In this document: piece by piece, positions 1 to 64,000 of the stretch
How the letters are laid out: each line of letters starts with the position of its first letter
Numbering within the stretch: position 1 is the first letter of the stretch
Source: an uncultured Verrucomicrobiae bacterium
GTDB taxonomy: Bacteria; Verrucomicrobiota; Verrucomicrobiia; Verrucomicrobiales; Akkermansiaceae
Direction: 5' to 3'
Length of the DNA: 64,000 bases
Assembly: GCA_963815205.1 (NCBI GenBank)
Contig: CAWFFP010000003.1
Span: 123,984-187,983, forward strand
The notes under the pieces: model-generated
The model's input: only the letters and a program-made list of their open reading frames with translations
What the model was told of the DNA's origin: nothing
Database searches by the model: none
Program-made: the position numbers and the translations under genes

Positions 1-2117
1 AGGTCGGCTGCATGATTCTTCGAAGTCGAAGCCGCAAACCAATCATCACTCACATTCACCGATGGTAAAAAATCGTCCTGAAAGAAAGGGAATGGGAAAA
101 ACCAAGTTTTCATGCCGTCACTTTCTGAGCTCATTGGCGTTTGCTTAGGGATATCCTGCTCAAACATCTCTGCGATTTCTGATATTATCGAATTAGTATG
201 TGTGTTGATACTCTTCCATGCTGTTCCTAGTTTCTCCCGGTCCACCACTGGCTTTAGAATGGTCAGGCGTGGGAATTTGCCTTCGTCGACTAGCGTTTGT
301 GGAACTCCAGGAACTGCTGGGACGGCACCTTTGAGATCAACTACCAAGGCAATCTCATTGCCTAAGCCTTCTGAGAAATCGCCACTGATTGCACGATAAA
401 GGCCTCTTAGATCATCTAGGTATTTGGTTTCTAGAAGCTCCATGTAGGTTTTTATTTGCTTGATCTCAGGCGCGTCGCTTTCCACTTCTGTGAGTTTGGA
501 TGCGGCAGCAAATAGTGTCTCAGTGATTGCTTCTAGATAGGCGCTCATACGCTCCGAATAGTCAGCATTGCTACCGCAATTCATGAATACAAAGTGATCA
601 GCTGCTGTGCCGAGGTGTGCTAATTTACGAGGAGTCCTTAGGTCAGATGAACCATTGTCGTAACCGCCAAATGCTTCAATTTTTACCCCACCTTCGAGAT
701 ATGCAATCGTGCCGAGGTCATTCGACTCACCCAAACTTTGCAGCGCCTCCTCACGGTCTGCGACAATCTGTAGCATAGCCTCAAGTTCTCGGGTATCGCC
801 GAGGCCATCTCCCGAAGCAAGCCCCTCCCTGAACCCCAATGCATAGGTGGCCAAGCCGCCAGAATTCTCCATCACCTTTTCGCCAAGGGCAGCTTCTCCA
901 TAACTAACAGCGAGCAACGGCTGATCTGGAAAAGCATCTGTGAAATCAAGTTGACCACTCGCAATGAACGAATTTTCCACAGAATCTGCTAATGTCATCT
1001 TATCCCGGTCGCCACCGATCATCGCTACCACGTAGTCGCCCACCGTTCCGGTTACGACGAAAAGATTCTTACGCCCAATGGCATCGATCAACTCATCGGC
1101 TAACTCAGGAGATAAAAACTCCGCCATGGATTCTTTCTGCATCCGCATTGTTTCGGCGATTTTTTCGCCGACAAGTTGATAGCCATTGAATGCTTTGGCG
1201 CCGATTTCCATTTCAATCGGTGCTGCGATCTCTCCCGCCATGCCGAAGAATGCCATGCTCGAATTAACCATTTCTGCGGCCTGATCAAGTTCTCCTTCGT
1301 TGGCTTGGAAGGCAAGATAAAGGGTTGGCATCTCCAACTTGTTCACTAGATCAATTCCAGACTCTGGGTCCTTCAGAAGCTCTTTCATGATTTCACCAAA
1401 CCCAGCCATCGAAGTCATCGAGCTTTCGAAAGCTTCTTTGTCAGCTGACTTGCCGAAAGCCAAGGCAGCTTGCCCAATCAATTTTGCTTGAAAAAATGAA
1501 CTGCGGCGATTGGCAGTTATCAGATTACCGCTTTGCTCAGATACGCTGTTGCCCAGCGCGATTGTCACTTCCCTGCCTAAAAGCGTCCATGGCCCAACAG
1601 CTTTTTCATCAAAGGTCTCAGTCTCTTTCTTAAGTTCCAGCGCGTTTTCTTCGCTTGGTTCTTCCGTCGATTGTTCCGTCGGTTGTTCCATGACGTCCTC
1701 ATCTGGAACAGCTTCTTGAAGTTCTTCGTCACCTGCTACCGCTTCCGGCTCAATTCGGATATCGGTGCCATCACCATCGTCCTCCAGCATTTCCTCATCG
1801 GCAGGAACGAACGCCTCGTCCAGCGGCTGCCTCTTGCCCTTATCCATCTGTTTTTCCAGGATCTGATAAAGGTCAAGGGCCTTTAGGTCCTCGTAGGCAC
1901 CGCGCGCATCGTAGGCCGTCATCAATACCGCAGTGTCTTTTGGCAGAAATTGCGCGAAGCCAAGGCGTGCAGCACGTTCTTCGAGACTCATTTCAATGAT
2001 TTTTGCTGCGGTCGCCTCAGTCGGCTGAGCGATTGCTTCCTCACCTGAGAGAACACCATCTTCAGGAGTTAGCTCTTCGATCTTCTTCACCGAATCAGTG
2101 GCAACGCTGAGGCACAT
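1..2117 (-). CDS. hypothetical exported protein; its C-terminus runs off the window start
   Basis: It is absent from the ORF track because it has no stop inside the window. Manual reverse-complement translation is stop-free for about 700 codons, from the ATG at 2117 (MCLSVATDSVKKIEELTPEDG...) to base 1 (...DDWFAASTSKNHAAD). It has an acidic linker followed by a globular part. I recognised no family. Confidence 0.6.
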   Translation of the reverse strand, partial: MCLSVATDSVKKIEELTPEDGVLSGEEAIAQPTEATAAKIIEMSLEERAARLGFAQFLPKDTAVLMTAYDARGAYEDLKALDLYQILEKQMDKGKRQPLDEAFVPADEEMLEDDGDGTDIRIEPEAVAGDEELQEAVPDEDVMEQPTEQSTEEPSEENALELKKETETFDEKAVGPWTLLGREVTIALGNSVSEQSGNLITANRRSSFFQAKLIGQAALAFGKSADKEAFESSMTSMAGFGEIMKELLKDPESGIDLVNKLEMPTLYLAFQANEGELDQAAEMVNSSMAFFGMAGEIAAPIEMEIGAKAFNGYQLVGEKIAETMRMQKESMAEFLSPELADELIDAIGRKNLFVVTGTVGDYVVAMIGGDRDKMTLADSVENSFIASGQLDFTDAFPDQPLLAVSYGEAALGEKVMENSGGLATYALGFREGLASGDGLGDTRELEAMLQIVADREEALQSLGESNDLGTIAYLEGGVKIEAFGGYDNGSSDLRTPRKLAHLGTAADHFVFMNCGSNADYSERMSAYLEAITETLFAAASKLTEVESDAPEIKQIKTYMELLETKYLDDLRGLYRAISGDFSEGLGNEIALVVDLKGAVPAVPGVPQTLVDEGKFPRLTILKPVVDREKLGTAWKSINTHTNSIISEIAEMFEQDIPKQTPMSSESDGMKTWFFPFPFFQDDFLPSVNVSDDWFAASTSKNHAAD

Positions 2118-2217
2118 CTTGACTAGATTCAGCCGCAGGCTTTTCTTTACATCCGATGAAGCTGAATGCTATCAGTGGCACCGATAGAAGGATTGATGTA
2201 GGTGTCTGGAATTTCAT
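2095..2217 (-). other. out-of-frame lipoprotein signal peptide upstream of the 1..2117 ORF
   Basis: A 40-codon ORF reads MKFQTPTSILLSVPLIAFSFIGCKEKPAAESSQDVPQRCH*, with a lipobox (FIGC). It ends where the long ORF becomes open in the frame reached by skipping one base. Confidence 0.45.
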
Positions 2218-2312
2218 TTTGGTCATTAAAGCTACCTAGTGAAGCCAAGCAAGCGTCAATGCCGCTAGATGAGTGATTCGCCCAAGCGATTGTCCAAAAA
2301 AATTACCTATTT

Positions 2313-2948
2313 ATGGATCTATCTAATTTCCGCAAAAGTTACCTTTCAGAGCCGCTTGTCCGGAATGACCTTCCGCAAGATCCGTTGGACCTTTTCTCAA
2401 AATGGTTTCAACAAGCAAATGCCGCTTCCTTGACAGAGCCAAACGCAATGGTTCTTGCGACAGTCTCTCCTGATGGCAGGCCTTCCCAGCGCATTGTTCT
2501 TCTGAAAAATTTTGATGAAAGGGGCTTCACGTTTTTTACCAACTATCAATCTCGCAAAGCCTCTCATATCGCCGAGAGCCATACCGTATCTCTGCTTTTC
2601 CCATGGATTATTTTAGAACGTCAGATCATAATCGGCGGCAATGCTTCCCGAATATCTCGTGAAGAATCTGAGAAGTATTTCGCTTCAAGACCCCGTGAAT
2701 CCCAGATTGGTGCGTGGGTCTCAAATCAATCCGAGGTGATTTCTTCGCGGTCGATTCTCATGAAAGACCAAGAAGCGCTGGTGTCGAAATTTTCTAATAG
2801 TGAGGTTCCTCTTCCTCCGCATTGGGGTGGCTTCCGTGTGGCGCCCGATCAATTCGAATTCTGGCAGGGCGGCCCGGCACGAATCCATGATCGCTTCCTG
2901 TATACTCGTGACGCGGAGACATGGCAGATCGATCGCTTGGCTCCTTAA
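2313..2948 (+). CDS. pdxH: pyridoxamine 5'-phosphate oxidase
   Basis: A 211-aa ORF with the typical PdxH length and motifs (RIVLLK..GFTFFTNY.S.K, HWGGFRV.P..FEFWQG...R.HDR). Confidence 0.9.
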   Translation: MDLSNFRKSYLSEPLVRNDLPQDPLDLFSKWFQQANAASLTEPNAMVLATVSPDGRPSQRIVLLKNFDERGFTFFTNYQSRKASHIAESHTVSLLFPWIILERQIIIGGNASRISREESEKYFASRPRESQIGAWVSNQSEVISSRSILMKDQEALVSKFSNSEVPLPPHWGGFRVAPDQFEFWQGGPARIHDRFLYTRDAETWQIDRLAP

Positions 2949-3083
2949 TCCGATTGGCCTATGTTCTTTCGCAAAGATTCATCTCTGACCTCGAGGCCAC
3001 TCCGACGTACGGATAAGCGGGACGTAGGGGTTATAGTAAAGAGGCGAGACTCGCCACGAGTTTCAGAAAGAGCAGACCGAAAA

Positions 3084-3698
3084 ATGACTGCGCCTGTGGA
3101 AGCTTGCTTCCTTCCTTGTCCCCTTCCTCTTCGCCAGAAGCTCCCGCTCAAGCGTAGGATTTCCCGAGAAAGCATCCTAAGTTGTGGATTGCTGATTCCG
3201 GCGTTTGCAATTTTTAGCACCATATTTGCGATGCTTTCGTCTTGTGCGGACCAGGCGATTCCGGAACCCGTTGAAAAAGCGAAGGAAGAATATATCCCAC
3301 CGGAACTTCTCGGCAGGATTGCCTCAATTCCAGAAAAAGGGAAATTCGTTTTAGTCCAGGCCTATAGCTCTTGGAAAACACCTGCGGGGTCTATTCTAAC
3401 GACCCGAGGAACAAACAATCGCAGAGCAAATCTCCGCGTAACGGGAGAGAAACTAGGGCAGTTTGCCGCAGCCGATATCCAGTCCGGAACTCTCGAGGTG
3501 GGCGATGCTGTTTATTCAATCGCGCAGCTACCAGACCTTGCTCAGGCTTCGGCTACCACATCCTTCACATCTGAAAATGAGGAGCCAAACGTTACCGAGG
3601 GCGAAGCGATCGCTACGGAACCAGTCACTGCAACATCGTCAGATCAGATAAAGGATCTCAGGCCGGAATCGTCCACCTTACCGCGTCTTCCAGAATGA
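3084..3698 (+). CDS. hypothetical lipoprotein
   Basis: It lies within ORF 2961..3698. An internal Met is followed by a basic n-region, a hydrophobic stretch and the lipobox MLSSC. The start is uncertain and I recognised no family. Confidence 0.45.
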   Translation: MTAPVEACFLPCPLPLRQKLPLKRRISRESILSCGLLIPAFAIFSTIFAMLSSCADQAIPEPVEKAKEEYIPPELLGRIASIPEKGKFVLVQAYSSWKTPAGSILTTRGTNNRRANLRVTGEKLGQFAAADIQSGTLEVGDAVYSIAQLPDLAQASATTSFTSENEEPNVTEGEAIATEPVTATSSDQIKDLRPESSTLPRLPE

Positions 3699-4219
3699 AA
3701 CGAATCGCAATCGATATGGACGAGGTAATCGTCGATACCGCACCTGTGCATCTTGCGGCGTATAACCAGCTATTTTCGTCAGACCTTCGCTTAGCGGATC
3801 TAAGAGGCCGCTCAATTTATGAGGCAATTTCCTCAGATCAAGAAGCTGCAACCCGTGATATCCTTCATGAGCATGACTTCTTTCAGAATTTACCAGAAAT
3901 GTTCGGAGCTGTGGATACTGTCCGCTCATTAAGCGAAAGCTATGAAATCTTTATTGCCACTGCCGCGATGGAATTCCCAAATTCATTTCCTGCAAAATTT
4001 CGTTGGTTGCAGTCGCATCTGCCCTTCATTCCACCATCACACATAGTTTTCTGCGGAGACAAAAGCATCATTCAAGCAGACTTCCTGATTGACGACAGCC
4101 CACGCCATTTCACCCATTTTTGCGGACAGGGCATACTATACACAGCTCCACATAACTATGGAGCCACAGGCTATCCACGGGTCGATTCATGGGACGAGGT
4201 TAGACAGCGCTTCCTCTAG
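3695..4219 (+). CDS. HAD-superfamily 5'(3')-deoxyribonucleotidase-like (NT5C family) protein
   Basis: The N-terminus IAIDMDEVIVD carries the HAD motif I (DxD), and the C-terminal part carries the ADFLIDD motif. The 174-aa length fits. Confidence 0.7.
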   Translation: MKRIAIDMDEVIVDTAPVHLAAYNQLFSSDLRLADLRGRSIYEAISSDQEAATRDILHEHDFFQNLPEMFGAVDTVRSLSESYEIFIATAAMEFPNSFPAKFRWLQSHLPFIPPSHIVFCGDKSIIQADFLIDDSPRHFTHFCGQGILYTAPHNYGATGYPRVDSWDEVRQRFL

Positions 4220-5014
4220 CTGTGTACATTCACACGATCCCCGCCCAACCACTTGCGGATGACCCCTTTGTCGGCTGTAAATTTTCCGATCATCCGCCAA
4301 TTTGATTTTCTTAAAACCCCCGCTTCACTCCGCTTCTCCTCCACCACGCCACGTGGCCTCTTCCCAGAGGAATGCAACAGAGACATTACCCCTTCCTCGA
4401 CTACGATAAACCCAACGTGTGTATCGAGGCCAATTAGATAAATCCCATCCTCCTGGCTCTCAACCCAGTCGGCATAATTGTCATAGTCCTCTCCTACCTT
4501 AAGTTGACAGGCACTTCTCGGCAGGAAGCTACGTATAATATTGCCTGACGGCTGCTGAGCCAGCTTGTAACGATCTACCCGGAAGCCTGCATCTTTTAGG
4601 ACCGTGGAAACGTAATAACCACAGGCCACTTCCTCCAGACCTGGCCCCCTGGCTGTTCCATTGAAGTCGTAGGGAGTGACCGATCCAGCAGCGCATCATT
4701 TCTGGAAGAATCATCTCTAAAATTACCCGCGCATCTTGTTCTACCTTTATCTTCTCGCTTGGAATAGCTCTCTTGTGTTTCTCAGCTAGATCTAGGCGCC
4801 ATCTTTCCACTTCACTTTTAAGAACTTCGTATCTTGCGAGATCCGGCCCTGTTTCCACACGTTTCAGGACAATCTTCTTAAAGCTCGTTACCCCGCTCCC
4901 CTGCCACCCCCACCAAGCCGCCACTGATAAACCTGCGATGATCGATCCAATCATGAATAAATTTATCAGCCACCTCACATTTCGAGCCTCGCCCGAGAAG
5001 AGACATATATCCAT
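4216..5014 (-). pseudogene. membrane-anchored papain-fold (NlpC/P60-like Cys/His) protein, split by a frameshift near 4690
   Basis: ORF 4529..5155 supplies a TM segment (WLINLFMIGSIIAGLSVAAWW). Its tail is nonsense. The other frame continues as ...VTPYDFNGTARGPGLEEVACGYYVSTVLKDAGF...DTHVGFIV... into ORF 4216..4629. Confidence 0.5.
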
Positions 5015-5026
5015 AAGAAACCTAGT

Positions 5027-5662
5027 TTGATGACAAAACCAGAGCGCTCCGCCCACATTCTCCGCCGTCTTGAAGAACTCTATCCAGAAACTCCGATCCC
5101 GCTTGATCACACTTCTCCCTACACCCTCCTCATCGCTGTTCTTCTTTCGGCTCAATGCACGGATGCCCGGGTGAATACAGTTACGCCCACTTTGTTCGCT
5201 CTAGCTTCTACGCCAGCAGATATGGCCAAGGTGCCCGTTTCGCAAATTCAGGCAATCATCCGTCCTTGTGGGCTATCCCCCACAAAAGCCAAGGCAATTG
5301 CTGGGCTGAGCAAGATTCTCGTAGAAAAGCATGAGAGCATGGTCCCTGAAAATTTCACTCATCTGGAAGCTTTGCCAGGGGTCGGTCACAAGACCGCTTC
5401 GGTCGTCCTTTCCCAATCATTTGGTATTCCAACATTTCCCGTAGACACCCATATCCACCGGCTGGCAAAGCGCTGGAAGTTGAGCAAGGGGAAAAACGTT
5501 GTGCAGACCGAGCGGGATCTGAAGAAAGCGTTTCCCCGTGAAACTTGGAACAAGCTGCATCTGCAAATCATCTTCTACGGGCGCGAATACTGCACCGCCC
5601 GCGGCTGCACCGCACATAGCTGCCCGATCTGCACGGAACTTTTTCCGCCTAAAGCATCATAA
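5027..5662 (+). CDS. nth: endonuclease III
   Basis: HhH-GPD motif LPGVGHKTA and a C-terminal 4Fe-4S cysteine cluster (CTARGCTAHSCPIC). 211 aa. Confidence 0.9.
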   Translation: MMTKPERSAHILRRLEELYPETPIPLDHTSPYTLLIAVLLSAQCTDARVNTVTPTLFALASTPADMAKVPVSQIQAIIRPCGLSPTKAKAIAGLSKILVEKHESMVPENFTHLEALPGVGHKTASVVLSQSFGIPTFPVDTHIHRLAKRWKLSKGKNVVQTERDLKKAFPRETWNKLHLQIIFYGREYCTARGCTAHSCPICTELFPPKAS

Positions 5663-5798
5663 CACCTCACCCGTCAAACCCTGCGTCCCCGGGAGATTAG
5701 CGTTATGCTATGGGCCTTCAACAGAAAGAAAGCAAGTTTTCCTAGGTAGATGAATTTTAGGATTCCCCCTCACACGCCTCGCCTCTAGCCTCCGCTTC

Positions 5799-6950
5799 GT
5801 GTCCACCACTGCAATTCTAGCCCTCGAAGACGGCCGTATCTTTACTGGAAAATCATTTGGAGCCACTGGCACCACCACCGGGGAAATTTGTTTCAATACC
5901 TCCATGACCGGCTATCAGGAAATCATTACTGATCCTTCATATCGTGGGCAGATTGTTGCTATGACCTATCCAATGATTGGGAATTACGGAGTCAACCCTG
6001 AGGATAATGAGTCGTCAGAACCGCATGTCCGCGCGCTAGTGATCGGTGAGCTCTGTGAAATTCCATCAAACTACCGCTCCACGCAGTCACTGGCAGACTA
6101 CCTGCTTGAGCATAAAATTCTAGGTATCGAAGACATTGATACCAGGGCACTGACAAAGCATCTACGCTCACTCGGCGCCATGCGCTCATGCGTAACCACG
6201 GAGCTAAGCCCTGAGCAAGCTATCCAAAAGGCCAAAGATTCTGCACTGATGACAGGAACAGATTTTGTGCAGGAAGTTACGACAAAATCGCCTTATCACT
6301 GGAGCGAAGAATCGCGAAAATGGACCTTACCCAATGCATCTATCGGAGAAACGGCATCTTACGAAGAGCTTCCTCCCGCGAAGTTCAAAGTCATCGCCTT
6401 GGATTTAGGTCTGAAATACAACCAGCTGCGAATGCTTCGTCAGGCTGGCCTTGAAGTGGAAGTGGTTCCGGCATCTACCTCGGCTGAAGAAATTTTATCA
6501 AAATCTCCAGATGGCCTCTTTCTTACAAACGGGCCGGGAGATCCAGCAGCTCTTGGGTACATCCATGCTGAGATCAAAAAACTTTTCGGGAAGCTGCCTA
6601 TCTTTGGAATTTGCCTAGGAAACCAAATGCTCGCGCACGCTTATGGTGGGAAGACCTTTAAGCTAAAATTCGGGCACCGCGGTGGCAATCAACCGGTGCA
6701 GAACCTTCGCACTGGACAAATTGCCATCACCTCCCAGAACCACGGATTTGCAGTTGATTCGAATTCTCTGCCCGAGGAGGTGGAGGTTACTCACATCAAT
6801 TTGAACGACAGCACAGTAGAAGGCATGCGGCACCGCAGTTTACCTATATTCAGTGTCCAATATCACCCAGAAGCAGCTCCGGGTCCGAACGATGCAGCGA
6901 AGTTTTTCGAGGATTTCGTAGATCTCATCGAGGAGTCCAAAAAAGCATAG
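5799..6950 (+). CDS. carA: carbamoyl-phosphate synthase small (glutaminase) subunit
   Basis: 383 aa with a GTG start. The N-terminus is LALEDGRIFTGKSFGA, the GATase active site is FGICLGNQ, and VQYHPEA is present. Confidence 0.92.
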   Translation: MSTTAILALEDGRIFTGKSFGATGTTTGEICFNTSMTGYQEIITDPSYRGQIVAMTYPMIGNYGVNPEDNESSEPHVRALVIGELCEIPSNYRSTQSLADYLLEHKILGIEDIDTRALTKHLRSLGAMRSCVTTELSPEQAIQKAKDSALMTGTDFVQEVTTKSPYHWSEESRKWTLPNASIGETASYEELPPAKFKVIALDLGLKYNQLRMLRQAGLEVEVVPASTSAEEILSKSPDGLFLTNGPGDPAALGYIHAEIKKLFGKLPIFGICLGNQMLAHAYGGKTFKLKFGHRGGNQPVQNLRTGQIAITSQNHGFAVDSNSLPEEVEVTHINLNDSTVEGMRHRSLPIFSVQYHPEAAPGPNDAAKFFEDFVDLIEESKKA

Positions 6951-7023
6951 GCATCTACGCTTGTGATTATCTGATCGCGACCTTTTGGACGCGATAAAGG
7001 ATCTCCCAGGGCCACCAATTTAT

Positions 7024-8295
7024 ATGAACACAGTAGTAATAGGCCTCCAATGGGGCGATGAAGGCAAAGGCAAAATAGTCGATTACCTAACAGAATCCGC
7101 AGACTTTGTGATCCGCGGTCAAGGTGGCAACAATGCCGGCCATACGGTGATCGCAAATGGTAAAAAATACGTCCTCCACCTCCTTCCCTCTGGGATCTTA
7201 TGGGATGACAAGGTGAACGTGATCGGCAATGGCGTCGTCGTAGATCCCGGCGGCTTAGTAAAGGAGATTGAAAGTGTTGAAGCCCAAGGCATCACAATTT
7301 CCTCGCAAAAACTTCTGATCTCGGACCGCGCTCATGTGGTCTTACCCTTCCATAAAGAACTCGATGCAGCACGCGAGATTTCGCTGGGTGATCAAAAGAT
7401 CGGCACGACCAAGCGCGGCATCGGCCCAGCCTATGCGGATAAAGTAAATCGCTGCGGTCTTCGTATGGCTGATCTGCTAGACCGCCCTTTTGCAGAAGAA
7501 CAGATTCGAAAAAGAACGGATGAGGTGAATGAGATTCTCAGAAAGTTTGAGCTCCCCACTTTTGCGGCAGAAGACGTTATCTCAGAAATCTACACAGCCT
7601 TTGAGCGTCTACAGCCGCATGTGACAAATGCCATTCCAACCCTGCATGCTGCTTGGAAGGCGAATAAAAAACTCCTTTTCGAAGGAGCACAAGGGACCTT
7701 GCTGGACATAGACTTCGGCACCTATCCCTTTGTCACCTCTTCAAACACTACCTCCGGCGGGTCCGTAACTGGCACGGGGCTTCCCCCTACTGCGATTGAA
7801 GCCGTCATCGGCGTTTGCAAAGCATACACGACAAGAGTGGGCTCAGGGCCCTTTCCCACCGGAGATGAGGGCCTTTCAAAATACCTCCATGACCTCGGAC
7901 GTGAATTTGGAGCGACGACCGGGCGCGCGCGTGGCTGCGGGTGGCTCGATACCGTCTTGCTGCGCTTCGCATGCATGGTGAATGGGGTCACCGGTCTCGC
8001 GGTGACAAATGTTGATGGCCTCGACGAATATTCTGAGCTGAAGATCTGCACTGGCTACGAAATCGATGGGGAAGTTCATCAATTTCCTCCTGCAGATCGG
8101 TCTTTTTGGAACCGCGCAATTCCCGTTTATGAGACCCTTCCAGGCTGGAATGAAGACACTAGCTCCGTCACCACCTATGCGGCACTCCCGACCAATGCCA
8201 AAAATTACCTCAGTCGTTTATCGGAACTGTGTGATGCGCCTATTTCCTTTGTCGGCGTTGGTCCAGACCGGATTCAGACGATCAAAGTATCTTGA
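7024..8295 (+). CDS. purA: adenylosuccinate synthetase
   Basis: P-loop QWGDEGKGK, plus GNNAGHT and TTKRGIGPAY. ORF 6985..8295 is probably 13 codons too long, so I chose the Met at 7024. Confidence 0.92.
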   Translation: MNTVVIGLQWGDEGKGKIVDYLTESADFVIRGQGGNNAGHTVIANGKKYVLHLLPSGILWDDKVNVIGNGVVVDPGGLVKEIESVEAQGITISSQKLLISDRAHVVLPFHKELDAAREISLGDQKIGTTKRGIGPAYADKVNRCGLRMADLLDRPFAEEQIRKRTDEVNEILRKFELPTFAAEDVISEIYTAFERLQPHVTNAIPTLHAAWKANKKLLFEGAQGTLLDIDFGTYPFVTSSNTTSGGSVTGTGLPPTAIEAVIGVCKAYTTRVGSGPFPTGDEGLSKYLHDLGREFGATTGRARGCGWLDTVLLRFACMVNGVTGLAVTNVDGLDEYSELKICTGYEIDGEVHQFPPADRSFWNRAIPVYETLPGWNEDTSSVTTYAALPTNAKNYLSRLSELCDAPISFVGVGPDRIQTIKVS

Positions 8296-8340
8296 GACTA
8301 CCCAGTTGCTGAGCCAACGCGCTCGGAGCCCATTTCTCAT

Positions 8341-9030
8341 ATGCAGCACATCGCGATCATCATGGACGGCAATGGCCGGTGGGCAGCAGAACGTGGCTTG
8401 CCCCGCTCTGAGGGACACCGCGCAGGTGCGGAATCTGTCCGTGAGGTCTTAGATGCCTGCAAAGAGTTGGATATTAAATACCTTACACTCTACGCGTTTT
8501 CTTCAGAGAACTGGACGCGCCCAGAGGCAGAGATCGAGGCCTTGATGACTCTGTTGGATCATTTTTTGGATGAGAAAGCCGAAGAGCTGCAAAAACAAAA
8601 CGTCCGGCTTCGCGCGATCGGGCAGATAGATCGTCTACCTAGGAAAACTTCTGAGCGTCTTAAAAATCTTGAAAAGATGACTTCAAGAAACACCTCTCTT
8701 ACTCTAGTTCTCGCCCTTTCTTACGGTTCGCGAGAAGAGATCACGCATGCTGCTTGCTGTCTTGCTGAAAAAGCTGTCAGTGGTGAAATCAATACGGCCG
8801 ATATCACCCCAGAACTACTCGGACAGCATCTATACACTTCGGACATACCCGATCCTGAGCTTCTTATTCGCACATCTGGCGAAATGCGCCTCTCTAATTT
8901 CCTTCTTTGGCAGATCTCTTACTCAGAGCTGGTAATCGTCAAAAAGATGTGGCCGGACTTCCGGCAAGGAGATTTATTTGCCGCTGTGGACGAATACAAA
9001 ACACGTCACAGACGCTTTGGCGCACTTTAG
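8341..9030 (+). CDS. uppS: undecaprenyl diphosphate synthase
   Basis: HIAIIMDGNGRWA, YAFSSENW.RP and RTSGE.RLSNFLLWQ motifs. Confidence 0.9.
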   Translation: MQHIAIIMDGNGRWAAERGLPRSEGHRAGAESVREVLDACKELDIKYLTLYAFSSENWTRPEAEIEALMTLLDHFLDEKAEELQKQNVRLRAIGQIDRLPRKTSERLKNLEKMTSRNTSLTLVLALSYGSREEITHAACCLAEKAVSGEINTADITPELLGQHLYTSDIPDPELLIRTSGEMRLSNFLLWQISYSELVIVKKMWPDFRQGDLFAAVDEYKTRHRRFGAL

Positions 9031-9096
9031 AAGCCGTCTAGAATTCGAAGCCTGTTCCTTCGCAAATCCAGGGGTTTGTCGCGTTGAAGAAAAGGT

Positions 9097-10482
9097 TTAT
9101 AGTAGTTGATCCGTTTCAGCTGTTCGAGCTTTGTGAACCTCTTCGAATTTCCTCCCCATTGTTGTGTTGTTCTGCGTCAATTTTTTGACCGTGACATCCT
9201 GAGCCTTCTCGTTTGCTAGTCGCAAGTTATTTTCAGACTTTAATAATGCGTCTCTAGTTTTCTGAAGGTGATTAATCGATTTATCAATTTCTGAAACCGC
9301 TGTCTGGAATTGCCTTGAAGCCAGTTCATAGTTTCTTCCGAACTTAGTTTTAAAGTCTTCTAAATCAGCCTCGAAATCAGTGACATCGATATTCTGTGCT
9401 TTGACCAGGGCTAGTTCTGCCTTGTATGCGATCGAACTGAGCGCAGCATTTCTTAGTAATGTAATCATCGGCATGAAGAACTGTGGGCGGATTACATACA
9501 TCTTTTTATACCGGTGCGACACATCCACGATTCCCATATTGTAGAGTTCGCTCTCCGGTTCTAGCAGCGAAACCAAGATAGCGTATTCACAACCCTTCTC
9601 ATTCCGGTCCTTATCTAGCTCCTTGAAGAAGTCTTCATTTTTTTTCTTCGTCGCCGTCGTATCGTTTTCATTCTTCATTTCGAACATGATCGAAACAATC
9701 TCTGTTCCCGCCTGATCTAGGTCCTTAAAAATAAAATCTCCTTTGCTGCCACTGCTCGCATTGTTGTCTTTTTCGAAATAGGCCCGCGGGAATGCAGTGG
9801 CTCGGATCCGATTAAATTCAATTTCACAATGTTGCTCGAGCGTCTCCCCGACCATTTTTGTGGAAAGCCTTGCCTTGAAATCTTTGAGACGCTCAATCTC
9901 TTGGTCTCGATCTCGCAATCGGATTTCATACTGATCCACCAGTGCTTTCTCAGCAACTTGCTTTTCGAGAGCCGCCTGCCCTAGGTTGTGCTTCAAAGCA
10001 TCGCGCTCTTTTTCAACCGCGCTCACTGCTTCAGTAACTGCCAGCTTCTCGCTGAGCTCTTTAGCGTTGAGCCGGTTGATAAGCCCTTCGATCTCCTTCT
10101 GGCTTTCGATTTTCGCTATCTTCTCTGCGTTTTCGCTATGAACCTTTGTCTGCTCAAGTAGGTGAATTGCCTGATCCCGCTCCTTTTGAATGCTCATCAC
10201 AGCGCTATTGATCGCTAATTTTTGATCCGTATTTCTTGCCTCTAATTGAGCCTTTAACTCTTGGATTGCGGCCTCTTTCTGATGAGCCTCTGCCTGTAGC
10301 TCACGGCCGAATTTCTCAGTTGCTAGAGCAACAGCATTAACTTTATCTTTTTCAGCTAGCTCTAATCGTTCGTGAAGCTGCGCATCAAATTCTTTGTTAC
10401 GCACCTGTTTAAGGATTTCGGCATATCCAGTCTCGTCGATCTTGAAGGCTTTCCCACAGTGAGGGCATGAAATGTCAGTCAT
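9097..10482 (-). CDS. DUF2130-family protein: zinc ribbon, long coiled coil and a C-terminal D..E.K nuclease-like core
   Basis: The N-terminus is CPHCGKAF and the middle is heptad-rich. The C-terminal part contains GDFIFKD...IMFEMKNE. Confidence 0.7.
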   Translation of the reverse strand: MTDISCPHCGKAFKIDETGYAEILKQVRNKEFDAQLHERLELAEKDKVNAVALATEKFGRELQAEAHQKEAAIQELKAQLEARNTDQKLAINSAVMSIQKERDQAIHLLEQTKVHSENAEKIAKIESQKEIEGLINRLNAKELSEKLAVTEAVSAVEKERDALKHNLGQAALEKQVAEKALVDQYEIRLRDRDQEIERLKDFKARLSTKMVGETLEQHCEIEFNRIRATAFPRAYFEKDNNASSGSKGDFIFKDLDQAGTEIVSIMFEMKNENDTTATKKKNEDFFKELDKDRNEKGCEYAILVSLLEPESELYNMGIVDVSHRYKKMYVIRPQFFMPMITLLRNAALSSIAYKAELALVKAQNIDVTDFEADLEDFKTKFGRNYELASRQFQTAVSEIDKSINHLQKTRDALLKSENNLRLANEKAQDVTVKKLTQNNTTMGRKFEEVHKARTAETDQLL

Positions 10483-11193
10483 AAAGTTTTTAAACGCTTT
10501 GCTTCGAAGGTCAGTAAATGCTTTTGGCCTATTTACATGAATTCAGCTTAAGTTCGATCTTAGAAAAGAAAGGCCTAGTTGAGTCGAATATATTCATCGC
10601 TTCGGTACGGATCGGTTCTTCGCCATCAACTGATGGCGAAGCTCCTCTGAAATTTTCCTTTTAACGATCTTCCCTTGTTGTTGATGCGGTGGAAGATGAT
10701 TCCACATCGGACACAGAAGATCAGTCGGAAAGTATCTTTGGAGCAAGACCTAAGGATCTTGTATTCCTATTTGCCAAGAGTGTGCCCGCTCTGAAATTAC
10801 TCTGGGTTGAGATGGCTTGAGAGCTTAAGCGTCTTCAAATCTTATTCGTTCAAACGAGTGCCTCTTTAGATCTCTTATCGATCGCCAATGTAGGATATTC
10901 GCAATATAGCCGTCCTGATTCGGGCAAGATGATTTACCAAACTCTACATCTAAGGGCCTGACAATCCAATGGATACCCACGAATATGGTTGCTCGTGAGC
11001 ATTTTTCAGACTTTAGACCTACAGACTCAAGGGTTCTCAGAAAATCTGCGAACTGATCGGCTCGATGTAAGGAGTTTTGTTCCGTGGAACAGCTTCATCC
11101 TTCTCACAAAGCATGATCTGTTCGCTGGGTATTAAGAACCTTTCTCAATGTGAGAATCCTTCTCAATTTTTTTACCTAAGGCAGTAATAATGT

Positions 11194-12633
11194 CTACAAT
11201 GTATCGGGCCAAGGATGAGGCTTTTCAGTCTCCCAGGCTGGTCTTTGCTCCTGCTTGATCTGACGATCAAGAGCATTCATTTTCTCGATCATTGCCTCAA
11301 CTTTCTCGGGAAAATCGTCCGCTCGGTTGTCTGTCTCTCCGATGTCAGTCTTCAAGTTGAATAACATAATGGACTTCTTTTCCCCGGCATCTACGGCCGC
11401 TTGGTGTCCCCTCGCGTTGCTATTCTCGAACGTGTGCAGCAGCTTCCAATCGCCCTCGCGGATGCCTTCGATATCCCCATACGATGAATAATAGAGGAAG
11501 TTGTCTCTGCCTTTGGTGTCGTTAGCGAAGATAGATTTGCTTAGATCCATCCCATCTATTTTGTTATCTAAGGAAAGCTCTGCTCCTACTAGAGCAGCGA
11601 GGCTAGGTAAGAGATCGATGCTGGTGATCAGCGCTTCAGATTCGATTCCTGGTTCAATAATTCCTGGTCCCCACATTACACAAGGTACCCGCTGGCCGCC
11701 TTCGAAGGTAGTACCCTTCCCTCCGCGCAAAGGTCCCGCGCTCCCGCCATGGTTCTTAAATTTAAGCCATGGGCCATTGTCACTGGTGAAAATAACCAGA
11801 GTCTGATGATCGATAGCCTCTGCCTTTCTCAGAATTTTCCCTACTTCTGCATCCATGTGCTCAATTACCTTCGTATAGGCTTGGAGTGGATCGCTTCCTG
11901 CGACTTCGTCAGGAACAAACAGTGGGATATGAGGCATCGAATGAGGCAGGTAGATGAAAAAGCTTCCGTCTTTGTTTTCCTCCATGAATTCGACCGCCGC
12001 ATCCGTGTAACGTTGGGTAATAAATCTTTGATCTACAGGTAACTCTATCATCTCATTCCCACGAACCAACGGGGTGTTCCAGCTCTTGCTCGCTTCTGCT
12101 TGATTCACCCAGTCTGCATCGAGATCTCGTTTCGGTTTCCCCTTATTATCTGGATGACTCATGTCATTTGAATATGGGATTCCGAGATATTGATCGAATC
12201 CATGACTCAGGGGTAATACTTCGGGATAATGCCCCAAATGCCATTTTCCGAAGCAGGCAGTCGCATAACCCGCCCCTTGGAAGTATTTACCCATCGTCAG
12301 CTCCTTCGGGTTCAGGCCCTTTGTGCTCGAAGGAAATAAAACATGATTATGCATCGAAATTCTCTTTGGATAGGTCCCAGTCAGCAATCCGGCCCTTGAT
12401 GGAGTGCAGACGGGAGAAGCAACCATGAAATTTGTGAATTTCCGACCCTCTGCCGCCATTCTATCAAGATTCGGGGTGTTGATTTTTTCAGAGCCAAAAC
12501 TGGATAGGTCCCCATAACCCATGTCATCAGCAAAGATTAAAACGACATTTGGCGGTTTCTCGCTTGCCGCGATTGCCAGAGGGACACAAAAGCAAAGTAG
12601 GAAGAAGGTTTTAAAGAAGGTTTTATACAGCAT
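11194..12633 (-). CDS. secreted arylsulfatase-family sulfatase
   Basis: Signal peptide, DDMGYGD, and the formylglycine motif CTPSRAGLLTG. Confidence 0.85.
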   Translation of the reverse strand: MLYKTFFKTFFLLCFCVPLAIAASEKPPNVVLIFADDMGYGDLSSFGSEKINTPNLDRMAAEGRKFTNFMVASPVCTPSRAGLLTGTYPKRISMHNHVLFPSSTKGLNPKELTMGKYFQGAGYATACFGKWHLGHYPEVLPLSHGFDQYLGIPYSNDMSHPDNKGKPKRDLDADWVNQAEASKSWNTPLVRGNEMIELPVDQRFITQRYTDAAVEFMEENKDGSFFIYLPHSMPHIPLFVPDEVAGSDPLQAYTKVIEHMDAEVGKILRKAEAIDHQTLVIFTSDNGPWLKFKNHGGSAGPLRGGKGTTFEGGQRVPCVMWGPGIIEPGIESEALITSIDLLPSLAALVGAELSLDNKIDGMDLSKSIFANDTKGRDNFLYYSSYGDIEGIREGDWKLLHTFENSNARGHQAAVDAGEKKSIMLFNLKTDIGETDNRADDFPEKVEAMIEKMNALDRQIKQEQRPAWETEKPHPWPDTL

Positions 12634-12884
12634 TATACGATATCTTCACTCTTGGCGAGGCACTGACAACAAGATTCTCCAATCAATCCTTATCGTCTAC
12701 CTAGAGGTCACCTTCATAATTTGGGTGTGGAATAATTTTTCCTGCCTTTGTTTCCGTCGTCATCGAAAAGCCATTTGCTGGGGATGAACAGTGCCTTCAT
12801 AATTTTAGAGATAAGAGGCAGCTTATTTCTTAGCCGTCTGAATTGACGCTTCGATCCTGAAGCCGTATCACCATCCCTGGCACC

Positions 12885-13448
12885 ATGCTCCTTGTCTTAG
12901 ATAACTACGATTCCTTTACCTATAATCTTGTCCAGTATTTCGGTGAGATGGGGGTGGAGATGAAGATCTATCGGAACGACGCGATTACAGTAGAAGAAAT
13001 CGGCAAACTGCGCCCGGAAAGAATATGTATTTCACCAGGGCCCTGCGCACCTGAGCAGGCGGGAATCTCGATGGATTTGATCCGGCGTTATGGTGAAAGG
13101 ATTCCAATACTCGGCGTTTGCCTGGGACACCAAGCGATCGGTCAGGTTTATGGCGGGCAGGTGGTCAGGGCAGAGCGCCTGATGCATGGCAAAACCTCCC
13201 CGATTCTTCATAACAGCGCGAGTGTTTTCCGCGATCTGCCTTCCCCATTCATCGCCACTCGCTATCATTCACTCATCGTTAAGCGGGAGAGCCTCCCATC
13301 CTGTCTTAACATCACTGCAGAAACGGCGGAAGGTGAGATTATGGGCCTTCAGCATAAAGTGCATCCTGTTCATGGTGTTCAATTTCATCCAGAGTCAATT
13401 CTCACCCAGCATGGGAAACAGCTCCTAAGAAACTTCCTTTCGCTTTAA
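12885..13448 (+). CDS. glutamine amidotransferase component of anthranilate / aminodeoxychorismate synthase (TrpG/PabA)
   Basis: [23 protein letters not shown] and VQFHPES (class I GATase triad). Confidence 0.85.
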
Positions 13449-13449
13449 A

Positions 13450-14163
13450 ATGCACCGTGCGTATCTCCCACCGGCAGCTTGGACCGAGACTCCACATCTA
13501 GCGGGTAGCGAAGCAAAACACCTTGCCCAAGTCCTTCGGGTGCAAGAAGGGCAAATAATTGAAGTTTTCGACGGCGAAGGAAACCGCGCCTCGGCAAAGA
13601 TTGTTCGCGTCTCAAAGAGCCAAATCGATCTCGTCCTTGAGGTCGCGGAATCGGATACCGAGGCTACTCCGCGAATTATCCTAGCGCAGTCAGTCCCAAA
13701 AGGAAGAAATATGGATTTGATTATACAAAAATCCGTGGAACTTGGAGTCGCTGAAATCCACCCTCTTATCACCCAAAACAGCGTTTCTACTCCAGCGGAA
13801 GAAAAGGTAGAAAAGTGGCAACGGATTGCTCTCGAAGCATGCAAACAGTGTGGCCAAGACACGGTTCCTTTGATTTCTCCCCCTATTGCGATTGAAAAGT
13901 ATCTCGAAGCCTATCATCGGTCCGATCTAAATTTAATCGCCTCACTGACCCCGGGCGCTCAGAAGCTCCCCCTAGTTCTAGATGATGATCCCCCGCCTAG
14001 ATCTGCGACCCTTCTCATCGGTCCTGAAGGAGACTTTTCGCCAAGGGAAACCTCCTCTGCTATCAAAGCTGGATTCATCCCCGTGACCCTTGGCCCTCTG
14101 GTGCTACGGGTTGAAACTGCCAGTATATTTTCTATCTCTGCAATTCGGGCCCGTTTTATGTAG
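13450..14163 (+). CDS. rsmE: 16S rRNA (uracil1498-N3)-methyltransferase
   Basis: An RsmE-like PUA domain followed by a SPOUT domain. The C-terminal part reads LLIGPEGDFS..E and LGP.VLR.ETA. Confidence 0.8.
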   Translation: MHRAYLPPAAWTETPHLAGSEAKHLAQVLRVQEGQIIEVFDGEGNRASAKIVRVSKSQIDLVLEVAESDTEATPRIILAQSVPKGRNMDLIIQKSVELGVAEIHPLITQNSVSTPAEEKVEKWQRIALEACKQCGQDTVPLISPPIAIEKYLEAYHRSDLNLIASLTPGAQKLPLVLDDDPPPRSATLLIGPEGDFSPRETSSAIKAGFIPVTLGPLVLRVETASIFSISAIRARFM

Positions 14164-14264
14164 AGAACTTCGATCCTAGGTGATCTGGAGATAAAAACGC
14201 CTGATCTCACGCGCGCCAATACAGCAAAACCACCTTGACTTCCTGACGACCCCAATCCTTCGTT

Positions 14265-14660
14265 GTGGCACCCGCAATGCCTCTGTCACCAGACTCCCCT
14301 ACTTACTGGACCCGCGAAGTTCTTAAATCAAAGCTCCACCGTGCTGCCATTACGGAGGCTGACGTAGATTATGAAGGTAGCATTGAAATTCCACGCGATC
14401 TGATGGACGCTGCCGATCTCTGGCCAGGGGAAAAGGTCCTAGTCGCCTCCATCACGACAGGAGCTCGTCTCGAAACGTATGTGTTAGAAGGAAAGGCTGA
14501 TACTGGTAAGATACTTATAAATGGAGGAGCAGCCCATCTCATCAAAAAGGGCGAACGTGTCGCCATTATGGCGTTCGGCTATAGTCAGAACCCAATCGAT
14601 CCTAAGAATTTACTCTTGGACGAAAACAATCAGATCATTCGAGATCGTAGCAAGCCTTGA
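14265..14660 (+). CDS. panD: aspartate 1-decarboxylase
   Basis: LKSKLHRAAITEADVDYEGSI includes the Gly-Ser self-cleavage site. The start is either the GTG at 14265 or the ATG at 14277. Confidence 0.85.
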   Translation: MAPAMPLSPDSPTYWTREVLKSKLHRAAITEADVDYEGSIEIPRDLMDAADLWPGEKVLVASITTGARLETYVLEGKADTGKILINGGAAHLIKKGERVAIMAFGYSQNPIDPKNLLLDENNQIIRDRSKP

Positions 14661-14756
14661 AAGGCAGTTATGTGAAAGGTTTTGCAATTTATTCTTTCAG
14701 CAGTTGACGAATAGACACCCCTCGTCGTTAGGCTCCATTGGGATCAATTTTTTAAG

Positions 14757-15611
14757 ATGAGCATTGCAGCACTAGGTATTATTGGGGGCTCCGGCCTCTA
14801 CGAGATCGAAACTCTGGACATCACGAAAGAACACGAACTTTCGACTCCCTTTGGGGCCCCATCGGACACGATCGTCGAGGGGACTCTGGCTGGGAGGACA
14901 GTCTACTTCCTTCCGCGTCATGGCCGAGGCCATCGTCTGCTCGCGCATGAGATAAATCACCGCGCGAACATCTGGGCACTGCGCTCTCTCGGAGTCCGTT
15001 TTGCGCTTTCGGTGACAGCAGTCGGAAGCCTCCGAGAGGAGATGAAGCCGCGGGACGTCATTGTGCCAGATCAGCTGGTAGACCGATCGGGCCGAGGCCA
15101 TGAACACACCTTTTTTGGTAAGGGCATAGCCGCTCATGTTTCGTTTGCGGATCCATACTCTGAGGAAATGCGAGAACTTGTTCTAAATGCAGCCATTCAG
15201 CATACAGATCGGCTCCATAACGGTGGCACCTATGTATCTATGAATGGCCCGGCCTTCTCAACCCGCGCAGAATCAAACATGCACCGCGCCCTTGGCTTTG
15301 ATCTGATCGGCATGACAAATGCGGCAGAAGCTAGGCTATGTCGGGAGGCCGAAATCGCGCTAGCGACTCTCGCTTTAGTAACCGATTATGATTGTTGGAA
15401 AACTGACGAGCCTCCCGTCGACGTGGCCTCAGTCATCGCGAACCTCCACGCTAATTCAACACTTTCAAAACAGATCATAACGAGTCTTGCCCCAGCTCTC
15501 CCTGCTGATGCAAAATGGCCGGCGCATCAAGCGCTACATACGGCGATTCTTACGCCTCGCAGTGAATGGCCCGAAGATACCTATGCGAATTTACGCCCTA
15601 TTTTAGAGTGA
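14757..15611 (+). CDS. mtnP: S-methyl-5'-thioadenosine phosphorylase
   Basis: GIIGGSGLY, FL.RHGRGH, GMT...EA.L.REAE and the LVTDYD motif. Confidence 0.85.
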   Translation: MSIAALGIIGGSGLYEIETLDITKEHELSTPFGAPSDTIVEGTLAGRTVYFLPRHGRGHRLLAHEINHRANIWALRSLGVRFALSVTAVGSLREEMKPRDVIVPDQLVDRSGRGHEHTFFGKGIAAHVSFADPYSEEMRELVLNAAIQHTDRLHNGGTYVSMNGPAFSTRAESNMHRALGFDLIGMTNAAEARLCREAEIALATLALVTDYDCWKTDEPPVDVASVIANLHANSTLSKQIITSLAPALPADAKWPAHQALHTAILTPRSEWPEDTYANLRPILE

Positions 15612-15742
15612 TGATCGTCGGATTATAAACAGCTCATCCTTGACAGTTAAGCTAAAAGAACTTTCAAACTGCCCTGCGTAAACTAGTTCTTGCTAAGCTA
15701 TCTCGGAGCCTCAGCACTCATCCTAGACCACTCTCGCCTATC

Positions 15743-16798
15743 ATGCCGACTGCACATATCTTAGTTCTTCCCCTCGTCGTAAGCGCTGCGCTTTACACAT
15801 CGTGCGCCTCTATGTCGCAAACTGGACCTCAAAAAGCAGAGATTGAGAAAGGCGGTCCAAACTACGAGCTGATCCCCGTAAGTAGCAGAGGCGATCTTCC
15901 TCAGGACAAGCGCTTCTACGGCCAGGGCCAGATTCCACCAGCCCTTCTAGGAGACAGCTATTCTGACAAAGTCCGCGCAAGAGACGGGCTAAGGTTCACA
16001 ATCACAGATTTAACAGAAGCTAGCCCGTTTTACACCTCCGGCAGCCCTTTCTCTTTCGGCCCAATCGAGGTTCCAGCTAGCGGCAATGTAGTCGTTCCCT
16101 ATGTCGGCGAAATCCAAGTAATGTCCCGGGACCTTGCCACTATCGCATCAGATCTTAACGAGCAGCTGAAGCCTATCTCTAATACAGCGCAGGCATCCGT
16201 CTCGCGGGTATCGCGCATTTCAAAGACCGCAAACGTGATCGGAGAGGTGAACAAACCAGGTCCGGTGACCTTAGAGCGGGGCAACTTGACATCCCATGAC
16301 CTCTTGGCAGCCTCCGGCGGCCCGGCGGCGGCAGAACACTTATACAAATACACTCTCAGGCGAAACGGCCGTGACTACGTCTTCGATTATCTTGGGTTTA
16401 GAAAAAAATCTTTTGCGATAGAAGAAGGTGATCTTTTGAGCGTCACGACAGACTCCAGCAACCGCTTTTACGTTATGGGCGCGATCAATAAGCCGACCAC
16501 AGTTCCATTTCCAGTTCCAGCCCCCACCCTTGCCGACGCGCTTGGGGCGGCTATGGGTCTGGACGAGCGAAGGTCAGATCCTTCAGGCATTTTTGTTTTC
16601 CGGAAAGGAAATCCAGATACCGTCTATACCTTTGATCTAAAGAATCCTAGTGTGGTCTTTCTCACACAGCGCTTTGCAATTGCTGGTGAAGACCTTGTCT
16701 ACATTACAGAAGCACCACTTGCCCAATGGTCACGCCTCATTAACCAAACACTTCCCTTCTCTCAATCACTATTTAATGCGCAGAGAATTACTCAATAA
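15743..16798 (+). CDS. polysaccharide export outer-membrane lipoprotein (Wza/KpsD family)
   Basis: Lipobox LYTSC, and Poly_export/SLBB-like segments (V..G.I.VP.VGEI.V, ...V.V.GEV.KPG). It sits at the head of the kpsMTE cluster. Confidence 0.7.
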   Translation: MPTAHILVLPLVVSAALYTSCASMSQTGPQKAEIEKGGPNYELIPVSSRGDLPQDKRFYGQGQIPPALLGDSYSDKVRARDGLRFTITDLTEASPFYTSGSPFSFGPIEVPASGNVVVPYVGEIQVMSRDLATIASDLNEQLKPISNTAQASVSRVSRISKTANVIGEVNKPGPVTLERGNLTSHDLLAASGGPAAAEHLYKYTLRRNGRDYVFDYLGFRKKSFAIEEGDLLSVTTDSSNRFYVMGAINKPTTVPFPVPAPTLADALGAAMGLDERRSDPSGIFVFRKGNPDTVYTFDLKNPSVVFLTQRFAIAGEDLVYITEAPLAQWSRLINQTLPFSQSLFNAQRITQ

Positions 16799-16801
16799 AG
16801 T

Positions 16802-17338
16802 ATGACTGCAGCGTTCAAATTCTTAATCGTCGTTATCGCCTTCGCAGTTTCAGGATGTGGCGGAGACACCTATCGGCCTGCCTTCCAAGCACCCACACAG
16901 CCTAGGAAATTTATCCTAGAAAGTTCAAATCCAGAGCTTCCTGAAAGGGTGGGAAGACGAACTATTTCCGTCCGTGACCAGGCTAGTCCCCGCCCGGCAA
17001 GCCCATCTTTACAGCGCCTAGCAAACGGGCATTACCGCCTGAACGAAGCTTGGACAGTCCTCTTAAACGGCAAACTATGGACTGTGCAAAAAGGCTACAC
17101 TTCAAATGGCATCACCGCCCCAAATTACATCAAGAGTGGTCTTGGAGATGGAATCAATCGGCCAGAAACTTGGAGTGCCGTGTTCCATGATTGGCTATTT
17201 ACTCAACCTGGAATCACTCGGAAACAAGCAGATGATCTCTTCCGTGATCTCTTATTAGCCTACCGCGTGAACAAGAAAAAGGTAGAGCTGATGCACAGCG
17301 TGGTGACCAGTTATTCTCGCACGAAGGACCGCCCATAA
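16802..17338 (+). CDS. lipoprotein with a DUF1353-like domain
   Basis: Lipobox VSGC. GYTSNGITAP....VFHDWLF resembles the DUF1353 signature. This is recognition from memory only. Confidence 0.45.
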   Translation: MTAAFKFLIVVIAFAVSGCGGDTYRPAFQAPTQPRKFILESSNPELPERVGRRTISVRDQASPRPASPSLQRLANGHYRLNEAWTVLLNGKLWTVQKGYTSNGITAPNYIKSGLGDGINRPETWSAVFHDWLFTQPGITRKQADDLFRDLLLAYRVNKKKVELMHSVVTSYSRTKDRP

Positions 17339-17381
17339 TTCATTCCTAGCTTTTTCCTCTTTCTCCCTAGATATAGCTCCA

Positions 17382-18181
17382 ATGGCAGTCCCAATTCGCA
17401 TTGCCAGAAAGCCTGCCCTCGTGACCCAATGGTTGGTGATTCAGGCTCTCCTTCAGCGGGAGGTCATTACTCGCTTCGGGCAGTATAAATTGGGCATCTT
17501 TTGGATGCTGTTTGAGCCTCTTTTGGCGGTCATAATGATCGGTGTAATCATCGGTCCAATCGCCGGACTGTACTGTCACCTGAGATCCCATACGCTTTCT
17601 TTTTACTTAACGGCCGCATTCTCCTCCAGTTATTTACTGGAAGCCTGCAAACCGGAGTTAAGGCAATTGAAGCCAATCAAGGACTTTTATCCTATCCCAC
17701 AGTAAGACCACTCGATCCTTTCTTAGCCCGCTTCATCTTCACCCTGATGACTACGTGTTTCTCATTCACTATATTTTGCGTGATAGGCATCTGGTGGGGA
17801 ATCGAATTGTCGGGTGAACATCTACACATCCTGGTCGCTTCAGGAATGATCACATGGTTTGCTGGTTGTGGTGCCGGGCTTCTCTTTGGAGTAGGGGCGG
17901 CTCACTTCAAAGAAATGGAAAAAGTGGTAGGGGTAATTCGAATGCCCCTGATGTTTGTTTCGGCAGTCTTTGTCCCCCTTGTTGCACTTCCTCAATCGAT
18001 CCAAGATATCCTGATCTATAACCCTTTGGTTCACACCATCGAGCTAAGTCGGAAGGCCCTATTCCCATTTTATAATGCCGGCGAGACGAACTTAACCTAT
18101 CCACTTTTCTGCGCCTTTATCTTACTCTCGGCAGGCTTGATCGCTTTCCGTCTCAACAGAAATTTCTTAACTCGTAGATAA
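17382..18181 (+). pseudogene. kpsM: capsule ABC-2 permease KpsM, interrupted by a frameshift near 17570-17585
   Basis: ORF 17382..17705 matches the KpsM N-terminus (REVITRFGQYKLGIFWMLFEPLL). After IIGPIAG the true continuation is in another frame: PEIPYAFFLLNGRILLQLFTGSLQTGVKAIEANQGLLSYPTVRPLDPFLARF. That frame runs into ORF 17747..18181. Confidence 0.8.
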
Positions 18182-18197
18182 CCCAACATATTCTTCG

Positions 18198-18884
18198 ATG
18201 ATTGAGTTCAAAAATCTGACAAAATATTATCCGACTGCGGATGGCAGGCGCTACATTTTAGACGATATCTCGATCCGTATACCGTCAGATAACAATATCG
18301 GAATTCTCGGTGCGAATGGGGCGGGAAAATCAACTCTTCTACGCCTGATCGGTGGCGCCGAATCTGCAAACGCTGGCCATATCATCACAGAAAAGACGAT
18401 TTCTTGGCCCCTGGGACTTGCTTCCGGATTCCAAGGATCTTTAACGGGGCGGCAGAACACCCAATTCGTCTGTCGAATCAACGGCTTGACCAAGCAAGAA
18501 GTTAAGGAGGTGTCCGAATTCGTCTTGGATTTCACAGAGCTGGCTGGATATTATGACATGCCGGTCCGGTCCTATTCTTCTGGTATGCGTGCGCGCCTCA
18601 CCTTCGGGCTGTCCATGGCTTTTGACTTTGATGTTTATCTAGTCGACGAGCTGACTTCGGTTGGTGATATGGGTTTTCGCGCGAAAGCGGCCGATGCTTT
18701 TAAAAAGATAAAAGAGAGATCAAGCCTCATATTTGTTTCCCACAACCTCAAAACCCTCGCAGATTCCTGTGAATCAGGCCTCTTCCTCGCAGAGGGGAAA
18801 GTCTTTTACTACGAAGATATAAAAGAAGGAATTCAAGATTACACCAAATGGATGAAACAAGGGATTTTTCCCTCAAAGGAATAG
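18198..18884 (+). CDS. kpsT: capsule polysaccharide export ABC ATPase
   Basis: Walker A GANGAGKST, signature YSSGM, Walker B YLVDE. The 228-aa length is typical of KpsT. Confidence 0.85.
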   Translation: MIEFKNLTKYYPTADGRRYILDDISIRIPSDNNIGILGANGAGKSTLLRLIGGAESANAGHIITEKTISWPLGLASGFQGSLTGRQNTQFVCRINGLTKQEVKEVSEFVLDFTELAGYYDMPVRSYSSGMRARLTFGLSMAFDFDVYLVDELTSVGDMGFRAKAADAFKKIKERSSLIFVSHNLKTLADSCESGLFLAEGKVFYYEDIKEGIQDYTKWMKQGIFPSKE

Positions 18885-19200
18885 GCTTTTAGTCTTTGAG
18901 ATGAAGGCACAGTCGCAAGTGAATCTGAATCGATGATTACCCATACAGATTCGCCTCTGAGTATATAATAATTTACTTCAATCCTAAGGCAGCTGTGATC
19001 CAATTAGGTCAGTAAGCAGCATCTATCCTCCACAATGGAGATCTCACTTTACAGCCCAGCTTTATCCCGCGCTACGTCCGATAGTTTCCAGTCTCAGCAC
19101 TTCTTCCGAAGATTAATGTCCCTAATAAGATTTCCATCCGAATAAATACCGTCCAGAGCTTCGTCCAATCTCTACATTTTATAGAAATTCAATAAATCAA

Positions 19201-20322
19201 ATGCCCCAAACTGTTATTATCCCAGCTCAGGACGAGCAAAAGGTCAAACTACTCAGACCCGTCGTATTTTCTATCTACGCATTTATCGTATTTGCCGTGA
19301 TTGGTTACATTTGGGTTTACGCCCAAGCAAGATACGTAAGCACTGCCGAATTTAGCATCGCCGAGCAGGAGAACTCCAGCGCTGACGTAGGCCTCCTTGC
19401 GCTTGCGCTCCCTGGTCTCACCGATTCTCGGTCTTTAGATTCTCAAATGGTGATTGCCTATATTCATTCAGCTAATTTTCTTAGAAAGATGGAATCCCGG
19501 TTAAATCTCCAAGATCACTATGCCAAGCCGGAGAAGGATTTTTACTTTCGCCTCGCAAAAGATGCACCTTTAGAAACCCGTTTAGATTACTATCGGAAGA
19601 AAATTAATGCGCATTTCAATCCTGAGACAGGACTGACTGGAATCAAAGTTGAAGCGTTTGACCCTGTTTTTGCACACCAGGCTGCACTGCTCCTCCTGGA
19701 GGAGTCCGAAAAATATGTAAATCATATCAATCAAAAGATAGCCACAAAACGGCGTCAATTTCTTGAGCAAGAGGTCCTCAATGCAGATCTTCATCTTGAG
19801 GAGGCGCTAGATGATCTGACAGCGCTGCAGAATAAGCATAATTTCATCGATCCAACGCAAGTTGTCTCATCGACATTAGCGTCGATTGCATTGCTAAAGG
19901 AGGCCGAGCTAAGCAGGAAAACCGACCTCGCATCTATTCTTAGAGAATCTCCCGATTCACCACGTATCGCGACTATAGAAAGTCAATTACAGTCAATCGA
20001 GGATCTTATTAAATCAGAACAAAAGAAATTATCAGGTCCTGAAAAAGACAGATTAAACCTTATTACGCAGCAATTCCAGCGCATCCAGAGAACCATTCAA
20101 TTTCGAAGTAAATTACTTTCCGGAGCTGAATTAATCCTTGAGAAAAACCGCAGCGACGCAATATCCACTACCAAATTCTTTACCGTGGTTCAGACACCAT
20201 TCTTGCCGGAGTATTCTACCCTTCCACGGCGAGGATATCTTACCATAACGCTACTGGTAATTGGTCTGCTCGGTTTCTTCGTGATTCGGATCCTGATCGA
20301 ATCAATCCTCGAAAGAAACTAG
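19201..20322 (+). CDS. kpsE: capsule export inner-membrane adaptor (KpsE / chain-length-determinant-like)
   Basis: 373 aa with N- and C-terminal TM helices and a coiled-coil middle. It lies next to kpsMT. Confidence 0.65.
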   Translation: MPQTVIIPAQDEQKVKLLRPVVFSIYAFIVFAVIGYIWVYAQARYVSTAEFSIAEQENSSADVGLLALALPGLTDSRSLDSQMVIAYIHSANFLRKMESRLNLQDHYAKPEKDFYFRLAKDAPLETRLDYYRKKINAHFNPETGLTGIKVEAFDPVFAHQAALLLLEESEKYVNHINQKIATKRRQFLEQEVLNADLHLEEALDDLTALQNKHNFIDPTQVVSSTLASIALLKEAELSRKTDLASILRESPDSPRIATIESQLQSIEDLIKSEQKKLSGPEKDRLNLITQQFQRIQRTIQFRSKLLSGAELILEKNRSDAISTTKFFTVVQTPFLPEYSTLPRRGYLTITLLVIGLLGFFVIRILIESILERN

Positions 20323-21280
20323 GGCCCAATTAAAATAGGAAATTTACTCTGCTACGGTAGAATGGGGCTGTATGCTTGGACTCATGTGCGACATGAGGTT
20401 CGTTCAAAATCGTAAACAATCGTCCATCGTGAAACAGCGGCAAGTAAACTTGCTATCAAATCACGCGTTGCGGGAGAGCATCGGTCTACACCCCTGATTG
20501 TAGGGTAATTCCAAACTAGAATATCTGCTGAGGTTCTTTGGTGACATAATACGGTCAATGCGGTGAAAGTGTCAGCAGCTTGCAGGGCGCGGGCCGGGTA
20601 ACCCGGTAATAACTCTGGTTGCCTAGTGACTGCACCAAGGAACGATATGAATCAATCGTGTTGTAAATATTATCTACTAATCGGGAAAGCAAACGTCGCG
20701 AAGGCAGCCGCCAGATACGACGTCATGAGAGAAAGGGCCGGAAATCGGCCCAATTACTTATTTTGTGAAGGAGAAATACAGAATGGCGATAGAAAGGCAC
20801 CTAAGAAGAAGATTAGCAGCCTAAATCCATTCGAACTAAGAGAGGAGATCCGGAATCTTTAAAACATCTTCTGGAGCTAGCGGAAGGACTTTCTGAAAAA
20901 TGGAAACGGAGGCGAACTTCGCCTTTGCAGGGTCTATTCCGCTACGCTCTGGAGCATCCTTAAGGGCAAAACAGAAGGGAACAAAGAACAAAGCCGCTAG
21001 AATGTCGCAACTATGAGGCAGAAGTTCGGACTCTCTAGAAAGCTTTCGGTGTTCTTTATTTATGAGCCAACAAGGCGCACCCATTTCCACACTGCCCAGT
21101 AAAATCTACGTGGAGATACCCCGGGTGCGGGCCTTGCGCACCTAGAATATGTTTCGCTTAAAAAACGCGCGCAACCCTATTCAAAGATATGGAAGCGGCC
21201 ATAGAACTAAAACGATTCGTCTCCTCAATTCCCCATTCCTAATTGCATGTCTCGAACAACATGCGCTAACCTAGAAAAAT

Positions 21281-21982
21281 ATGAAATCTATCTACGGATT
21301 ATTCGTTCTACTAACTCTTTTCGCTCCATTGGTGATGGCGGAACAAGGCAAGCATCTATTTATTCTTTCTGGGCAATCCAACATGGCCAGACTTCAGCCA
21401 GAAGATTCATTCATTCCTGCTATTGAAGATCGATTTGGTAAGGATGGAGCTATTGTTGTCTTCGATGCACAGGGAGGACAGCCAATCCGAAGATGGTATA
21501 AGGACTGGAAGCCAGACCGAGGGGTGAAGCCGGATGGCAACGGAGATCTCTATGACCGACTAATGAAAAAGGTCGATTTGAAGATCGCGGATCAAGAAAT
21601 CTCAACAGTCACCTTCCTCTGGATGCAAGGTGAGCGGGACGCCAAAGAAGGGAATGGAGCTGTCTACGAAAAGAGTCTCAAGGGCCTTATCAAGCAATTA
21701 GAAGATGACCTAGGGCGAGATGACATCTTCATAGTAATCGGAAGGTTAAGCGACCATGGAACCACCAACCAAGAGTATGTAAATTGGGAAGAAGTTCGCA
21801 TTGCCCAGATGAAGACAGCCGAAGATTCAAAACACGGGGTCTGGATAGATACGGACGATCTTAACGACGGTATTCAGAAAGAGGGGAAAGAGGTCAAAAA
21901 CGATCTACATCTCTCAACCGAGGGCTATAGGACATTTGGTGAACGTCTTGCCGAAGCCGCTATCGGCCTAATTGAGCAGTGA
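21281..21982 (+). CDS. secreted SGNH / sialate O-acetylesterase-like (DUF303) esterase
   Basis: Signal peptide, the GQSNM catalytic block, WMQGE, and DLHLS near the C-terminus. Confidence 0.7.
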   Translation: MKSIYGLFVLLTLFAPLVMAEQGKHLFILSGQSNMARLQPEDSFIPAIEDRFGKDGAIVVFDAQGGQPIRRWYKDWKPDRGVKPDGNGDLYDRLMKKVDLKIADQEISTVTFLWMQGERDAKEGNGAVYEKSLKGLIKQLEDDLGRDDIFIVIGRLSDHGTTNQEYVNWEEVRIAQMKTAEDSKHGVWIDTDDLNDGIQKEGKEVKNDLHLSTEGYRTFGERLAEAAIGLIEQ

Positions 21983-21993
21983 TCAATATGGGA

Positions 21994-22031
21994 TATGGTC
22001 TGATCATTCTTGAGAGAATGATCAGACCATA
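21994..22031 (+). terminator. perfect 17-bp stem / 4-nt loop hairpin 12 nt after the esterase stop
   Basis: tatggtctgatcattct-tgag-agaatgatcagaccata. There is no clear U-tract, so its role as a terminator is only inferred. Confidence 0.4.
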
Positions 22032-22387
22032 CTTATTCGCGGTAGTCGCTGATACCTCCAAGCAAAGATTAGAATCACTAAAGGCTTTGTTTCTACTCTT
22101 AGATTCTTTTTTGGCCATGAACCGAAGGAGTCTTTTTTGTCTCGTTCCTGTCCGAATACACCCCCAAGTCGATGAGACCTAGAGGGCTGGGGGTTATATT
22201 TAGCTTTTAGCAGCCTCTGGCGACTGTGCTGAGATGTGACCGGACTAAGGAAGAACTGCTATTGTAGACATACAGATTGCCGCAACATCCAAATCAGGGA
22301 ATATCAGCAAGGCGGTTTGTTATCAGGCGCGCTGAATGAGTAGCTGCAAAGGCAGGGTATTCCCTAAAAACTTCAAGAACTAGACAC

Positions 22388-22425
22388 AAAAAAAGCCCCA
22401 TATTAGCGATTAGCTAATATGGGGC
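22388..22425 (-). terminator. rho-independent terminator of the rRNA operon
   Basis: A 13-bp stem (gccccatattagc / gctaatatggggc) with a 5-nt loop sits immediately 3' of the 5S gene. On the minus strand it is followed by seven U residues. Confidence 0.8.
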
Positions 22426-22430
22426 ATAAA

Positions 22431-22545
22431 CCTGGCGACGACCTACTCTCACAGGACCTATCGTCCCACTACCATCGGCGCTGCAGCGTTTCACTTCCGG
22501 GTTCGGAATGGGACCGGGTGGTTCCACCGCGCTCTGGTCACCAGA
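22431..22545 (-). rRNA. rrf: 5S rRNA
   Basis: The reverse complement reads TCTGGTGACCAGAGCGCGGTGGAACCACCCGGTCCCATTCCGAACCCGGAAGTGAAACGC...GAGAGTAGGTCGTCGCCAGG. It has the canonical loop A/helix motifs and a paired terminal helix. Confidence 0.9.
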
Positions 22546-22925
22546 ATTCAACTTTGAATTTACCTCTTCCATACTGCCATGGGGGAGTGTTGTTCAAACC
22601 TGCCTTTCTAATGAACTGAGCCATTTGAGTTTGCTAGTTGGAAGTGTTCAGTTTTCAGGGAAGAACTTTGCACAATGCTTGCTCTTTACTAAAAACTTCA
22701 AACTTAGAACTAGCAATCTTAGTCTGTCCGCTCTCTGGCATCCATATGGAGTTTCATTTAGGTGTAAAAGGCCTTTGAAGGCTCGTTTACTGCAATTTTA
22801 TCTTAGTCTAGTATAGACATTGTGTAGGCTCTACTTGGTGAGCCTTTTGCTTCTGATAAATACGCTCACTAGGTGAGCTAAGTATCATCTGCTAACAATA
22901 CTTGGATAATCCGAAATTCAATTTG

Positions 22926-25825
<2,900 letters not shown>

Positions 25826-26147
25826 TAAAAATGAAAATCAGGCTCTTCTTAATGAGTTCTTCACATTTCTACTCACACTTAACTACTCACATACTCACAG
25901 TTGCCTGCTTGCATGCTTGCAGTCGCCTGCTTGCTTATGAAATGATCTGTTCTCTTAATTTACCTACATTCTACTCACGTAGTTTGCAGGATTTTTTGCC
26001 ATAAAATTATGTATTAGGTATTCTTATCTCAAATTTCTCTGAAATAAGATTATTTCGAATATATTTCCAAGTATTGCGTAAAAATGGCTCTCAGTGAGCT
26101 TACATTATTTATACTTTACTAAAAAAATTGTTTCTTCTCCATATGGA

Positions 26148-26160
26148 TGTCAAAGAGCGA
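26148..26160 (-). promoter_or_regulatory. boxA-like antitermination element in the spacer upstream of 23S
   Basis: The minus strand reads CGCTCTTTGACAT, against the E. coli boxA TGCTCTTTAACAA. Confidence 0.45.
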
Positions 26161-26392
26161 ACCGGTTTTACAGTCACATAAATTGTGTCTGCGTAAGAAG
26201 AATTGAAATTAAAACTTAATTCTTCAAACTGATTGCTTCAAAAAATTGACGGTGTGATCGGTAGTATTTGCTAATTCCATTGCTTCGGGCCCACTTTTTT
26301 TCCTTCAGAAAAGGAAAAACCGAAATCAATCGGTAGGAATCATCCAGTATCTTCTCAGAAGACAAAGCTTCTTAGAAAACGAGGCTGAAAGA

Positions 26393-26469
<77 letters not shown>

Positions 26470-26574
26470 CCGACTTCGCTGAGGCTTTTCGTCGTCGGGC
26501 AAGCCCGCGACACCTCAACTGAAACGTTTGCCTTTACCTACAGCCGGCTTGCCAGCCGTAGCCTTGGCGAAGGC

Positions 26575-26650
<76 letters not shown>

Positions 26651-26885
26651 TTTTTATACAAAGGAGAAATTGCATTTACTTAAGAAAAAAAGATCAAATT
26701 GTGCGCTGCGTTGCTTTTCAACGTTATTCACAGATTTTTTGTTTTAGTTGTTTTAGGCGCTAGTCACCAATTCCTTGGTTTTCTAGCAAGCTCTATGAGT
26801 ATTGCTACTCAAGAAGCTTTCGACCTACTACAGTGACAGCCAAGATGTGAGTCCTGTTTTAAATGCTGTTTGTAATTTACTCCGT

Positions 26886-28426
<1,541 letters not shown>

Positions 28427-28740
28427 AATTCGGTTGGCGTAATGCCAGTAAGATAAATCTTACTAGCAAACGTAATTTCCAAATTGACCTATAGAGACTT
28501 CACTTAATTTGCCTTTGTAAAACAAAGGCTAAGCTCCATCTCTACGTACTGCGCGTTATTTCGCGCAGCGCACAATTTAATCTTTTTTTCTTCTCAGTAG
28601 AAACCTAACCGGCTTAAGGCCGCCTGTTTCTCATTTTCTTCCAAAAGAACTTACTAAAATTGCAATGATTTGCATCAAAACAACTTAGATTAGATTCATC
28701 TGCAATCAATGCCTACTAAGGCACGATTTCTACTAAGTCA

Positions 28741-28754
28741 CACTATCAAAGAGC
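28741..28754 (-). promoter_or_regulatory. boxA-like element in the rRNA leader
   Basis: The minus strand reads GCTCTTTGATAGTG, about 320 nt upstream of the 16S 5' end. Confidence 0.45.
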
Positions 28755-29133
28755 TTGCAACGAGGGGACTAAAAAGCCGATCGGGTGTTACTCCTCAGAA
28801 ACTGGCCGAAACCTGAAAGCTTTTCCCATCAAAAACGCTCCTAATATAGGAACGTCTCAAATGAATTATGCTAATTTCTAATTGAGTGGTTTGCACCTCG
28901 ACCGACTGGCAGTCTCTCGTGTCGACGCTTGTCGCGCCAACGGCAGAAACCTAGCGCAACTGGCCGCCAAAGGTCAATACCTTTTCTAAATGTTTTTAAA
29001 AAAGCTTTAAGGGCCCGTAACTACAACGATTAGTCAGCTAACCCCGCAGATAAATCTCACTGCGAAAGCGAAGATGAAGCAACTTCAGGGCGTCTATTTT
29101 CGCTTCGGGCATCAAATCCCACAGCTCACCTCC

Positions 29134-29238
29134 TCAGTGAAACAACTGCCGATCTAGCGATCGAAACTGAATGGCTTCCAAGACGTGGTTGCCACGAATG
29201 TCTGGATCACCAGCAAGGTCTGCGATGGTGCGAGATCC
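29134..29238 (-). pseudogene. orphan 3'-terminal fragment of a comM/yifB-type gene
   Basis: It translates as [33 protein letters not shown]. The C-terminus of the intact comM at 40467 is [33 protein letters not shown], giving 25/33 identical residues. The DNA has clearly diverged. The fragment abuts the last CRISPR repeat. Confidence 0.75.
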
Positions 29239-29248
29239 CTCTGGATGT

Positions 29249-31208
29249 CGGGTCATCCTCCACGGGTGTGGGGAAAGCTAGAATCCGGGCGCGGTCCTCC
29301 GGTCTGCTGCCGGGTCATCCCCACGGGTGCGGGGAAAGCTCTGATAGCTCATTCGCCAGCACCTGCATGTTCGGGTCATCCCCACGGGTGTGGGGAAAGC
29401 AGCGCCTCTCTTGTCGCTCCTGTCGCTCCTGTCGCTCCTGTCGCTCCTGTCGCTCCTGTCGCTATATTCGGGTCATCCCCACGGGTGTGGGGAAAGCTTC
29501 TTCCGCTCCCAATGCTGGACCGCATTCATCGGGTCATCCCCACGGGTGTGGGGAAAGCTCCAAGATTATTTCAAGGTATTCACTACCATCGGGTCATCCC
29601 CACGGGTGTGGGGAAAGCCTCTCCATTGTCGACCTCTGACAGCCAGCCCTCGGGTCATCCCCACGGGTGTGGGGAAAGCGCAATGATTAGGGGCGCAGAA
29701 TGCGAGGATTGCGGGTCATCCCCACGGGTGTGGGGAAAGCATTGTCATAATCCGCAAGCACCCGCGCGACAGCGGGTCATCCCCACGGGTGTGGGGAAAG
29801 CGTTTCCCTGATGAATTTTCTGCTGCGGATAGTCGGGTCATCCCCACGGGTGTGGGGAAAGCTCGTTGCCCCGGATATTGAAATAGACGGTGATCGGGTC
29901 ATCCCCACGGGTGTGGGGAAAGCGGAAATTCTTTATTCTTACCCTTCTTTATCTTCGGGTCATCCCCACGGGTGTGGGGAAAGCATCTACGCACCTGATG
30001 CATAATCTACCGAGACGGGTCATCCCCACGGGTGTGGGGAAAGCCTGAGCCATTGGCGGGAGATCTCGCGGACGCCCGGGTCATCCCCACGGGTGTGGGG
30101 AAAGCTCTTCAGGCAGAGTCATTTCGTCCTAATCGCGCGGGTCATCCCCACGGGTGTGGGGAAAGCGAGGCCGTTGATCTCAGCCGCCTTGTTATACTCG
30201 GGTCATCCCCACGGGTGTGGGGAAAGCGAAGACACGCATACGGGACAGTCGGCTCCAAGTCGGGTCATCCCCACGGGTGTGGGGAAAGCCGCCTGCTGGT
30301 ATTCTGCCCAGCATCTTTCATCGGGTCATCCCCACGGGTGTGGGGAAAGCGTTCGAAGACGCTCAAGCTCGCGATGGGATTTCGGGTCATCCCCACGGGT
30401 GTGGGGAAAGCGCGAGGGGTTCGGATTCAGGCTTAGCTGGCGGCGGGTCATCCCCACGGGTGTGGGGAAAGCGTCGCCGGGGCAGAGGAATCAGCCCGCC
30501 GCCGCGGGTCATCCCCACGGGTGTGGGGAAAGCGTCGTGATGCCCCGAAACAATACCCCACCCAGCGGGTCATCCCCACGGGTGTGGGGAAAGCATTCTG
30601 AACGATGCGGACAGGGTTCTGGTGCAGGGGTCATCCCCACGGGTGTGGGGAAAGCGGGTTATTGAGTTCAGTCAGCTCCAGCGATACCGGGTCATCCCCA
30701 CGGGTGTGGGGAAAGCAAGCCGTAAATGATTATTCGGATCGATTAAATTGCCGGGTCATCCCCACGGGTGTGGGGAAAGCATGGTACTTTGAGTTGAAAC
30801 TGAAGATGCTGACGGGTCATCCCCACGGGTGTGGGGAAAGCCGCCCCAGCCGGACCGCCTGGCCAGTAATCCTCGGGTCATCCCCACGGGTGTGGGGAAA
30901 GCGATATGCGGAAACAGGCAGTAGCCGAACATCTCGGGTCATCCCCACGGGTGTGGGGAAAGCTTGCTCAGATGAGATGCCCGTTATCACCATCTGCGGG
31001 TCATCCCCACGGGTGTGGGGAAAGCACATCATCGCCTGCTTCGCCTGTCCCATGATCCGGGTCATCCCCACGGGTGTGGGGAAAGCGAGGCGATTCCATA
31101 ATTCTGCAAAGCCGAGCTCGGGTCATCCCCACGGGTGTGGGGAAAGCAGACATGGATCAAGCGGAGCATGCGCCGAGTGCGGGTCATCCCCACGGGTGTG
31201 GGGAAAGC
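29249..31208 (-). CRISPR. type I-E CRISPR array, 32 repeats and 31 spacers
   Basis: The 29-nt repeat in transcript orientation is GCTTTCCCCACACCCGTGGGGATGACCCG, which matches the E. coli I-E repeat architecture. 25 spacers are 32 nt; the others are 31, 31, 33, 33, 35 and 68 nt. The two repeats at the 29249 end are degenerate (a 1-nt insertion and a T>C change), consistent with the leader lying at the 31208 end. The repeat at 30627 has one variant base. Confidence 0.97.
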
Positions 31209-31290
31209 TGTGGGGTTTTCAACGAGTTACGACGATAGAAACGGTGAATACAAGTCGAAACTACTACGTGTCAATTTGACGCAGCTGTGA
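31209..31290 (-). promoter_or_regulatory. CRISPR leader (only 82 bp between the cas2 stop and the first repeat)
   Basis: Called from its position and AT-richer composition. I did not map a promoter. Confidence 0.55.
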
Positions 31291-31602
31291 TCAGAATGGG
31301 GTGTTTTTAGGGTCAATCCACGACTCTGCTATGAGAGGGATACCTGAGACTTCGATGGGTTTCCGGCCAGTGTGGCCTTCTGGACCGATACGTTCGACCT
31401 CATAGCCTTGGCAATTCGGAGCGGAGGTGATGACGAGCATTCCGAAGCTGGAGGGGGCGTTCCGCAGGATGAAATCACGGACTTTCCGGTGATTTCTGAC
31501 GTTGAGGGTGCCCACGAAAACATTCGGCCGGGGCTCAATAAACCAGCGCTTGAGATGGCCCCGGATGGCGGGCGGGACGTCGTTGCATACGAGGACGGTC
31601 AT
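31291..31602 (-). CDS. cas2: CRISPR-associated endoribonuclease Cas2 (I-E type)
   Basis: MTVLVCNDVPPAIRGHLKRWFIEPRPNVFVG aligns with E. coli YgbF ([29 protein letters not shown]). Confidence 0.9.
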   Translation of the reverse strand: MTVLVCNDVPPAIRGHLKRWFIEPRPNVFVGTLNVRNHRKVRDFILRNAPSSFGMLVITSAPNCQGYEVERIGPEGHTGRKPIEVSGIPLIAESWIDPKNTPF

Positions 31603-31652
31603 GAGGAGGAAGATTCAGGGCTACGGGACATGAAAGATGACCAGGAAACGTA

Positions 31653-32543
31653 CTACTCCTTGGGCTGGAGGGGGTGAGAATCCGGAGCTTTTCCAGGATC
31701 TTCACCGAGGCCGTGGAAGAGTTTTTTCAGATCGTCCGGCATGCGACGTAGCATGCGGGTTTCCTCGATTTTCCGTTTCAGTATCTTCCTGACAAGGGTG
31801 CCATCATCCTTGGGGTCGATGGAAAGTGCCTCGAATGCCGCGGGCCAAGAGGTCTCGTGCTTGTAAAGGTCTGCCGCATCGTAGATGAAAGGGAGTGTGC
31901 CCGCGGCGTGGACGAAGCCGAGCTGGGGGATGAAGCCCATGGAGCAGCAGACGGCGGCGGTGACGGAGTAGAGAGATGCATTAGCGGCAGAGAGGGCGCG
32001 GTTGATGCCATCAGCAAGGTTCCAGTTGGTCGTTTTATAGTCGCGCCCCATCCAGGTCACTCCGTATTGGCGGCCTAGGGCGGCGTAGGTTTCCTTGACG
32101 CGTTTGCCCTCCATGCCGCGCAGTTGCGCGATGGAAATGCCGTGGACGGAGGCCTGCGGAAAGCGCTGCAAGAACATTCTTCGGGCAATCTCGTTTCGAG
32201 AGCGGGTGTTCGCCCACGCACTGGCGTGAATCCGGGCCATGGAGTTATCATGGTTCGGCGTGATGCCGAAGGCGTAGAAGCGCAGCCCATCCTCGCCGAG
32301 CCAGAGCAGCGGGCAATTGCACTGCGCGGCGGCTTTCACGGCAGCATGGGTGACGGTGGTGCCGGGGCCGAGAATCAGGGCAGAGATGGTAGCAACGGGC
32401 AGGCGGGTGATGAGGCCGTCCGAGCCTATCCATTTGATCGAGGAATCATCCACCTCTATACGGCCGTGCTCTAGGTAAATGGGTGTCCAGCGATCTTTGG
32501 CAGGCGAAAGGGTGTCTAGCGGTGGGCGTTCGAAGATGGGCAT
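31653..32543 (-). CDS. cas1: CRISPR-associated integrase Cas1 (I-E type)
   Basis: 296 aa and collinear with E. coli YgbT (LEHGRIEVDD, GPGTTVTHAAVKAAA, GFVHAG..LPFIYDAADLYK). Confidence 0.93.
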   Translation of the reverse strand: MPIFERPPLDTLSPAKDRWTPIYLEHGRIEVDDSSIKWIGSDGLITRLPVATISALILGPGTTVTHAAVKAAAQCNCPLLWLGEDGLRFYAFGITPNHDNSMARIHASAWANTRSRNEIARRMFLQRFPQASVHGISIAQLRGMEGKRVKETYAALGRQYGVTWMGRDYKTTNWNLADGINRALSAANASLYSVTAAVCCSMGFIPQLGFVHAAGTLPFIYDAADLYKHETSWPAAFEALSIDPKDDGTLVRKILKRKIEETRMLRRMPDDLKKLFHGLGEDPGKAPDSHPLQPKE

Positions 32544-32589
32544 GGTATAGATAATTGACTTCTAACCTTTTGAGATAGCGGCTGAGCCC

Positions 32590-33306
32590 TCAGGTGAGAT
32601 CCTCGGGGCGGAGACGTCGGGCGGCGCGGGAGTGGTAGGGCTCCGGGACTGCGCCGTGGTGCTGCCTGTAAGCGACGGGCTGATCCATTGGAAACCATGC
32701 GCCAGGACCGTCCCCTTCTGTAACACCCTCAAGGTTTCCAATCTCCGCCACATCCCTACCGAGCTTTTGCAGGAGGTCAGAAAGGGCCCCGCGCAAGCTT
32801 AGAGCGATGACTGGAGAAAGCGGTGAGGCTGGGATGCAGGTCTTGCGGCCAAACCAGATGCCCCAGACGGGATCGAGTAAAGCGGATTGTATTTGTGTGA
32901 GGAGCGCTTCGCTATCGCCTTCCAATACGACGATGAAAGCGGCATCTGTGAGGTAGGAGCGGCGAGTGATAACAGTGCCAAATGGGGCACCAGATGCTTT
33001 CCGGGGGATGCTCATTTTGTCCGCCGCAGATCGCTTTTTATCATAGCCGCCGCCGATGGTATGGAAGTCGGTAAAGCGGGTGACATCGTGCGCCTTAGGG
33101 AGCCGGATGGCGGTGAAGTGGAGAGCGGCGAGTGGAGCAAGGTGTTCGGCTTCATCAAGCGCGTGTTTATCAATTCCAAGGGCAGCGGCGATGAGGCCAA
33201 TGATGGCGCTTTTGCTGGGAAATGGATCGGTCTCACGGTATTGGAAGCGCGATGAGGCACCCCATGATTGCATGGGGGCATCGAGGTGAAAGGCAAGTGA
33301 GGGCAT
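32590..33306 (-). CDS. cas5: Cascade subunit Cas5e (CasD)
   Basis: The N-terminus LAFHLDAPMQSWG...FPSKSAIIGLIAAALG matches the CasD pattern LRLAGPMQAWG...FPTRSGLLGLLGACLG. Confidence 0.85.
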   Translation of the reverse strand: MPSLAFHLDAPMQSWGASSRFQYRETDPFPSKSAIIGLIAAALGIDKHALDEAEHLAPLAALHFTAIRLPKAHDVTRFTDFHTIGGGYDKKRSAADKMSIPRKASGAPFGTVITRRSYLTDAAFIVVLEGDSEALLTQIQSALLDPVWGIWFGRKTCIPASPLSPVIALSLRGALSDLLQKLGRDVAEIGNLEGVTEGDGPGAWFPMDQPVAYRQHHGAVPEPYHSRAARRLRPEDLT

Positions 33307-33324
33307 AGTTCCTTGGCTTAGGGA

Positions 33325-34372
<1,048 letters not shown>

Positions 34373-34386
34373 TCAGGAGTTGGGTT

Positions 34387-35035
34387 TTAGATTGGAGATA
34401 GGCAGAGCATTCCGAAGCCGAAGGCTTTTGCAGAGCCGATGCCGGTGCGGACAGATTGCTGGAAGAGTGTGGGATTGGTCACTTTGAGGAGGCCGGTGAA
34501 CTCGGTGGCAGTGTGGATGCCGTGGTGGCGTGTTTCGGAGGTTTTATCTTTTTTGCTAAAGGGTTGGCGCGGGCGCGGGCTGGTCTTGAGGGTGGAGATC
34601 TCGATCGCGAAGCCATGTTGCGCGGCTTTGCGGGTGAGCCATGCGATGAGTTCCTCGCGGTTGTAGATTGGCTCGCGGCGTCCGTTTTTCCTGCGCTTGC
34701 CAGCCTCGTCCCGGATGACGCGTTTGACGGTGGGGTTGGCGAGGAGTGAAAAGCGAGTACTGGCGGTGGGAGAGAAAACCGTCCGAAATGGGGCGCGATT
34801 CCCATTTTTCCTTAGGACACCAATCGGGGCGTGTGGGCGGCTGGGGGGACTGGATGAGCAGCCGGAAGCCATCGCCGGTATCGTCCAGGCGGGTGAGAAA
34901 ATCGCGGTTGGCTGCGGGTTTCTCCGGGAAGGCTTCCCAGATGCGTTTGTGCCAAGCGTAGCTATCCCGGAAGCCGCCGTCCTTTTGCCAGCGGGCGGCG
35001 ATTTCATAGGAGATGAGGGCGCGGGTGAGGATCAT
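34387..35035 (-). pseudogene. cas6e: crRNA endoribonuclease Cas6e (CasE), frameshifted at about 34755-34760
   Basis: The N-terminus MILTRALISYEI...WHKRIWEAFPEKPAANRDFLTRL lies in the frame of ORF 34556..35092. The C-terminus RFSLLANPTVKR...GIGSAKAFGFGMLCLSPI lies in the frame of ORF 34387..35007. The junction reads CAG TAC [T] CGC TTT TCA. The ATG overlaps the cas11 stop as ATGA. Confidence 0.85.
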
Positions 35036-35580
35036 GGTTCCGGGGTGGATTGGGTGGTAGGGACAGGAGCGCGCCAGAAATCGGAGGCCCAACGGAGTAG
35101 GACTTTGTCTTTGGCGGAAGAATCACTCGCTTTTGCCCAAGATCGTAGATTGATAAGCAGCGAATCATAATCGAGAGCAATCCGGGTGGGATTGACACGA
35201 AGCCTTTTGACGAAACGGTGGAGCTGGGTGGCGAGGTCGCCGGGGTCGTCGATGGTTCCCAAGTCCTGGCAGGCGAGCAGGCGGCGGAAGTGGCGGTCAA
35301 AGGGGTGCTCGCCGCTCTTCAGGTCACGTTCGCCGAGTTTGGCGGCGGCTTTGCCTACGGTGAGGCCGGATTGGTGGTTCGGATGCTGGGCGTAAAGGGC
35401 GGCGAGGATGGCTTTTCTTGAGTCTTCGAGCGCACCGAGCTGGCCGAGAACGGGGTAGGCTTGGCTGCGGGTGGCGGGACTCCAGTAGCGGCGGAGTGCG
35501 GCGCGTTCGCCGCGTTTGGCATCGCCGTCCAAGGCGCGGCGTAGGTGACTGAGGAAATTAGATTCTGTGGCGGTGGTCAT
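35032..35580 (-). CDS. cse2: Cascade small subunit Cse2/Cas11 (CasB)
   Basis: 183 aa from the internal Met of ORF 35032..35793 (MTTATESNFLSHLRR...). Its position, size and helical, Arg-rich character fit Cse2. The start lies 4 nt after the cas8e stop. Confidence 0.7.
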   Translation of the reverse strand: MTTATESNFLSHLRRALDGDAKRGERAALRRYWSPATRSQAYPVLGQLGALEDSRKAILAALYAQHPNHQSGLTVGKAAAKLGERDLKSGEHPFDRHFRRLLACQDLGTIDDPGDLATQLHRFVKRLRVNPTRIALDYDSLLINLRSWAKASDSSAKDKVLLRWASDFWRAPVPTTQSTPEP

Positions 35581-35584
35581 AGGT

Positions 35585-37075
35585 TCAAGCGGTGGCGGAT
35601 TTTTTGGCTGCGGATTTCTTCGGAGGCTTGGGGAAAAGAGCGTTGTGCAGCGGGCGGTAGCCGAGCGCGAAGGCCTCTTTTTGGCGCGGAGTGCTGCGTG
35701 GGCAGACGGCCTCGTAGGCGGCGATGGCAGCGGCGCGGACGATGAGTGTCCATGGGTCTGCCGCTCCAATGCTGCCGATGGCGGGCTGGCCAAGTTGCGG
35801 ATCGGCGGCCATTTCGATGAGTGCGCGGTGTTTCTGATCCAAGTGGTGCCAGTAGTGCTGCTGCCCTTCTGTAACGGGCGGGTGCTCGTGACTCAGTGAG
35901 GAGCCGTATGTGCGGATGGCTCCGTAAAGTTTGGTCGAAATAAGTTCGGCGTATTCGACACCGGCGGTGTAAAGGGTGCGCCCAGGAACAGCAAAGAGGC
36001 CACGCGGCACGGAAAAGGTGGATTCTGCTGTATCGAGGATCTTTGCTTTTAGATCGGTGATCAGTGCGCCTGTCCAAAGCTCGACAGTTTCGTTTTGCAT
36101 AGCTGCACGATGGCTCTGAAGGACGAGGGCGGCATCAGGATTGTTTTCAGCGCCAGCCCGCAGGGCGGTGAGATGGTGGAGATCCCGCCAGATTGACCGA
36201 TCAAGGCGCGCGGGAGCGATGCGGCGGGCGCCTTTGCGGTTGGTGACGATGGAGACGGATGGCTCGCGGTGAGGTTCCCAGTTTGGATAAATAAGGCTCT
36301 TGTTGCTGTGAAAAAAAACGGTTAGGTCAGAGGCGAGCCGTAGGGAACGGTGGCGAGGAACCAGACGTCCGAGCAGGGTTTGCGTGGAGCCCTCGAGGTC
36401 GGCGGCAGTTTCGCATTCCCAGATCGGCTTGCCGAAGGATTCGTGGGCGGTGTGGAAGATGCTTTCAGCATCTAGCATATTGTTGATGACGGTGTCGCGG
36501 AGCTGTTTCCCCAGCAATACGCAGTGGATTCCATTTGCGTCTGCGCAGGGGCCGCGACCTTTATATCCGGCGCCGTAAAGTGGGTAGAAATTCTGGAAAG
36601 TGAGCAGTGCGAGTGCGAGATCCGCAGGCTCGAAACTACGACTTGCGGACATCCCCCCGTGGTCGAGGAGGGTGGGATTATTGCCAGTCGCTAGGTGCGG
36701 AAATAGCTTGGAAGCGGAGACGGTATCACCTTTCTCCGGGACATTTTCTTGGAGGAACCGCAGTCCATCACCGAGGAGATTGAAGTGCGGGTGGATATCC
36801 GGACGGGCTAGGTAGTTGGCAACAGCGGGCTCAAGATCATCGCCGAAGTCTTCCCATTCGTCCGAATCATCGGGAACACCCAACGCGGCGTGGGCAATGC
36901 AGACGAGCAGGCGGGTGACTGCGATGCGCTCGTGCGGGGCGGCATCAAGATCGGCAATTTCTCGGCAGCGTGCGAAGGCATCGTGGAGGGAGACAAGGCG
37001 GGATGTCTCTCCGTTGGCGGTGGGCAGCCAGCGGACAGGAATCCACGGGTTTTCGATGAGGTTAAATCTGGTCAT
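35585..37075 (-). CDS. cas8e: Cascade large subunit Cse1/Cas8e (CasA)
   Basis: 496 aa. The N-terminus FNLIENPWIPVRW is the Cse1 signature. It sits between cas3 and cse2. Confidence 0.85.
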   Translation of the reverse strand: MTRFNLIENPWIPVRWLPTANGETSRLVSLHDAFARCREIADLDAAPHERIAVTRLLVCIAHAALGVPDDSDEWEDFGDDLEPAVANYLARPDIHPHFNLLGDGLRFLQENVPEKGDTVSASKLFPHLATGNNPTLLDHGGMSASRSFEPADLALALLTFQNFYPLYGAGYKGRGPCADANGIHCVLLGKQLRDTVINNMLDAESIFHTAHESFGKPIWECETAADLEGSTQTLLGRLVPRHRSLRLASDLTVFFHSNKSLIYPNWEPHREPSVSIVTNRKGARRIAPARLDRSIWRDLHHLTALRAGAENNPDAALVLQSHRAAMQNETVELWTGALITDLKAKILDTAESTFSVPRGLFAVPGRTLYTAGVEYAELISTKLYGAIRTYGSSLSHEHPPVTEGQQHYWHHLDQKHRALIEMAADPQLGQPAIGSIGAADPWTLIVRAAAIAAYEAVCPRSTPRQKEAFALGYRPLHNALFPKPPKKSAAKKSATA

Positions 37076-37164
37076 AACCGGAAAAATTTTGGATGGTCAA
37101 CAGGGCGAATCGAACCTTAGTCCTAACATTACTAAATGTGAGCGATCTCCCGATCTCTCTGTTC

Positions 37165-37195
37165 AAGGGCGTGGTGGTTTTTCAGCCACGCCCTT
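37165..37195. other. 10-bp GC-rich hairpin in the cas8e 5' region
   Basis: aagggcgtgg-(11 nt)-ccacgccctt. On the plus strand it is followed by tttcttatttc, which looks like a terminator. On the minus strand it would sit at the 5' end of a cas8e transcript started from the putative promoter at 37228..37200. Confidence 0.5.
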
Positions 37196-37232
37196 TCTTA
37201 TTTCAAAAATATTTCGGAGTCAAATCAAAAAG

Positions 37233-37256
37233 AAGTAGCGGAGCGTTAAAGAAGAA
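37233..37256 (+). promoter_or_regulatory. AAG PAM plus a partial protospacer matching the mini-CRISPR pseudo-spacer
   Basis: The site reads AAG|TAGCGGAGCGTTAAAGAAGAA; the pseudo-spacer is TAGCGCAGGGTAAAACGAGTG. Positions 1-5, 7-8, 10-11 and 13-15 are identical. Two of the three mismatches within the first 15 positions fall at positions 6 and 12. The site lies between weak sigma70-like hexamers on both strands: minus TTGATT-N17-TGAAAT at 37228..37200, and plus TTGCTT-N16-TAAGAG at 37260..37287. Confidence 0.5.
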
Positions 37257-37290
37257 AGGTTGCTTTTGTTTCAATTTTAGATAAGAGTTT

Positions 37291-37369
37291 CCTGTCCCTA
37301 TAAAAGTAGGGATGGCCCGTAGCGCAGGGTAAAACGAGTGCCCTTCCCCACAAAAGTGGGGATCAATAC
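37291..37369 (+). CRISPR. degenerate two-repeat mini-CRISPR (psiR1, 21-nt psi-spacer, psiR2), creR/creA-like
   Basis: psiR1 (37291-37319) is CCTGTCCCTATAAAAGTAGGGATGGCCCG. It keeps 11 of the last 13 nt of the true repeat, including the crRNA 5'-handle ATGgCCCG. psiR2 (37341-37369) is CCCTTCCCCACAAAAGTGGGGATCAATAC. It keeps the exact Cas6e hairpin stem TCCCCAC/GTGGGGA but has lost the 3' handle. The orientation is opposite to the main array. Confidence 0.6.
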
Positions 37370-37490
37370 CAGGAATCCTCTGGTCTCACTGTCGTGTGCT
37401 GTGCTGTTGCTGATTTTTTGCCATGTGATCCCGATTTCGCTTGTATGTTCAAATGAGTAATTCAAGAACTGACCGGAGGGAAGATCCAAT

Positions 37491-40007
37491 TTACTGGAAT
37501 CGGATTTCACAACCGCGATGACGGCATCCGGGATGTGAAGGCGGAGCCATTCCGGGGATTTCGTTAAAGGCTGGGCGGACGAGGTATGCGGGGATGCGGA
37601 TGGCGTTTTCGTGAAGGGCGCGGGCGAGCGGATAGGAGAAGATGCCGCCCGCCGGGCAGGATACCGCATCGCCGTGGATGGGACGGACGGTGACAGAACC
37701 GGCGCGGACTTCCGGGTGCTCCCGCAGAAGGATGAGGTGGGCGGTGGGCTGGATGCGCCAGCGGGTTTCGGTACCTTCCCTATCGTCCATGGCACTGGCG
37801 AAGACGTGGCGGGTTTTGGCGGTGCCTTGCTGATCGAGCCGTTTGCGTTGTGCATCGGGAAGAAATTGATCGAAGGCGCGGAGGATGGCTGGGTCTGGCT
37901 TGGCGGCGGCGGAGGATTCCAGCAATGGGCGGATCTCGCCGGGGAGCGTGATGGATGTTCGTTTTCCTAAAGTTTCAAGGGACTGCCAGAGGGCGAGCGG
38001 TGGATAGATGAAGTGATGGGGGGCAAGGGCAGTTTCGATTTCCTTAGCACCGGCCTGCCAGTCTGCGGATGGCTGAAGAATGTGGCAGGTGGGTATTTCA
38101 CAGCCAAGGGGCCGCGTGTGAGGGTGGCGCTGAAGGCGTCCGATGCGCTGAAGGATGAGCTCGGTGGGGGCAAGATCGGTGACGAGCAGGTCGGCATCGA
38201 TATCCACCGATTGCTCGACAATCTGAGTGGCGACGAGCAGGGAGCCGGACGGGCGTTCTTTGGAATTTTTCCCGAGAAGGGAGATCCAGCGGCCTTCGTT
38301 TTCCTGACGGTGATGATGGGTGAAACGGGAATGGAGAAGCCCGCAGTGCTCCGCTGGTATGGAATCATTGAGCAGGCTTTTGAGATGGAGGAAGGTTTGC
38401 TGAGCTAGTGCGACGGTATTGCGGATGACAACGACATTGGCACCAGCGTTGACGCGGCTGGCGATGGCTTGCCAGTAGGCATCGGAGTTTTCCGCGGAAA
38501 GGGTCTGATGATGGATCGCGACGATTTTCTCCGGGGTGGGATCGGAGACTTCTATGTGGTTGGCAGTGGTCTCTCCGGTTGCGACTTTGGTGATGAGCGG
38601 GTAGGCGTAAGGAGAAGTGGCCTCGGAGGCACCAGCGGCGGCGACAAGCTCTGCGCGGCGGGCGGCGGTGAGTGTGGCAGAGAGGATGATGACGGTTGCG
38701 CCGGTGGGCAGGAGAAACGTGATGAGGCGGTCGATAAGCGCTGACATGTAAGGATCGTAGGCGTGGACTTCGTCGATGACGACGACCTTGCCCGCGAGTG
38801 CGAAGTGGCGCAGAGCGGCGAAGCGGGCGGGAAGGATAGCAAGGAGTGCTTGATCAATGGTGCCGGTGCCGAAGGGAGCGAGGAGCTGGCGGCGGGTGGA
38901 TGAAAACCATTTGAGAGCTTCATCGGTATCGCTGTTCTCTTCGGTGGGTGGGCCGATGGCGCGGTTGCGTTTTTCGTCCAGCCATGCATTGCCATGGACG
39001 AGGGATTGGTAGGCAGGAGAATCGAGAATGGCGGCGAGGAAAGGAGTGGATGCGATCGTGGATTTTCGCGGAGGTGAGCTGGGTGGGCAGAGCGAAGTAG
39101 AGGCCGCGCTCGTCTCCTGTAGTCCAGCGTTGGTAGGCGGCGGCGAGGGCGGCCTCGGTTTTGCCGGTGCCCATCGGAGCCTCGACGATATAAAGGCCGG
39201 GGCGGTCGGCGGCTTTCAAAAAAGCCTTCTGGAGCGGCGTGGGGGGAAATAGATCGGGTTCTTCGGGATTGAAAAGCTGGCCAAAGGAAAGCTGCGGGCG
39301 GACACACAGAGGCATTCCGAACTGGGTGAGAACTGTCTCTTGTTTTCAGCTCGATGACTTTCGGGTTGAACGTTTTATGCAGTGGGAACCAATCGGGGTT
39401 CGATCCGATCCAGTCGGCGAAAATCGTGAAACCGGTTAGCAGGTGAGCGCGGATTTCCTGCTCTTTGGCTGGCTCTTCCGGGAGTTTCCCGAAGGTTTCG
39501 ATCAGGCTGGAGAGGAGTTCGTCGCGCAGTTGCTCGAACTGTGGGTGGATGCCGGAGCTTCCCGCACCTTCGAAAAATCCGTGAGGAGAAGCCTTGAAAC
39601 CGACGTTGGTAGGAGCCGTGATGTCCGGCGGTGGAGGTGAGCCATTTCAGCGCTGACTTTCTATGGGCTGTGATTCGGCGTGGGCAAGGTGCCATGCGCT
39701 GACATGGGCGTGGCGCGTTTCAAGTCCGCTGTGGTGAGATCGTGCGCTTAGTGCCTCGATGATGCTTCCATTGGTCACACTTAAGCTGGAAGCCCGGCGT
39801 AAGCTTTCCTAGGTCGTGCGCTGCGACAAGAGCCACAACCCCTTCAGGCAGGGCGGCTATTACGGCTTTCGGCAAATTTCCCCAAAGCACCTTCGCAACG
39901 TGTCCGACGATGCGGCAGTGGTCCTCAACGCTAAGCGCGGGCAGTTTGGATACTGGGTCAGTTTTTGCCCAACAGTCCGAGAGTTTTATTTGGAGTCCGG
40001 CATGCAT
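37491..40007 (-). pseudogene. cas3: Cas3 HD-nuclease/helicase, disrupted by about five frameshifts
   Basis: The Cas3 motifs are spread over three frames. CWAKT...AAHDLGK is in frame A to about 39770. RHAHVSAWHL is in frame B. STAGHHG is back in frame A. SSGIHPQFEQLRDELL...FADWIGSNPDWF is in frame B. APMGTGKTEAALAAA...FALPTQLT is in frame C to about 39040. LAAILDS...VVVIDEVHAYD...ILSATL...LVATQIVEQSVDID...RIGRLQRH runs in frame A to the stop at 37491. Confidence 0.9.
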
Positions 40008-40313
40008 ATTTTCTATTTATACTTTTCTGGATTTAACACATTTCCAGATGTGATTCTTTAGAATTGGTAGTCCTCAGAATATCTTTAGGGTAGAGACTCG
40101 CTTTCCGCTCCAATTCTAAGCCCTTTGGTGAAGACAGAGCCCCCACCTTTCGGCTTCCTTCTTTCTCCGGTGATCCTAGGACATTGCGTTTCTTAACGAT
40201 CGTGTTGACGGCGGCTTCACCTAGCATGGGCAGAACGAGTTCGAGGTCTGTAATCCTGTTACGGTGGTTTTCTTCGGGACTGGAGAGCGCCGTGAGCTCT
40301 TTGTATTTAATAG

Positions 40314-40330
40314 CGGGTCATGCCGAAAGT
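40314..40330 (-). repeat. solo CRISPR-repeat remnant lacking the hairpin, upstream of cas3
   Basis: The minus strand reads ACTTTCGGCATGACCCG. This equals the repeat ends GCTTTC...GGATGACCCG with the central hairpin deleted and one extra C. The 8-nt handle ATGACCCG is exact. Confidence 0.4.
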
Positions 40331-40466
40331 CGTTTTGCGGACCTCTGTGGTGAGATCTAAAAAGACAACGAGCCACTTTTCGTCTTTCCGGCTTCAAGCG
40401 CGGCATACTTGTTGTCATTCATTCAGGTAAATTTATGTCATGATCGTTGCTGCTGTCGGTTCCACT

Positions 40467-42002
40467 CTATTCAAACAGCCGCCGATCCAGTGAGCGGAAC
40501 TGGATGGCCTCCAATACTTCGTTGCTGGTAATATCTTCCTTCCCGGCGAGGTCAGCGAGGGTGCGCGAGACTTTGAGAATACGGTCGTAAGCGCGAGCGG
40601 AGAAGTTCATCTGCTCCATCGCGTGGTCGAGATAGCCGCGGCCTTCGGAATTGAGCTTGCAGTATTCGCGGACTTGCTTCGCTCCCATTGTGGCGTTGGT
40701 GGTGACTCCGTCGGATTTAAACCGGTCGATTTGGATCTTCCTCGCCTCCGCCACCCGCTCGCGAATGACAGCGGAAGATTCGCTGGTGGTGCTTTCGGAA
40801 CTTAGCTCCTTGAAATCAACCAGCGGCACTTCCACATGGATATCGATGCGGTCCAGCAAGGGACCTGAGATTTTCTGGCGGTAGTTTTCGATCTGGCGGA
40901 CTGAGCATCGGCATTGGCGCTTCGCATCGCCATAAAACCCACATGGGCAGGGATTCATTGCGCTAACTAGCATGAACCGCGAGGGAAAGGTAAGCGAACC
41001 TGCCGCCCGAGAAATTGTCACATAGCCATCTTCTAAAGGCTGGCGCATGACTTCCAAGGTCTGCCTGCGGAACTCTGGCAACTCATCCAAAAATAACACT
41101 CCGTGATGAGCTAGGGAAACTTCACCCGGGCCGGGATTTGTCCCCCCGCCGAGCAGTCCAGCGTCTGAGATGGTGTGATGGGGGGCGCGAAACGGCCGTG
41201 TTGTTAGAAAGCTTTTCTTCGTATCTAAGACACCAGAGATGGAATGAATCTTTGTGGTCTCGATCGCGTCTTCTTCCGTCATATTCGGCATGATTGTCGG
41301 CACCCGCTTCGCAAGCATCGATTTTCCGGTGCCCGGAGGACCAACCATCAGCAAATTGTGGCCCCCAGCTGCGGCGACTTCTAATGCTCTTTTCACATGG
41401 TGCTGGCCTTTGACTTCATTGAAATCAACGAGGTAATCTCTTCGGCTTTCGAAAAAAGCTTGGCGATCCAAGATAAACGGGAGGATGCGCTTTTCACCGC
41501 TGATAAACTCCCAAGCCTGTCGTAGGTTTTTCACCGCAATTATTTCTATCCCTCTTATCACAGCTGCCTCGGCAGCGTTCGCGGCCGGGACTAAAAGAAA
41601 TTTCCGACCCTTTGCCCGCGCTTCCAAAGCGATCGAAAGAACGCCTTTGACCGGTCTTACCGCGCCGTCCAGCCCAAGCTCACCGACGACTGAAAAATCG
41701 TCCATGTCCAGAGATTCCGTTCCACTTGCGCCGATCATCGCCAATGCGATTGGCAGGTCAAATGAGGGACCCTCTTTTTTCACATCGGCGGGGGCTAAAT
41801 TGACCGTCTTAATACCAACATCTAATTTCAGTGCAGAGGCTACAATTGCGGAGGTCACCCGCTGTGAACTTTCGCGAACCGCGGCGTCTGGTAGCCCGAC
41901 AATGATCACCCCCGGCGTTTCTGATCCAGTTGCATTGACCTCAACTTCGACCTCAAGAGCATCGACCCCCCGCAATGCTGCCGAATATAATTTGGTAATC
42001 AT
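40467..42002 (-). CDS. comM: Mg-chelatase-like AAA+ protein ComM/YifB
   Basis: 511 aa. The N-terminal half has Lon-protease-like segments, Walker A is GPPGTGKSM, Walker B is VLFLDE, and a C-terminal ChlI-like domain is present. Confidence 0.9.
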
Positions 42003-42180
42003 AAATGTGTTCTGTGTATAGACCCAGAATGAGGATCTACGAGAATCTTATTTACCTAAGGAAATGCCCGTTACTTGGGAAGCACCTACGAACTCGACCT
42101 TCGGGAACACAAAACTCGAATCTTACGAACACTCGAAACCATTTAAATTCGCCGAGTTAGCGGGGTTGATACCCCAGAGC

Positions 42181-42228
42181 GATTCTTAAACGAAAGCCAT
42201 TGCAGATTCTTAAACGAAAGCCATTGCA
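42181..42228. repeat. perfect 24-bp tandem duplication
   Basis: gattcttaaacgaaagccattgca occurs twice, head to tail. It lies in the intergenic region between the CANSDH-like gene stop and the comM start. Confidence 0.95.
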
Positions 42229-42272
42229 TCTACCGATCTCTAATTCTGTGACTTTCTCAGGCATTCAATTGC

Positions 42273-43496
42273 TTAGACCACGCACAGCTCTGCCGCCTGC
42301 TCCGAACTTAGCTCGATCACGTTCCAAGGGAGTCCATAACGGCCGAGATCGCTCATGAAAATATCGGGATCATGTTGTTCGATATTCCATACACCAGGTT
42401 TTGACCACGCGGTGCTCAGCATTTGCTTCGCCCCGATCATGGCTGGCACCCCGGTCGTGTAAGAAATCGCCTGCGAACCAACCTCTTCAAAACATTTCTC
42501 ATGATCGCAGATGTTATAGATGTAGATCGCTTTCTTCTGTCCGTCCTTTAGGCCAGTGATAATGTTTCCGATGCAGGTTTTGCCTTTCGTAGTTTCTCCT
42601 AGGTCTCCGGGATTTGGCAGCACCGCCTTCAAAAACTGGAGAGGAACAATCTTCTGACCTTGGTATTCAACTTCATCAATGCGGGTCATTCCGACATTTT
42701 CTAAGACCTCTAGGTGCTTCAGATAGTTTTTAGAGAAAGACATCCAGAATTGAGCTCTTTTAATTGTAGGGAAAGATTTTACTAAGCTCTCCAGCTCCTC
42801 GTGATACATCCGGTAGATCTCGAATCTTCCAATTCCGTCCGGACAGGTGAATCCGCGATGCACGGACATAGCCTCGGTCTCTTGGAAAGTGCCGTCTTCC
42901 CAGTGCCTGCATTCGGCAGTTACCTCACGGATATTGATTTCTGGATTAAAATTTGTGGCAAAGGTCCGGCCATGGTCCCCGCCGTTCACATCGATAATAT
43001 CCAAAGTATGAATTTCATCAAAATGATGTTTAGCTGCCCAAGCGGTGAAAACATTCGTGACTCCAGGATCAAATCCAGATCCTAGAAGCGCTGAAAGGCC
43101 AGCTTTCTGAAATCTCTCTTGGTAGTCCCACTGCCATGAATACTCGAAGCGCGCTACATCGAGAGGCTCGTAGTTTGCGGTGTCCATATAGTGCACTCCC
43201 GCCTTCAAGCAGGCATCCATGAGGTTCAGGTCCTGATAGGGCAGTGCCACATTGATCAAAAGGTCCACACCTTTTTCAGCAATCAATTTTGCAGTCTCAT
43301 CCGAGTTATCCGCATCTACTTGAGCGACCTGAATTTTCTGGCCAGTTCGCTTCTGAACAGAATCCGCAATGGCTTCGCATTTAACCAAAGTGCGAGACGC
43401 TAAAGTGATCTCGTGGAAAATATCGGGAGCCATTGCGCATTTATGAGCTACGACACTTCCCACTCCACCTGCTCCAATGATTAAGACTTTTTTCAT
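42273..43496 (-). CDS. saccharopine dehydrogenase-family enzyme, probably carboxynorspermidine/carboxyspermidine dehydrogenase
   Basis: IIGAGGVGSVVAHK, GFDPGVTNVF, FATNFNPE and QAISYTTGVPA are collinear with the Vibrio CANSDH as I recall it. Confidence 0.75.
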   Translation of the reverse strand: MKKVLIIGAGGVGSVVAHKCAMAPDIFHEITLASRTLVKCEAIADSVQKRTGQKIQVAQVDADNSDETAKLIAEKGVDLLINVALPYQDLNLMDACLKAGVHYMDTANYEPLDVARFEYSWQWDYQERFQKAGLSALLGSGFDPGVTNVFTAWAAKHHFDEIHTLDIIDVNGGDHGRTFATNFNPEINIREVTAECRHWEDGTFQETEAMSVHRGFTCPDGIGRFEIYRMYHEELESLVKSFPTIKRAQFWMSFSKNYLKHLEVLENVGMTRIDEVEYQGQKIVPLQFLKAVLPNPGDLGETTKGKTCIGNIITGLKDGQKKAIYIYNICDHEKCFEEVGSQAISYTTGVPAMIGAKQMLSTAWSKPGVWNIEQHDPDIFMSDLGRYGLPWNVIELSSEQAAELCVV

Positions 43497-43597
43497 ACGA
43501 ATGACGGCCTACAGGCCATGTTTTAATAAGAGCAGCATGGGTCCAGCCGAGTAAAACAATCAAGCATTTCACGGGGCCTTCGAATCTGTGAAAGATT

Positions 43598-44599
43598 CTA
43601 TGAGGCTGCAAGCCGTCCAAGTTCCTTGGCAACTAAGATCAAGGTCTCGCGAACCCCCGGCCTAAAAGCTCCGGCGGTTTGAACAGCAAGAATCGCCTCC
43701 CCACCACGGATGAATTCAATGGTGGTTGTCCCGGTGGAAATTTTGAGCGGCGCGTTGGTGGAGTCAAAACGCTGACAGATATGATTCAACTGTTCGATAG
43801 CCCTTATCTCTGAATCGCTAAGCTCGGATAATGTAACTATCCCCGGTAGACTCTGAGACCGATGGAGGATTTCTTGACGCGTCAGCTCGTCTTCTACTCC
43901 GAATACCGCTCTTAGCTCAAGCTGTCTCAATTCGGTATCGTCAGAATGGGCACAGCGGTCACCACCGAGATAACTCCCGAAATCTTCAGATTCTCCATTA
44001 GAATTTTCTTGTGGGTCAAGCATCCATCCATATTCGGCTTTTGACGATGCGTTCGATGGCGTTCGCAGTTTTTCAACCAAAGGACTCCTACCGTTTTGAT
44101 GGGAATTATTCGAAGTGAATGCCTCAAAATGACCATCTACGGACGGTTCACTACCGGCTACAGGCATTTGTAATTTTTCGCTTTGGTAATGTTGTCGGGG
44201 CTCCCGTTTCAAATTCAAACTTAGAAAGGGCGATTCTGGTCCTGAGGGATTATCTACTGGGGCCAACGAGCCAAAGGCGGATTCAGCCTCATTTGATTCA
44301 AAACCGAAATCTTGTTCATCGGCAAATCGCGGTTCCGAAATTTGGAACGGCGAAGAACTGCTATTCTTACGCTGAGGAATCTTTGGCGTCGAGGTCTTGC
44401 CCAGATCCCCCGTTGCGGCAATGAATGGCGACTTCGGGGCATTCGTTGAATCCTTTCCTACACCCTCGTTTTCATGAACAAAAGGACTCTCCAAACCCTG
44501 CTGTGGGGCGATCTTGAATGGAGATTCGGCCTGGTTCCCTCGCTCAGGATCGTCCTGATCTGGAGAATAGTTCTCAAAAATGTTTTTCGAATCGCTCAT
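43598..44599 (-). CDS. hypothetical protein with a repeated (E/K/S)SPF motif in a disordered N-terminal half and a compact C-terminal domain
   Basis: Five SPF motifs (AESPF, LESPF, PKSPF, SSSPF, PESPF). I could not recognise the C-terminal ~110 aa; it may be Roadblock/LC7-like. Confidence 0.5.
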   Translation of the reverse strand: MSDSKNIFENYSPDQDDPERGNQAESPFKIAPQQGLESPFVHENEGVGKDSTNAPKSPFIAATGDLGKTSTPKIPQRKNSSSSPFQISEPRFADEQDFGFESNEAESAFGSLAPVDNPSGPESPFLSLNLKREPRQHYQSEKLQMPVAGSEPSVDGHFEAFTSNNSHQNGRSPLVEKLRTPSNASSKAEYGWMLDPQENSNGESEDFGSYLGGDRCAHSDDTELRQLELRAVFGVEDELTRQEILHRSQSLPGIVTLSELSDSEIRAIEQLNHICQRFDSTNAPLKISTGTTTIEFIRGGEAILAVQTAGAFRPGVRETLILVAKELGRLAAS

Positions 44600-44782
44600 A
44601 TCCTTACCTAGCGACGCAACTTAGGCCGCGTCAAATTCGAAAACCAGGATGTAGGTCTTGGCTTTTCTCCCAAAGACGAAGCTGACCAATAACGAAGATG
44701 CCTCTAATGTGATTTGATAGCTGGCCAAAACGCGGACGGGGCCTAGCGCTACCAAAAATGGATCATTTCCAGCAGATCCAAA

Positions 44783-45325
44783 CTATAGGGCGAGCCTCCG
44801 CATCCGATTCTTCACCCTGACTTTCGCGACCGCTGGCAGCCGGTCGATAAACAGAATTCCGTTTAGATGATCGATCTCATGTTGAAGGGCGCGAGCTAGC
44901 AGTCCATCTGTTTCCAAAATCATTTCTGTGCCGTCGAGTTGTGGCAGGATTGCTTTAAGCTCAGCAGGCCGTTTTACCTCACTTCGAATCCCCTGAATAC
45001 TTAAACAACCTTCTAGATCGATTTCTTTCTCTTCACTTGGCTCTACTTTTGGATTGATAAAAACCAGCGGTGAAATCTCACTCAAGGTCGCCTCTTTCCC
45101 ATTGACTCTTAAATAGGAGATACATCCTTCATCGTGCGACACGTCGACGACAGCGAGCTGCAGATCAATCCCCACTTGTGGAGCCGCTAGGCCGACGCCG
45201 TTTGCGTCGCGCATCGTCTCAATCATATTGTCTACCAATGCCTTCGTTTCTTTGTCCACTCTTTCAACCTTTCGGCAAACTTGCCTAAGAATCGGATCGC
45301 CATATTGAACGATTGGTAAAATCAT
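44783..45325 (-). CDS. def: peptide deformylase
   Basis: GVGLAAPQVG, EGCLS and HEIDHL motifs. The start was taken at MILPIVQYGDPILR inside ORF 44783..45361. Confidence 0.9.
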   Translation of the reverse strand: MILPIVQYGDPILRQVCRKVERVDKETKALVDNMIETMRDANGVGLAAPQVGIDLQLAVVDVSHDEGCISYLRVNGKEATLSEISPLVFINPKVEPSEEKEIDLEGCLSIQGIRSEVKRPAELKAILPQLDGTEMILETDGLLARALQHEIDHLNGILFIDRLPAVAKVRVKNRMRRLAL

Positions 45326-45435
45326 ATTCAGACAATGCCTGCCTGTGGTTGATCCTGCCAATCAAGAAACTGAGCAAAGCAGAAAATCTCTAGCCCTCTC
45401 TTGACGTCTAATCAGAACCGTCGCAGTTTCTTCCC

Positions 45436-45756
45436 ATGGCTAAAAATCTTACCGAAGACAATTTTCAAAGCGAAGTCATTGATTCAGAACTACCTGTCTT
45501 AGTGGACTTCTGGGCAGAATGGTGTGGACCTTGCAAAATGATCAGCCCGATCCTTGACCAACTTTCTACCGATATTGAGGGCAAGGCTACAATTGGCAAA
45601 GTCAACGTCGATGAAGCACGGGATCTAGCTGTAAAATACAATGTGAAGTCGATTCCACTGCTGCTGTTTTTCAAAAATGGTGAAGTGAAAGATCAGATTG
45701 TCGGCGCGAATATCACCAAAGAGCAGCTCAAGGAGAAGCTTCTAGCGCTGGCTTAA
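45436..45756 (+). CDS. trxA: thioredoxin
   Basis: 106 aa with the WCGPCK active site. Confidence 0.92.
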   Translation: MAKNLTEDNFQSEVIDSELPVLVDFWAEWCGPCKMISPILDQLSTDIEGKATIGKVNVDEARDLAVKYNVKSIPLLLFFKNGEVKDQIVGANITKEQLKEKLLALA

Positions 45757-45788
45757 AAGGCGATCCGCCATCTATCAGAGGAAGAACA

Positions 45789-45815
45789 CCATCCCACTTT
45801 TCGGATGGCTTTTTT
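45789..45815 (+). terminator. rho-independent terminator after trxA
   Basis: ccatcc-(8 nt)-ggatgg followed by cttttttc. Confidence 0.7.
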
Positions 45816-45850
45816 CGAGCCCATCTACCGCACCGAGCTCTTAATTTTTC

Positions 45851-46739
45851 ATGTCATTTCAACCTCTACTTTCAGGTTTCGCCGACGAAGCCTCCCGCGA
45901 TCTCACGAAACAAATACAGGCTACCAAAGAAATCGGTTGGGATGCGATCTCACTGCGGACGATTGGTCCGAATAACGTTCACGAAATGCCGGAGGGTGAA
46001 TTTGAAGCTGCCGCAGATGAGCTCGACGCAGCGGGGATTCAGGTTCCAGAGCTGGGATCCACAATCGGGAACTGGGGGAAGAAAATAAGCTCTGATTTTC
46101 GCATCACACTCGCTGAGATCGATCGAGCGATCCCTCGGATGAAGCGGTTAAAAATTCCGATTGTCCGCGTTATGTCCTATGCACAAGAGCCGTGGGGTGA
46201 AGATCAGCAGGAGGCCGAACGATTCCGACGTCTGCGCGAGATTTCGGATCGCTTCAATGACGAAGGGATCACACCGGTTCATGAAAATTGTATGAACTGG
46301 GGAGGCTTCTCAGCTGATCATACGCTGCAATTAATCACGGAGGTCCCGGGACTTAAATTGAGTATTTGATACAGGGAACCCGGTATTTCAGTTAGATCGT
46401 TCTGCTCCTAGAGACAATGGCACCTATCCGTGGCAAGATTCATTCGACTTCTGGAACAAGATGAAAGCTCATGTCGCGCATATTCACATCAAAGACTGCC
46501 AGAACCCTCTTTCAGGGGAAACCGAACCAGAGTATACGATGCCCGGTCTTGGTCTGGCAAAAATTAAAGAAATTTTGGCTGATGCGAAGGCGATCGACTA
46601 TTCAGGAGCGATTGCGATCGAGCCACATGTAGCCACCGTTTTTCACACAGCTGATCCAACAGATGTGGATTGGGATGAATGTTATCGGTCTTATGTAGAA
46701 TACGGAAAAGCCTTCAAATCTCTGCTTCAAGGCGTTTAA
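45851..46739 (+). pseudogene. sugar phosphate isomerase/epimerase (xylose isomerase-like TIM barrel), frameshifted near 46360
   Basis: ORF 45851..46369 ends ...GLKLSI*. The next frame reads VFDTGNPVFQLDRSAPRDNGTYPWQDSFDFWNKMKAHVAHIHIKD and continues into ORF 46461..46739. The junction reads aaa ttg [a] gta ttt gat. Confidence 0.75.
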
Positions 46740-47830
46740 CAAGCCCTAGGCAACGAGGCCCCGGCATTACCGTCAGCTCCATCTGATTCATCGCATAGCC
46801 AAAGGATATCCCGGAATCAGGATCGCCGAAGCCATGGCTTCCGCCAGCTCCCGGATGCCCGAATGCATTTAGCGAGCGATCCAAATAGGGATCTGCTTTT
46901 CTGTCCAGCCTCATCCAGTGGGTCCATCTGGCAGCCGTTTGTGAAGGCCATTTCTCGCAGAAGGACTTTGTCCCGCTTCTGGGTCACTAGAGAACCTAGC
47001 GCGGAACTTGTATTGCCTGAAAGCATACTTGGGATCGCACCGATCGCCACTTGATAGAATTTTGCCAAGCCACTAGCGCTTCCTACCCCACCCATCGCGG
47101 GCAGTCCGGCTGCCCATGTTCTTGCCTCATTCATTTCACTCACCGCATGAAGACCGCGGGGCGAAGAGAATGCGCGTCTTGTCAAGCTACCCGGTTTCGA
47201 AAACTCAGCGTAGAATTCCTGATCTGTCTGGTTCTGAGTGGCTTTGCCGGGCACAAGGTGTGCGACCCGGTTCCATTCGGTTTCTGGAAGTCCGATCCAA
47301 AAATCAATTCCGAGTGGTTCCGCAATCTTTATCCGCCAAACCTCTCCCAAAGCTTGCCCGGTGAGCTGCCGAACGCATTCATCGAGCAGGAAGCCGAATG
47401 TTCTCGGATGATAGCCTAGCCCTTGTCCGGGCAACCACTCGGGAATTGTGCCCTCAATCGCATTAATCACATTGTCGTAATCAAACACATCTGCCCCTTC
47501 ACCTAGCGCCGCCAAGCCGCATTGGTGGGAAAGCAAATCGCTAAAGGTGGCGTTTTTGACGGGGAAGTTTCGCCAAACTTCGCTCACCGAAGTCGAGATT
47601 CCTAGCCCCTTTGTCTCCAGAACATGCAGCAAGGTGGCAGCGGCAGGGCCTTTCGTCGCCGAATAGACCGGGATAATTGTGTTCTTTGTCCACGCACGTC
47701 TCCGCTCACGCTCACAAAAGCCATCCGCTAGAGAAAGAATCTCTTCCCCATTTTGCCAGACACTTACGCCCGCCCCTAGCTCATTGCGAAGTGAAAAATT
47801 CTCATCAAAATATTTCCGCAATTCATCCAT
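46714..47830 (-). pseudogene. beta-lactamase-family serine hydrolase, frameshifted near 46.9 kb
   Basis: The SxxK motif is YSATKG. The conserved C-terminal block FGHPGAGGSHGFGDPDSGISFGYAMNQM is in a different frame (ORF 46714..46914) from the N-terminal 300 aa (ORF 46817..47830). Confidence 0.75.
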
Positions 47831-49061
47831 TTGTAGTTACCCTTTGAAAAGGTTCTCTGGTCCATTCTTCACCCAGCCGGAAAGCTACCGCGAGCACCGC
47901 TGGGCCGAGAAACAGACCAACCAAGCCGAAGGCGACTGCCCCGCCGATCAAGCCCAAGAACATCAGAGCAAAAGGCATTTTGTTCCCATGACTTACCAAC
48001 ATTGGTCGCAAAAAATTATCGATACTGCTGATTGCGAAAGTGCCCCAAATTAACATAAAGATTCCCCATCCGACCTGACCCCCGGTGAAAAGCCAAATTG
48101 CTGCACCACCCCAGATTAGCACCGGACCAAATGGCACGACAGCCAGAACAAAAGTCAAAGCCCCAAGGAGAACCGCGCCCGGCACGCCGGCGATGAAACA
48201 GCCAAACCCGGCCAACAGTGCCTGCGCAGCGGACGTTCCGAGGTATCCGTAGATAACTCCATTTACCGTTTGCCCAGCTACTTTCAAAAGTCTTTGACCT
48301 CGTGCGCCAGCGATCCGTTGAGTCGCTACCTGAATCCTAGCTGCAAGCTTTGGCGCGTCTTTTAGAATAAAAAACACCAGAAAAAGGCTGATGACCAATT
48401 GGGTAATCCCTTTCGCAAAAATTCCAGCGACCCATATTAGTGACTTCCGTAGGCCTTCAGCGATCTGTGCCATGGCCCCTCTCAGGTCTTCAATTTCTCC
48501 GTCCTCGCCTGTTGTGTCTATCTCCCCTATTCTAGCTTCGCTCGGATCTGCGTCCGCATTGCCCTCACCGGAAGCCTCGCTTGATCTTCCATCTTGGATT
48601 CCGTCTCGGACCATCCATTCGTCGCGTTGCTCGATTATCCTACGCCAGATCACATTGGTATCTTGCCCAATGAATGGAAGCTGTCCGAGCCAAGGTGGCG
48701 CGCTGCGTGGCGCTTCCATGACTTCTTCTTTTACGGTCTCACCGAGCTTCTGAGCATCGTCCACTAAGCTCAGCCCGAGAAGCCCGAGCGGCACTAAAAC
48801 CAGCAATACTGCTGAGGTAGTCACTGCAAATGCGGCCAAGCTATTCCTGCCTCCGAAGCATCTGCTGAGGAACTTCTGAGCTGGATATAAGATAATACCT
48901 AACACAACCGCCCACATCAGCGCGGGAGCGAACGGTCTCACGATCAATACGCATAGGATTCCTAAAAGGATTAGCGCGGCCAAACCGAGAATCCGCTCCA
49001 TCTTAGGCATATGGCGGGCGCTGCTGATGTTAGAGTTTGTCTTGCTCATTGCTTCATCCAT
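47823..49061 (-). CDS. AI-2E family transporter (PerM/YhhT-like)
   Basis: A multi-TM protein with a central acidic loop and a C-terminal FLRP...G motif region. Confidence 0.75.
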   Translation of the reverse strand: MDEAMSKTNSNISSARHMPKMERILGLAALILLGILCVLIVRPFAPALMWAVVLGIILYPAQKFLSRCFGGRNSLAAFAVTTSAVLLVLVPLGLLGLSLVDDAQKLGETVKEEVMEAPRSAPPWLGQLPFIGQDTNVIWRRIIEQRDEWMVRDGIQDGRSSEASGEGNADADPSEARIGEIDTTGEDGEIEDLRGAMAQIAEGLRKSLIWVAGIFAKGITQLVISLFLVFFILKDAPKLAARIQVATQRIAGARGQRLLKVAGQTVNGVIYGYLGTSAAQALLAGFGCFIAGVPGAVLLGALTFVLAVVPFGPVLIWGGAAIWLFTGGQVGWGIFMLIWGTFAISSIDNFLRPMLVSHGNKMPFALMFLGLIGGAVAFGLVGLFLGPAVLAVAFRLGEEWTREPFQRVTTNG

Positions 49062-50035
49062 TGTGCGACGTCTTTGGCAAAATAGCTTAAGATCATATCT
49101 GCCCCAGCTCGCCGTATTCCAATCAGGCTTTCCAAAACTACCTCCTTCTCATCGAGCCAGCCACCTTTGCAGGCAGCCTTGATCATCAAATACTCGCCAC
49201 TGACTTGATAAGCTGCCACAGGCACCTTTGCTTTGGCAGAAATTTTGCAGATCACGTCTAGATAGGCTCCGGCAGGTTTCACCATCACCACATCGGCGCC
49301 TTCCGCCTCATCAAGCGAGAGCTCTCGTATCGCTTCTTTTGAGTTTGCAGGATCCATCTGGTAAGTCTTTTTGTCCCCGTCCTTCGGGGCGGAGTCCAAG
49401 GCTCCTCTGAAAGGACCGTAAAAAGCCGAAGCATACTTCGCGGTATAGGCGACGATACCTACATTCTGATGGCCCTCATGATCGAGAGCCGCCCGGATTG
49501 CGCCAATTCTTCCATCCATCATATCTGAGGGAGCGACAAAATCCGCCCCAGCCCGCGCATGACATAATGCCTGAGCGCAAAGCACTTCGACTGTTTCATC
49601 GTTCAAGATCTCAAGCTCTCCACACGAATCTTTTCTGACAATCCCATCGTGGCCATCCGAACTATATGGATCAAGAGCCACGTCTGTAATCACACACACT
49701 TCTGGACAAGCCTGTTTGATCGCCAGGATTGCGGTTGGCACCAGGCCATCGTCATCCGCGCACCTTCCGCCGTCTGAGCTCTTTAATTGATCGTCTACCT
49801 TTGGGAAAAGCACAATGGCTTTCACTCCCAGCGCCGAGACTTCTTTTACCTCGCTCACTAAGCCTGACAAAGACCAGCGCATGCATCCTGGCATAGACTC
49901 GATTGCCACATCCTCTGCGTCCGCATGGAAAAACATAGGTAAGATCAGATCTTCGACATGAAGCTGTGTCTCTCGCACCAAACTACGGATTGCTTCCGTT
50001 CTTCGATTTCTCCTTGGGCGCAGCCGTAAGTCCAT
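49046..50035 (-). CDS. hemB: porphobilinogen synthase (delta-aminolevulinate dehydratase)
   Basis: RPRRNR, VMVKPAGAYLDV and YQVSGEY motifs. 329 aa. Confidence 0.92.
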   Translation of the reverse strand: MDLRLRPRRNRRTEAIRSLVRETQLHVEDLILPMFFHADAEDVAIESMPGCMRWSLSGLVSEVKEVSALGVKAIVLFPKVDDQLKSSDGGRCADDDGLVPTAILAIKQACPEVCVITDVALDPYSSDGHDGIVRKDSCGELEILNDETVEVLCAQALCHARAGADFVAPSDMMDGRIGAIRAALDHEGHQNVGIVAYTAKYASAFYGPFRGALDSAPKDGDKKTYQMDPANSKEAIRELSLDEAEGADVVMVKPAGAYLDVICKISAKAKVPVAAYQVSGEYLMIKAACKGGWLDEKEVVLESLIGIRRAGADMILSYFAKDVAQWMKQ

Positions 50036-50077
50036 GCGTCCACCCTATAAGCACGCGCTCGAGGCGCAAAACCTAAA

Positions 50078-50464
50078 TCATTCTGTCCTGCTGAGAGCTA
50101 CAGCATTTGCCGCAGCATAATCGCGGGCATGGGTCAGGCTAATCTGAATACGAGAAATTCCTATCTTCTGAAAATGTTTTTCCACCCTCTCGGTAAATTT
50201 TGCCTTAGGCGCTCCATTTTTTTCCCGCATCACTTCGATATCTAACCACCCAAGATCTTTGCAGATTCCCGTGCCGAGTGCTTTGGCGATTGCTTCCTTC
50301 GCCGCAAAACGCGCTGCATAGTGCATCGCCGGTCTCCGCTGTCGTTCACAGTATGCGCGCTCCTTCTCAGTGAAGATTTTCTCCACAAAAACAGCTCCTT
50401 GTCTCTCGATGGCGCCTTCAATCCGGTCCACCTCCACCACATCTATCCCGATCCCATAAATCAT
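50078..50464 (-). CDS. acpS: holo-[acyl-carrier-protein] synthase
   Basis: IYGIGIDVVEV.RI, FAAKEA..KA.G and SLTH motifs. Confidence 0.88.
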   Translation of the reverse strand: MIYGIGIDVVEVDRIEGAIERQGAVFVEKIFTEKERAYCERQRRPAMHYAARFAAKEAIAKALGTGICKDLGWLDIEVMREKNGAPKAKFTERVEKHFQKIGISRIQISLTHARDYAAANAVALSRTE

Positions 50465-50476
50465 CGTTTCAATCGG

Positions 50477-51232
50477 TTATTTCTTTAGCAGTTTCGTCAT
50501 CTGCCTAACTGCTTCTTCCATCCCTACCACCATCGCACGAGCGACAATACTATGACCGATGTTTAATTCTTTCAGGAAGGGAACCCCAGATACCTGCGAT
50601 ACGTTTGAATAATTGATCCCGTGCCCGGCATTGACCTGAATCCCGAGCTCATTCCCCAATCCCGAGCAGACTTCCAAGCGCCTTAGCTCAGTGCTTCTGT
50701 CTTTGCCTCCTCCATTCGCAAAGGCGCCGGTATGCAGCTCGATCATTTCGGCCCCGCAGCGATGTGCAGCTGCAACCTGGTTTTCGAGAGGATCGATAAA
50801 TAAACTCACCCGAATCCCTACTGCCTGCAGGCGCCGGACTGCATCGGCAATTGCTTTTTCATTTACTTCAACGTCCAGCCCGCCTTCGGTCGTCACCTCT
50901 TCCCGCGTTTCTGGCACTAAGCAGGCGAAATCTGGCTTCAGCTTCAGAGCGAGCGCCAGCATTTCTTCAGTCACCCCGAGCTCAAGATTCAGCGGCAGAT
51001 CCACCTCGTTTTGGATTCGAAAAACATCACTTTCCTGCATATGCCGCCGATCTCCCCGCACATGGACGGTGATAGAATCTGCTCCGCCCTTTTTTGCAGC
51101 AATTCCAGCAACGACTACATCTGGTTCCGCATTTGGCGATTCCCTCATCTGCGCATACCTAGCTTCTCGCAAAGTCGCTACATGGTCTAGATTCACTCCA
51201 AGTAAGATCACGTCATTTGTTTCCCTACTCAT
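50477..51232 (-). CDS. pdxJ: pyridoxine 5'-phosphate synthase
   Basis: LGVNLDHVATLR.AR, ITVHVRGDRRH, NAGHG.NY and ELNIGHS motifs. Confidence 0.92.
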   Translation of the reverse strand: MSRETNDVILLGVNLDHVATLREARYAQMRESPNAEPDVVVAGIAAKKGGADSITVHVRGDRRHMQESDVFRIQNEVDLPLNLELGVTEEMLALALKLKPDFACLVPETREEVTTEGGLDVEVNEKAIADAVRRLQAVGIRVSLFIDPLENQVAAAHRCGAEMIELHTGAFANGGGKDRSTELRRLEVCSGLGNELGIQVNAGHGINYSNVSQVSGVPFLKELNIGHSIVARAMVVGMEEAVRQMTKLLKK

Positions 51233-51294
51233 TGGCAGAGCCTAAGCTGGTCTAACTATTCCGAAAAGCGGGAATCTTTGTTTAATCTGCAAAG

Positions 51295-51663
51295 TCATAA
51301 GTTTCTAATAAAGCCCCAAGCGATCAATATCATGCCCAAGCATCCAGCGGCCCAGATCTGGGCCTTTCCGCTTGTCTGCGGTTCGGTGCCTTTCACCCAA
51401 GCAATCACTTTCAAACTAATCCATAGCATAGTAATCGGCAAAATGATCATGCCGATGACATTAAGCCTCACTGCTTCGCGGATGTCCCCGTTGAGTGCAG
51501 CCGTCGTTGACCGCGTCATGCCACATCCCGGACATTGATATCCGGACATTTCGCGAAATAGGCATCCTGGTATCCATCCAAGGCCCCCGGTCTGCCGAAG
51601 GGTGATTGCTAAGGTTATCAGAATCAAAATTCCAAAAGCCGCCCATAAGCCTCGTAGGAACAT
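51295..51663 (-). CDS. DUF2752-like small membrane protein
   Basis: CPGCGMTRS motif flanked by TM helices. 122 aa. Confidence 0.6.
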   Translation of the reverse strand: MFLRGLWAAFGILILITLAITLRQTGGLGWIPGCLFREMSGYQCPGCGMTRSTTAALNGDIREAVRLNVIGMIILPITMLWISLKVIAWVKGTEPQTSGKAQIWAAGCLGMILIAWGFIRNL

Positions 51664-51683
51664 TGCTTAAACAGAGTTTTTTA

Positions 51684-52229
51684 TTACGAAAATATAACTT
51701 CGCTGCAATCTTTGCGAGAACCGCCAAACCTGCTGTCTAAAAAGTCGAAGAGTTCTGTACGGTGTTTGAATCCACTCCTTGGTGCTTTCGTCCCATCCAC
51801 AGGACGCCGTGGCACTTCCTCACCCACCACATACACTCCTACGCCCATTGCCGCCACATCATTGATCAGCTCCGGGTCTCCGCTGCGGTCTGTCATAAAG
51901 ACATCCGCAAAGTCCAACACTGCCCGCTCTACCGCTGTTTGACCGCCTTTGACGTCAAAAGTGGTCAAGGCTACCTGCCGATAAATCTCCGCACCCTGCC
52001 AATCAATTTTCAGGCCTCCGTGGAACAGCACAAATCCAATTCGTAGGCTTACGCAGGATTCTAAAAGCTGGGCGTTTACCTTGCGATTCGGAGCATAGAA
52101 AACTGTGAGGCGCCCTCCCAGCTGTTGCTGCACTTTGCGCAACTCGGCCTTGTATTCAGCGACCTCGCACCCCTCCTCCCCAGCAAGGAAAGCCAAAATC
52201 TTATCTTCGCTAATACTTCCAATCGCCAT
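51684..52229 (-). CDS. hypothetical protein
   Basis: A 181-aa ORF with coding-like composition. I recognised no family. Confidence 0.4.
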   Translation of the reverse strand: MAIGSISEDKILAFLAGEEGCEVAEYKAELRKVQQQLGGRLTVFYAPNRKVNAQLLESCVSLRIGFVLFHGGLKIDWQGAEIYRQVALTTFDVKGGQTAVERAVLDFADVFMTDRSGDPELINDVAAMGVGVYVVGEEVPRRPVDGTKAPRSGFKHRTELFDFLDSRFGGSRKDCSEVIFS

Positions 52230-52317
52230 CGTATCAGTCCTGTTCTTCTCAGCGTTTCCTCAAAGAGCAATAAAGCTTCTCGTCCCTAAGCTCTACGATT
52301 AGGATTTCACTGATCTT

Positions 52318-53343
52318 ATGAAAAGCCTAATTTACCTCTCACTTTTGACCGCGTCTATTTCGTTTGGCAAAGAACCTGAAAAAACTGCTGGCCAAGTCGA
52401 ACAGGTCACAGCAGAAATGGCCACCGCAGCAAAAAAGTTTGTCTCAACCCTCACAGAAGAACAGAAAGCAGCTGCCGTTTTCCCCTTTCCTTCTGACGAA
52501 CGTGAGAACTGGGGATTCGTACCGCGCGAGCGCAGCGGAGTCCCTCTGAAAAATCTCCAAGCAGATCAAGTTCTGCTTGTTCGCGGGCTTTTGAAGACAG
52601 CTTTGAGTGATCCCGGGCTTACAAAAGTAGATACCATCATGGCTCTTGAAAGTTTCCTTGGTGAGATTGAAAAAAGGCCGGAATATCGCGATCCAGAAGC
52701 CTACTTCACATCCATTTTTGGAATTCCTTCTGCCACAGGCACATGGGGTTGGCGCTTTGAAGGCCATCATCTTTCACTGAATTACACGATTGTAGACGGC
52801 AAGAAGGTCTCGGTGACGCCTTCCTTTTTCGCGGCGAATCCAGGTGAAATAATGATCGATCATCCAATGAAGGGCACGCGGCCCTTGGCTGCAGAGGAGG
52901 ACCTCGCCCGCGCGCTCGCGGTTACGCTCAAAGAATCCGGGAAAGACCCGGTGTATTCAGAGAAGCCGCCCAAAGAAATACTCACTGCAGCGGATCGGAA
53001 GGCAAAACTACTGGAAGCAGTTGGCATCTCTTATTCCGAGATGACTCCAGCGCAGCAAGAAGCGCTCCTTAAGATCATCGAAGAGTTTGCCCATCGTCAC
53101 AGAGAGGAACTGGCAGAAGCCGATATAGAAGAGGCCAAAAAAGAAATGGATGGAATTCGCTTTGCATGGGCAGGGAGTCTACTCCGCAACAAACCTTATT
53201 ACTACCGCATTCAAGGGCAGACATTTCTGATTGAGGTTGCAAACGTTCAAAATAAAGGAAATCACATTCATGCTGTTTGGCGCGACCGGGAGAATGACTT
53301 CGGCCAAGACATCCTAGGCGATCATATCCATCACGATCACTAA
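52318..53343 (+). CDS. secreted DUF3500-family protein
   Basis: Signal peptide. WGWRFEGHHLSLNYT and the His-rich C-terminus resemble DUF3500, from memory only. Confidence 0.55.
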   Translation: MKSLIYLSLLTASISFGKEPEKTAGQVEQVTAEMATAAKKFVSTLTEEQKAAAVFPFPSDERENWGFVPRERSGVPLKNLQADQVLLVRGLLKTALSDPGLTKVDTIMALESFLGEIEKRPEYRDPEAYFTSIFGIPSATGTWGWRFEGHHLSLNYTIVDGKKVSVTPSFFAANPGEIMIDHPMKGTRPLAAEEDLARALAVTLKESGKDPVYSEKPPKEILTAADRKAKLLEAVGISYSEMTPAQQEALLKIIEEFAHRHREELAEADIEEAKKEMDGIRFAWAGSLLRNKPYYYRIQGQTFLIEVANVQNKGNHIHAVWRDRENDFGQDILGDHIHHDH

Positions 53344-53389
53344 TCAGATGGTCTTCCGCTACTAGGACGGTAAGAATAGAGTTCGATTT

Positions 53390-55351
53390 CTAACTAGAAA
53401 GTTGAAGCGTATCTTCGTATTTCGATTCGTTGGCGATCTCTGCTTCCTCGTTAGCACGGGCACGCATGAATTCGTCAAACTGCACCAGTTCGAAGCTTCC
53501 ATCGAGATGCTCGACGATCGCGGTCAGGCTTTCTACCCAATCTCCAGAATTTAGATATCTCGTTTCCCCGATCACTTTATCTTCAGGCGTATGGATGTGT
53601 CCGCAGATGATCCCATCGCAGTCCTTTTTCACCGCTAGTTCTTGCAGGAGTTCCTCGTATTTATCGACGAAGCTCACAGCTGACTTAACCCGTGATTTTA
53701 CACGTTTGCTCAGCGAAAAGTATTCTTTGCCCTGCCACGCCCGAAATCGATTGTAGTGGCGATTGACCTTTAAAAGGGAATCGTAACCGACTGCGCCCAC
53801 GTAAGCCAGCCACCGATGATTCGTGGAAACACTATCGAAGCCGTCGCCGTGAACCACTAGATAGCGCTTACTATCCGCCCCTTGATGGATGTGCTCCTTC
53901 GTGAATTTTATTTTGCCAAAGGCCATTGGTAAGAAGCGGTCCAAGATATCATCGTGATTGCCGCGTAGATAGATTACCTCTGTTCCATCTTTCTCGGACA
54001 TCTTTAAAATCTTTCGAATCACTCTGCTGTGCCTAGGCAACCAGCGCGAACCTCTGCGCAAGGCCCAGCCATCGACAATATCGCCATTCAGGACCAGCTT
54101 CTTACAAGAGATCCTTTTCAGGAAATCGACTACTTCCAGCGCCTTGCTGTCCGGAGTTCCTAGATGGATATCTGATAGAAACACCGTCCGCACCTGCAGC
54201 TTTTTTCGTTTTCCGTCTTTCGGTAACTTCACATATGGCTTTCGTGAAGGTGCTTTTTTAGCGATTGTCAGTAGATGGCCTTCGAATGTCTCTACAACAG
54301 CAGGCCAACCTTGCCCTAGCGCTACGATTCGGGCCTTTCTTCGTAGCTCATGATCCTTGTCGAAGCCGATTGAATCGCATGCTTTTCTGATAAAATCCTC
54401 AGCGTCTCCTTTTGCAGCTTTAAGCCCATTTTGGTTGTCTTCGACGAATCGAGCCGCCGCCGCATAATCGTAGCTCACAGTCGCTAGACCACTTGCTATG
54501 CCCTCCAAGAGCACATTCCCGAAAGTCTCTGTTTCGCTGGGAAACAGTAAAATATCTGCCGAGGCATAACACCTCGCTAGGTCTTCGCCTAGCTGGACTC
54601 CGGTAAAGATGATCCAAGGATGCAGTGCCTCAAGCCGTTCCCGCGATGGACCGTCACCCACCATCACCAGCCGCGCTCCCGGCGATTCTTTCTGCAGTGC
54701 TTCGAATGCTCTCACTGCGAGCTCCAGATTTTTCTCTGCGGCTAAGCGACCAACCACAAGAACGACTGGATCTGTCGCGGCTACTCCCCAATCAGCCCGC
54801 AGCGACTCACAGCGTTTCTCAGGAGAAAAGAGCTCTGTATCGACTCCACGGCCCAGCAGGTGAACATCGTGAAAACCCTCCTGCTTGAGTTTCGAAACTA
54901 GCTCAGGTGATGGCGCTAGAGTGCAATCCGCTAGATCGTGGAAACGCTTAAGGTAGGCCAGCGCTACCGCCTGCAATCCACGCAGACTATAGCGTTCCAT
55001 ATACTCGTGAAAGTTTGTGTGAAATCCTGTGGCAACTGGAATGCCGAGCTTTTTTGCAGCTTTCACTGCGGATTTTCCAAGTGGGCTTTCGGTTGCGACA
55101 TAGATCGCATCTGGTCGTTTTTTAAGCCACCGTTTCCGCAATTTAAAAGATTCCGGAAGGCCGACCCTTACTTCCTTATAACCTGGTAGCGGCACAGAAG
55201 CCGCAATCGTTTCGCCCTTCTCGCCGATTCCCGTTCGAATGACATGCACGCGGTGGCCACGGCTACGTAATCCTTCGCTCAACCTCCCCAAGGTCATCGC
55301 CACACCGTTCACATCTGGTGCAAATGTATCGGTGACGATATCGATCTTCAT
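53390..55351 (-). CDS. fusion of a GT4-type glycosyltransferase and an LpxH-like calcineurin-fold metallophosphoesterase
   Basis: The N-terminal ~370 aa look like GT-B (MKIDIVTDTFAPDVNGVA, ETFGNVLLEG). The C-terminal ~270 aa carry the phosphoesterase blocks (FLSDIHLG, LNGDIVDGW, GNHDD, HGD, GHIH). Confidence 0.75.
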   Translation of the reverse strand: MKIDIVTDTFAPDVNGVAMTLGRLSEGLRSRGHRVHVIRTGIGEKGETIAASVPLPGYKEVRVGLPESFKLRKRWLKKRPDAIYVATESPLGKSAVKAAKKLGIPVATGFHTNFHEYMERYSLRGLQAVALAYLKRFHDLADCTLAPSPELVSKLKQEGFHDVHLLGRGVDTELFSPEKRCESLRADWGVAATDPVVLVVGRLAAEKNLELAVRAFEALQKESPGARLVMVGDGPSRERLEALHPWIIFTGVQLGEDLARCYASADILLFPSETETFGNVLLEGIASGLATVSYDYAAAARFVEDNQNGLKAAKGDAEDFIRKACDSIGFDKDHELRRKARIVALGQGWPAVVETFEGHLLTIAKKAPSRKPYVKLPKDGKRKKLQVRTVFLSDIHLGTPDSKALEVVDFLKRISCKKLVLNGDIVDGWALRRGSRWLPRHSRVIRKILKMSEKDGTEVIYLRGNHDDILDRFLPMAFGKIKFTKEHIHQGADSKRYLVVHGDGFDSVSTNHRWLAYVGAVGYDSLLKVNRHYNRFRAWQGKEYFSLSKRVKSRVKSAVSFVDKYEELLQELAVKKDCDGIICGHIHTPEDKVIGETRYLNSGDWVESLTAIVEHLDGSFELVQFDEFMRARANEEAEIANESKYEDTLQLSS

Positions 55352-55460
55352 AAGGGAAAGTGACAGAAGCAGTTCCAGTAAAATCTGCCACTTTACCTAA
55401 AGGACGGAATCCTACCACTGTGACAAAAATGTCACCTTCTCCTAGATGGCACCGGCCTCG

Positions 55461-56249
55461 CTAGAGACTCATCGCTTGGAATCCACCATCGACGATCATT
55501 TCCATCCCCGTGATGAAAGAACCTGCTTTGGCCGATGAGAGTAGCAAGGTCGCGCCGATCAGCTCCTCTGCGTTGCCGAAACGAGATGCTGGCGTTTGCC
55601 GTAGGATGTCCAAAACCCGTGATTCGTCCAGAACCTTTCTGTTTTGCTCCGCTGGAAAAAATCCGGGAACGAGAGTGTTCACGCGGATGTCCTTATCTGC
55701 CCATTCGCGTGCTAGGTTTCGCGTCAAATTATGTACAGCAGCTTTCGACGCCGAATAGGTGAATACGCGGGATAGAGGATTCAAGCCTGAGATGGAGCCT
55801 AAATTGATGATCGAAGCCACACGCATATCATCGACGAAGTATTTCCCAAACACCTGGCAGGCACGGAAGATCGCCGTAAGGTTCGTGTCAATGATGCGCG
55901 CGTATTCGTCTTCGGGAATTTCAAGAAACGGCGTGGCAGAATTTGTCCCGGCACCATTGATCAAGATATCCACCCCTTTTGATCTTTCGAGAACTGTATC
56001 CAACAAACTTTGAAGAGATTGTCGTGAAGTAACATCCACAGGCACAAAATAGCCTTTCCCATTGTGGGACTCGATCTCCGCAAGGCGCTTATTTGCCTTC
56101 TCTTTGATGCGGCCAGCGAGCACTACCTCTGCACCAGCCCGTGCTAGGCCGACAGCCATCGTCCCACATAGTTCCCCAGTTCCTCCGATCACCACAGCTG
56201 TCTTGCCGCTTAGATCAAACATCTCTTTCAAAAAAGCCGTTGTCGCCAT
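55461..56249 (-). CDS. SDR-family oxidoreductase
   Basis: TGGTGELG-type Rossmann motif, NGAG, and the S...YSASK catalytic motif. Confidence 0.85.
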
Positions 56250-56500
56250 GCGGTAGACTCCCCTAGGCGAGCTTACGACGTCAAGAACACCCGGCGAAAA
56301 TGTTCGAAGGAAAGGGCTTCACTGCTCGCGGAAACTCCTTCGGCTTCCTCGCCGAAGTATCAAGCAATCAGATGCGAAGCTTGGGTCGACGGCAGGTGCA
56401 CGGAAATCAGGCTTACCAACCCGATTTTCCTTGACCTCTTCCGTGAACAAAACTACATCCGCCCCCCGTTTCATTCATAAACAATTACTTTCTTTTCCCC

Positions 56501-56980
56501 ATGGCCAACGCACAAGTCATCCTCAAACGTAAAATCGAAGGCCTAGGAGCCGAAGCAGACGTCGTCAAAGTTCGCGCCGGATATGCACGCAATTATCTCG
56601 TGCCTAATGGAAGCGCGTATGAGGCAACCAAAGCAAACTTGCGTCATGTAGAATCACTTCGCAGTGAGCGTTCACGGCGTGAGGCCGAAGAGCTTGAGAC
56701 AGCTCAAGCGGTTGCGACTAAAATCAATAAGCTGAAGCCAAAGTTCACACTTTCCACTGGTCAAGGCGGCAAAGCTTTTGGCTCAGTCACAAGCATCGAT
56801 ATTCACAAGGAGCTTGAAGCAGCTGGTATCGAGATTGATCGGAACACCATTCAGCTCGATAAGCCGATCAAGACCTCTGGAAAAACTGACGTTGAGGTCA
56901 AGCTCAACCCGCAGGTGATTGCGACTCTGACAATCACCGTAGACGCTGGCGATACCGCCGGGACTGAAGAAGATAGCTGA
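56501..56980 (+). CDS. rplI: 50S ribosomal protein L9
   Basis: VILKRKIEGLG...V.V..GYARNYL.P.G.A is the canonical L9 N-domain. 159 aa. Confidence 0.9.
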   Translation: MANAQVILKRKIEGLGAEADVVKVRAGYARNYLVPNGSAYEATKANLRHVESLRSERSRREAEELETAQAVATKINKLKPKFTLSTGQGGKAFGSVTSIDIHKELEAAGIEIDRNTIQLDKPIKTSGKTDVEVKLNPQVIATLTITVDAGDTAGTEEDS

Positions 56981-57539
56981 TCCCTACGGACTTATACTTT
57001 TTTCTGCGTGGCCGGCATCAATTGCTCGCGCCGTGGAAGAGGTGGTGGCGTGAATTCCGCTGCAATCAGGATTTGCGCTTGAATCGGATCTCAGTCCTTT
57101 GAGATCGAAAGCGTGCACTTGGAAGTAAGCACTCACGATACATTTACCCTTCAGATAATCATCTTATAAAATCTAGGTTCAGATTTTCATAGCGTCCTCT
57201 AAGTAAAGAGTTTTGGCTGAGCTTTTGGTATAGCAATCAAAGCGCAGGCCGCGCGTAACATCTACGGGTTTCCGGTCATGGATCATTCCTTGATCCTTTG
57301 TTCCACCGATAACGCTTACGCGAAATTTTCATATCCCCATCTGCACGGCGGAAGAACAGATGGATCTAGGGAACGCCCTTACAAGGCCCTTGAACCCTAT
57401 ACCGCTTTGGTCAAAACGGAATTTCCTGTGAAAACAGTTGAACCGAAGATCTGCAGCTAGGAACACCCGAATAAGTGCATTCAGGCCCGTTGAAAACTTC
57501 TATGTTCAAGCAATCGAAACCTGACTCTTCACAGAGGCT

Positions 57540-58427
57540 TCATTCGTATTCCCCGTTCTCGATCAGCGCGCCGAGCGCTTCTGCCACTCGGGCCTTGTCC
57601 TGCGGATAGGTAACCCCAAACCAAGTCGCATCCGTTTGTAAAACCTGACACTTCCTTTTCTTACTCCTAATTAAGGAATCAACGACAGTTGGAATATAGC
57701 ACTCGGCACGCAGGTCATCACCTTGTGCCTTTAAAAATTCTTCGAAGATTTCGGCTAGGTCATCCATGAAGCCGGGCGGAAAAACCCAGAAATTCATCGA
57801 AACGATCTCGTCTCTTTTCAAAATCCGCTCACTTCCATTTTCATCGAAGCCTGACAGTCTTCCTTCATTTTGTTTAATCTCTGTAATCTCTTCGACGCTT
57901 ACAAGGAAGCCCTCCCGATCGATTTCACAGACTCCGCGGTTTACCGCTCCATTTTCAGATAGGGTCTTCTCAATTGGATAGCCGACCATTGACAGGTCGT
58001 CGCAATGAGCGCCGTCTAAGAAAGCAGCCGCCTGCTGAAAAGCGGCGCTCCCGTAGAAATCATCTGCATTGATTACGACAAAGCTGTTTTTGATCAAATG
58101 CCTACCTGCTAGAATCGCATGCGCCGTTCCCCACGGCCGCACACGGCCTTTGGGCAAAGCAAAACCCTTGGGTAGATCTTCTTGTTCTTGAAAAACGTAT
58201 TCGAGTTCAATCTCACCTTCGAAATTTCGGCCAAACTTTTCTTGAAATTCGTTGCTGAAGTCGCGCCGTATCACGAAAATTACCCGGCCAAAGCCAGCTC
58301 GGATCGCATCTCGCAGTGAAAAATCTAGGATCGTTTCACCCCTAGGACCCATTGCGTCCATCTGCTTAAGTCCGCCATACCGGCTGCCCATCCCTGCCGC
58401 TAAGACCAAAAGTGTTGGTTTTTTCAT
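57540..58427 (-). CDS. sugar-phosphate nucleotidyltransferase-family protein
   Basis: LVLAAGMGSRYGGLKQ (GxGxR motif), then WGTAHA and INADDFYG. Confidence 0.7.
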   Translation of the reverse strand: MKKPTLLVLAAGMGSRYGGLKQMDAMGPRGETILDFSLRDAIRAGFGRVIFVIRRDFSNEFQEKFGRNFEGEIELEYVFQEQEDLPKGFALPKGRVRPWGTAHAILAGRHLIKNSFVVINADDFYGSAAFQQAAAFLDGAHCDDLSMVGYPIEKTLSENGAVNRGVCEIDREGFLVSVEEITEIKQNEGRLSGFDENGSERILKRDEIVSMNFWVFPPGFMDDLAEIFEEFLKAQGDDLRAECYIPTVVDSLIRSKKRKCQVLQTDATWFGVTYPQDKARVAEALGALIENGEYE

Positions 58428-59057
58428 CTAGCGGGCAGTGAACCGTCTCTGAAGCTCGGCGGCAATCACCTCCTCAACCTTTTTTTTGGAATAAGAGACC
58501 CCGATTTCATTTTCCAAACAGGTCATTTTCACACCGTCCAAGCCGCATGGCGTAATTACTTCGAAGGGCGGTAAACTATCTTTGCCTAAGTTGATTGCGA
58601 AGCCATGCATGCTCACCCATCGCCTTACGCCGACTCCGATTGAAGCGAGCTTTTTTTCTCCGCACCACACTCCTGTTCTCCCTGCATTGCGCCCAGCTTC
58701 AACTCCAAGAGTTTGACAGGATTGGATCAGGCTGTCCTCGATCTCGCGCAGATGCCGGTGCAAGTCCCTTCCTCTATGATTTAGATCAAGAATCGGGTAG
58801 CCGACTAATTGCTCCGGTCCGTGATAAGTACCTTGACCGCCCCGATTCGTCTCTATCACCCGAAAGGGCAGACGCTCTCCCCGCAATGAGCTGCGATCTT
58901 TCAATCGGCCGATTGTGTATATCGGCTCGTGTTCTAATAGAATGACGACTTCAGGACGGCTCCCATCTAGAAGACCGGCGACGGCTTTGTTCTGAAGATC
59001 CAGCCCAGTTTCATAAGGAACCAATCCGTCTAATCTAACGATTTTTAGGCCGCCCAT
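58428..59057 (-). CDS. lipB: octanoyltransferase
   Basis: LLEHEPIYT.G, RGG..TYHGPGQLV.YP and the PCG motif. The start was taken at the Met whose ATG overlaps the upstream stop (TAATG). The ORF track extends to 59084. Confidence 0.85.
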   Translation of the reverse strand: MGGLKIVRLDGLVPYETGLDLQNKAVAGLLDGSRPEVVILLEHEPIYTIGRLKDRSSLRGERLPFRVIETNRGGQGTYHGPEQLVGYPILDLNHRGRDLHRHLREIEDSLIQSCQTLGVEAGRNAGRTGVWCGEKKLASIGVGVRRWVSMHGFAINLGKDSLPPFEVITPCGLDGVKMTCLENEIGVSYSKKKVEEVIAAELQRRFTAR

Positions 59058-59656
59058 TATCGTCGCCTGTAGATCCCCACCCACTCCTGCCCCTCCCGGC
59101 CTTGATAAGTGCGACTTGGCACCCAGCCTTCTTCTCTGACAAAATCCCCAGAAAATAACTGGTCAATCTCCTCAATCGTCGCATTAAAGGGAGGCCCTTC
59201 ATCAAGGTCTTTTCCTGATTGTGGGGTAAGGAAAAATACTCCGATCAAGCGCCCGCCCGGCCTGATCAATCTTCCGCAAGCTGCGGCATACGCAGGCCGA
59301 CGATCTGGATCAATCGCGCAGAAACAGGTATGCTCCCAGACAGCGCCGAAGCTTTTTGGCTCGGCAAAATTGTTGTCTAGAAAATCGCCCAGCGCATAGC
59401 TCTCAGTCCCTACCCTTGCATACTGCTTGGCCCTTTCCACTGCCAGCGGCGCGAGATCCACTCCTAGAACGTCAAAGCCTGCGGCAGCAAGTGCCCGCAC
59501 ATCATGCCCCATCCCGCAGCCTGGAACTAAGATCTGTCCGTCGCTCCACATCCCTATACTTTTTTTATCTAAAATCTCGAGCAGCGGCGGGGCTGGTCCA
59601 CCTTTCTCCCAAGGCGTTTGATGCTCCTCGTAGCGTTTGTTCCAATCGGTGCTCAC
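59057..59656 (-). CDS. thiopurine-S-methyltransferase-like SAM-dependent methyltransferase
   Basis: W..RY......PWE.G.P.P.L, then the VPGCGMGHD SAM-binding motif. Confidence 0.7.
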   Translation of the reverse strand: MSTDWNKRYEEHQTPWEKGGPAPPLLEILDKKSIGMWSDGQILVPGCGMGHDVRALAAAGFDVLGVDLAPLAVERAKQYARVGTESYALGDFLDNNFAEPKSFGAVWEHTCFCAIDPDRRPAYAAACGRLIRPGGRLIGVFFLTPQSGKDLDEGPPFNATIEEIDQLFSGDFVREEGWVPSRTYQGREGQEWVGIYRRR

Positions 59657-59687
59657 TGCTTTAGGCTAACCATGGTTTGTTTTCGGT

Positions 59688-60191
59688 TCAAACCAAACGT
59701 CTCTCCAGCAGGCGGGCCCGCAAGGGATCGGAAGCCTGCAGGTGGGCCATTCCGATCGCTAAGGCGTCCGCTGCATCTGCTGGCGGAGTCTGTGCTAGCC
59801 CCAAGATTGCTCGCACCATAAAGGCGACTTGGGCCTTATCTGCCGTTCCCTTACCAACAACGGCCATTTTGACCTTCTTCGGAGAGTATTCATAAATCGG
59901 CAGCCCCCGATCCGCCCCTGCGATCAAAGCGGCGGCGCGCGCCGCACCCATCGAAATTGCCGTTTGATGGGACTGCACGAAGATAATGCCCTCAACTGCT
60001 ATTTCATCTGGCTGATACTGCTCAATTAGGTGCACGAGGTGCTGCCTGATGGCTGCTAAAGCTCCAGATTGGGGAATCTTTTTGGGAATCGAAATCACGT
60101 CATAAGTTCTCACGACAGGTGCCCGGGCGTCGCCTTCGATGATTGCATACCCAGTGTTCCGAATTGCTGGATCGATCGCCATTACTCTCAT
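59688..60191 (-). CDS. ruvC: crossover junction endodeoxyribonuclease
   Basis: MAIDPAIRNTGYA, VEGIFF and DAADALAIGM motifs. Confidence 0.9.
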   Translation of the reverse strand: MRVMAIDPAIRNTGYAIIEGDARAPVVRTYDVISIPKKIPQSGALAAIRQHLVHLIEQYQPDEIAVEGIIFVQSHQTAISMGAARAAALIAGADRGLPIYEYSPKKVKMAVVGKGTADKAQVAFMVRAILGLAQTPPADAADALAIGMAHLQASDPLRARLLERRLV

Positions 60192-60270
60192 TCTCCAAAC
60201 ACTGCGTGCTGCCTCCCATCTTTGTAAAGACTGTGTAGATCGCTAGATTGCCTTTTGATTCTGATGAAAA

Positions 60271-61023
60271 GTGGCGCAGTATCACTCCGTGAATCGGATT
60301 TTGCTGTGTCTCGTCGTCCTACTCTTTTCGCCATTTGGCTTCGGACAGGGCGAAAAGAACCTAAATATCGTGCCCCCCGCAGATATGATTCATGATCCAG
60401 AGCGGCTTCTTGATCCGAATGACCCTGAAACAATACGATTGGAAAAAAATCTGATCCTTCTTAGGGAACAGCACAATTACTGGGTTTATGTATGGGTCCA
60501 CAGCGTGTTTTTGGGTGATGATTTATCGGTGTTTGCTGAGGACTTAGCGATCCGCTGGAGGCAGGATAAGGAAGGCATCTTGGTCATCTTAGAATCTGAT
60601 ACAGGCAATGCCCATGTCGCTGGGATAATCGAGCAAAGTGCAGCTTCTGCCCATGTTCTGCCTGCAGTTTCCGTAGCAAATCGCATCGAGATCGTGAAGC
60701 AATCCTACGAGGAAGCCTTCGCGCTCAATCCAGATCCTAGACGCCCGCTTACTACATTACCAAATATTTTGACCGATAAACTCATAGCCTACCTTGATGC
60801 AGCTCCTACAGGAGCCCCGTCTTTTGTGCGCATTCTTCCAATCATTCTTGGAGGAATTATCATCGGATTCCTTTCGCTTTTCTTCCTGCGGCGATCAATC
60901 AGACGGCGCAGTGACCCGGCGAACCAGCCTCGTTCAATTCCCCCTTCGTCGCTTCCTGAGCGCCTCGGCGCACCTTATGCTGGCGGATGTGCCGCTACTT
61001 CATCTTTTGCGCCCAAGGAATAA
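60271..61023 (+). CDS. membrane-anchored TPM-domain-like protein
   Basis: Signal peptide, a TPM-like segment (LEKNLILLREQHNYWVYVWV...) and a C-terminal TM helix. The family assignment is weak. Confidence 0.4.
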   Translation: MAQYHSVNRILLCLVVLLFSPFGFGQGEKNLNIVPPADMIHDPERLLDPNDPETIRLEKNLILLREQHNYWVYVWVHSVFLGDDLSVFAEDLAIRWRQDKEGILVILESDTGNAHVAGIIEQSAASAHVLPAVSVANRIEIVKQSYEEAFALNPDPRRPLTTLPNILTDKLIAYLDAAPTGAPSFVRILPIILGGIIIGFLSLFFLRRSIRRRSDPANQPRSIPPSSLPERLGAPYAGGCAATSSFAPKE

Positions 61024-61107
61024 AACTTTCTTTTTTTCTTATAATGGTCCATCGAGTGCTACTTTCGCGCCGCAAGCTCCTTACTTTCTAATTACTTACA
61101 CGATCTC

Positions 61108-62535
61108 ATGTTCACAGGCTACGCTCCCGGCAATTTTTACGATGAGATGTTCTCCGCAGACGGGAGTGTCCGTGATCATTGCAACCCACTTCATGGGAAA
61201 TTTCAGCAAATTGAGAATGACGATTTTCTGTCGCGCAAGGCCACCAGCGAGCTTTATTTCATGCGCCAAGGCATTACTTTCAATGTCTATCATGAAGACG
61301 AGGGCCAAGAGCGAATCTTTCCATTCGATCCTGTTCCACGGGTAATCCCTGCCGTTGAATGGGAACTTCTGGAGGCCGGCCTCACCCAGCGCATCGTCGC
61401 TCTCAATTTGTTTCTGCACGATATCTATCATGATCAGGAGATCCTAAAGGACGAGGTGATACCCCGCTTCTACGTGGAGAAGGCAAAAAATTTCCGTGAA
61501 GAATTCCGAGGGATCGACGTCCCGAAAGACATCTACATTCATATCTGTGGCAGTGACCTAATTCGTGGAGCGGATGGCACATACTATGTCTTAGAAGACA
61601 ACGCCCGCTGCCCGTCCGGAGCTTCCTACCTGCTTGAAAATCGCAACGCTTTGAAGCGGGCTTTCCCTTCGCTCTTCGATTCTCTCGGGGTCCGTCCGGT
61701 CGATTCCTATCCGCGGGATCTAGTAAATATGCTCCATCATATCTCTCCCCGCCGTGAGGGAGAATCTGTGTGCGTGCTGCTTACCCCGGGCTGCTTCAAC
61801 AGCGCTTATTTCGAACATTGCTATCTAGCCCGCCAGATGGGTATCGAAATTGTAGAAGGGCGCGATCTGGTTGTTCTCGAAAAATTTGTTTACATGCGCA
61901 CTACACGTGGGCTCGTGCGAGTCGATGTCATTTATCGCCGTATTGACGATGACTTTATCGATCCTCTCGTCTTCAGGAAGGACTCAGTGCTGGGCGTTCC
62001 GGGCCTTATGTCTGCCTACGCTGCAGGCAACGTTTCCCTCGCAAATGCAGTAGGAACCGGGATTGCAGATGATAAGGTGATCTACCACTTTGTGCCGCGG
62101 ATGATCGAATATTATCTAGGCGAGAAACCAATCCTTCAGAATGTCCCTACCTATCTTGCGTCCGAAGAAAAGGATCTAGAATACATTATGAAAAACCTCC
62201 CAGAGCTCGTTGTGAAAGCTGCCAACGAATCTGGTGGATACGGCATGCTAATGGGACCGCAGGCATCGAAGGAGGAAATTGAGAAATTCCGCGAACTGAT
62301 CAAGGCGGACCCACGGAACTATATCGCCCAGCCGGTTGTATCTCTTTCGCAGTCCCCTACCTGGTGTGACGGCGCGATGGAAGGGCGGCATATTGATCTG
62401 CGGCCATACATTGTTTACGGCGAAGACGTGAAGATCGTTCCTGGTGGACTTACCCGAGTTGCCCTCACAAAGGGTTCCCTGATTGTAAATTCCTCCCAAG
62501 GTGGTGGCTCCAAAGATACATGGGTCTTAAAGTGA
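61108..62535 (+). CDS. circularly permuted type-2 ATP-grasp protein
   Basis: 475 aa with the typical blocks (YHEDEGQERIFPFD.VPR, YVLEDN.R.PSG.SY, N..G.GI.DDK, VVK....SGG.GM). Confidence 0.85.
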   Translation: MFTGYAPGNFYDEMFSADGSVRDHCNPLHGKFQQIENDDFLSRKATSELYFMRQGITFNVYHEDEGQERIFPFDPVPRVIPAVEWELLEAGLTQRIVALNLFLHDIYHDQEILKDEVIPRFYVEKAKNFREEFRGIDVPKDIYIHICGSDLIRGADGTYYVLEDNARCPSGASYLLENRNALKRAFPSLFDSLGVRPVDSYPRDLVNMLHHISPRREGESVCVLLTPGCFNSAYFEHCYLARQMGIEIVEGRDLVVLEKFVYMRTTRGLVRVDVIYRRIDDDFIDPLVFRKDSVLGVPGLMSAYAAGNVSLANAVGTGIADDKVIYHFVPRMIEYYLGEKPILQNVPTYLASEEKDLEYIMKNLPELVVKAANESGGYGMLMGPQASKEEIEKFRELIKADPRNYIAQPVVSLSQSPTWCDGAMEGRHIDLRPYIVYGEDVKIVPGGLTRVALTKGSLIVNSSQGGGSKDTWVLK

Positions 62536-62576
62536 TCTTTGTTTCAGACATTTAATATCTAACTAAAAATTCTTCA

Positions 62577-63626
62577 ATGCTCTCCCGAGTTGCCAATACA
62601 CTTTACTGGATGATGCGCTACGTCGAACGTGGCGATAACCTAGCTCGTCTGATTGATGTCAATGAACAGCTGCTGCTCGATTTCGAGAGTATCGATTCTG
62701 AACGTCTGTCCGGATTTTGGAAACCGATTATTCTGTCTACAGGTGATGAAAAAGCCTTTTCCGAGCTTTATGACGATGCAAATTCAGATCACGTGATCTC
62801 CTTTCTCACAGAAGATCGCCGCAACCCAAATTCCATCTACTCCTGCATCTCCCTCGCCCGTGAAAACGCGCGCACCATCCGCGATCAGATTTCTGATGAG
62901 CTCTGGGAAGAACTCAATTCGCTATATCTCTTCACCAAGTCAGATGAAGCAGCGAAGCTCCTTGAGGAGAATCCTCCGCGCTTTTATGAGAATGTTCGCC
63001 GATCCTCGATGACCATTCTCGGGATTTCCGCCTCCACAACTGCACGTGATTCCGTGTGGGATTTCAAGTCGCTAGGGCGCTACATTGAGCGGGCTGATAA
63101 AACGACCCGCTTTCTCGATATTTCTACATACTTTCCAAAAGGTTCTGAGGGAATTGATCTCTCTTCACCAGGTGTCTTGCATTGGTCTGCGATTTTGTCC
63201 TCGTGTGGTGCGATGGGCGCATTTCGTGGAACTGGATTGGAAATCAACGCCCACACCGTGATGGAGTTTCTTCTATTCTCACCTTATTTTCCTAGATCGG
63301 TTCGTTATTGTATCGACCAGCTGGATCGGACATTGCACAGAATTTCAGGAACGCCTCGTGGCACCTACTCTTCTCTGGCTGAGCGAGAGGTCGGGAAAAT
63401 GCTGGCGGTGCTCAATTACGGCTCGACCAAAGACGTGGAGGAAAACGGGCTCCACAACTTTCTAGATGAGATTCAAACCACGCTGAACACGATCGCTGAC
63501 GAGATTTTTGAGACCTATGTCCTCTTGCCAGAACGTATCGACTCCGCGCCAATTCCAGCTGCGCCTACCGAGATACCACTTCCCATGCCGGAAACGAAAC
63601 CACTCGCCCAAGTGCAACGACAATGA
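62577..63626 (+). CDS. alpha-E domain protein (DUF403)
   Basis: MLSRVANTLYWMMRYVERGDN is the family N-terminal signature. It lies immediately downstream of the ATP-grasp gene. Confidence 0.8.
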   Translation: MLSRVANTLYWMMRYVERGDNLARLIDVNEQLLLDFESIDSERLSGFWKPIILSTGDEKAFSELYDDANSDHVISFLTEDRRNPNSIYSCISLARENARTIRDQISDELWEELNSLYLFTKSDEAAKLLEENPPRFYENVRRSSMTILGISASTTARDSVWDFKSLGRYIERADKTTRFLDISTYFPKGSEGIDLSSPGVLHWSAILSSCGAMGAFRGTGLEINAHTVMEFLLFSPYFPRSVRYCIDQLDRTLHRISGTPRGTYSSLAEREVGKMLAVLNYGSTKDVEENGLHNFLDEIQTTLNTIADEIFETYVLLPERIDSAPIPAAPTEIPLPMPETKPLAQVQRQ

Positions 63627-64000
63627 CCGATCCATCCGCCGAGCAGGATCCGCGTGGCACACGTCTTTCGGTGCGCCATCGGACTGCCTTCTCTTATTCA
63701 ACATCTGCACTGAACAACGCAAACATGGTTCATCTCGAACCGCGTGATTTTCAATATCAGCACAAGATTTCATCAATCATCCGGGTAATTCCAGCGACTC
63801 GGGTTCTACGCTTTATCGATCTTTATGGAAATCCGACTCATTACTTCGAGCTCACCTCACCTCATCATCGGCTCGAGATCGAATCGTTCGTAAAAGTCCG
63901 TAATCTGCCGCTGAACATCTCTGCCGATGCCTATTCGGGATCGATGGAAATTTATTCTCAGCCAGAGGTAAAAGAACATTGCTGGCCCTTCCTTCAAGAT
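63623..64000 (+). CDS. transglutaminase-family protein, N-terminal part only (runs off the window)
   Basis: Hand-translated as MTDPSAEQDPRGTRLSVRHRTAFSYSTSALNNANMVHLEPRDFQYQHKI...DLYGNPTHYFEL. This fits the Bact_transglu_N pattern. The start overlaps the alpha-E stop (ATGA). Confidence 0.7.
   Translation, partial: MTDPSAEQDPRGTRLSVRHRTAFSYSTSALNNANMVHLEPRDFQYQHKISSIIRVIPATRVLRFIDLYGNPTHYFELTSPHHRLEIESFVKVRNLPLNISADAYSGSMEIYSQPEVKEHCWPFLQD

Follow-up and report, generated by a model that had tools for sequence, protein, structure and literature searches.

A putative Cas-regulating mini-CRISPR in the cas3-cas8e gap of a Verrucomicrobiota type I-E locus

In the gap between cas3 and cas8e of a Verrucomicrobiota type I-E locus, two degenerate copies of the CRISPR repeat lie on the strand opposite the cas genes, and the short sequence between them has a partial match close by in the same gap. 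What is this element, and what would it do? The locus occupies the minus strand of the window, by which we mean the whole stretch of 64,000 nt that was analysed, with the gene order cas3, cas8e, cse2, cas6e, cas7, cas5, cas1, cas2, followed by a main array of about 33 repeats of GCTTTCCCCACACCCGTGGGGATGACCCG (31208-29249) and, directly after the array, an rRNA operon. The closest Cas8e relative, at 85% identity, comes from a Verrucomicrobiota MAG. Judged from sequence and comparison, we consider it highly probable that the element is a Cas-regulating mini-CRISPR of the CreR/cr-like RNA class belonging to this type I-E system. A CreR/CreA-like function had been proposed in the first-pass annotation of this DNA, and shuffling, related loci and guide-target co-variation now support that reading.

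The limits of the gap had to be redrawn. [quoted passage not shown] The cas3 gene (37363..40007, minus strand) carries about five single-base insertions, and aligning the Cas3 of locus L161 in several frames showed that the Cas3 C-terminus (...PEDSWY*) is encoded down to a stop codon at 37363-37365, within the second degenerate repeat. Once this frameshifted end of cas3 is counted, the cas3-cas8e gap measures 287 bp (37076-37362). The 415-bp spacer described in the first-pass annotation was an artefact of the cas3 frameshifts, and its coordinates and sequences of the element all proved correct on rechecking.

The first degenerate repeat, psiR1 (37291..37319, plus strand; CCTGTCCCTATAAAAGTAGGGATGGCCCG), is identical to the array repeat at 20 of 29 positions, and the second, psiR2 (37341..37369, plus strand; CCCTTCCCCACAAAAGTGGGGATCAATAC), at 19 of 29. 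Of about 124,000 positions scored, these two resemble the repeat most closely, and they are spaced by 50 nt on the same strand, the one opposite the cas genes; any other 29-mer of the window outside the array, on both strands, reaches at most 18/29. Between them lies a spacer-like guide of 21 nt (37320..37340, plus strand; TAGCGCAGGGTAAAACGAGTG). It had been suggested that the two repeats have degenerated in a complementary way, psiR1 keeping the handle and psiR2 the stem, and this is borne out here, with the same pattern across seven aligned modules. In psiR1 the part giving the 5' handle is kept (ATGGCCCG vs ATGACCCG in the array), and its hairpin is kept through compensatory change, as CCCTAT/GTAGGG replaces CCCCAC/GTGGGG (C-G to U-A) with a U·G closing pair. 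In psiR2 the Cas6e-type stem CCCCAC/GTGGGG is unchanged and carries an AAAA loop. The 3' end of psiR2 shares its last 7 nt with the stop and final codons of cas3, and it has diverged because those nucleotides must encode the Cas3 C-terminus; the same overlap is seen in every related module (TTA/TCA then A/G-A-A/T-CCA). Both hairpins form when the 85-nt precursor is folded (z = -3.7). With repeats 66-69% identical to the consensus and a spacer of 21 nt, the element falls outside the definition of a canonical adaptive array, in which repeats are near-identical and spacers measure about 32 nt.

The predicted Cascade binding site (37233..37256, plus strand) consists of the PAM AAG at 37233-37235 and a protospacer from 37236, and starts 84 nt upstream of the 21-nt spacer. 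Spacer and target match at positions 1-5, 7-8, 10-11, 13-15 and 18-19, which confirms the earlier count of 12 matches among the first 15 positions, with mismatches at 6, 9 and 12. Type I Cascade flips out spacer positions 6 and 12, which do not pair. As a chance control, proposed already in the first-pass annotation, the rest of the intergenic region was put through 200,000 dinucleotide-preserving shuffles. AAG followed by the seed (positions 1-5 and 7-8) appeared in 40 of the 200,000, about 2 in 10,000, and the seed next to any of four I-E PAMs in 121 of 200,000, so the PAM-plus-seed match is not a product of chance. The site made of AAG and seed occurs a single time in the 64 kb, both strands included.

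We then turn to related loci, where the same antisense element had been suggested as worth seeking. The collection comprised 191 loci, the majority centred on Cas8e relatives. Between the cas3 stop and the start of cas8e most of these have 5-40 bp; in a minority the gap is some 300 bp long and can be aligned with that of the window from end to end. The module was found upstream of cas8e in at least eight other loci, which represent six or seven distinct lineages, almost all labelled Verrucomicrobiota. The carriers with the ~300-bp gap are L002, L028 (Haloferula luteola YC6886), L084, L172-174 and L191; the element is present also in L003, a variant with a 31-nt spacer, and in L011/L089, a minimal module of 133 bp. 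In every module the series psiR2, spacer and psiR1 runs antisense to the cas genes, and 40-105 nt upstream of the spacer there is a target with an AAG beside it; the spacer measures 20-22 nt in six related modules and 31 nt in L003. In the other loci the psiR1 handle differs from that of the local array by 0-2 nt, and the psiR1 stem drifts with compensation. As the psiR2 loop [AC]AA[AC] is shared by six of the seven aligned modules (CTTC in L003), the modules seem to be homologous rather than independently derived. The module is gained and lost readily. It is entirely missing from the five closest Cas8e relatives (73-85% identity), and hence it is dispensable.

Across these loci the guide changes together with its target. 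In the window the guide is TAGCGCAGGGTAAAACG and the target TAGCGGAGCGTTAAAGA; the corresponding pairs are TAGCGAAGTAAAAAAAG and TAGCTAAGTAAAAAAAG in L002, TCGCGCAGAGTTGCTCG and TCGCGAAGAGTTGCTCA in L028, TATTGAAGCGGTGAAAG and TATTGGAGTGGTGAAAG in L084, TAGCGAAGCGAGAAATG and TAGCGAAGCGATAAATA in L191, CGCAGCGCGAAGACAAA and CGCAGAGCGAAAACAAA in L003, and TTTATCAAAGGCG and TTTATAAAAGGTG in L011, and in L172 the guide TAGCGAACTGGTGAAAG has an identical target. The co-variation that had been named as a check was assessed by a computed comparison, along with manual reading of the L191 and L011 pairs: cognate pairs show 12-17 matches out of 17, against 2-13 out of 17 for non-cognate pairs. The PAM is AAG at every target of the family. 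Most mismatches fall at positions 6 and 12: of the eight distinct modules, five have a mismatch at 6 (window, L028, L084, L003 and L011) and four at 12 (window, L003, L011 and L191). In all loci pairing extends to about position 17 and then ends, even where, as in L003, the spacer has 31 nt. The Cas8e proteins of the co-varying loci share 41-63% identity. Such co-variation of guide and target would be hard to explain without selection for pairing, and psiR1/psiR2 appears to be a real, evolutionarily conserved guide RNA gene, predicted to point Cascade at its own promoter.

The target is flanked by promoter-like boxes on both sides. The putative cas8e-operon promoter (37195..37223, minus strand) consists of TTGACT at 37223-37218, 9 nt from the PAM, then 17 nt and TAAGAA at 37200-37195. 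On the cas8e side, the aligned modules keep in register a -35-like box, which reads TTGAC in most, and an A-rich hexamer 17 nt further on; across the family the -35-like box lies 0-12 nt from the PAM. This box overlaps the PAM in L191, with the 17-nt spacing still kept, and in the minimal module of L011 the sequence TTGACC-N17-TAATCC adjoins the PAM. For the mini-array, the putative promoter (37260..37287, plus strand) has a -35-like TTGCTT at 37260-37265 and a -10-like TAAGAG at 37282-37287. A box starting with TTG is there in all seven aligned modules, and five of the seven have TTGC. The family pattern is a TTGC-type box just past the PAM-distal end and, about 15-17 nt on, a TA-rich hexamer ending a few nt before psiR1. 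A sigma-70 consensus scan of 36800-37800 called no promoter, and the -10-like hexamers are poor.

A hairpin, AAGGGCGTGG...CCACGCCCTT, followed by a T-rich run (37165..37203, plus strand), resembles an intrinsic terminator for plus-strand, antisense-to-cas transcription. It has z = -5.3 and overlaps the -10 of the putative cas promoter. The stem is kept through differing sequences in the modules that bear the tRNA-like RNA described below, and it has the form of a canonical intrinsic terminator on the antisense-to-cas strand alone (stem then T6-7). In L172 a single pair of the stem is imperfect, reading U·G on the antisense-to-cas strand and C·A on the other.

The circuit that we propose from these features is as follows. 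From the putative promoter that immediately precedes psiR1, plus-strand transcription of the mini-array would run away from cas8e and enter the 3' end of cas3. Cleavage by Cas6e at the foot of each hairpin would release an RNA of about 50 nt, made of an 8-nt handle AUGGCCCG, the 21-nt guide and a 21-nt 3' hairpin. A guide of 21 nt needs a Cascade with fewer Cas7 subunits than normal, which is known for E. coli. Loaded with this RNA, Cascade would read the AAG PAM at 37233-37235 and pair over about the first 15-17 positions, with 6 and 12 free to mismatch. The site sits between two promoter-like boxes, one for the cas8e operon and one for the mini-array, and Cascade bound there would therefore repress its own production and probably also production of the guide. 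Pairing that stops short of the PAM-distal end would leave Cas3 unlicensed and the chromosome uncut. We infer that Cascade is parked between divergent putative promoters, as in the case of Haloarcula CreA.

The mini-array design itself is already published for type I-E and is not new. Shmakov et al. (2023, 'Widespread CRISPR repeat-like RNA regulatory elements', bioRxiv 10.1101/2023.03.03.530964 / PMC10120712) reported mini-arrays in about 19% of bacterial I-E loci, located in long cas3-cas8 gaps and transcribed opposite cas3, with targets upstream of cas8 by an AAG, sixth-position mismatches and short spacers; the sixth-position non-pairing of type I Cascade is described there as well. Our element is like theirs in having two repeat-like units in a long cas3-cas8 gap, opposite cas3, with the seed-side repeat best kept at the handle, a partial, seed-anchored and AAG-flanked match upstream of cas8, mismatches at every sixth position, a short spacer and a sporadic distribution on the Cas tree. 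It is unlike theirs in the overlap of psiR2 with the cas3 stop, in the fixed 20-22 nt spacer of most members, and in the tRNA-like RNA and antisense terminator-like hairpin of five modules, the cargo of Shmakov et al. being a protein toxin-antitoxin and not an RNA. Verrucomicrobia are mentioned neither in that paper nor in that of Liu et al. (2023, bioRxiv 10.1101/2023.03.10.532045), where the CreR of Salmonella enterica represses P_casA about 8.6-fold through the E. coli Cascade. As in S. enterica CreR, psiR1 keeps the 8-nt 5' handle and psiR2 the 3' handle, the PAM is AAG and there is no recognised toxin. The target lies about 140 bp upstream of casA in S. enterica and about 160 bp upstream of cas8e here. 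CreR has 15 consecutive matches, whereas the window has an interrupted 12/15 and its relatives 15-17/17. Further, the repression by S. enterica CreR is experimental and the window element is known from sequence, and the two differ in host phylum and repeat sequence.

In Haloarcula hispanica CreTA (type I-B; Li et al. 2021), the CreA target is tightly flanked by divergent promoters, as shown experimentally. The likeness lies in a degenerate mini-CRISPR that guides Cascade between divergent promoters, one of them for the Cascade genes, which is predicted in our case. The CreT toxin resembles an mRNA, has a strong ribosome-binding site together with rare arginine codons, and is divergent from the Cascade genes; no such element was found here, and the candidate that we describe next is a tRNA-like RNA, co-directional with cas8e.

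This RNA was found in the cas8e leader of five loci (L002, L028, L084, L172 and L191), where an intact copy of 70-72 nt lies in cas sense between the targeted site and cas8e. The order toward cas8e is promoter-like box, hairpin and tRNA-like RNA, which ends 12-25 nt before the start codon. The acceptor stem has 8 bp with two compensatory pairs (A-U/G-C and U-A/A-U), and in the intact copies G3·U70 is invariant and accompanied by A73 (discriminator). The D stem of 4-5 bp has a four-base GG loop, the T-loop is canonical (UUCRAYU) on a 4-bp stem, and the anticodon-like arm is weak with the loop UUCCUA. In the alignment 98.8% of cells pair, vs 43-58% with the partners slid, and for the L028 copy the cloverleaf is the minimum-energy structure. 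The acceptor and T stems contain G·U pairs, which point to the cas-sense strand as the functional strand. G3·U70 and A73 are alanyl-tRNA synthetase identity elements common to tRNA-Ala and tmRNA, and the window's own tRNA-Ala has both. The RNA is like the tRNA-like domain of tmRNA and tRNA-Ala in its G3·U70 acceptor, A73, canonical T-loop and GG-containing D-loop, and unlike them in its 8-bp acceptor, 4-bp T stem and poor anticodon arm, and in that CCA is unencoded in the intact copies. The window has a degenerate copy (37094..37164, minus strand), which keeps a D-arm-like hairpin, the T-loop TTCGATT and a 3' end ACCA. Its T stem and acceptor are eroded, with one of four T-stem pairs left, G3·U70 lost and z = -0.26.

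Standard searches did not recognise this RNA. ARAGORN called no tRNA or tmRNA in the gap, either in the window or in the relatives, and Rfam at gathering thresholds found in the window only rRNA and tRNA genes, all elsewhere than the gap. The Rfam hits to the tRNA-like RNA were sub-threshold: 30.2 bits for tRNA-Sec (cut-off 47, in L002) and 21.5 for Tymo_tRNA-like (cut-off 40). A permissive Rfam scan of the window copy gave nothing tRNA-like. Searched with nhmmer against all collected loci, the tRNA-like profile matched the module loci alone, and blastn of the hairpin and tRNA-like element against phages and plasmids gave no match. The 11 viral-contig matches to the 5' half were attributed to chance, being unrelated G+C-rich sequence without the T arm. 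A resemblance of the L002 element to the 16S 3' end, considered as an anti-Shine-Dalgarno mimic, was dropped as it is not conserved in L028, and the leader of L003 was rejected as not tRNA-like. In the literature searched for a tRNA-like element linked to CRISPR toxins or cas8, no description was found.

The presence of this RNA raises the strongest alternative, in which the guide is the antitoxin half of a CreTA-type addiction module and the tRNA-like RNA is a toxin unleashed on loss of Cascade, possibly along with autorepression of cas8e. We find this rather unlikely. It is in keeping with the position of the PAM-adjoining promoter-like box, which reads the conserved tRNA-like RNA first and cas8e second, with the RNA's cloverleaf-like fold, two compensatory acceptor pairs, invariant G3·U70 and A73, and with the Haloarcula case, where P_creT and P_cas8 flank one CreA target. 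The module is also patchy among close relatives, like selfish modules, and the window, which alone has broken cas genes, alone has a degenerate tRNA-like copy, which is the order of events predicted by addiction. However, this last link comes from one locus, and would be explained just as well if a dead locus were decaying as a whole. The tRNA-like element has no known CreT features (strong ribosome-binding site and repeated rare codons), its weak anticodon arm makes decoding doubtful, and its sole short ORF (in L002, ATGATGTCTTGG...) is absent from L084. When the gap sequences were read directly, no RNA was seen under the targeted promoter that combines a start codon with a strong ribosome-binding site and repeats of rare codons, and no small-peptide toxin ORF in the gap was conserved. 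The earlier remark that there is no convincing toxin holds for CreT-like mini-ORFs, and overlooked one candidate, since the tRNA-like RNA is the only candidate toxin or cargo. It could be the missing toxin or cargo of a CreTA-like module, but it could as well be a plain processing or stability signal of the cas8e leader. Moreover, the minimal module of L011/L089 is without the tRNA-like element, and therefore the guide works, or at least persists, without it. That a Cascade-controlled promoter drives a previously undescribed tRNA-like RNA before cas8e, either as a new CRISPR-guarding RNA toxin or as a CRISPR-supervised RNA cargo, is put forward as a tentative and rather unlikely proposal. If it were true, and the RNA were released by RNase P or RNase Z and were harmful or otherwise active on derepression, it might soak up AlaRS, EF-Tu or processing enzymes, or misdeliver alanine, and the window's eroded copy beside the frameshifted cas6e and cas7 would be a record of escape from addiction.

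The state of the window's cas genes bears on the reading of the element as a Cas-regulating guide as well. Relative to L001 and L161, single-base insertions were found in cas3 near 39757, 39343, 39052, 37576 and 37402, in cas6e near 34782 and in cas7 near 34060; cas8e, cse2, cas5, cas1 and cas2 are intact, and in all other module-bearing loci the cas genes are uninterrupted. The indels lie outside long homopolymers, and the neighbouring genes are normal in length and spacing, which makes decay confined to this locus more likely than an assembly or sequencing error. As the insertions shift the frame of cas3, cas6e and cas7, the circuit in the window genome is probably a recent relic, and with cas6e and cas7 frameshifted Cascade may not be made at all there. 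The guide-target match of the window is also the weakest of the family, its 12/17 being near the 11/17 that it shows vs the L002 target.

Might the element then be nothing more than a non-functional remnant of a former antisense array in the cas3-cas8e gap, with a functionless target match? Such an array exists in L012 (Haloferula sp.), where the gap holds about nine antisense repeats, the first two of them 50 nt apart, and the cas genes of the window are decaying. Against this, the AAG-flanked target co-varies with the spacer across loci as far apart as 41-63% Cas8e identity, which largely refutes the idea, the complementary degeneration of the repeats is kept in every locus, and the match has a chance of about 2 in 10,000; we regard a remnant as very improbable. 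That repeat similarity and seed match are a mere coincidence of an A+T-rich intergenic region (44% G+C, with low complexity in parts) is refuted by the repeat ranking, the shuffle control and the conservation across loci, and carries next to no weight.

The preferred reading, a guide RNA by which Cascade holds down its own expression, extends the guide-RNA-mediated self-repression of Cascade, as predicted here, to Verrucomicrobiota. The comparative proof is unusually clean, since guide and target change together in about seven independent pairs, whose mismatches sit mainly at the sixth positions that Cascade does not read, and the selected design is a fixed guide of about 21 nt that pairs over about 17 nt. 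The tRNA-like RNA under the same predicted control is undescribed in the literature searched, and might represent a CRISPR-associated RNA function of a new kind. Among the hosts is one named strain, Haloferula luteola YC6886, which is not marked as a MAG in its record and in which the predictions may be testable in culture.

The leader of cas8e, downstream of the site that Cascade is predicted to target, contains a conserved tRNA-like RNA with an acceptor stem of 8 bp in which G3·U70 and A73 are invariant, a D-loop carrying GG and a canonical T-loop. Intact copies were found in five module-bearing relatives, at L002 9917-9988, L028 (Haloferula luteola YC6886) 9914-9983, L084 4419-4489, L172 2912-2982 and L191 2905-2975, and a degenerate copy lies on the minus strand of the window at 37094-37164. 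When compared with Rfam the RNA scored below threshold for every family.

At 37165-37203 on the plus strand, the window has a strong hairpin with a T-rich run after it, and this structure overlaps the -10 element of the putative cas8e promoter. The hairpin is a putative intrinsic terminator, acting only on transcription antisense to cas8e, and it is kept in the related modules although the stem sequences differ. At the cas3 side of the module, the 3' end of psiR2, the degenerate second repeat of the mini-array, is shared with the cas3 stop codon and the last two codons before it (37363-37369), and this overlap is present in every related module.

The cas genes of the window itself do not all appear intact. 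With two relatives as reference, seven single-base insertions were found to break cas3 (near 39757, 39343, 39052, 37576 and 37402), cas6e (near 34782) and cas7 (near 34060), while cas8e, cse2, cas5, cas1, cas2 and the array appear intact. The insertions reflect either a recent pseudogenisation or a local assembly error. The main array has one base inserted in its terminal repeat (29249-29278) and contains a spacer of 68 nt (29401-29468) made up of about six tandem copies of the 9-nt unit CGACAGGAG, as read on the array strand.

In L012, a Haloferula sp. MAG, the cas3-cas8e gap is occupied by a full array with about nine repeats in antisense orientation (about 9350-9835). A distance of 50 nt separates the first repeat from the second, giving a first spacer of 21 nt for which no clear target was found, and the remaining repeats are normally spaced. 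This locus may show a transitional form between array and mini-array. We also observed degenerate repeat pairs just upstream of cas8e in the I-E loci L127/L128/L130, L055, L026, L024 and L071. These loci have a different repeat type, which ends in GGGGGTGTTTC in those with an array; the pairs in L127, L055, L026 and L024 share the orientation of the cas genes, and that in L071 lies on the opposite strand.

Some relatives carry extra genes within the I-E operon (L161 5490-6155 and 8124-8757; L165 7857-8519; L170 12647-13112; L169-L171 after cas2). These are an unannotated gene (about 220 aa) that separates cas6e from cas7, a PIN-domain pair located between cas5 and cas1, a ParE-like pair and a gene for an RNase_T-family exonuclease after cas2. 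In this clade cas6e precedes cas7. In relatives lacking the module, a gene for a WYL/BrxR-type regulator lies directly upstream of cas3 (L168 6112-6945; L175-L177 1-41; L178 1-349), and this regulator may provide an alternative control of the same operon.
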